Notes under the pieces: model-generated | The model's database searches: none | What the model was told of the DNA's origin: nothing | The model's input: only the letters and a program-made list of their open reading frames with translations | Made by a program: the position numbers and the translations under genes | Shown: piece by piece, positions 1-8,312 of the stretch | Position numbering within the stretch: the stretch's first letter is position 1 | How the letters are laid out: every line of letters begins with the position of its first letter | IMG/VR virus record: IMGVR_UViG_3300014770_000037 | Coordinates: 1 to 8,312 of that record | From: a virus | Taxonomy: Duplodnaviria > Heunggongvirae > Uroviricota > Caudoviricetes | Direction: 5' to 3' (one strand) | Length of the DNA: 8,312 nucleotides

Positions 1-695
1 ATTGCACAAGGTTGGAACGATGAACAACTGATCGCTAACGCTGCTACAGGTGCTGCCGCTGGTGTAGGCGCTGCTACAGGTGCTGCCGCTGGTGTTACGC
101 CGATCGGACGTGCACCTTCAGGCATTGCAGGAGCCGCACCGAACACAGAGGCAGGAGCCGGACCGGAAATGATTTCTTCACCTGCATAAAGCAATTGCGC
201 CATTTCCATGTTGATATACACACCAGCCTGATTACCTGTACGACCGTTTGCAACAGATGATCCGCTGATACGGTAGTAATAACCTTTTTTCGCCAGATTT
301 TTATCAATAACTGGCTGGTACGCTGCGTTATAAACCGGACACGCGTCAATAGCCACGTTGCGTGAGAAACCAATTACCCAGTGACCAGCATAACCAGTTT
401 TACTCGCATGTTTCGGGTCGTCACCGTTAATAATTTTCCATGCGAAAGTAGGTTGTTGTGGTTCGCCATTCACATAGTGTGAATTAGCCGCTCGCATAAT
501 CGCCTGGAATACCGCACCCAGTTCACCTTGTTCTTCCCACCAGTTCGCCGCTGTTTTAGGAAACGCCAGACCAACCCACCAGTTGTGTTTTTCAGGTGCT
601 AACGGTTTGTTTTCGTGGTCATGGGTGTTGATATCGAAAAAAGAACCGCCAACCAGACGACCAACCGGAGTTACAAAAGATTCTTTCTGTGCCAT
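1..695 (-). CDS. putative phage ssDNA-binding protein (DUF2815-like), partial; C-terminal Pro/Ala-rich repeat linker; 3' end beyond window start
   Basis: Minus-strand ATG at 695-693 (cat on + strand) preceded by AAGAAGG (rc of 700-706), 15 nt after the upstream nuclease stop. The frame stays open for 231 codons to the window edge with no stop. Translation begins MAQKESFVTPVGRLVGGSFFDINTHDHENKPLAPEKHNWWVGLAFPK and ends in a linker TPAAAPVAAPTPAAAPVAA. Family call rests on the N-terminal pattern and on the position immediately downstream of a DUF2800 nuclease, the canonical DUF2800-DUF2815 pairing. Not in the ORF track because no stop lies inside the window. Confidence 0.6.
   Translation of the reverse strand, partial: MAQKESFVTPVGRLVGGSFFDINTHDHENKPLAPEKHNWWVGLAFPKTAANWWEEQGELGAVFQAIMRAANSHYVNGEPQQPTFAWKIINGDDPKHASKTGYAGHWVIGFSRNVAIDACPVYNAAYQPVIDKNLAKKGYYYRISGSSVANGRTGNQAGVYINMEMAQLLYAGEEIISGPAPASVFGAAPAMPEGARPIGVTPAAAPVAAPTPAAAPVAALAISCSSFQPCA
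39..98. repeat. 30-bp in-frame tandem duplication (2 units, 27/30 identical) encoding a Pro/Ala-rich linker
   Basis: Units 39-68 (cgctgctacaggtgctgccgctggtgtagg) and 69-98 (cgctgctacaggtgctgccgctggtgttac) read directly from the sequence. The period of 30 nt is 10 codons, so the reading frame is kept. On the minus strand it encodes roughly TPAAAPVAAP twice. Confidence 0.9.
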
Positions 696-710
696 GTTAT
701 TAACCTTCTT

Positions 711-1856
711 TTAAAGTGGACGTGCGCCAGTCGGCATCGTCACGGGTTTATTAAAAACAGATTCTGCCAGTGTGCTGTGACCTTTACGCGGGTCACTGTC
801 AGGTACTAAAACTGGCTGACCTTCTGGTTTTGTCGTACACATGTCAACAAGTGCCGGAGGCAGTGATTTTTCCAGTGTTGACAATGGTTTTAATTTACGT
901 TCGTACAATGTTTCAGGGTTTACACCAAACATGGGTGCAGCACCGATCAGTTTTCCTTCGTCCGTAAGCTGACGTCGGGTTTGTTTTGTTGCAAGTTTAA
1001 AACCCGGTAAAACTTTACCCATACGAACAAAATGTAACCCCTGAGTATGTAACGCTGTTTTTGCTTCAGAAGAACGCGTATACAGTTCTTCAAGAAGTGC
1101 CAGACGACGCGCTACTTCTTCTGGCGTAAGTGATGGTGGTGCATCAAGAACAGTAGCCAATTCTAAAACCCTCTCATACATCGCCGGACACATACCACGC
1201 GCCGGACAGTAATGACAATGACTACCAACATTTAAAGGTGCGTCTGGTTTATGTGCTTCGTTAAACCCGTGTTTAAATCGTTCAGCCCATTCCATCAATG
1301 TTGCCAGGTTAAACTCCCATCGTCTTACAGGTCCGAGTGGGTGATAAGCCCGTGGCTGAACAATTGTGAACACAACGCGCTTAACAGTGTCGATGCAACG
1401 TTGGTCCAGTGCATAATAGACCCCCTGTGAGTTATCAACTGCGTCAACTGCAACATGACCGTATTTATAATCCCATACATAAAGCGTATCAGTATTAAAG
1501 TCATACCAGCGATAATCACAGGTTCCGTACTGACCGGGTAACAACCAGTCAATGTGAATGCGAACTTCTGAAAACAGCGGATCAAGTTTCGCACCAACTG
1601 AAAGAACATCTGCTATAAAGTCATCCGCGTAAATGTGCATGTCTTCAGTAACCTGAACACCGTTAGGAGCAATACACGGCATTAATGGCTGTTTACCTTT
1701 AATCTTCTGTTCTAACACCCAGTGCCCGGCTGTACCTTCTTCAGCACTGGGTGATGATGGTTCTACATAATCAATCCGCTGTGACAGTTGAACGCTACCC
1801 GGACAAGCTAACCAACGTTTTGATCCACTGGCACTAAAGGTAGCGTGACTTGTCAT
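711..1856 (-). CDS. Cas4-like PD-(D/E)xK nuclease, DUF2800 family, with predicted 4-Cys Fe-S cluster
   Basis: 381-aa ORF. N-terminus MTSHATFSASGSKRWLACPGS matches the DUF2800 hallmark start (HA..SAS...RW..CPGS). PD-(D/E)xK-like core around VWDYKYGH. One N-terminal Cys (LACPGS) plus C-terminal C-x2-C-x5-C (GSHCHYCPARGMCPA, about nt 1187-1217) is the Cas4/AddB-type cysteine arrangement. Its ATG shares one nucleotide with the upstream gene's stop (TGATG at 1858-1854). Confidence 0.85.
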   Translation of the reverse strand: MTSHATFSASGSKRWLACPGSVQLSQRIDYVEPSSPSAEEGTAGHWVLEQKIKGKQPLMPCIAPNGVQVTEDMHIYADDFIADVLSVGAKLDPLFSEVRIHIDWLLPGQYGTCDYRWYDFNTDTLYVWDYKYGHVAVDAVDNSQGVYYALDQRCIDTVKRVVFTIVQPRAYHPLGPVRRWEFNLATLMEWAERFKHGFNEAHKPDAPLNVGSHCHYCPARGMCPAMYERVLELATVLDAPPSLTPEEVARRLALLEELYTRSSEAKTALHTQGLHFVRMGKVLPGFKLATKQTRRQLTDEGKLIGAAPMFGVNPETLYERKLKPLSTLEKSLPPALVDMCTTKPEGQPVLVPDSDPRKGHSTLAESVFNKPVTMPTGARPL

Positions 1857-2626
1857 CAGAATGCCCCACCCATTTGTTTAACAGATTCAGCCTGACCAAC
1901 AATGTTTTCAGCATCAGCCGGGGCCGCGTTAATGCGTTCAATCAGTTCGATGATAGATTTCAGTTTTACTGGGTCGTCAATCTGCATCACGTTCTGAGTT
2001 TCATACAGTCCCATGATTCGCTGACTTAATGGCGCGGCACGGTCACCCGTAATTTGTCCAAACATCTGCATTAGTGCTGACTGAAGAACCTGGGTATTAT
2101 AAACTTTAGCTGGATCCGTGGTTACAGGTTGCTCGACAGGCGCGACTGGTGCAGCCGGTGCTGCTGGTACAACTGGAGCTACCGGAGCGGCAGGAACCGC
2201 TGGAGCAGGATCAACAGGTGCTACATAACCCGGTGCAAGTTCTGCAGGTCCGGTATAACGCCCTGCTTCAACTGCTTCAGCAATAAGTTCACGTTTAACA
2301 CCGTCAACAAACGCTTCATCCAGTTTTTTCTTTTGACGCCACAGACCATCACCTTTGTTCAGGGATTTACTGTCAGTGTGGATACGTGGATCGTGGCGCA
2401 AACCCCATTTGTCGAACTCTTCAGTGCTGGTTTCGTTATCGTCAATATCTTCAGTTGTTGCTGATACAACAGGCAGTGATTCAGCAACGACTGTCACGGT
2501 TTCTTTAGTGATACCATCATCCTGAGCAGTCATGAGTGGTGCAGCACCAGTCGCAATAGCATTTGCCAGATTGTTGATCGCAGTTTCCAGACCCGGAGCA
2601 GTTACAAGTAATTTAACTTCGAACAT
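1856..2626 (-). CDS. hypothetical protein, two domains joined by a Pro/Ala-rich linker; function unknown
   Basis: 256-aa ORF, ATG at 2626-2624 with SD AAGAGGA about 8 nt upstream (rc of about 2634-2640). First gene of the leftward operon, directly downstream of a predicted promoter. Acidic segment TTEDIDDNETSTEEFDKWGLRHD, then linker PAPAVPAAPVAPVVPAAPAAPVAPV (residues about 126-166, nt 2129-2251), then a C-terminal domain of about 90 aa. No motif I can assign to a family. Confidence 0.75.
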   Translation of the reverse strand: MFEVKLLVTAPGLETAINNLANAIATGAAPLMTAQDDGITKETVTVVAESLPVVSATTEDIDDNETSTEEFDKWGLRHDPRIHTDSKSLNKGDGLWRQKKKLDEAFVDGVKRELIAEAVEAGRYTGPAELAPGYVAPVDPAPAVPAAPVAPVVPAAPAAPVAPVEQPVTTDPAKVYNTQVLQSALMQMFGQITGDRAAPLSQRIMGLYETQNVMQIDDPVKLKSIIELIERINAAPADAENIVGQAESVKQMGGAF

Positions 2627-2658
2627 TACGTTTTCCTCTTGTTGTTTGGTTATCGCTA

Positions 2659-2697
2659 ACTTTAAAAGGTGTTGTGTAATCTGTCAAGAATTATTTT
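2659..2697 (-). promoter_or_regulatory. putative sigma70-type promoter P1 for the leftward operon, with A/T-rich UP-like element
   Basis: On the minus strand: AAAATAATTC-TTGACA (-35, rc of 2682-2687), 17-nt spacer, TAAAGT (-10, rc of 2659-2664). Predicted start lies about 25 nt upstream of the ATG at 2626. The 15-mer GTCAAGAATTATTTT (2683-2697) recurs at 2747-2761 and, reverse-complemented, at 8054-8068. Confidence 0.45.
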
Positions 2698-2721
2698 TAC
2701 ACTCGCCTTTCGTTGATGCAG

Positions 2722-2761
2722 ATGTTAGAGGAATAAGTTGCAATACGTCAAGAACTATTTT
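2722..2761 (-). promoter_or_regulatory. possible second (distal) leftward promoter P2 carrying a near-identical UP/-35 element
   Basis: GTCAAGAACTATTTT at 2747-2761 is 14/15 identical to 2683-2697. On the minus strand it reads AAAATAGTTC-TTGACG (-35, rc of 2746-2751), 18-nt spacer, TAACAT (rc of 2722-2727). The -10 is weaker than in P1. Confidence 0.3.
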
Positions 2762-2766
2762 AAACT
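2738..2766 (+). promoter_or_regulatory. candidate rightward promoter for the helicase operon, overlapping P2
   Basis: TTGCAA (2738-2743), 17-nt spacer, TAAACT (2761-2766), about 37 nt upstream of the helicase GTG at 2803. Hexamer match only; it overlaps the oppositely oriented P2 element. Confidence 0.3.
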
Positions 2767-2802
2767 TTTTTCACGATTCGATATTAACTGAAGGAAAGAT
2801 AC

Positions 2803-4470
2803 GTGAGTCAACAACCACTTCGTCACTATCAACAAGATGCCGTTAACAACGTGCGCCAGGCATGGTCGAACGGTGCTGATGACGTGATTCTTGTACTTCC
2901 CACGGGTGCAGGAAAGACCCGAGCGCTTGCAGAACTGGTAAAATCCGACGGTGTAAAAGTCATCCAGGCACACCGTAAAGAACTGGTTAGTCAAATCGCA
3001 ATGGCTGTTGCTCGCCAGGGATTACCACACAGATTTATAGCGCAAAAAGATACTGTTAAGTTTGCAACTAATCAGCAGATGAAAACGCTTGGTTACAGTA
3101 CCTATTCCCCCGGCGCTGACATCGTTATTACCAGTTCACAAACGTTAAGAACAAAACAGTACGAACGATGGTACAACGACGTGTCTCTTGTATTCAGCGA
3201 TGAAGCGCATCACCTGGTACGTGGCACACAGTGGGGAGACTGCCGGGAAAAATTCCCTAACGCTAAAGGTCTGGGTGTTACAGCTACACCGATCCGTGCT
3301 GACGGTAAAGGCTTGGGTCGTCATGCGTCAGGTTACGCAGATCAGATGATCATCGGTCCATCAATGCGTGAGTTAATCAGCCAACAACACCTGGCTGATT
3401 ATCGCCTGATCATGGCTGAAACAGACCTGGAATTAACTGCAGAAATGATTTCCCATACTACGGGTGATTACAAACCCTCTGCGTTAAAAAAAGCGATGGA
3501 AGATTCAAACATCGTTGGTGATACCGTCAGTACGTGGAAAACGTACGCAGACGGTTTACTCACTGTTGTGTTTACGTGTGACGTAGATTCTGCTGAAGCA
3601 CTCGCAAAAGAATTTCGCGATGCTGGCATTCCTGCAGAGGCGATCAGCTCACGAAACAGCAATCAGGAACGAGCGGATATTCTGGAACGTTTTGAACGAC
3701 GTAAAACACTCGTGCTATGTAACAACGATTTATTCGGTGAAGGGTACGATTGCCCGGCGATGGAATGCGCTGTAATGGACCGTCCAACAGAATCTTACTC
3801 TTTGTTTGTACAACAGATGGGTCGACCATTGCGTTTCAAACCCGGTAAAAAAGCACTGATTATTGATAAAGTCGGTAATGTTCGTCGATTTCTGGCCCGT
3901 GGTTTTCCACTTCCCGATCAGCACTACAACTGGTCTTTAGATGACCGTGATCGTCGTTCATCTAACAGCAGTGGGAACAGTAATACAACATGTACAAACA
4001 AGGGTGATCCTGATAATGGTATTCCACCGTGTCTGAAGCCTTATCCGTCTGGTCTTCCGTGCTGCCCGTATTGTGGTCATATTCCTGAAAAAGCCGAACG
4101 CTCAGGCCCGGATCGTGTAGAAGGTAATTTACGTGAACTGACACCTGAAGAATTGGAAGAATTACGCCGGGCAGTGGTGATAATCGACCGTGACCCTGTT
4201 GCAGTAAAAGAACAAATGTTAAACGCTGGTGCACCCCCTATTGCAGCTTACAGTGCAATGAAAAACATTCAGGCAATGAACGATGCACAGCGTAAATTAC
4301 GCAGTATGATCACCACATGGGCGGGTATTCAGCGTGATAAAGGTATACCCGTTGATGACGCTTACAAGATGTTTTACAGGGTGTTTGGTGTTGATGTACT
4401 TAGCGCTCAGGGGTTACGTACTCGTGAAGCTAATGAACTCGCCGCAAGGGTTGCAAGTTCATTAATCTGA
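2803..4470 (+). CDS. superfamily 2 DEAH-type DNA helicase with C-terminal Cys-rich (zinc-ribbon-like) insert
   Basis: 555-aa ORF with GTG start at 2803 and SD AAGGAAAG at 2792-2799. N-terminal LRHYQQDAV (Q-motif-like), Walker A LPTGAGKT (nt 2902-2919), motif II FSDEAHH (DEAH at 3199-3210), motif III TATP, motif VI QQMGRPLR (about 3811-3834). Ser/Asn-rich linker followed by C-x12-C-x9-CC-x2-C-x-H (nt 3991-4080). Confidence 0.9.
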   Translation: MSQQPLRHYQQDAVNNVRQAWSNGADDVILVLPTGAGKTRALAELVKSDGVKVIQAHRKELVSQIAMAVARQGLPHRFIAQKDTVKFATNQQMKTLGYSTYSPGADIVITSSQTLRTKQYERWYNDVSLVFSDEAHHLVRGTQWGDCREKFPNAKGLGVTATPIRADGKGLGRHASGYADQMIIGPSMRELISQQHLADYRLIMAETDLELTAEMISHTTGDYKPSALKKAMEDSNIVGDTVSTWKTYADGLLTVVFTCDVDSAEALAKEFRDAGIPAEAISSRNSNQERADILERFERRKTLVLCNNDLFGEGYDCPAMECAVMDRPTESYSLFVQQMGRPLRFKPGKKALIIDKVGNVRRFLARGFPLPDQHYNWSLDDRDRRSSNSSGNSNTTCTNKGDPDNGIPPCLKPYPSGLPCCPYCGHIPEKAERSGPDRVEGNLRELTPEELEELRRAVVIIDRDPVAVKEQMLNAGAPPIAAYSAMKNIQAMNDAQRKLRSMITTWAGIQRDKGIPVDDAYKMFYRVFGVDVLSAQGLRTREANELAARVASSLI

Positions 4471-4511
4471 TGGTAATCTGCATAGAAATATTTTAAACGT
4501 AAGGAACTGTA

Positions 4512-5018
4512 ATGCGTGATTTGATGGTTGACATTGAGACGTGTGGTACTAAACCAGGTTGTGCAGTGCTGTCAATTGGCGCTGTTTACTTTGATCGTCA
4601 GGGTAACATTGGTGAAACGTTTTACGCATCAATGGGTTTTAATGCGCTCGCTTACGGTCACACAGACCCTGACACTATGAAGTGGTGGTCGCAGCAGTCA
4701 GAACAAGCACAAAAAGATGCTTTTGGTGGTACTGCCGATCCTGTTCAGGTTGCTAAAGATTTTGCCAAATTCATCTGGCACGATGCTAAACCGTGGGGCA
4801 ATGGTTCCACATTCGATATCACTATTCTGGAAGCATGGTTTAATGCGATTGGTGTTCGTTGCCCGTGGAAGTTCTGGAACGTCCGTGATGTTCGTACCGC
4901 TGTTGATTTGCTGGGTATTAACCCGAAAGAATTTACCCGTGACGGTACTTACCACAATGCGTTAGACGACTGTTTACACCAGATTAAATATCTTACTAGT
5001 GGGACTAAAACATTATGA
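4512..5018 (+). CDS. DnaQ-like DEDDh 3'-5' exonuclease
   Basis: 168-aa ORF, SD AGGA at 4501-4504, 7 nt before the ATG. Exo I-like MVDIETCG (D at 4530-4532, E at 4536-4538), Exo II-like GNGSTFDI, Exo III-like YHNALDD (H-x4-D). Stop overlaps the next gene's start (ATGA at 5015-5018). Confidence 0.85.
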   Translation: MRDLMVDIETCGTKPGCAVLSIGAVYFDRQGNIGETFYASMGFNALAYGHTDPDTMKWWSQQSEQAQKDAFGGTADPVQVAKDFAKFIWHDAKPWGNGSTFDITILEAWFNAIGVRCPWKFWNVRDVRTAVDLLGINPKEFTRDGTYHNALDDCLHQIKYLTSGTKTL

Positions 5019-5506
5019 CAACGCTTGAACAATGGGCGATTCGTCACGGTATTAGTCAGATGGCGTTGTACGAGTTATACGCGCTTTATCAGCCTGATGG
5101 AACACCACACGAAGACGGTGTAAGTGAAAGCGCCACCAGTAAAGAGTGTGAACTGATTGCGGCACGCGCAGGGCAACGTATCTGGCGTAATAACTCAGGT
5201 GCTCTGAAAAACGAAAAAGGAATGATGGTTCGTTATGGTCTTGGTAACACCAGTGCGAAAATCAACGCTGTTATGAAGTCAAGCGACTACATCGGCATTA
5301 AAACCAAAATCGTTACACCGGATATGATCGGTTCGAAAGTGGGTGTCTTTATTGCTGCCGAAATGAAACGCCCTGACTGGCACATGACCCCGAGTGACAG
5401 ACGTGCACAAGCACAGGCCACTTTCGGTGCGATTGTTGAAAACGCAGGTGGTGAATTTCGTTTCATCACTCATCCTTCACAATTTGAAAAATGGATTAAA
5501 CAATGA
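5015..5506 (+). CDS. VRR-NUC domain nuclease (PD-(D/E)xK superfamily)
   Basis: 163-aa ORF. VRR-NUC-like pattern RIWRNNSGAL ... VRYGLG ... SSDYIGI ... GVFIAAEMKRP, giving the D ... E-x-K catalytic arrangement. Translationally coupled on both sides (ATGA overlaps at 5015-5018 and 5503-5506). Confidence 0.85.
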   Translation: MTTLEQWAIRHGISQMALYELYALYQPDGTPHEDGVSESATSKECELIAARAGQRIWRNNSGALKNEKGMMVRYGLGNTSAKINAVMKSSDYIGIKTKIVTPDMIGSKVGVFIAAEMKRPDWHMTPSDRRAQAQATFGAIVENAGGEFRFITHPSQFEKWIKQ

Positions 5507-5676
5507 ATACTGAACGCATTAAACGTCTGCAAAAACTGATTGATAACCACGGTATTGAGGCTGTTGCTAAACGTCTGAACGTTACTGAAATTCATGTTAA
5601 ACGTAATCTGCTTACCGGGCGATCTGCTATCAACCTGGTCAAACTGATGGCTGCTGAACGTCAGTTCGGAGCGTAA
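5503..5676 (+). CDS. small 57-aa protein, putative helix-turn-helix DNA-binding protein (not in ORF track, below 60 aa)
   Basis: ATG at 5503 overlaps the VRR-NUC stop; TAA at 5674-5676 lies 3 nt before the primase ATG at 5680, so it exactly fills the gap between two confident genes with no stop in frame. Translation MNTERIKRLQKLIDNHGIEAVAKRLNVTEIHVKRNLLTGRSAINLVKLMAAERQFGA. The segment GIEAVAKRLNVTEIHVKRNL has a helix-turn-helix-like pattern. Only a weak SD (TGGA, 7 nt upstream). Confidence 0.5.
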   Translation: MNTERIKRLQKLIDNHGIEAVAKRLNVTEIHVKRNLLTGRSAINLVKLMAAERQFGA

Positions 5677-5679
5677 ATT

Positions 5680-8034
5680 ATGAAAGGGTTACTGAACCGT
5701 AAACAGTGGGTCATGTGGCGACTTGAGACAGTTGCCGATCGTCCAAAACCAACGAAAGTACCATACAGCCCGGTACACGGTTATAAAGCCAGTACCACTA
5801 ACCCTAACGACTGGTCTGACTATCACACCGCGTTAGGTATGGCGCAAATGTACGGCATGTCTGGTGTTGGTTTTGTATTCACAGAAAATGACCCTTATTT
5901 CTTTATTGATGTCGATAACTGTCTGGTAGATCAGGCAACAGCCACATGGTCACCACTGGCGCATGAATTCGTAAACCGTTTTCCAAATGCTTACACTGAA
6001 GTCAGCCAGTCAGGAACAGGTTTGCATATCATCTGTGCTTATACCAGCATACCGGAAGGTTTTAACAGTCTGAACGACCAGAAAACCGGGCTGGAAATGT
6101 ACTGGCGTGATCGTTTCGTCGCGATGACGCTCACGGGTAATGGCGATGTTGATATTGATTATACCCAGGGCATTCATGATTCTATTGCCCGGTATGGTCG
6201 TATCCGTTCAGACCGTTCCGCACGCTGGACAACAGCACCCTGTGATGACTGGTCAGGTCCGGCAGACGATGATGAACTGATTAAAATGGCGTTAAATTCG
6301 TCCAGTGCTGCTTCAGTATTTGGTAATAAAGCGTCATTTGCAGATCTGTGGAATGCAAACGTTGAACGCCTGTCTGTGTCATACCCCAGCGACCAGGGAA
6401 AAGACTACAATGCATCTGCCGCTGATGCTGCCCTGTGCTCACACCTTGCGTTCTGGACAGGGAAAGATTGCGAACGTATTGAACGTTTGTTTAACCGTTC
6501 TGGGCTGGTTCGTGGTAAATGGACAGATCGTCAGGATTACCGTGAAAACACGATTTTGGGCGCTGTGGAACGTTGTGATACTGTGTATCGTAGTCAACCG
6601 ACAATGACACCAGAACTGATGAAAGCAGTCACACCAGCGCCTACCGTCGTTCCTAATGGTGGAACACCTGCGTACATGAGTGTGAAACCCGGTGAAGGTG
6701 CATATGGTTCAAACCATACGGTTAACGCATCCACGTTCGTTAATAACTATTATCCAAACAACACATTGATTTTTGTCCAGCAACAGCCGTACCGGTTCAA
6801 CGGTCGCGTGTGGGAACGTGTGAGTGAAGATGAACTGAAACATCAGATATCTATGGCAATGCTCGCCAGCGAACCAAAAGCTGACGTAATTAACGGTACG
6901 TACAAGGTTTTGTCGTATTTATTCACACGCGCTGATCGTGAGCTTGGAACATGGCCCGGCGTTGATGTATCACACTATATTGTTTGTCAGAACGGGATAC
7001 TGGATGTACACACGGGTAAATGTGATGCACATAACCCTGATTTCTTTACGACCAGTATTTTACCGTATAGCTACGATCCGTTTGCCCGTGCGCCAGCATT
7101 TGAACAGTTTCTTAATACAACTCTGGAAGGTGATCAGGAACGTATTGCACTGTTGCAGGAATGGTTGGGTTACATGCTTGTCAACTCGTACGACTATCAG
7201 AAAGCGATGTTGTTGATTGGTGCGCCACGTTCCGGTAAAGGTACGATTGGTCGCATCATTCAGGCACTGGTAGGTGATGAAGCGTATGCAGGGATCACAC
7301 TGGAGGGTTTAGCCAGTGATGCGGTACTTGAAACTGTGCTGGATAAATCTGTGCTGTTTATTGGTGATGCTCACAGTGTGTCCGGGCCTGACCGCAACCG
7401 AATTCTGGACCGTTTCAAATCTATTACAGGTTGTGATGCGATTCCGGTTAATCGTAAGTATAAAGGTGCATGGAACGGTCGTTTACCTGGACGTATGACA
7501 CTGGCTGCTAACAACATACCTGCATTTGCTGATGATTCCGGTGCAATGGCTAACCGTTTGCTGATCCTGCCGTTCAACATTTCGTTCCTGGGTCGTGAAG
7601 ATACCACTCTGGAAGCACGACTGATGAAAGAACTACCGGGGATCTGTAACTGGGCGATTGAAGGTTTACAACGGTTACGTGCAAACGGACGGTTTACTGA
7701 ACCAAAAGCAAGTCTGGAAGAACGTCAGGAAATTATGGATCAACAATCACCACTTAGAAGTTTTATCAGAGATTGTTGCGAATTGGTATCTGATGGTGAG
7801 GTGCACACTGAAGAACTCTATGGTCGTTATCGTCTCTGGAAAACACAGGAAGGTGGTCCAGCAATGACTAAAACTGCATTTAGTCGGGCGTTTAAATCCA
7901 CCCTTCGTGGTAAAGTGAAAAAAGACGTTGTTAATATAAATAACGTTCGACTAAACGGTTTCAGGGGTATTCGTCTTCTCCCTTTTCAGTCAACAGCTAA
8001 TGTAGTGCCTTTTCCACCTGCGAGTAATAGTTAG
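5680..8034 (+). CDS. bifunctional DNA primase-polymerase (prim-pol/AEP-type N-terminus, PriCT-like middle) fused to a C-terminal P-loop NTPase/helicase domain (P4/D5-type or DUF5906-like)
   Basis: 784-aa ORF, SD GGAG at 5667-5670. N-terminal FFIDVDN (D-x-D at 5908-5916) and SGTGLHIIC are typical of prim-pol domains. The middle region DDDELIKMALNSSSAASVFGNKASFADLWNAN resembles primase C-terminal (PriCT) domains. C-terminal Walker A LLIGAPRSGKGT (nt 7219-7245) and Walker B-like VLFIGDAH. Confidence 0.9.
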   Translation: MKGLLNRKQWVMWRLETVADRPKPTKVPYSPVHGYKASTTNPNDWSDYHTALGMAQMYGMSGVGFVFTENDPYFFIDVDNCLVDQATATWSPLAHEFVNRFPNAYTEVSQSGTGLHIICAYTSIPEGFNSLNDQKTGLEMYWRDRFVAMTLTGNGDVDIDYTQGIHDSIARYGRIRSDRSARWTTAPCDDWSGPADDDELIKMALNSSSAASVFGNKASFADLWNANVERLSVSYPSDQGKDYNASAADAALCSHLAFWTGKDCERIERLFNRSGLVRGKWTDRQDYRENTILGAVERCDTVYRSQPTMTPELMKAVTPAPTVVPNGGTPAYMSVKPGEGAYGSNHTVNASTFVNNYYPNNTLIFVQQQPYRFNGRVWERVSEDELKHQISMAMLASEPKADVINGTYKVLSYLFTRADRELGTWPGVDVSHYIVCQNGILDVHTGKCDAHNPDFFTTSILPYSYDPFARAPAFEQFLNTTLEGDQERIALLQEWLGYMLVNSYDYQKAMLLIGAPRSGKGTIGRIIQALVGDEAYAGITLEGLASDAVLETVLDKSVLFIGDAHSVSGPDRNRILDRFKSITGCDAIPVNRKYKGAWNGRLPGRMTLAANNIPAFADDSGAMANRLLILPFNISFLGREDTTLEARLMKELPGICNWAIEGLQRLRANGRFTEPKASLEERQEIMDQQSPLRSFIRDCCELVSDGEVHTEELYGRYRLWKTQEGGPAMTKTAFSRAFKSTLRGKVKKDVVNINNVRLNGFRGIRLLPFQSTANVVPFPPASNS

Positions 8035-8053
8035 TCATTGCACAAGGATGGGT

Positions 8054-8093
8054 AAAATAATTCTTGACGAATTACAGATGTGTGCGCTATAGT
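8054..8093 (+). promoter_or_regulatory. strong sigma70-type promoter with UP-like A-tract; begins a new rightward transcription unit
   Basis: AAAATAATTC-TTGACG (-35 at 8064-8069), 18-nt spacer, TATAGT (-10 at 8088-8093). Followed by SD AAGGAG (8111-8116) and ATG at 8125. The upstream 15 nt (8054-8068) is the exact reverse complement of 2683-2697. Confidence 0.5.
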
Positions 8094-8124
8094 CTGTACA
8101 TCAAGTGAACAAGGAGTGATTGTT

Positions 8125-8312
8125 ATGAAAAACATATTTGACCGTTTAATTACTGTTATTGTATTTCTTGTATCCGTAACACTCGCGTCTTGTATTGTCG
8201 GACTAATGACCCGTGGTAATCATGCGGAAACACCGTGGTGGTTTCTGGCGGGTCTTGGATTATTAGCGGCTGCGTGCATAACGGTCTTCTTTTTTGATTA
8301 CAGCACCGAATT
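8125..8312 (+). CDS. small membrane protein (two predicted transmembrane helices), partial; 3' end beyond window
   Basis: ATG at 8125 with SD AAGGAG 8 nt upstream; open for 62 codons to the window end. Translation MKNIFDRLITVIVFLVSVTLASCIVGLMTRGNHAETPWWFLAGLGLLAAACITVFFFDYSTE shows two hydrophobic stretches separated by a short polar loop. Not in the ORF track because no stop lies in the window. Confidence 0.6.
   Translation, partial: MKNIFDRLITVIVFLVSVTLASCIVGLMTRGNHAETPWWFLAGLGLLAAACITVFFFDYSTE

Follow-up and report, generated by a model that had tools for sequence, protein, structure and literature searches.

Gene X and its operon

What is the function of a small protein whose gene opens a phage replication and recombination operon? 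The question is raised by gene X, which lies in the 8,312-nucleotide stretch of Caudoviricetes DNA analysed here (the window, meaning the whole of that stretch), ahead of a nuclease gene and an SSB-like gene and next to a divergent helicase gene. The elements of this region that bear on the question are the following:

2803-4470: helicase gene, divergent neighbour of X
2687..2659, minus strand: promoter-like site of X, TTGACA-17-TAAAGT (-35 at 2687-2682, -10 at 2664-2659), sigma-70-like at 10/12 positions, consensus match only
2638-2635, minus strand: candidate ribosome-binding site of X, a GAGG Shine-Dalgarno sequence 8 nt ahead of the start, consensus match only
1856..2626, minus strand: gene X, ATG start, open reading frame of 256 aa
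711..1856, minus strand: DUF2800 PD-(D/E)XK Cas4-like nuclease, 381 aa (PF10926, E 3.8e-58; PHROG 69, 'exonuclease')
1..695, minus strand: 5' part of a DUF2815 (T7 gp2.5-like) SSB/annealing-protein gene that runs past the left end of the window

The sequence-only reading had placed X at the head of a leftward operon and coupled it to the nuclease, and the signals around the gene agree with this. A sigma-70-like site stands upstream of X, so that X would be the first gene of the leftward operon, and the GAGG site precedes its start. On the minus strand, X and the nuclease meet in the sequence CTGATGA, where the TGA stop of the one (1858-1856) and the ATG of the other (1856-1854) share one base; X may also be co-translated with the SSB-like protein. 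At its other end, the gene abuts an intergenic region of 176 bp between two divergent replication operons. In Klebsiella phage KpV52, divergent promoters are annotated at the place equivalent to the X upstream region.

X is the orthologue of gp68 of Salmonella phage 9NA, of Bas82_0069 and of Solent_075, with 98% identity to the Bas82 protein and 67% to that of 9NA. It matches PHROG 27827 over its full length (E 1.4e-164, residues 1-256 on profile positions 1-253 of 253). Comparison with phage Solent gives a dN/dS of 0.08, and comparison with phage 9NA one of 0.15; on this basis, X is under purifying selection (dN/dS about 0.1), which excludes a chance open reading frame. The annotation of Bas82, Solent and 9NA, together with Pfam and PHROG matches, identifies in the window the three-gene duf2800-gp2.5-polA phage module of Steczkiewicz and colleagues (PMC8093625), with the DUF2800, DUF2815 and DNA polymerase genes co-oriented. 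The DUF2815 assignment comes from the annotation of Bas82 and 9NA and from a match to an HMM built from the DUF2815 homologues in the loci described below; Enc34 ORF6 is a DUF2815 SSB (PMC5686142). Compared with the published module, X is an additional, undescribed leading gene, present in the subset of modules that come from Proteobacteria phages.

Three small modules on two flexible linkers

The predicted structure of X consists of ordered modules (pLDDT 74-95) set apart by disordered linkers:

2549..2626, minus strand: N-terminal module, aa 1-26; a strand FEVKLLV (alternating hydrophobics), then an amphipathic helix (aa 13-26)
2426..2548, minus strand: disordered linker, aa 27-67; pLDDT 50-59, C-terminal end acidic
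2222..2425, minus strand: core mini-domain, aa 68-135; irregular motif, basic patch RQKKK, helix aa 104-120; pLDDT about 95
2096..2221, minus strand: Pro/Ala-rich extended linker, aa 136-177; pLDDT 52-76
1859..2095, minus strand: C-terminal four-helix domain, aa 178-256; sequence type differs by lineage

X had been described from its sequence as a two-domain protein with an acidic N-terminal region, a linker and a C-terminal domain. The acidic stretch (aa 56-79), the Pro/Ala-rich linker (aa ~136-177) and the folded domain at the C-terminus (aa 178-251) can all be recognised, but the number of domains needs revision: there are three ordered modules, the N-terminal module and the core having been missed. 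Likewise, the linker is closer to 45 residues long than to the 40 or so first given. The most conserved element of the protein, aa 72-96, falls within the region that had been called acidic and N-terminal.

The modules evolve under different constraints. The N-terminus and the core are the most tightly constrained parts of X (dN/dS 0.04-0.08), and the linker at aa 27-67 is the least constrained (0.28-0.35). In the N-terminal module, whose dN/dS against 9NA is 0.04, the helix at aa 13-26 is predicted by AlphaFold2 with a pLDDT of about 74, and an h-x-h-x-h pattern occurs within the first 14 residues in 113/139 family representatives; we propose that this module is a docking or oligomerisation unit. 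The ordered part of the core is small in the predicted structure, with about 35 residues and one helix. The Pro/Ala linker is a family-wide feature, with a median length of 48 aa and 51% Pro plus Ala, and the linker type is conserved across the 139 representatives. As modelled, this build would be typical of a tether.

The linker of X had also been likened to that of the SSB-like protein. The likeness holds for composition, since the Bas82 SSB-like protein has about ten PTPAAAPVAA repeats, but the DNA of the two linkers is only 67% identical over 27 nt. At full length, the Bas82 SSB combines its long Pro/Ala repeat with a C-terminal GWND motif. Two further links between X and the SSB were considered and set aside: a common C-terminal tip (GGAF vs GNGY) is confined to the 9NA-like clade, and the covariation of the C-terminal type of X with the C-terminal motif of the SSB is inseparable from shared ancestry.

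A motif family with a conserved genomic position

The core carries the motif D72-x2-G75-x3-D79-x-R81-I82-H83...W96, with all positions present in X. Across the 139 representatives, there is no variation at D72, G75, D79, R81 or W96 and almost none at I82, H83 and E113, and the motif was found in 141 of the best 150 representatives. At positions 77-78, the P-W of most family members is replaced by R-H in X (GLRHD instead of GLPWD). We defined family members as proteins of 180-340 aa in which a basic patch and then a helix come after the invariant motif, and whose gene immediately precedes a DUF2800 gene. X belongs to this D-x2-G-x3-D-x-R-I-H...W family, which comprises at least 430 clusters at 50% identity and in which the homologues of X are between 98% and about 20% identical to it. 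X matches three PHROGs of unknown function, 27827 over the full length and 11133 and 29341 via the core; they are catalogued separately and, by sequence comparison, are linked here by one motif and one genomic position. The family is nearly confined to phage genomes, as a scan of 185,579 species genomes with the core alignment gave 5 loci, against hundreds in viral contigs.

No Pfam family matches X at E up to 0.1, and none matches the 10 distant members searched in the same way. Single-sequence and profile searches of PDB sequences, Pfam and NCBIfam returned nothing beyond compositional matches to the linker, the core matched no solved structure or known fold, and a BFVD fold search returned family members only. 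The statement that X belongs to no known catalytic family is thus upheld by the Pfam, NCBIfam, PDB-sequence and fold searches, and its confident profile hits are to PHROGs of unknown function and to no characterised family. A literature search for the motif found no paper.

To describe the genomic context, we selected loci in three independent ways, with the motif as the sole criterion. A DUF2800 gene lies directly 3' of X, on the same strand, in 156/159 non-redundant loci and in 128/130 clusters at 50% identity. The gap between the two genes has a median of 0 nt and is 10 nt or less in 73% of cases. The DUF2815 (gp2.5-like) SSB and the polymerase usually come after the nuclease: among the first 87 loci, 84 have the DUF2800 nuclease, 81 the DUF2815 SSB, 51 the polymerase and 82 the divergent helicase. 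Synteny with DUF2800 and DUF2815 genes, on which the proposed link to replication and recombination depended, is therefore conserved among homologues. The association of X with DUF2800 is also old, because the partner nucleases are just 20-30% identical to that of the window. The DUF2800 nuclease has a C-terminal [AS]-x-[RK]-[RK]-[VI]-F-G peptide.

The reverse association is looser. DUF2800 occurs in at least 1125 phage records, against 145 retrieved by one distant X query; X is missing from many DUF2800-DUF2815-polymerase modules, so that the module as such does not require it. The examined modules of Staphylococcus phages, Chi-like phages and APSE-1 lack X and encode, 5' of DUF2800, other small proteins of similar build, in which a disordered linker connects a helix at the N-terminus to a helical domain at the C-terminus. 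Homology of these proteins to X was considered and set aside, their similarity in sequence being slight (hhalign P just 0.01-0.05; weak PHROG cross-hits, E 1e-4 to 2e-2). The SSBs differ as well: those of modules with X have no acidic tails and carry linkers rich in Pro, Ala and Gln that terminate in a G-x-TYE...GW[TS][DE] motif or a ...DRIPF tip, and those of modules without X have classic acidic tails.

The core recurs on other replication and recombination proteins

The core is also found on other proteins. The C-terminal region of 18/65 unique module polymerases contains x-D-x-R-I-H, in 10 of the 18 as the full G-x3-D-x-R-I-H, and the core HMM matches those polymerases with i-E 5e-7 to 1e-5; in some module polymerases, the X core forms an insertion together with a WKRK patch. 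In a prophage protein of 468 aa, the core is joined to a domain whose gene position, with an exonuclease on one side and an SSB or RdgC on the other, is the slot of the annealing protein. The core stands at the C-terminus of this putative annealing protein. That domain corresponds to PHROG 3657, which is unannotated, prophage-borne and about 275 residues long; a profile search of PDB sequences gave no match for it, and its putative assignment as an annealing protein comes from gene order only. The prophage fusion adjoins a nuclease of a different family, DUF3799, and the core is therefore not specific for DUF2800 itself. In two loci, the complete X is fused in frame to an Rv2179c-like 3'-5' exonuclease that is 33% identical (E 1e-17) to the stand-alone exonuclease of the window. 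Tandem cores occur in two loci.

The earlier suggestion that X is a replisome or recombination accessory factor gains support from these fusions, in which X or the core alone is joined to an exonuclease, to a putative annealing protein or to polymerases. Synteny and fusion point to a shared process, not to a mechanism.

Comparison with known systems

For the mechanism, the closest working analogy may be the C-terminal domain of lambda Red-beta, a tethered helical bundle that binds both the exonuclease and the C-terminal peptide of SSB and thereby couples resection to annealing (PMC6393309). X similarly has a tethered helical bundle and adjoins an exonuclease gene, and its core is found at the C-terminus of a putative annealing protein. 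[quoted passage not shown] The contacts of the T7 replisome offer a second possible analogy. In T7, the gp5 polymerase has a thioredoxin-binding insertion whose basic loops are bound by the acidic tail at the C-terminus of gp2.5. That replisome is organised by a polymerase insertion, an SSB-tethered peptide and flexible linkers, and here some polymerases carry the core as an insertion; unlike T7 gp2.5, the SSBs of X modules have no acidic tails. The only PDB profile matches of X are to the Ala/Pro-rich swinging-arm linkers of E2 proteins of 2-oxo-acid dehydrogenases (E 8e-4 to 4e-3) and fall on the linker of X. This is a compositional likeness only, the folded parts not being homologous, and it fits an extended flexible tether.

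A candidate adaptor and its alternatives

We give about an even chance to the reading that X serves the phage's own replication and recombination machinery as a multivalent adaptor without catalytic activity. X would then be made first, its synthesis keeping pace with that of the DUF2800 end-resection nuclease through the gene overlap (TGATG), and would consist of three small ordered modules on two flexible linkers. The core would be a portable docking domain that brings the attached protein onto a common platform, for which SSB-coated or resected DNA and a shared replisome protein are candidates. The N- and C-terminal modules may hold lineage-specific partners; the nuclease is the leading candidate, ahead of the Rv2179c-like exonuclease, the SSB and the polymerase.

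Could X act on the host instead, as a lambda Gam-like protector of DNA ends, an anti-RecBCD or anti-defence factor, or an acidic DNA mimic? In lambda, gam adjoins bet and exo, and X is similarly the first, early-expressed gene of a recombination operon and acidic overall, with a net charge of -15 (family median -8). The DUF2800 nuclease of another phage has recently been reported to trigger retron defence (bioRxiv 10.64898/2026.07.14.737667), so a companion that masks the nuclease is conceivable. An invariant core would also suit a highly conserved host target. Yet the DNA-mimic part of this idea, raised in the sequence-only reading, finds little support: mimics such as Ocr, ArdA and Gam need a folded, extended and conserved acidic surface, whereas the acidic segment of X is about 20 residues long, predicted to be disordered (pLDDT 50-59) and poorly conserved, the 25 residues ahead of the motif having a charge of -8 in X, a family median of -4 and a charge of -3 or weaker in half of the members. 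Anti-defence genes are usually patchy and mobile, unlike X, which keeps its position in 128/130 divergent clusters. Moreover, no known inhibitor family in Pfam, PHROGs or PDB is similar to X, and the presence of the core within polymerases and in fusions with the putative annealing protein and exonuclease fits a role in the machinery better. We thus regard a host-directed inhibitor as unlikely.

The same distribution of the core, in polymerases and on the putative annealing protein, is hard to square with sequence-specific origin binding, and we think it quite unlikely that X binds DNA as a replication initiator, recognises the origin, or acts as a regulator in the divergent promoter region. 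Its gene does abut the 176-bp divergent intergenic region, a basic patch follows W96 (WRQKKK), the N-terminal strand-helix unit is presumably reminiscent of half a ribbon-helix-helix fold, and some initiators, lambda O among them, combine several domains with flexible linkers. However, X is strongly acidic overall, matches no helix-turn-helix, ribbon-helix-helix or other DNA-binding family by sequence or fold, and has an invariant motif, whereas origins must differ between phages. A catalytic reading starts from the motif itself: the conserved D, D, R, H and W, all within 25 residues, could just as well belong to a metal site or a small catalytic centre. The ligands of this new miniature centre, catalytic or metal-binding, would be D72, D79 and H83, and X would be an enzyme, for example a cofactor subunit of the nuclease or a DNA-end phosphoesterase. 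D, D and R are invariant, and H nearly so, over at least 139 divergent sequences; the core fold is confidently predicted though it has no regular secondary structure, a pattern typical of metal sites; and the gene stands beside nucleases in 156/159 loci. Against this, the ordered core amounts to only about 35 residues and one helix, no hydrolase is similar in fold or motif, and the R-H of X in place of the P-W of the family (GLRHD vs GLPWD) indicates tolerance next to the putative ligands. An enzymatic X seems to us very unlikely.

The adaptor reading has a more far-reaching form, which we offer tentatively and find somewhat doubtful: the core would be a new portable docking domain of a replication and recombination hub, and X a fourth subunit, universal in the DUF2800-DUF2815-polymerase machine of lytic Proteobacteria phages. 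X would in that case hold nucleases, SSB and polymerase together on a single platform, and polymerases, the putative annealing protein and exonucleases would have captured the core. As a corollary, the PHROG 3657 family would be new single-strand annealing proteins.

The DUF2800-DUF2815-polymerase module is among the commonest phage replication and recombination cassettes, and a fourth conserved, translationally coupled component would change how it is reconstituted in vitro or used in recombineering. Four or five point mutations in the motif of X would provide a handle on the coupling of resection, annealing and synthesis, and the portable core may help to spot replisome-associated proteins among unannotated phage genes.

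Database labels of X and its homologues

Recognition of the family would also correct the TonB receptor, helicase and RecT labels that are now spreading via annotation transfer. The protein of Salmonella phage Solent is labelled TonB or TonB-dependent receptor because of the Pro-rich linker only: X has no Pfam match and no transmembrane segment or barrel, and its model shows helices and disorder. Homologues in Stenotrophomonas phages B2 and Silvanus, Pseudoalteromonas phage B8b and Proteus phage RS10pmA bear the label of a RecT/Red-beta annealing protein. Pfam gives no RecT (PF03837) or Rad52-like match for X or for 10 distant members, and the phage B2 protein matches just three PHROGs of unknown function and no NCBIfam model; the label has probably spread from fusions of the core to the putative annealing protein. 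Orthologues in phages AVIO78A, PJ16 and PDP46 are called helicases, and X has neither a Walker A motif nor a helicase match in Pfam. The true helicase is the gene next to X, at 2803-4470.

Gene context and selection

The 256-aa protein studied here (hereafter X) is encoded at 1856 to 2626 on the minus strand, starting with ATG, as the sequence-only reading had described. The overlap between its stop and the start of the nuclease gene is also there: in the minus-strand CTGATGA, the TGA of X and the ATG of the nuclease have one base in common. A GAGG ribosome-binding site lies 8 nt before the start, and a sigma-70-like site (TTGACA-17-TAAAGT, 10 of 12 consensus matches) is found at 2687 to 2659 on the same strand, within the 176-bp gap that parts X from a divergent helicase gene. 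Since these signals precede it, X is plausibly the first gene of a leftward operon, as had been proposed.

Across 99% of its length, the window shares 96-97% identity with Escherichia phage KarinMuster_Bas82 and with the Salmonella phages Solent, Sergei and Sasha (genus Sashavirus); identity falls to about 78% for Salmonella phage 9NA and one group of Klebsiella phages. The orthologues of X are Bas82_0069, Solent_075 and 9NA gp68. In these relatives, the leftward order is X, DUF2800 nuclease, DUF2815 SSB and DNA polymerase; the rightward order is SF2 helicase, Rv2179c-like 3'-5' exonuclease, endonuclease, a small ORF and a primase-polymerase fused to a D5-like helicase. The DUF2815 SSB is T7 gp2.5-like and serves in single-strand DNA binding and annealing. 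Window features around X are:

711 to 1856, minus strand: DUF2800/PD-(D/E)XK nuclease, 381 aa (Pfam PF10926, E 3.8e-58; PHROG 69 "exonuclease")
4512 to 5018: stand-alone Rv2179c-like 3'-5' exonuclease, similar in sequence to the exonuclease of the X fusions described below
5015 to 5506, plus strand: 163-aa protein, no Pfam match, PHROG 93 'endonuclease' (E 3.9e-22)
5503 to 5676, plus strand: 57-aa ORF overlapping the 163-aa gene, no family match in Pfam or PHROGs

Homologues of the 163-aa protein are kept across X-containing loci.

X is a real gene under selection, with a dN/dS (Nei-Gojobori) of 0.08 against Solent and 0.15 against 9NA. In the latter comparison, the ratio is 0.04 for the N-terminal 26 residues, 0.08 for residues 68-135 and 0.28 for the acidic linker.

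X is almost always followed by a DUF2800 gene

We tested synteny in three samples picked blind to the neighbouring genes: 80 viral contigs retrieved by a peptide pattern based on the motif of X (sample 1), 120 retrieved by a degenerate DNA pattern of 27 nt that encodes GLPWD[AE]RIH (sample 2), and five loci from bacterial and archaeal species genomes (sample 3). Neighbours were identified with HMMs grown iteratively from the window's own proteins. In sample 1 together with the reference phages, DUF2800 lies directly after X on the same strand in 82 of 87 loci, DUF2815 about 1.1 kb beyond, and the polymerase downstream in 51 of the 87; helicase, endonuclease and primase are upstream and divergent. 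Sample 2 gave the same X-DUF2800 arrangement in 95 of the 98 loci with enough downstream DNA. When the samples were pooled and made non-redundant, DUF2800 directly followed 156 of 159 unique X genes (128 of 130 clusters at 50% identity); the order that the sequence-only reading had wanted checked is thus conserved. Of the three that differ, one is a prophage fusion protein, one a locus with only 640 nt of downstream DNA and one an over-extended nuclease ORF call. The pooled gap between the two genes has a median of 0 nt and is at most 10 nt in 73% of cases, values that depend on the choice of the longest ORF; the viral contigs are metagenomic.

Sequence identity between the partner nucleases and that of the window is only 20-30%, so the pairing is ancient. 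Annotations of unrelated cultured phages show the same order: Klebsiella myovirus KpV52 (where a gene for an HNH endonuclease has been inserted after X, ahead of the nuclease), Proteus phage RS10pmA and Stenotrophomonas phage B2.

Three ordered parts around an invariant core

An AlphaFold2 model built on 139 diverse homologues (mean pLDDT 79; pTM 0.40, which fits a beads-on-a-string build) has three ordered parts joined by two linkers:

N-terminal module: a short segment and a helix at aa 13-26, pLDDT about 74
First linker, aa 27-67: disordered, acidic toward its end
Core, aa 68-135: compact, pLDDT about 95, irregular to residue 103, then a helix at aa 104-120
Second linker, aa 136-177: Pro/Ala-rich
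C-terminal domain, aa 178-251: four helices, pLDDT 89-95

The earlier two-domain description overlooked the core, although it is the defining feature of the protein. What had been called the acidic N-terminal region (TTEDIDDNETSTEEFDKWGLRHD) is indeed acidic, but runs from the last part of the first linker into the start of the core.

In an exhaustive search with HMMER (E up to 1e-3) against 1.84 billion representatives, X falls in a family of 430 clusters. Among the best 150 of these 430, proteins are about 155-340 aa long, most match through residues 45-200, and 141 carry D-x2-G-x3-D-x-R-[IV]-H. The core typically reads LDxxGLPWDxRIHxxxKxxNxDGxWRxRRGVDxxxxxxVxAEL, with GLRHD in X of the window and its close relatives where most of the family has GLPWD. 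In 139 aligned representatives, D72, G75, D79, R81 and W96 are invariant and I82, H83 and E113 nearly so. Across the same 139 members, an alternating-hydrophobic N-terminus recurs in 113, the 25 residues ahead of the motif have a median charge of -4, the core is mildly basic, the Pro/Ala linker has a median length of 48 residues (51% Pro plus Ala) and the median net charge is -8.

In PHROGs, the family is represented by three groups (27827, 11133, 29341), each labelled as of unknown function. All named hosts of the phages are Proteobacteria, including Klebsiella, Vibrio, Rhizobium, Escherichia, Edwardsiella, Proteus, Agrobacterium, Salmonella, Stenotrophomonas, Pectobacterium and Burkholderia. 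Only five loci were found among 185,579 bacterial and archaeal species (one genome each), at least one of them a prophage and several resembling phage contigs; the family is therefore essentially confined to phages.

Known families and database labels

Pfam gave no match at E up to 0.1 for X and ten distant members, and NCBIfam gave none either. Against PDB sequences, X as a single query and the core profile returned chance-level matches only (best E 0.86 and 0.18), and the full-length profile matched solely the Ala/Pro-rich swinging-arm linkers of E2 acyltransferases. With the model as query, the best Foldseek match in PDB was a DAXX four-helix bundle (E 0.25), and family members alone matched in BFVD; all fold-search matches fell on the C-terminal domain and none on the core.

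Records of X are labelled "hypothetical protein", "putative TonB receptor protein" or "helicase", and others in the family RecT-like annealing protein, recombinase, ribonuclease E/G or topoisomerase II domain protein; none of these functional labels is supported. The TonB receptor, helicase and RecT labels in particular lack any sequence-family or fold match. Mislabelled records include MH586730, MZ726797, OQ955832, PQ783785, ON146294, MZ326867 and MG575420 (GenBank) and A0A076G5E2 (UniProt). Several wrong labels stem from the low-complexity linker.

The core recurs in replication and recombination proteins

The polymerases of the modules form one divergent family, without a Pfam match above the curated threshold (one weak sub-threshold match is to a PolB-type exonuclease domain); the single long member that was checked shows a DxxSLYP motif like that of family B. 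Their C-terminal region carries x-D-x-R-I-H in 18 of 65 unique polymerases, 10 of which have the full G-x3-D-x-R-I-H. The motif is usually preceded by G-x-W-K-R-K...D-x2-Y-x2-V-x2-E-I, akin to the second half of the core, and these segments match the core HMM at i-E 5e-7 to 1e-5. Near the C-terminus, the insertion reads G-x-WKRK...V-x2-EI...D-x2-G-x-PWD-x-RIHT-x-NKSK. The 618-aa polymerase of the window's clade has no core-like insertion. Loci of note follow (L-numbers are individual loci compared with the window, coordinates being internal to each):

Module polymerases: L249, 6106-8250, minus; L254, 1436-3580, minus; L034, 1420-3555, minus; L020, 9971-12136, plus; and others
468-aa core fusion (PHROG 3657 part plus core): L184, 4981-6387, plus; also L076
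PHROG 3657 protein: L188, 5001-5831, plus
Exonuclease-X fusions: L022, 5341-6597, plus; L310, 7135-8421, minus
Tandem-core X or methyltransferase-X: L046, 5401-7020, plus; L085, 5629-7014, plus; L211, 4801-6306, plus

The 468-aa fusion is encoded by a Marichromatium gracile prophage, and the same protein occurs on a viral contig. Its first 270 residues are PHROG 3657, followed by an acidic linker, the core and a helical tail, and its gene sits between a RecE-like DUF3799 exonuclease and RdgC. In Pseudomonas aeruginosa prophages, a PHROG 3657 gene lies between the DUF3799 exonuclease and SSB, with overlapping stops and starts. Single-strand annealing proteins classically occupy the slot between exonuclease and SSB, so PHROG 3657, a large family (3066 matches) without a Pfam model, is probably an undescribed family of such proteins. 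Its C-terminal appendages vary (X core, acidic ...DF tails, a beta-rich domain). The fusion of the core to this putative annealing protein probably explains the "RecT" label on some records.

Two loci encode an Rv2179c-like 3'-5' exonuclease with a complete X attached in frame behind it; this exonuclease shares 33% identity (E about 1e-17) with the separate one of the window. The partners of the core in the polymerases, the putative annealing protein and the exonucleases are all DNA replication or recombination enzymes. In two loci, the X protein has a second core in tandem with the first. In one case, a complete X follows a DNA methyltransferase-like N-terminus (DPPY motif) within a single uninterrupted ORF, which may be a genuine fusion or result from misassembly.

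A possible adaptor

Our preferred reading is that X is a non-catalytic adaptor; we consider this reading as a whole an even call, and rate any single binding partner lower. The overlap with the nuclease gene would favour matched synthesis, typical of co-assembling subunits, and small ordered modules on long flexible linkers would make a multivalent tether. As the core turns up in polymerases, in fusions with exonucleases and on a putative annealing protein, it may bring DNA enzymes to a common place. Its partner would more likely be DNA or a conserved host protein (e.g., SSB) than the DUF2800 nuclease, because the prophage core fusion occurs without DUF2800, DUF2815 or a phage polymerase. The closest worked-out precedent is found in lambda Red-beta, whose C-terminal domain, a helical bundle on a tether, binds lambda Exo as well as the C-terminal peptide of the host SSB (PMC6393309).

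That X is acidic and early, and that DUF2800 nucleases can set off retron immunity, might suit a host-directed inhibitor (Gam-like, anti-defence or DNA mimic). We regard this as unlikely: the acidic stretch is disordered as well as short and is poorly conserved, and both the fusions and the nearly universal position of the gene point to a core role. An origin-binding protein or regulator seems a little less probable still; X adjoins a divergent control region and has a basic patch, but its overall acidity, the core-like insertion in polymerases and the failure to find a DNA-binding fold argue against it. Least probable is a miniature enzyme or metal site, which the invariant D, D, R and H would permit but which the size of the core and its lack of resemblance to hydrolases disfavour.

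The three-gene module has been published (PMC8093625) and many database entries already contain the X gene as a hypothetical protein; we found no description in the literature of the fourth gene, the motif or the portability of the core, and a full-text search for the motif was empty. If X is an adaptor, as we propose, its modules are the phage nuclease-annealase-polymerase module plus an extra conserved subunit.

Protein tails and modules lacking X

The DUF2815 proteins of X modules are long (median 320 aa), with a Pro/Ala/Gln-rich linker. Most end in G-x-TYE-x2-I-x2-GW[TS][DE]-x2-L-x3-G-x-M, and one clade in ...DRIP[FYH], whereas those of modules lacking X (Chi-like and Staphylococcus phages) have 185-214 aa and classic acidic tails. 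This difference suggests that X modules employ a different set of tethered contacts, a pattern inseparable from shared ancestry. The SSB of the window phage has about ten tandem PTPAAAPVAA repeats and, in place of the typical acidic tail of gp2.5-like proteins, a small C-terminal motif (GATYEQFISQGWNDEQLIANGYMV):

1 to 695, minus strand: DUF2815 SSB gene, repeats at 39 to 95 (full gene in locus L001, 5656-6687, minus)

The DUF2800 nucleases of X modules end, after a variable region, in [AS]-x-[RK]-[RK]-[VI]-F-G (loci L004-L086), which reads ESVFNKP in the window (711-760, minus) and may be a docking peptide.

Small proteins without the motif are encoded 5' of DUF2800 in Chi-like phages, Staphylococcus Triavirus and APSE-1:

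L087, 2155-2562, plus; L174-L182, about 2400-2950, plus; L088, 2618-2980, plus; L089, 565-1488, plus

They resemble X in build (N-terminal helix, disordered linker, C-terminal helical domain), and the match of their sequences to the C-terminal domain of X is weak (hhalign P 0.01-0.05). The Chi-like ones share the type of acidic tail with their own SSB (e.g., ...EEDEEDL and ...DDDDDDL, respectively).

Follow-up and report, generated by a model that had tools for sequence, protein, structure and literature searches.

In a siphophage genome fragment, each of three repeated words very likely forms the core of one copy of a clade-specific promoter, TTTAAAATAATTCTTGACrgATTrCA, which 9NA/Sasha-like siphophages carry at their pre-replicative and accessory gene clusters. 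The window, by which we mean the whole analysed stretch of 8,312 nucleotides, is the replication module of a Sashavirus/9NA-like siphophage and over its full length is 96.7% identical to Escherichia phage KarinMuster_Bas82 (hereafter Bas82) and 78.6% identical to 9NA. Phage regulatory elements of this kind are ordinary, and the finding is real and well supported; current understanding is left standing by these results.

Results

A 26-bp element surrounds the repeated word

The first-pass annotation had reported a recurring 15-mer, and its three occurrences are exactly as described: GTCAAGAATTATTTT at 2683-2697 on the minus strand, GTCAAGAACTATTTT at 2747-2761 on the same strand with one mismatch, and AAAATAATTCTTGAC at 8054-8068 on the plus strand, an exact reverse complement. 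Summarised as AAAATArTTCTTGAC, these are all of the matches to AAAATARTTCTTGAC at ≤2 mismatches in the window. Shuffled windows contain on average 0.07 copies of AAAATARTTCTTGAC, and three copies arose in 0 of 200 shuffles. The copies do lie in the only sizeable non-coding stretches, 2627-2802 (176 bp) and 8035-8124 (90 bp), the next largest being 41 bp at 4471-4511.

As a conserved unit the 15-mer stands as the core, but its true extent is longer: the full element spans 26 bp, at 2675-2700, 2739-2764 and 8051-8076. The copy at 2683 has five A's (AAAAATAATTC) where its relatives have four. ATTACA had been said to follow two of the copies, and it does, as (G/A)ATTACA at 2683 and 8054, with TATTGCA at 2747; the accompanying -10-like hexamer, which had been assigned to two copies only, is in fact present in all three, as TAAAGT after 17 nt, TAACAT after 18 nt and TATAGT after 18 nt from the -35.

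A plain hexamer scan of the window returned seven promoter-like matches, three of which are the element copies (scores of 9-10/12) and two of these the sole 10/12 matches; shuffled sequences give more promoter-like matches than the window itself. The window has no Rfam match at E ≤ 1, no terminator-like hairpin was found at the three copies, and the leaders downstream of the three elements fold no better than shuffles.

Probable tandem leftward promoters face a candidate rightward promoter

Two of the copies, here called PL1 and PL2, lie on the minus strand of the divergent intergenic region. PL1, the proximal element (2675..2700, minus strand), consists of an A-tract or UP-like block (2688-2700), the -35 hexamer TTGACA (2682-2687) and the spacer block GATTACA (2675-2681). 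Its -10 hexamer TAAAGT (2659..2664, minus strand) follows a 17-nt spacer and predicts a start at ~2652, upstream of a Shine-Dalgarno (SD) sequence, AAGAGGAAAA, at 2631-2640 and an ATG at 2626. By position, PL1 is orthologous to the one copy that 9NA and Carvaje each have here. The distal element PL2 (TTTAAAATAGTTCTTGACGTATTGCA, 2739..2764, minus strand), 64 bp upstream of PL1, has its -10 TAACAT at 2722..2727 (minus strand) after an 18-nt spacer, with a predicted start at ~2715; it is confined to the Sasha-like group and missing from 9NA and Carvaje, and its G variant is kept in Bas82, Sasha and SP-062. Together PL1 and PL2 would act as tandem leftward promoters of a replication/recombination operon that begins with a 256-aa gene (1856..2626, minus strand; phrog_27827, no assigned function) and continues through a DUF2800/PD-(D/E)XK exonuclease gene (711-1856) to an SSAP gene and a DNA polymerase gene.

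A rightward helicase promoter overlapping both leftward copies had also been proposed. There is just one conserved candidate; the proposal is plausible but weaker, and the candidate overlaps the distal copy only. This candidate (2738..2766, plus strand) combines the -35 TTGCAA at 2738-2743 with the -10 TAAACT at 2761-2766 over a 17-nt spacer, and predicts a start at ~2773 ahead of the GTG at 2803 of an SF2 DNA helicase gene (2803..4470, plus strand). The helicase gene opens a rightward operon that includes an exonuclease gene (4512-5018) and a primase gene (5680-8034). TTGCAA is the complement of the ATTGCAA of PL2, and the first base of TAAACT is the final T in the complement of the PL2 A-tract. 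Because the rightward hexamers thus complement the spacer block and A-tract of PL2, RNA polymerase would be unable to occupy PL2 and the rightward promoter simultaneously. By consensus the rightward candidate is weak: TTGCAA-17-TAAACT has 8/12 consensus matches, was not flagged by the promoter scan and has little to set it apart from other AT-rich words of the same intergenic region. In 9NA and Carvaje the lone copy carries the same geometry, as TTGCAA-17-TATGAT in another sequence context, and TTGCAA-17-TAAAAT repeats it at the Bas82 9455 copy, where it faces gene 0021. TTGCAA-17-TAAACT is a plausible helicase promoter, and the helicase operon would most likely be read from this weaker rightward site. 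We also considered whether ATTrCA could supply the -35 for divergent promoters at all copies, which fits only the helicase and gp29/0021 loci: divergent use needs the next base to make TTGCAA as well as a flank making TAAAnT, and most copies lack these. A second overlapping -35 within ATTrCA was likewise rejected, there being no -10 hexamer at matching spacing.

The right-end copy, a relic and core-swapped copies

The third element (ggtAAAATAATTCTTGACGAATTACA, 8051..8076, plus strand) has its -35 TTGACG at 8064-8069 and, after an 18-nt spacer, its -10 TATAGT at 8088..8093 (plus strand), with a predicted start at ~8100. An SD sequence (AAGGAG, 8111-8116) and the ATG (8125) of a small lipoprotein-like gene follow, so placed that this copy would start the accessory-gene cluster beyond the primase gene; orthologues are found in Bas82, 9NA and Carvaje. 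Just upstream lies the relic of a second promoter copy (8031..8058, plus strand), with a degenerate -35, TTAGTC, overlapping the primase stop codon, and a -10 TAAAAT. The relic's spacer, ATTGCACAAGGATGgGTAAA, shares 19/20 positions with that of the Bas82 54802 copy; the relic is found in 9NA too and is absent from Carvaje.

A degenerate inverted copy (TTTAAAATATTTCTATGCAGATTACC, 4472..4497, minus strand) occupies the gap between the helicase and exonuclease genes. It matches 21/26 consensus positions, its -35 core has been lost and it is not followed by a -10; its counterpart in 9NA and Carvaje has the core TAAAC. Such core-swapped copies, in which TTGAC is replaced by TATAC, TAAAC or TATGC, occur at several independent loci, some of them antisense to their operon, and keep at least 17/21 flank positions, with 0.2 expected per shuffled genome. 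They are an outcome that a pure promoter model does not predict.

Copies across related genomes are placed and oriented as promoters

The proposal that the repeats form a family of element-specific promoters was borne out by a genome-wide search in close and distant complete genomes, in which the copies are intergenic, co-oriented with genes, at a fixed distance from start codons and followed by TAnnnT at promoter spacing. Near-exact copies (≤1 mismatch) number 14 in Bas82, 10 in 9NA and 10 in Carvaje (complete genomes; 9-14 per genome overall), and BLAST places the element at 7-12 sites per complete record in other 9NA-like phages. In Bas82 each of the 14 copies runs in the same direction as a gene whose start codon lies 55-71 nt further on (120 nt where the copy is the distal one of the tandem), and 11 of them are wholly intergenic although intergenic sequence makes up only 7% of the genome (binomial P = 5e-11). 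Measured from the -35 hexamer, the start codon comes after about 55-60 nt. A -10 hexamer of the form TAnnnT follows TTGACr at 16-18 nt, nearly always 17-18, in 31/37 copies, against a background of 4.6%; four of the six remaining copies read GATAAT, CATACT or CATAAT at that place. Plain hexamer scoring is a poor way to find the family: only 5/14 Bas82 copies reach 10/12, and the approach was rejected.

A logo of 34 copies from the three genomes delimits a conserved block of 26 bp. The TTGAC positions match in 32-34 of the 34 copies, and lie inside the search word; positions beyond that word were unselected by the search, and there ATT is found in 34/34, C in 33/34 and A in 32/34 copies, with the upstream TTT in 24-30/34. 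The linker AATTC is invariant in the 34 copies, which come from the Escherichia/Salmonella/Klebsiella group, and variable in Proteus phage Isfahan. Between orthologous copies the invariant positions are all kept, with the flanks diverged and the R positions flipped. As judged from this conservation, the 26-bp element is shown to be a discrete unit under purifying selection.

Because of their placement, their co-orientation and the TAnnnT at 16-18 nt, we read the copies as sigma-70 promoters with a putative proximal UP-like A-tract. Unmodified host E-sigma70 would recognise the element: sigma region 4 would contact TTGACr and sigma region 2 TAnnnT, while an alpha C-terminal domain would sit on the A-tract, a proximal UP subsite at about -48 to -38. 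The block TTTAAAATAAT falls at about -48 to -38, its four A's sit at the position of the proximal-subsite A-tract, and the distal-subsite region is not conserved. Since the -10 hexamers are non-consensus, activity would come mainly from the UP and -35 contacts.

The genes served include replication and recombination enzymes, a dUTPase, a superinfection-immunity gene and many small ORFs. From this gene content, to which any 'early or middle' label goes back, the promoters would be expected to fire early, and the copies are probably early. The late genes have conserved extended -10 boxes, TGnTAnAnT, with no -35, and many of the early promoters stand back-to-back with them. A switch that disables -35/UP-dependent initiation, by analogy with T4 AsiA/ModA, would shut off the whole early set jointly.

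Distribution outside the group

Proteus phage Isfahan, whose helicase is 61% identical, carries the variant TTTAAAATA...CTTGACAGATTACA, including a rightward copy ahead of its helicase gene. Among 50,697 phage records the element is found only in 9NA-like phages (29 records, 203 places) and in 2 Klebsiella temperate phages. A search of 185,579 representative bacterial genomes gave 4 matches, one in a CRISPR spacer and three in unrelated MAGs, of which two are low-GC; the element is essentially absent there, and a host chromosomal promoter type was rejected. The identical 26-mer stands at HicB/HicA morons of Klebsiella prophages, with no shared flanking homology, and this location suggests that the host polymerase alone may be able to use it. 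PADLOC returned no defence matches in the Klebsiella moron cargo.

Discussion

To our knowledge, the spacer block gATTrCA, at about -29 to -23, makes no contact with E-sigma70, so that a quarter of the conserved positions lie beyond an RNA-polymerase-only model. One way to account for them, which adds to the sigma-70 reading and which we consider possible but on balance unlikely, is that the 26-mer is also an operator: a conserved phage or host protein would bind it, overlapping the -35, and switch all early units off, or on, jointly, its contacts tentatively being the flanks TTTAAAATAATTC and rGATTrCA. The invariance of ATTrCA, which has no known RNA polymerase requirement, points in this direction, as do the AATTC linker, fixed in the 34 copies and variable in Isfahan, and the flanks kept by the core-swapped copies. 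On our reading of the sequence there is also a weak dyad, TAATTC-N5-GGATTA, centred on the -35 hexamer. However, only 6/8 positions fit the dyad, the copies have R at its outer position, and no candidate regulator was identified. Furthermore, the same 26-mer is the moron promoter context in unrelated Klebsiella prophages that have no 9NA-like factor, and the flanks may be conserved for different reasons, for example because they overlap an RBS or a promoter on the sense strand. Comparison by eye with the consensus sites for IHF, Fis, CRP, DnaA, TyrR, Lrp and lambda CII, an informal exercise, yielded none that fitted.

The copies might instead be kept mainly as homology patches for the gain, loss and exchange of gene clusters, much as in PeSL cassettes, with the promoter role secondary; we think this rather improbable. 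Within the promoter reading itself, the repeated copies probably also serve as joints of genome mosaicism. Homology between the window and 9NA stops exactly at 2697, and Bas82 and Sasha differ by a 3.6-kb indel of ten genes that has a direct copy at either end and its junction inside the element. Copies within 30 bp of a breakpoint are modestly enriched, at 3/14 (reached by 72/2000 random placements), 3/14 (114/2000) and 3/9 (15/2000), and between Bas82 and Sasha 5/14 copies lie within 100 bp of a breakpoint (154/5000 random placements). The 26-mer shared with Klebsiella prophages in the absence of flanking homology fits such exchange as well. Against this, 26 bp is short for homologous recombination, the breakpoint enrichment is weak and is expected of any intergenic feature, and the copies have no constant stem-loop partner. 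A recombination role also leaves the TAnnnT spacing, the co-orientation and the constant start-codon distance unaccounted for.

A still bolder combination, which as a whole strikes us as a long shot, would make the 26-mer a promoter-operator in the 9NA-like phages and an infection sensor in Klebsiella, with the core-swapped copies being pure binding sites or a second promoter class on the same scaffold. If so, an early 9NA-like protein or RNA polymerase modification would act through the A-tract and ATTrCA to silence all early units, and the extended -10 late promoters would escape the early shut-off. On this view, HicB/HicA toxin-antitoxin morons came under the identical 26-mer when Klebsiella prophages captured it; the early shut-off by an invading phage would then stop antitoxin synthesis and lead to abortive infection, so that promoter mimicry would serve as the sensor.

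Recognition by a phage-encoded RNA polymerase or sigma factor is very improbable. T7-type promoters do look like invariant multi-copy 23-26-bp elements, and in length, invariance, copy number and orientation our element resembles the promoter families of single-subunit RNA polymerases, but the annotations of the complete genomes of Bas82, 9NA, Carvaje, Sasha and Isfahan list neither an RNA polymerase nor a sigma gene, the element holds a consensus -35 with TAnnnT at 16-18 nt, and prophage morons use it too. Least credible of all are replication-origin iterons in the divergent region between the module halves, for although two direct copies lie 64 bp apart amid replication genes, copies are scattered over the whole genome, each gene cluster having one, the region holds just one copy in 9NA and in Carvaje, and every copy is followed at set distances by a -10, an SD and a start codon.

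As sigma-70 promoters, the copies can be compared with several known systems. UP-element promoters of the Escherichia coli rrnB P1 type have a proximal subsite with the consensus AAAAAARNR at -46 to -38. The UP element and subsite consensus were reportedly described by Ross et al. in 1993 and Estrem et al. in 1998. Our element is like these promoters in having an A/T tract that abuts a consensus-like -35 and a -10 at 17-18 nt, its strength presumably coming from upstream contacts; it differs in that the tract has proximal length only and is invariant rather than merely A/T-rich, and in the extra ATTrCA in the spacer.

Phage early promoters such as those of T7, T5 and T4 are read by unmodified host polymerase and have more conserved positions than host promoters. 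With PL2 and PL1, tandem, presumably strong host-type promoters would head an early operon much as in T7 A1, A2 and A3 and the early promoters of T5 and T4. The sequences are unrelated, however, and the promoters here lie at scattered places on a circularly permuted genome instead of clustering at the first-entering end. In T4, AsiA blocks -35 recognition, and ModA and Alt ADP-ribosylate the alpha subunit so that UP function is lost. The architecture here, with an early class on -35 plus UP and a late class on the extended -10 TGnTAnAnT without a -35, would lend itself to such a switch; no AsiA-, ModA- or MotA-like gene was identified, and the switch is a conjecture.

The stoperators of cluster A mycobacteriophages (L5 gp71 sites, GGTGGMTGTCAAG) are repressor sites in temperate phages and mostly not promoters. 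Like them, our element is an asymmetric, multi-copy, oriented, intergenic word, and the stoperator complement even contains a -35 (CTTGAC). It is unlike them in that every copy comes with a -10 and, a constant distance away, a gene; in addition, the 9NA-like phages are virulent and there is no known binding protein.

The promoter-early stem-loop (PeSL) cassettes of T4-type phages (PMC2839356, PMC4122927) share with our element many copies of a sigma-70-like, presumably strong early promoter with an AT-rich upstream region and a position directly upstream of small genes of no known function in plastic regions. Indels bounded by copies, as between PeSL relatives, have one clean counterpart here, the Bas82/Sasha indel. 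In contrast to PeSL, there is no constant stem-loop, a terminator adjoining only a minority of the Bas82 copies (e.g. 54802 and ~1870); copies number about 10-15 as against about 50, in a siphovirus rather than a myovirus; and the 9NA-like early islands are inverted inside the late operon.

For a phage group with a molecularly unstudied life cycle, the element provides a predicted transcription map, in which about 10-15 early promoters, all of one invariant type, are spread over the genome, and it would account for the expression of the inverted small-gene islands inside the virion-gene operon. The 26-mer itself is a compact promoter, probably strong and portable in enterobacteria. Its invariant spacer block, its sharing with Klebsiella morons and its use at recombination joints make it a tractable case for studying promoter-cassette exchange and early shut-off.

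Prior work on these sites is sparse. A text search of the literature for the motif gave nothing relevant, and in the literature searched we found no transcript 5' ends, reporter or timing results for 9NA-like phages. The 9NA genome announcement does not mention promoters, the word 'promoter' is absent from the Sergei and PDP46 papers, and GenBank has no promoter features in the whole Sasha record or in the replication region of 9NA. Zeng et al. 2019 (J Virol) is said to be a detailed genomics paper on the 9NA-like phages. In the GenBank record of phage AVIO78A (MZ726797), independent annotators marked the orthologues of PL1 and of the right-end element as sigma-70 promoters; through this record, two of the three sites in the window are already annotated as promoters.

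A conserved 26-bp element recurs in the replication module of a 9NA-like siphophage

The window is the replication module of a Sashavirus/9NA-like siphophage, sharing 96.7% identity over 99% of its length with Escherichia phage KarinMuster_Bas82 (Bas82), about 96% with Salmonella phages Sasha, Sergei and Solent, and about 78% with 9NA and a set of Klebsiella phages. Its minus strand encodes a Gp2.5-like ssDNA-annealing protein (left end to about 695), a DUF2800/PD-(D/E)XK exonuclease (711-1856) and a 256-aa protein without assigned function (1856-2626); its plus strand carries genes for an SF2 helicase (2803-4470), a 3'-5' exonuclease (4512-5018), a primase (5680-8034) and a small lipoprotein-like product (8125 onward).

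The first-pass annotation had reported three copies of a 15-mer in this module and read them as a promoter family. All three words were located: GTCAAGAATTATTTT at 2683-2697, GTCAAGAACTATTTT at 2747-2761 and AAAATAATTCTTGAC at 8054-8068. Allowing up to two mismatches, we found no further copy in the whole window, and none of 200 shuffles reached three (shuffle mean 0.07). A -10-like hexamer, proposed for two of the copies, lies 17 or 18 nt after each of the three, and the window indeed has no sizeable non-coding stretch besides the two that bear copies (176 bp and 90 bp). The copies account for three of the window's seven promoter-like matches, two of them being the sole 10-of-12 matches. The window overall contains fewer such matches than its shuffles. 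The observation is thereby confirmed, and its interpretation as a promoter family is supported.

We assembled complete genomes of Bas82, 9NA, Carvaje, Sasha and the more distant Proteus phage Isfahan from annotated records. At up to one mismatch the element occurs 14 times in Bas82 and 10 times each in 9NA and Carvaje. Every Bas82 copy (14/14) faces a start codon. Measured from the C of TTGAC, this codon is 55-71 nt away, except for the distal tandem copy, where the distance is 120 nt. Intergenic DNA makes up 7% of this genome, yet 11 of the 14 copies lie wholly between genes (P = 5e-11), and the remaining three run into no more than the final bases of the gene before them. Genome-wide placement in Bas82 therefore agrees with the promoter reading, copies being mostly intergenic and all co-oriented with start codons.

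A position table of 34 copies defines the conserved unit as 26 bp, TTTAAAATAATTCTTGACrgATTrCA. Conservation extends to positions outside the search word, which were not selected for: ATT is present in 34/34 copies, C in 33/34 and A in 32/34. A TAnnnT hexamer lies 16-18 nt (nearly always 17 or 18) after TTGACr in 31 of 37 copies, against a background of 4.6%, and four of the remaining six have GATAAT, CATACT or CATAAT at that position. Across genomes with about 22% divergence at coding positions, orthologous copies keep all invariant positions, while their flanks and both R positions vary freely, which argues for selection and not recent copying. Isfahan, whose helicase is 61% identical, retains TTTAAAATA, CTTGAC and AGATTACA, and varies in the three bases between TTTAAAATA and CTTGAC.

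The element family has the properties of sigma-70-type, probably early promoters

With a near-consensus -35 hexamer and a variable but constrained -10 hexamer, the predicted promoters are of sigma-70 type. The A-tract would fall at about -48 to -38, the position of the proximal UP subsite, and is thus a putative UP contact. The promoters are probably early, since the genes they serve encode replication and recombination enzymes, a dUTPase, a superinfection-immunity protein, a ParB-like protein and many small ORFs. Because only five of the 14 Bas82 copies reach 10 of 12, plain hexamer scoring misses the family. This weakness probably explains why the annotators of the related phage AVIO78A list only seven promoters, two of which are orthologues of window 2659-2687 and 8064-8093; the family is thus partly anticipated by existing GenBank annotation. 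Taken together, the element is predicted to constitute a well-defined, phage-specific early promoter family of host type.

A search of 50,697 phage records placed the element at 203 places in 29 records of 9NA-like phages and once in each of two Klebsiella temperate phages, and nowhere else. Similarly, 9NA-like contigs in IMG/VR hold many copies each, and a set of Klebsiella-type prophage contigs holds one apiece. The 185,579 species-representative bacterial genomes yielded four matches: three come from unrelated MAGs, of which two are low-GC, and the fourth is a CRISPR spacer. By this distribution the element belongs to phages and does not represent a type of host promoter.

The CRISPR spacer (32 nt, TTAAAATAATTCTTGACGTATTGCACTGATGT) is the promoter element itself and sits in a type I-F array with repeat GTTCACTGCCGTACAGGCAGCTTAGAAA in Yersinia pekkanenii A125KOH2 (NZ_CQAZ01000023; about 1140-1200, minus strand, of comparison record L072), so this host took it from a 9NA-like phage promoter. 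In the Klebsiella-type prophages an identical 26-mer, TTTAAAATAATTCTTGACGGATTGCA, occurs once each between a tail-fibre/tailspike-like gene and a 229-aa ORF (comparison record L015, 4740-5264; also L012, L013, L036, L037, L040, L041, L043, L044 and L063). No homology to 9NA-like phages was seen in the flanks of these copies. Their predicted cargo varies—two divergent HicB(DUF1902)/HicA pairs, or a 172-aa membrane protein—and gave no PADLOC hits.

Late genes of Bas82, 9NA and Carvaje carry conserved TGnTAnAnT boxes (extended -10; e.g. gTGgTAAACT and cTGaTATAAT) without a -35 hexamer. Boxed genes include those for TerL, portal, head morphogenesis and holin, as well as an XkdF-like protease (Carvaje annotation), the major tail protein (9NA) and the tape-measure protein (Bas82). 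A leftward early promoter is often close by, with its A-tract 30-45 bp from the box, and several boxes stand back-to-back with such a promoter. This suggests a two-class promoter architecture, a design that, by analogy with T4, an AsiA/ModA-type switch would exploit. Other multi-copy words were also seen: in Isfahan, AAAGTGAAACA (16-19 occurrences with both strands counted, i.e. about 8-10 sites) and GTGTAACAGGTGCTTGTGACTG (9-10, both strands counted), with the related ACAGGTGCT and CCTGTAGCA repeated in Bas82 and Carvaje.

Predicted promoters are interleaved in the divergent region

Two predicted leftward promoters occupy 2627-2802. 9NA and Carvaje each have one copy here, whose positional orthologue in the window is the proximal PL1 (element 2675-2700, -10 at 2659-2664); the distal PL2 (element 2739-2764, -10 at 2722-2727) is confined to the Sasha-like group. 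The stretch between the leftward start codon and 2787 is almost invariant: it varies at three positions across the window, Bas82, Sasha and SP-062, even though overall identity to SP-062 is only 88%. Homology to 9NA breaks off precisely at the upstream edge of PL1 (2697) and restarts at 2802; the intervening stretch of 9NA and Carvaje holds a small ORF whose translation is coupled to that of the helicase gene.

As for the rightward helicase promoter proposed earlier, the best candidate (TTGCAA 2738-2743, 17-nt spacer, TAAACT 2761-2766, plus strand) is only an 8-of-12 match, but its geometry recurs. Its -35 is the complement of PL2's ATTGCAA, and the first base of its -10 is the final T in the complemented A-tract of PL2. 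The same arrangement is present on the single copy of 9NA and Carvaje (TTGCAA-17-TATGAT) and at the Bas82 copy at 9455, facing gene 0021 (TTGCAA-17-TAAAAT); Isfahan differs in that a full rightward element copy precedes the helicase. These comparisons point to interleaved rightward and leftward promoters as a recurring design, in which polymerase binding at the two would be mutually exclusive.

A mosaic junction lies at the helicase 5' end (2787-2830). After GATATTA the window has a 9NA-type leader and N-terminus (GTG AGT CAA CAA CC...), where Bas82, Sasha and SP-062 have ATG AAA GCT CGT; consistently, tblastn matches of the helicase start at residue 7 in Sasha-like phages and at residue 1 in 9NA.

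Some element copies lie at mosaic joints, and core-swapped relatives exist

A 3.6-kb, ten-gene segment of Bas82 (54802-58442) that is absent from Sasha (1725-1741) is flanked by two direct element copies, with the junction inside the element. At least some copies lie at mosaic joints; genome-wide, breakpoint enrichment near copies is only modest. Among described systems, the PeSL cassette of T4-type phages (PMC2839356) comes closest, although its defining stem-loop is not a constant partner of the element here.

We know of no polymerase contact for the gATTrCA block in the upstream half of the spacer. Core-swapped copies, in which at least 17 of 21 flank positions are retained and TTGAC is replaced, are expected 0.2 times per shuffled genome. 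The window has a degenerate inverted one (4472-4497, minus strand, core TATGC) in the 41-bp helicase/exonuclease spacer, and 9NA and Carvaje have TAAAC at the orthologous site. A TATAC core appears at four independent loci in relatives; in Isfahan, TATAC copies are only 25-32 nt from the start codon, and the core could serve as a -10 hexamer (TGCTATACA at 22768). As judged from these patterns, the spacer block and core-swapped copies leave room for a flank-reading protein, for which we found no candidate. Together with the shared prophage moron promoter, they are the parts that merit experimental attention.

Beyond the primase gene, the accessory-gene cluster is headed by the right-end element (8051-8076, -10 at 8088-8093). 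Immediately upstream of this element is a relic of a further copy (8031-8058), with a spacer identical at 19 of 20 positions to that of the Bas82 54802 promoter and a decayed -35 hexamer that overlaps the stop codon of the primase gene. At 8125-8130 the first post-promoter gene of Bas82, Sasha and 9NA (gp75/0075 homologue) is absent, as is the next Bas82 gene, 0076, and the lipoprotein-like gene is fused directly to the promoter leader at ATGAAA.

The window ends (7-40 and 8274-8312) match Bas82 in inverted orientation only (38040-38007 and 47317-47279), a short distance outside the collinear block, and may be contig-end assembly artefacts or small local inversions. Near the left end, the ssDNA-annealing protein gene contains a 30-bp tandem repeat (CGCTGCTACAGGTGCTGCCGCTGGTGTAGG, 1.9 copies, 39-95) that has about eight copies in Bas82 and is annotated in Sasha as a 171-bp repeat region.

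Follow-up and report, generated by a model that had tools for sequence, protein, structure and literature searches.

What occupies the 174 nt between a nuclease gene and a primase gene in the replication module of a 9NA-like phage and, if it is a gene, what does its product do? A sequence-only reading of the whole stretch of DNA analyzed here (8,312 nt, referred to as the window) had proposed that this gap holds a 57-codon open reading frame (ORF) with coupled start and stop junctions and a helix-turn-helix (HTH)-like segment. A small regulator, for example one acting on the divergent promoters, and an origin-binding or primase-loading factor were both suggested as its product. In the 2014 paper on the genome of 9NA, the lifestyle of 9NA-like phages was described as unexplored, and functions were predicted for 17 of the 84 genes.

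The 8.3-kb window comes from a Sashavirus/Nonanavirus (9NA-like) siphophage, of which it is the replication module. Sequence identity is ~96% with Escherichia phage KarinMuster_Bas82 and the Salmonella phages Sasha, Sergei and Solent, compared with ~78% for 9NA and a Klebsiella phage group. Leftward genes for an SSB, an exonuclease and a 256-aa protein are followed by a divergent region of 176 nt and then by a rightward operon that includes the small ORF (Table 1). Pfam searches divide the primase-helicase into an NrS-1-like helix-bundle domain, D5_N and a DUF5906 SF3 helicase. Over the helicase region it shares 27% identity with P4 alpha (E = 3e-20), and the C-terminal region beyond the helicase gives a weak Pox_D5 match (E = 0.036). 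The nuclease upstream of the ORF matches phrog_93 'endonuclease' (3.9e-22). It had been labeled VRR-NUC. The window protein has no Pfam match, three of its homologues reach VRR-NUC PF08774 at E = 0.0043-0.025 with 15-17.5 bits, below the Pfam cut-off of 23.8, and some GenBank homologues are annotated as VRR-NUC. With weak similarity to both Hjc and VRR-NUC, the nuclease looks like an ordinary replication/recombination enzyme.

Table 1. Positions of genes, predicted motifs and candidate control elements in the window.
Feature	Position	Strand	Basis
Promoter element AAAATAATTCTTGAC(R)(R)ATT(R)CA, -35 TTGACA, leftward; candidate operator	2675..2697	-	conjectural link to the HTH protein
Promoter element, second leftward copy, in the divergent intergenic region	2739..2761	-	same element
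DEAD-box helicase	2803-4470	+	rightward operon
Rv2179c-like 3'-5' exonuclease	4512-5018	+	rightward operon
VRR-NUC-like / PD-(D/E)xK-type nuclease, 163 aa	5015..5506	+	phrog_93 match, adjacency
Small basic predicted HTH protein, 57 aa	5503..5676	+	ORF, annotated orthologues, purifying selection
ATGA start/stop overlap of HTH gene and nuclease gene	5503..5506	+	sequence
Predicted helix-turn-helix motif	5554..5616	+	AlphaFold2 secondary structure, XRE/Cro fold matches, invariant columns
26-nt invariant block ATGGCTGCTGAACGTCAGTTCGGAGC	5647..5672	+	alignment, eight genomes
Primase-helicase, 784 aa	5680..8034	+	Pfam; P4 alpha similarity
Promoter element, perfect copy just downstream of primase; -35 TTGACG, -10 TATAGT	8054..8076	+	

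The ORF runs from an ATG at 5503 to a TAA at 5674-5676 on the + strand, exactly where it had been placed, and its 57 codons specify the product MNTERIKRLQKLIDNHGIEAVAKRLNVTEIHVKRNLLTGRSAINLVKLMAAERQFGA. It had been described as the only open frame in the gap. This is correct for the + strand, where no other frame fills the 174 nt, but an antisense frame is also open over the same stretch in the window; a stop interrupts it in six of the seven relatives compared. Because an open frame of 57 codons is by itself weak evidence (by our own estimate with a uniform codon model, chance produces one in a few per cent of cases), the case for a gene rests on conservation. With tblastn, the same 57-aa product was found intact and in the same frame in 23 of 23 related phage records, at 84-98% identity. 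The ORF is also intact in more distant Proteus, Morganella and Vibrio phages, and a search for frame-disrupting indels found none in any relative.

The pattern of substitutions is that of a coding sequence. In an ungapped comparison of eight genomes, pairwise dN/dS (NG86) was 0.03-0.16 in all informative pairs, the exceptions being two near-identical pairs with merely 1-2 substitutions, and these values fall within the range of the flanking nuclease and primase genes. Variation predominates at third positions (8, 5 and 34 variable columns at codon positions 1, 2 and 3). An RNA element in place of the gene was rejected, since an Rfam search of the region gave no match and its folding energy equals that of shuffled sequence (z = -0.15). 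Origin iterons or another cis element within the ORF were likewise rejected: neither in the ORF nor next to it did we find iterons or conserved non-coding elements, apart from a block around the primase ribosome-binding site at the 3' end, which alone stands out.

The orthologues include 9NA gp73 and Bas82_0073, and a GenBank CDS is present in 9NA, Bas82, Carvaje, KP13-27, PDP46 and PJ16. The label is "hypothetical protein" in 9NA, Bas82 and Carvaje (gp067), and the PDP46 and PJ16 records call it "DNA binding protein". The ORF is thus not unlisted, as had been stated, in 9NA, Bas82 and other public records, although it was left out of the FSL SP-062 and Morganella phage Henu15 records. That some annotators skipped it, together with a length of just 57 codons, could be taken to mean that the ORF is no gene but a chance open frame in a spacer or a non-coding origin. 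Against this stand the dN/dS values, the excess of third-position changes, the frame and length kept by 23 relatives, homologues down to ~30% identity with conserved synteny, and the lack of any Rfam or RNA-structure signal. We consider that explanation effectively refuted and its probability negligible; the region evolves as coding sequence, and by this evidence the ORF is a genuine translated gene of a virulent 9NA/Sasha-like siphophage.

The gene belongs to a family that extends well beyond these phages. Word-indexed searches returned 22 and then 40 clusters (among 5.8 billion), and an exhaustive HMM search of 1.84 billion representatives gave 121 with E <= 1e-3, 14 of these with E <= 1e-10. 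Long proteins in the exhaustive search, considered as natural HTH-primase fusions, were discarded as they look like repeat artefacts with multiple short stretches. Most family members are 75-90 aa long and carry the HTH domain at the C-terminus, behind an extra N-terminal stretch of 20-25 residues that is missing from the 57-aa form found in 9NA-like, Proteus, Morganella and 'Flyfo' phages. Inside the Sasha group there is also a 91-aa form (PJ16, 536P12 and cluster P0011), and its 34 extra N-terminal residues align to the N-terminal region of the family. Conserved core positions are R8, L9, G17, V21, I43, L48 and E52. In the enterobacterial subfamily, a block H31..N35-L-L-T-G-x-S-x-I-N44, located on and after the predicted recognition helix, is invariant.

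The 57-aa protein is small and basic (6.5 kDa, pI about 11, 11 K+R vs 5 D+E). AlphaFold2, run with a 27-sequence alignment, predicts a compact all-alpha domain of four helices (residues 3-16, 18-24, 29-38 and 45-56; mean pLDDT 80), in which helix 2, the turn and the recognition helix 3 pack on helices 1 and 4 as in the XRE/Cro fold. The segment originally flagged as HTH-like, GIEAVAKRLNVTEIHVKRNL (residues 17-36), maps to helix 2, turn and helix 3 of this model, so that the suspicion of an HTH agrees with the predicted fold. A fifth helix or an extra dimerization element is absent, the 57-aa protein ending after helix 4. The 91-aa natural variant is modeled with the same core at a pLDDT of about 90 and with a long N-terminal helix of low confidence that continues helix 1; in longer members generally (75-91 aa), the N-terminal extension lengthens helix 1 in low-confidence models. 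In Foldseek searches against PDB and BFVD, XRE/Cro domains were again listed, at non-significant E-values of 0.69 or higher. Such values are usual for so short a query. The structural neighbors include C proteins and the antitoxins HipB, HigA and MqsA.

Profile searches were less informative. The 57-aa protein itself has no HTH profile match in Pfam, PHROGs or NCBIfam at E <= 1 and nothing significant in PADLOC or among PDB sequences, so the HTH profile search proposed in the sequence-only reading was negative for the window protein. Matches to DUF5771 and phrog_31521 were dismissed as noise (E about 0.09), and DUF5791 matches in 16 of 53 relatives (best 5e-4) as uninformative. Among the same 53 family members, four match Pfam HTH_3 (best 2.5e-4) and three HTH_31, and some members match PHROG 'transcriptional regulator/repressor' families (best 1.1e-5). 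Comparison by hhalign with a small, hand-made XRE alignment gave probabilities of 3.6-6% (P = 0.006-0.012) in the correct register. By sequence the protein is not a demonstrable HTH_3 member; the model predicts a lambda-repressor/Cro (XRE-type) HTH fold, and with this fold and the positive charge the protein probably binds DNA.

Both ends of the gene lie tight against their neighbors. Coupled junctions had been claimed for start and stop: at the start, the ATG indeed overlaps the nuclease TGA in an ATGA, and at the stop, the genes are close-coupled with no overlap, a spacer of 3 nt (ATT) preceding the primase ATG at 5680. Eight genomes that elsewhere share 77-96% identity do not differ at a single site, even a synonymous one, in the final 26 nt of sense codons, and the 45-nt segment enclosing this block (5637-5681) is the most conserved of the 3.8 kb compared. 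Inside the block, the MFE fold contains a 6-bp hairpin, CUGAAC-GUCA-GUUCGG (5654-5669), the 3' arm of which holds the first two bases of the primase Shine-Dalgarno sequence GGAG (5668-5671). We infer from this arrangement that the block is a translational-coupling element. Primase translation would then probably depend on ribosomes finishing the HTH ORF, termination of which would open the primase ribosome-binding site.

To place the gene in context, we scanned 35 sequences, i.e., the window and loci from GenBank phages, Logan, ENA, JGI and IMG/VR. The HTH gene is present in 31 of them, representing about a dozen distinct lineages that range from enterobacterial to Vibrio/Pseudoalteromonas phages, and in all 31 loci the order is nuclease, HTH gene, D5_N/DUF5906 primase-helicase. 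Nuclease and HTH genes abut or overlap in 30 loci and are separated by 51 nt in the remaining one, with no insertion in any. The primase directly adjoins the HTH gene in most loci; elsewhere the two are separated by a DUF2591 gene (PM-CJR), a gene for a 111-aa protein (L022), an HNH endonuclease gene (KPN_H2) or four genes (Vibrio phage 1.088.O). Outside the triad, gene content varies between groups, with helicase and exonuclease genes in 9NA-like phages, exonuclease and Gp2.5-like SSB genes in Vibrio phages and RdgC in several marine contigs.

The three families are not equally widespread, since we counted 263 phage records with the nuclease, 419 with the primase and 40 with the HTH family, and many members of the nuclease family occur without the HTH gene. 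Two relatives with both enzymes that lack the HTH family have a gene for a TetR_N-only HTH protein of 92-94 aa directly 5' of the primase gene, namely Jedunavirus gp25 (TetR_N match at 8e-7) and MSW-3 gp58 (8.7e-4). In Pseudomonas phage Kakheti25 (gp37) and Agrobacterium phage 7-7-1 (gp092), the small gene directly upstream of the primase resembles a distant relative of XRE type.

A candidate binding site was found outside the triad. The window contains three copies of a 23-nt element, TTTAAAATAATTCTTGAC(R)(R)ATT(R)CA, where none is expected by chance. The copies bracket the rightward replication operon, and each contains the -35 hexamer of a sigma-70-like promoter. The complete Bas82 genome has about 15 copies, heading blocks of small genes; their -35 box and flanks are near-invariant and the -10 region is poorly conserved. 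Perfect copies show a dyad, TAATTC-N5-GAATTA, centered on the -35 box. By our own estimate, chance alone would give the core of the element, TT[GT]AC-N2-[AT]TT[AG]CA, once in about 700 kb of each strand. All loci encoding an HTH with the NLLTGxSxIN block contain this core (9NA-like, Proteus, Morganella, Flyfo and JGI L022). The core was not found in 10 marine loci, nor in six loci without the HTH gene. This co-occurrence is suggestive and at the same time confounded by phylogeny, and an action of the HTH protein on the element is conjectural. Because five marine loci contain no repeated operator-like motifs and the genome of Vibrio phage 159E43-1b, which has a marine-type HTH, no dispersed conserved promoter element, the link cannot be generalized to the whole family.

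The overwhelming majority of phage proteins made of a single small XRE domain regulate transcription (Cro, Ner, C proteins, Aca). Given this prior and the promoter element as a plausible target, we rank first the possibility that the protein is a small Cro-like transcription regulator, perhaps acting on the 23-nt element, while holding it tentatively. The rightward replication operon (helicase, exonuclease, nuclease, HTH protein, primase) would yield the HTH protein through translational coupling, so that the regulator would be co-produced with the replication proteins and would bind DNA site-specifically through helix 3 (residues 29-38). In 9NA-like phages the best candidate target would be TAAAATAATTCTTGAC(R)(R)ATT(R)CA, which overlaps the -35 box of about 15 promoters. 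The basic charge and the weak matches of some family members to HTH_3 and to PHROG regulator families also speak for a regulator. Counting against it, the window protein matches no HTH profile, its Foldseek E-values are non-significant, the dyad symmetry of the element is partial and AT-rich, and the 57-aa form lacks the fifth and N-terminal helices that could mediate dimerization in other members. Strict triad synteny with varying flanks fits a role linked to replication at least as well.

Such a role could be that of a replication accessory: bound to the origin or another site in or near the replication module, the HTH protein would recruit the D5/SF3-type primase-helicase or modulate it. 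In this capacity it would confer specificity or help in loading, comparable to papillomavirus E2 for E1 or P4 Cnr for alpha, and would not be a global transcription factor. The unvarying gene order in about a dozen lineages despite changing flanks argues for it, as do the probable translational coupling, which implies co-production with the primase, and the mid-operon position of the gene with no adjacent promoter or operator. The different small TetR_N proteins at the same position in relatives that lack the family (Jedunavirus gp25, MSW-3 gp58) and the likely distant relatives directly upstream of the Kakheti25 and 7-7-1 primases point the same way. On the other hand, the XRE fold is rarely used by replication initiators, and by analogy with P4 alpha the C-terminal region of the primase, with its weak Pox_D5 match, could supply origin binding. 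The region near the ORF offers no iterons or conserved non-coding elements beyond the ribosome-binding-site block, homology to P4 Cnr is lacking, and pure regulators such as lambda cII and Mu Ner also adjoin replication genes. We judge an accessory role possible and rather doubtful. It stays a serious rival because the gene order holds whatever the flanks, the ORF is close-coupled to the primase gene and other small HTH proteins take its place in some relatives. In its most specific and similarly doubtful form, the 57-90-aa XRE-like family would serve phage D5/SF3-type primase-helicases as a dedicated subunit for DNA specificity or loading, co-translated via a hairpin-gated ribosome-binding site and replaced elsewhere by TetR_N-only HTH proteins.

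Two further roles are less likely than either the regulator or the replication accessory. The protein might be a partner of the upstream nuclease, serving as its DNA-targeting subunit or as an inhibitor or controller in the manner of an XRE antitoxin or C protein. The nuclease is indeed the neighbor with the tightest linkage, all extra genes occur on the primase side (PM-CJR, L022, KPN_H2 and Vibrio phage 1.088.O), and C proteins and the HipB, HigA and MqsA antitoxins are among the structural neighbors. Yet the nuclease family is found in far more records than the HTH family and often without it, the gene order is reversed relative to C-protein systems, no PADLOC or toxin signature was detected, and the nuclease has the appearance of an ordinary replication/recombination enzyme, which together make a partnership improbable. 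Still less credible, to the point of being very unlikely, is that the ORF is mainly a translated leader that opens the hairpin over the primase ribosome-binding site and encodes a peptide with little or no function. The invariant hairpin/Shine-Dalgarno block at its 3' end and the tight packing of a short ORF between two genes are what a leader would look like. Strong purifying selection acts on the amino acids along the entire ORF, however, beyond the 3' end; the predicted fold and the seven core residues persist in homologues with 30-50% identity, and AlphaFold2 models a compact domain with confidence.

One of the "hypothetical proteins" of 9NA-like phages can now be predicted, from its modeled fold, to bind DNA. 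The gene was already annotated, mostly without a function. What is new is that an unnamed family has been defined, along with its invariant triad context, its N-terminal truncation in the 9NA-like lineage, the ribosome-binding-site hairpin and the candidate operator. In addition to a defined family and a strict gene context, the HTH protein now has a candidate site to bind, and a putative coupling device stands before the primase gene. If the protein is a regulator, it would be a candidate factor for the uniform promoter element of 9NA-like phages. If it is an accessory, it would bear on how D5-type phage primase-helicases find their start site, and a loading subunit would be a bacterial-virus counterpart of papillomavirus E2-E1 within a three-gene nuclease-HTH-primase initiation cassette. 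The XRE-type fold is among the commonest in phages. Since under either role the protein is of a structural type seen very often, the finding is useful and unsurprising.

The closest known proteins are the Cro/CI-type XRE regulators (434 Cro, the P22 c2 N-terminal domain and Xfaso-1 Cro), to which the 57-aa protein has no significant profile match. These regulators have five helices, whereas four are predicted for the 57-aa protein, and they are encoded in the immunity/early-promoter region, unlike a gene located mid-operon between nuclease and primase. Aca10 (PDB 7xi5) shares just 6% identity with the 57-aa protein. Moreover, aca genes lie downstream of acr genes, which they repress, whereas the HTH gene has replication genes as neighbors and a blank PADLOC result. 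In restriction-modification systems, the C gene lies upstream of the endonuclease gene and has C-boxes; the HTH gene lies downstream of the nuclease gene, in a locus with no adjacent methyltransferase and no intergenic space for C-boxes. In the two-gene cassettes of XRE-type type II antitoxins (HigA, HipB, MqsA), the partner is a growth-arresting toxin. Here the nuclease gene comes first and the HTH gene overlaps it, an order that would suit a toxin and its antitoxin. However, the nuclease is of a VRR-NUC/Hjc-like replication type and is often encoded where the HTH gene is absent, and a primase gene always comes after the two.

Comparisons on the replication side come closer in gene arrangement. 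The N-terminal domain of MuB (PDB 2mqk) is a fused domain, whereas the 57-aa protein is separate, and the sequence similarity between the two is non-significant. Jedunavirus KLPPOU148 gp25 and Edwardsiella phage MSW-3 gp58 are likewise small HTH-only proteins encoded directly 5' of a homologous primase, with a homologous nuclease in the module. They differ in belonging to HTH family PF00440 and are missed by the profile of the 57-aa protein's family. Homology to P4 Cnr (ORF106, DUF5375) was rejected, as there is no sequence or profile similarity to the 57-aa protein (hhalign probability 0.3%). The cnr gene is nevertheless also a small gene immediately 5' of an SF3-type primase-helicase gene, that of alpha, whose helicase region is homologous to the primase in the window. 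P4 Cnr modulates the origin binding of alpha. By analogy, this non-homologous protein would be the nearest functional precedent for an accessory role of the HTH protein.

The region between the divergent operons (2627-2802) contains two leftward sigma-70-like promoters according to a consensus scan, which found no rightward promoter there for the helicase-to-primase operon. By eye, a weaker TTGCAA-N17-TAAACT can be recognized in the window at about 2739-2767, and its equivalent in the related phage 9NA reads TTGCAA-N17-TATGAT. Because this weak sequence overlaps the second leftward element, the divergent promoters may be mutually exclusive.

The leftward promoters belong to a repeated, near-invariant element of 23-26 nt, TTTAAAATAATTCTTGAC(R)(R)ATT(R)CA, which occurs in about 15 copies in the genome of Escherichia phage KarinMuster_Bas82 (L038 and L039), where the copies stand ahead of groups of small genes. 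Conservation is much stronger in the -35 box and the sequence flanking it than in the -10 region, suggesting that a factor binds at a site that overlaps the -35 box. The dyad TAATTC-N5-GAATTA is present in perfect copies of the element.

Promoter element copies and genes at or near the HTH ORF
Feature	Coordinates	Strand	Sequence
Promoter element copy	2675-2697	-	window
Promoter element copy	2739-2761	-	window
Promoter element copy	8054-8076	+	window
91-aa HTH-protein variant	L004:3390-3665		PJ16
HNH_3 homing-endonuclease-like gene	L012:1678-2241		Klebsiella phage phi_KPN_H2
HNH_3 homing-endonuclease-like gene	L025:3904-4509		Jedunavirus KLPPOU148

The HTH ORF carries near its 3' end a 26-nt block (5647-5672) that is invariant, silent sites included, among genomes that are 77-96% identical. 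A hairpin within this block overlaps the Shine-Dalgarno sequence of the primase gene, and the block is kept even when an HNH gene takes the place of the primase gene as the next gene. HNH_3 homing-endonuclease-like insertions adjoin the HTH/primase junction in two phages; the one in Jedunavirus KLPPOU148 lies in a 570-nt stretch without annotated CDS.

A 91-aa variant of the HTH protein is encoded in PJ16 and also in Sashavirus 536P12, cluster P0011 and L031, with 34 additional N-terminal residues that originate from a 102-nt difference directly after the nuclease stop codon. Since this variant occurs within genes that are otherwise about 94% identical, the predicted N-terminal helix is dispensable or was recently lost.

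For the nuclease gene itself (5015-5506), the VRR-NUC label of the sequence-only reading is weakly supported: homologues match PF08774 below threshold, and the window protein has no match in Pfam. Faint phmmer matches were to archaeal Hjc Holliday-junction resolvases (E about 0.7-0.9). In PJ16, a single CDS separates the divergent promoter region from the nuclease gene: an 892-aa gene (L004:182-2860), annotated as 'type 1 site specific restriction modification protein', which occupies the position of the helicase and exonuclease genes of the window.

Tandem repeats were also observed. The Gp2.5-like SSB gene contains repeats with a 30-nt period (CGCTGCTACAGGTGCTGCCGCTGGTGT...) at 39-95 of the window, the start of which falls inside the array, and at 38094-38370 of Bas82, with about 10 copies of the unit. 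In Vibrio phage 159E43-1b, an annotated hypothetical CDS includes 11 tandem copies of the heptamer GATGAAT (L040:43032-43110). A 7-nt repeat period is unusual in coding sequence, and this array could mark an iteron-like region.
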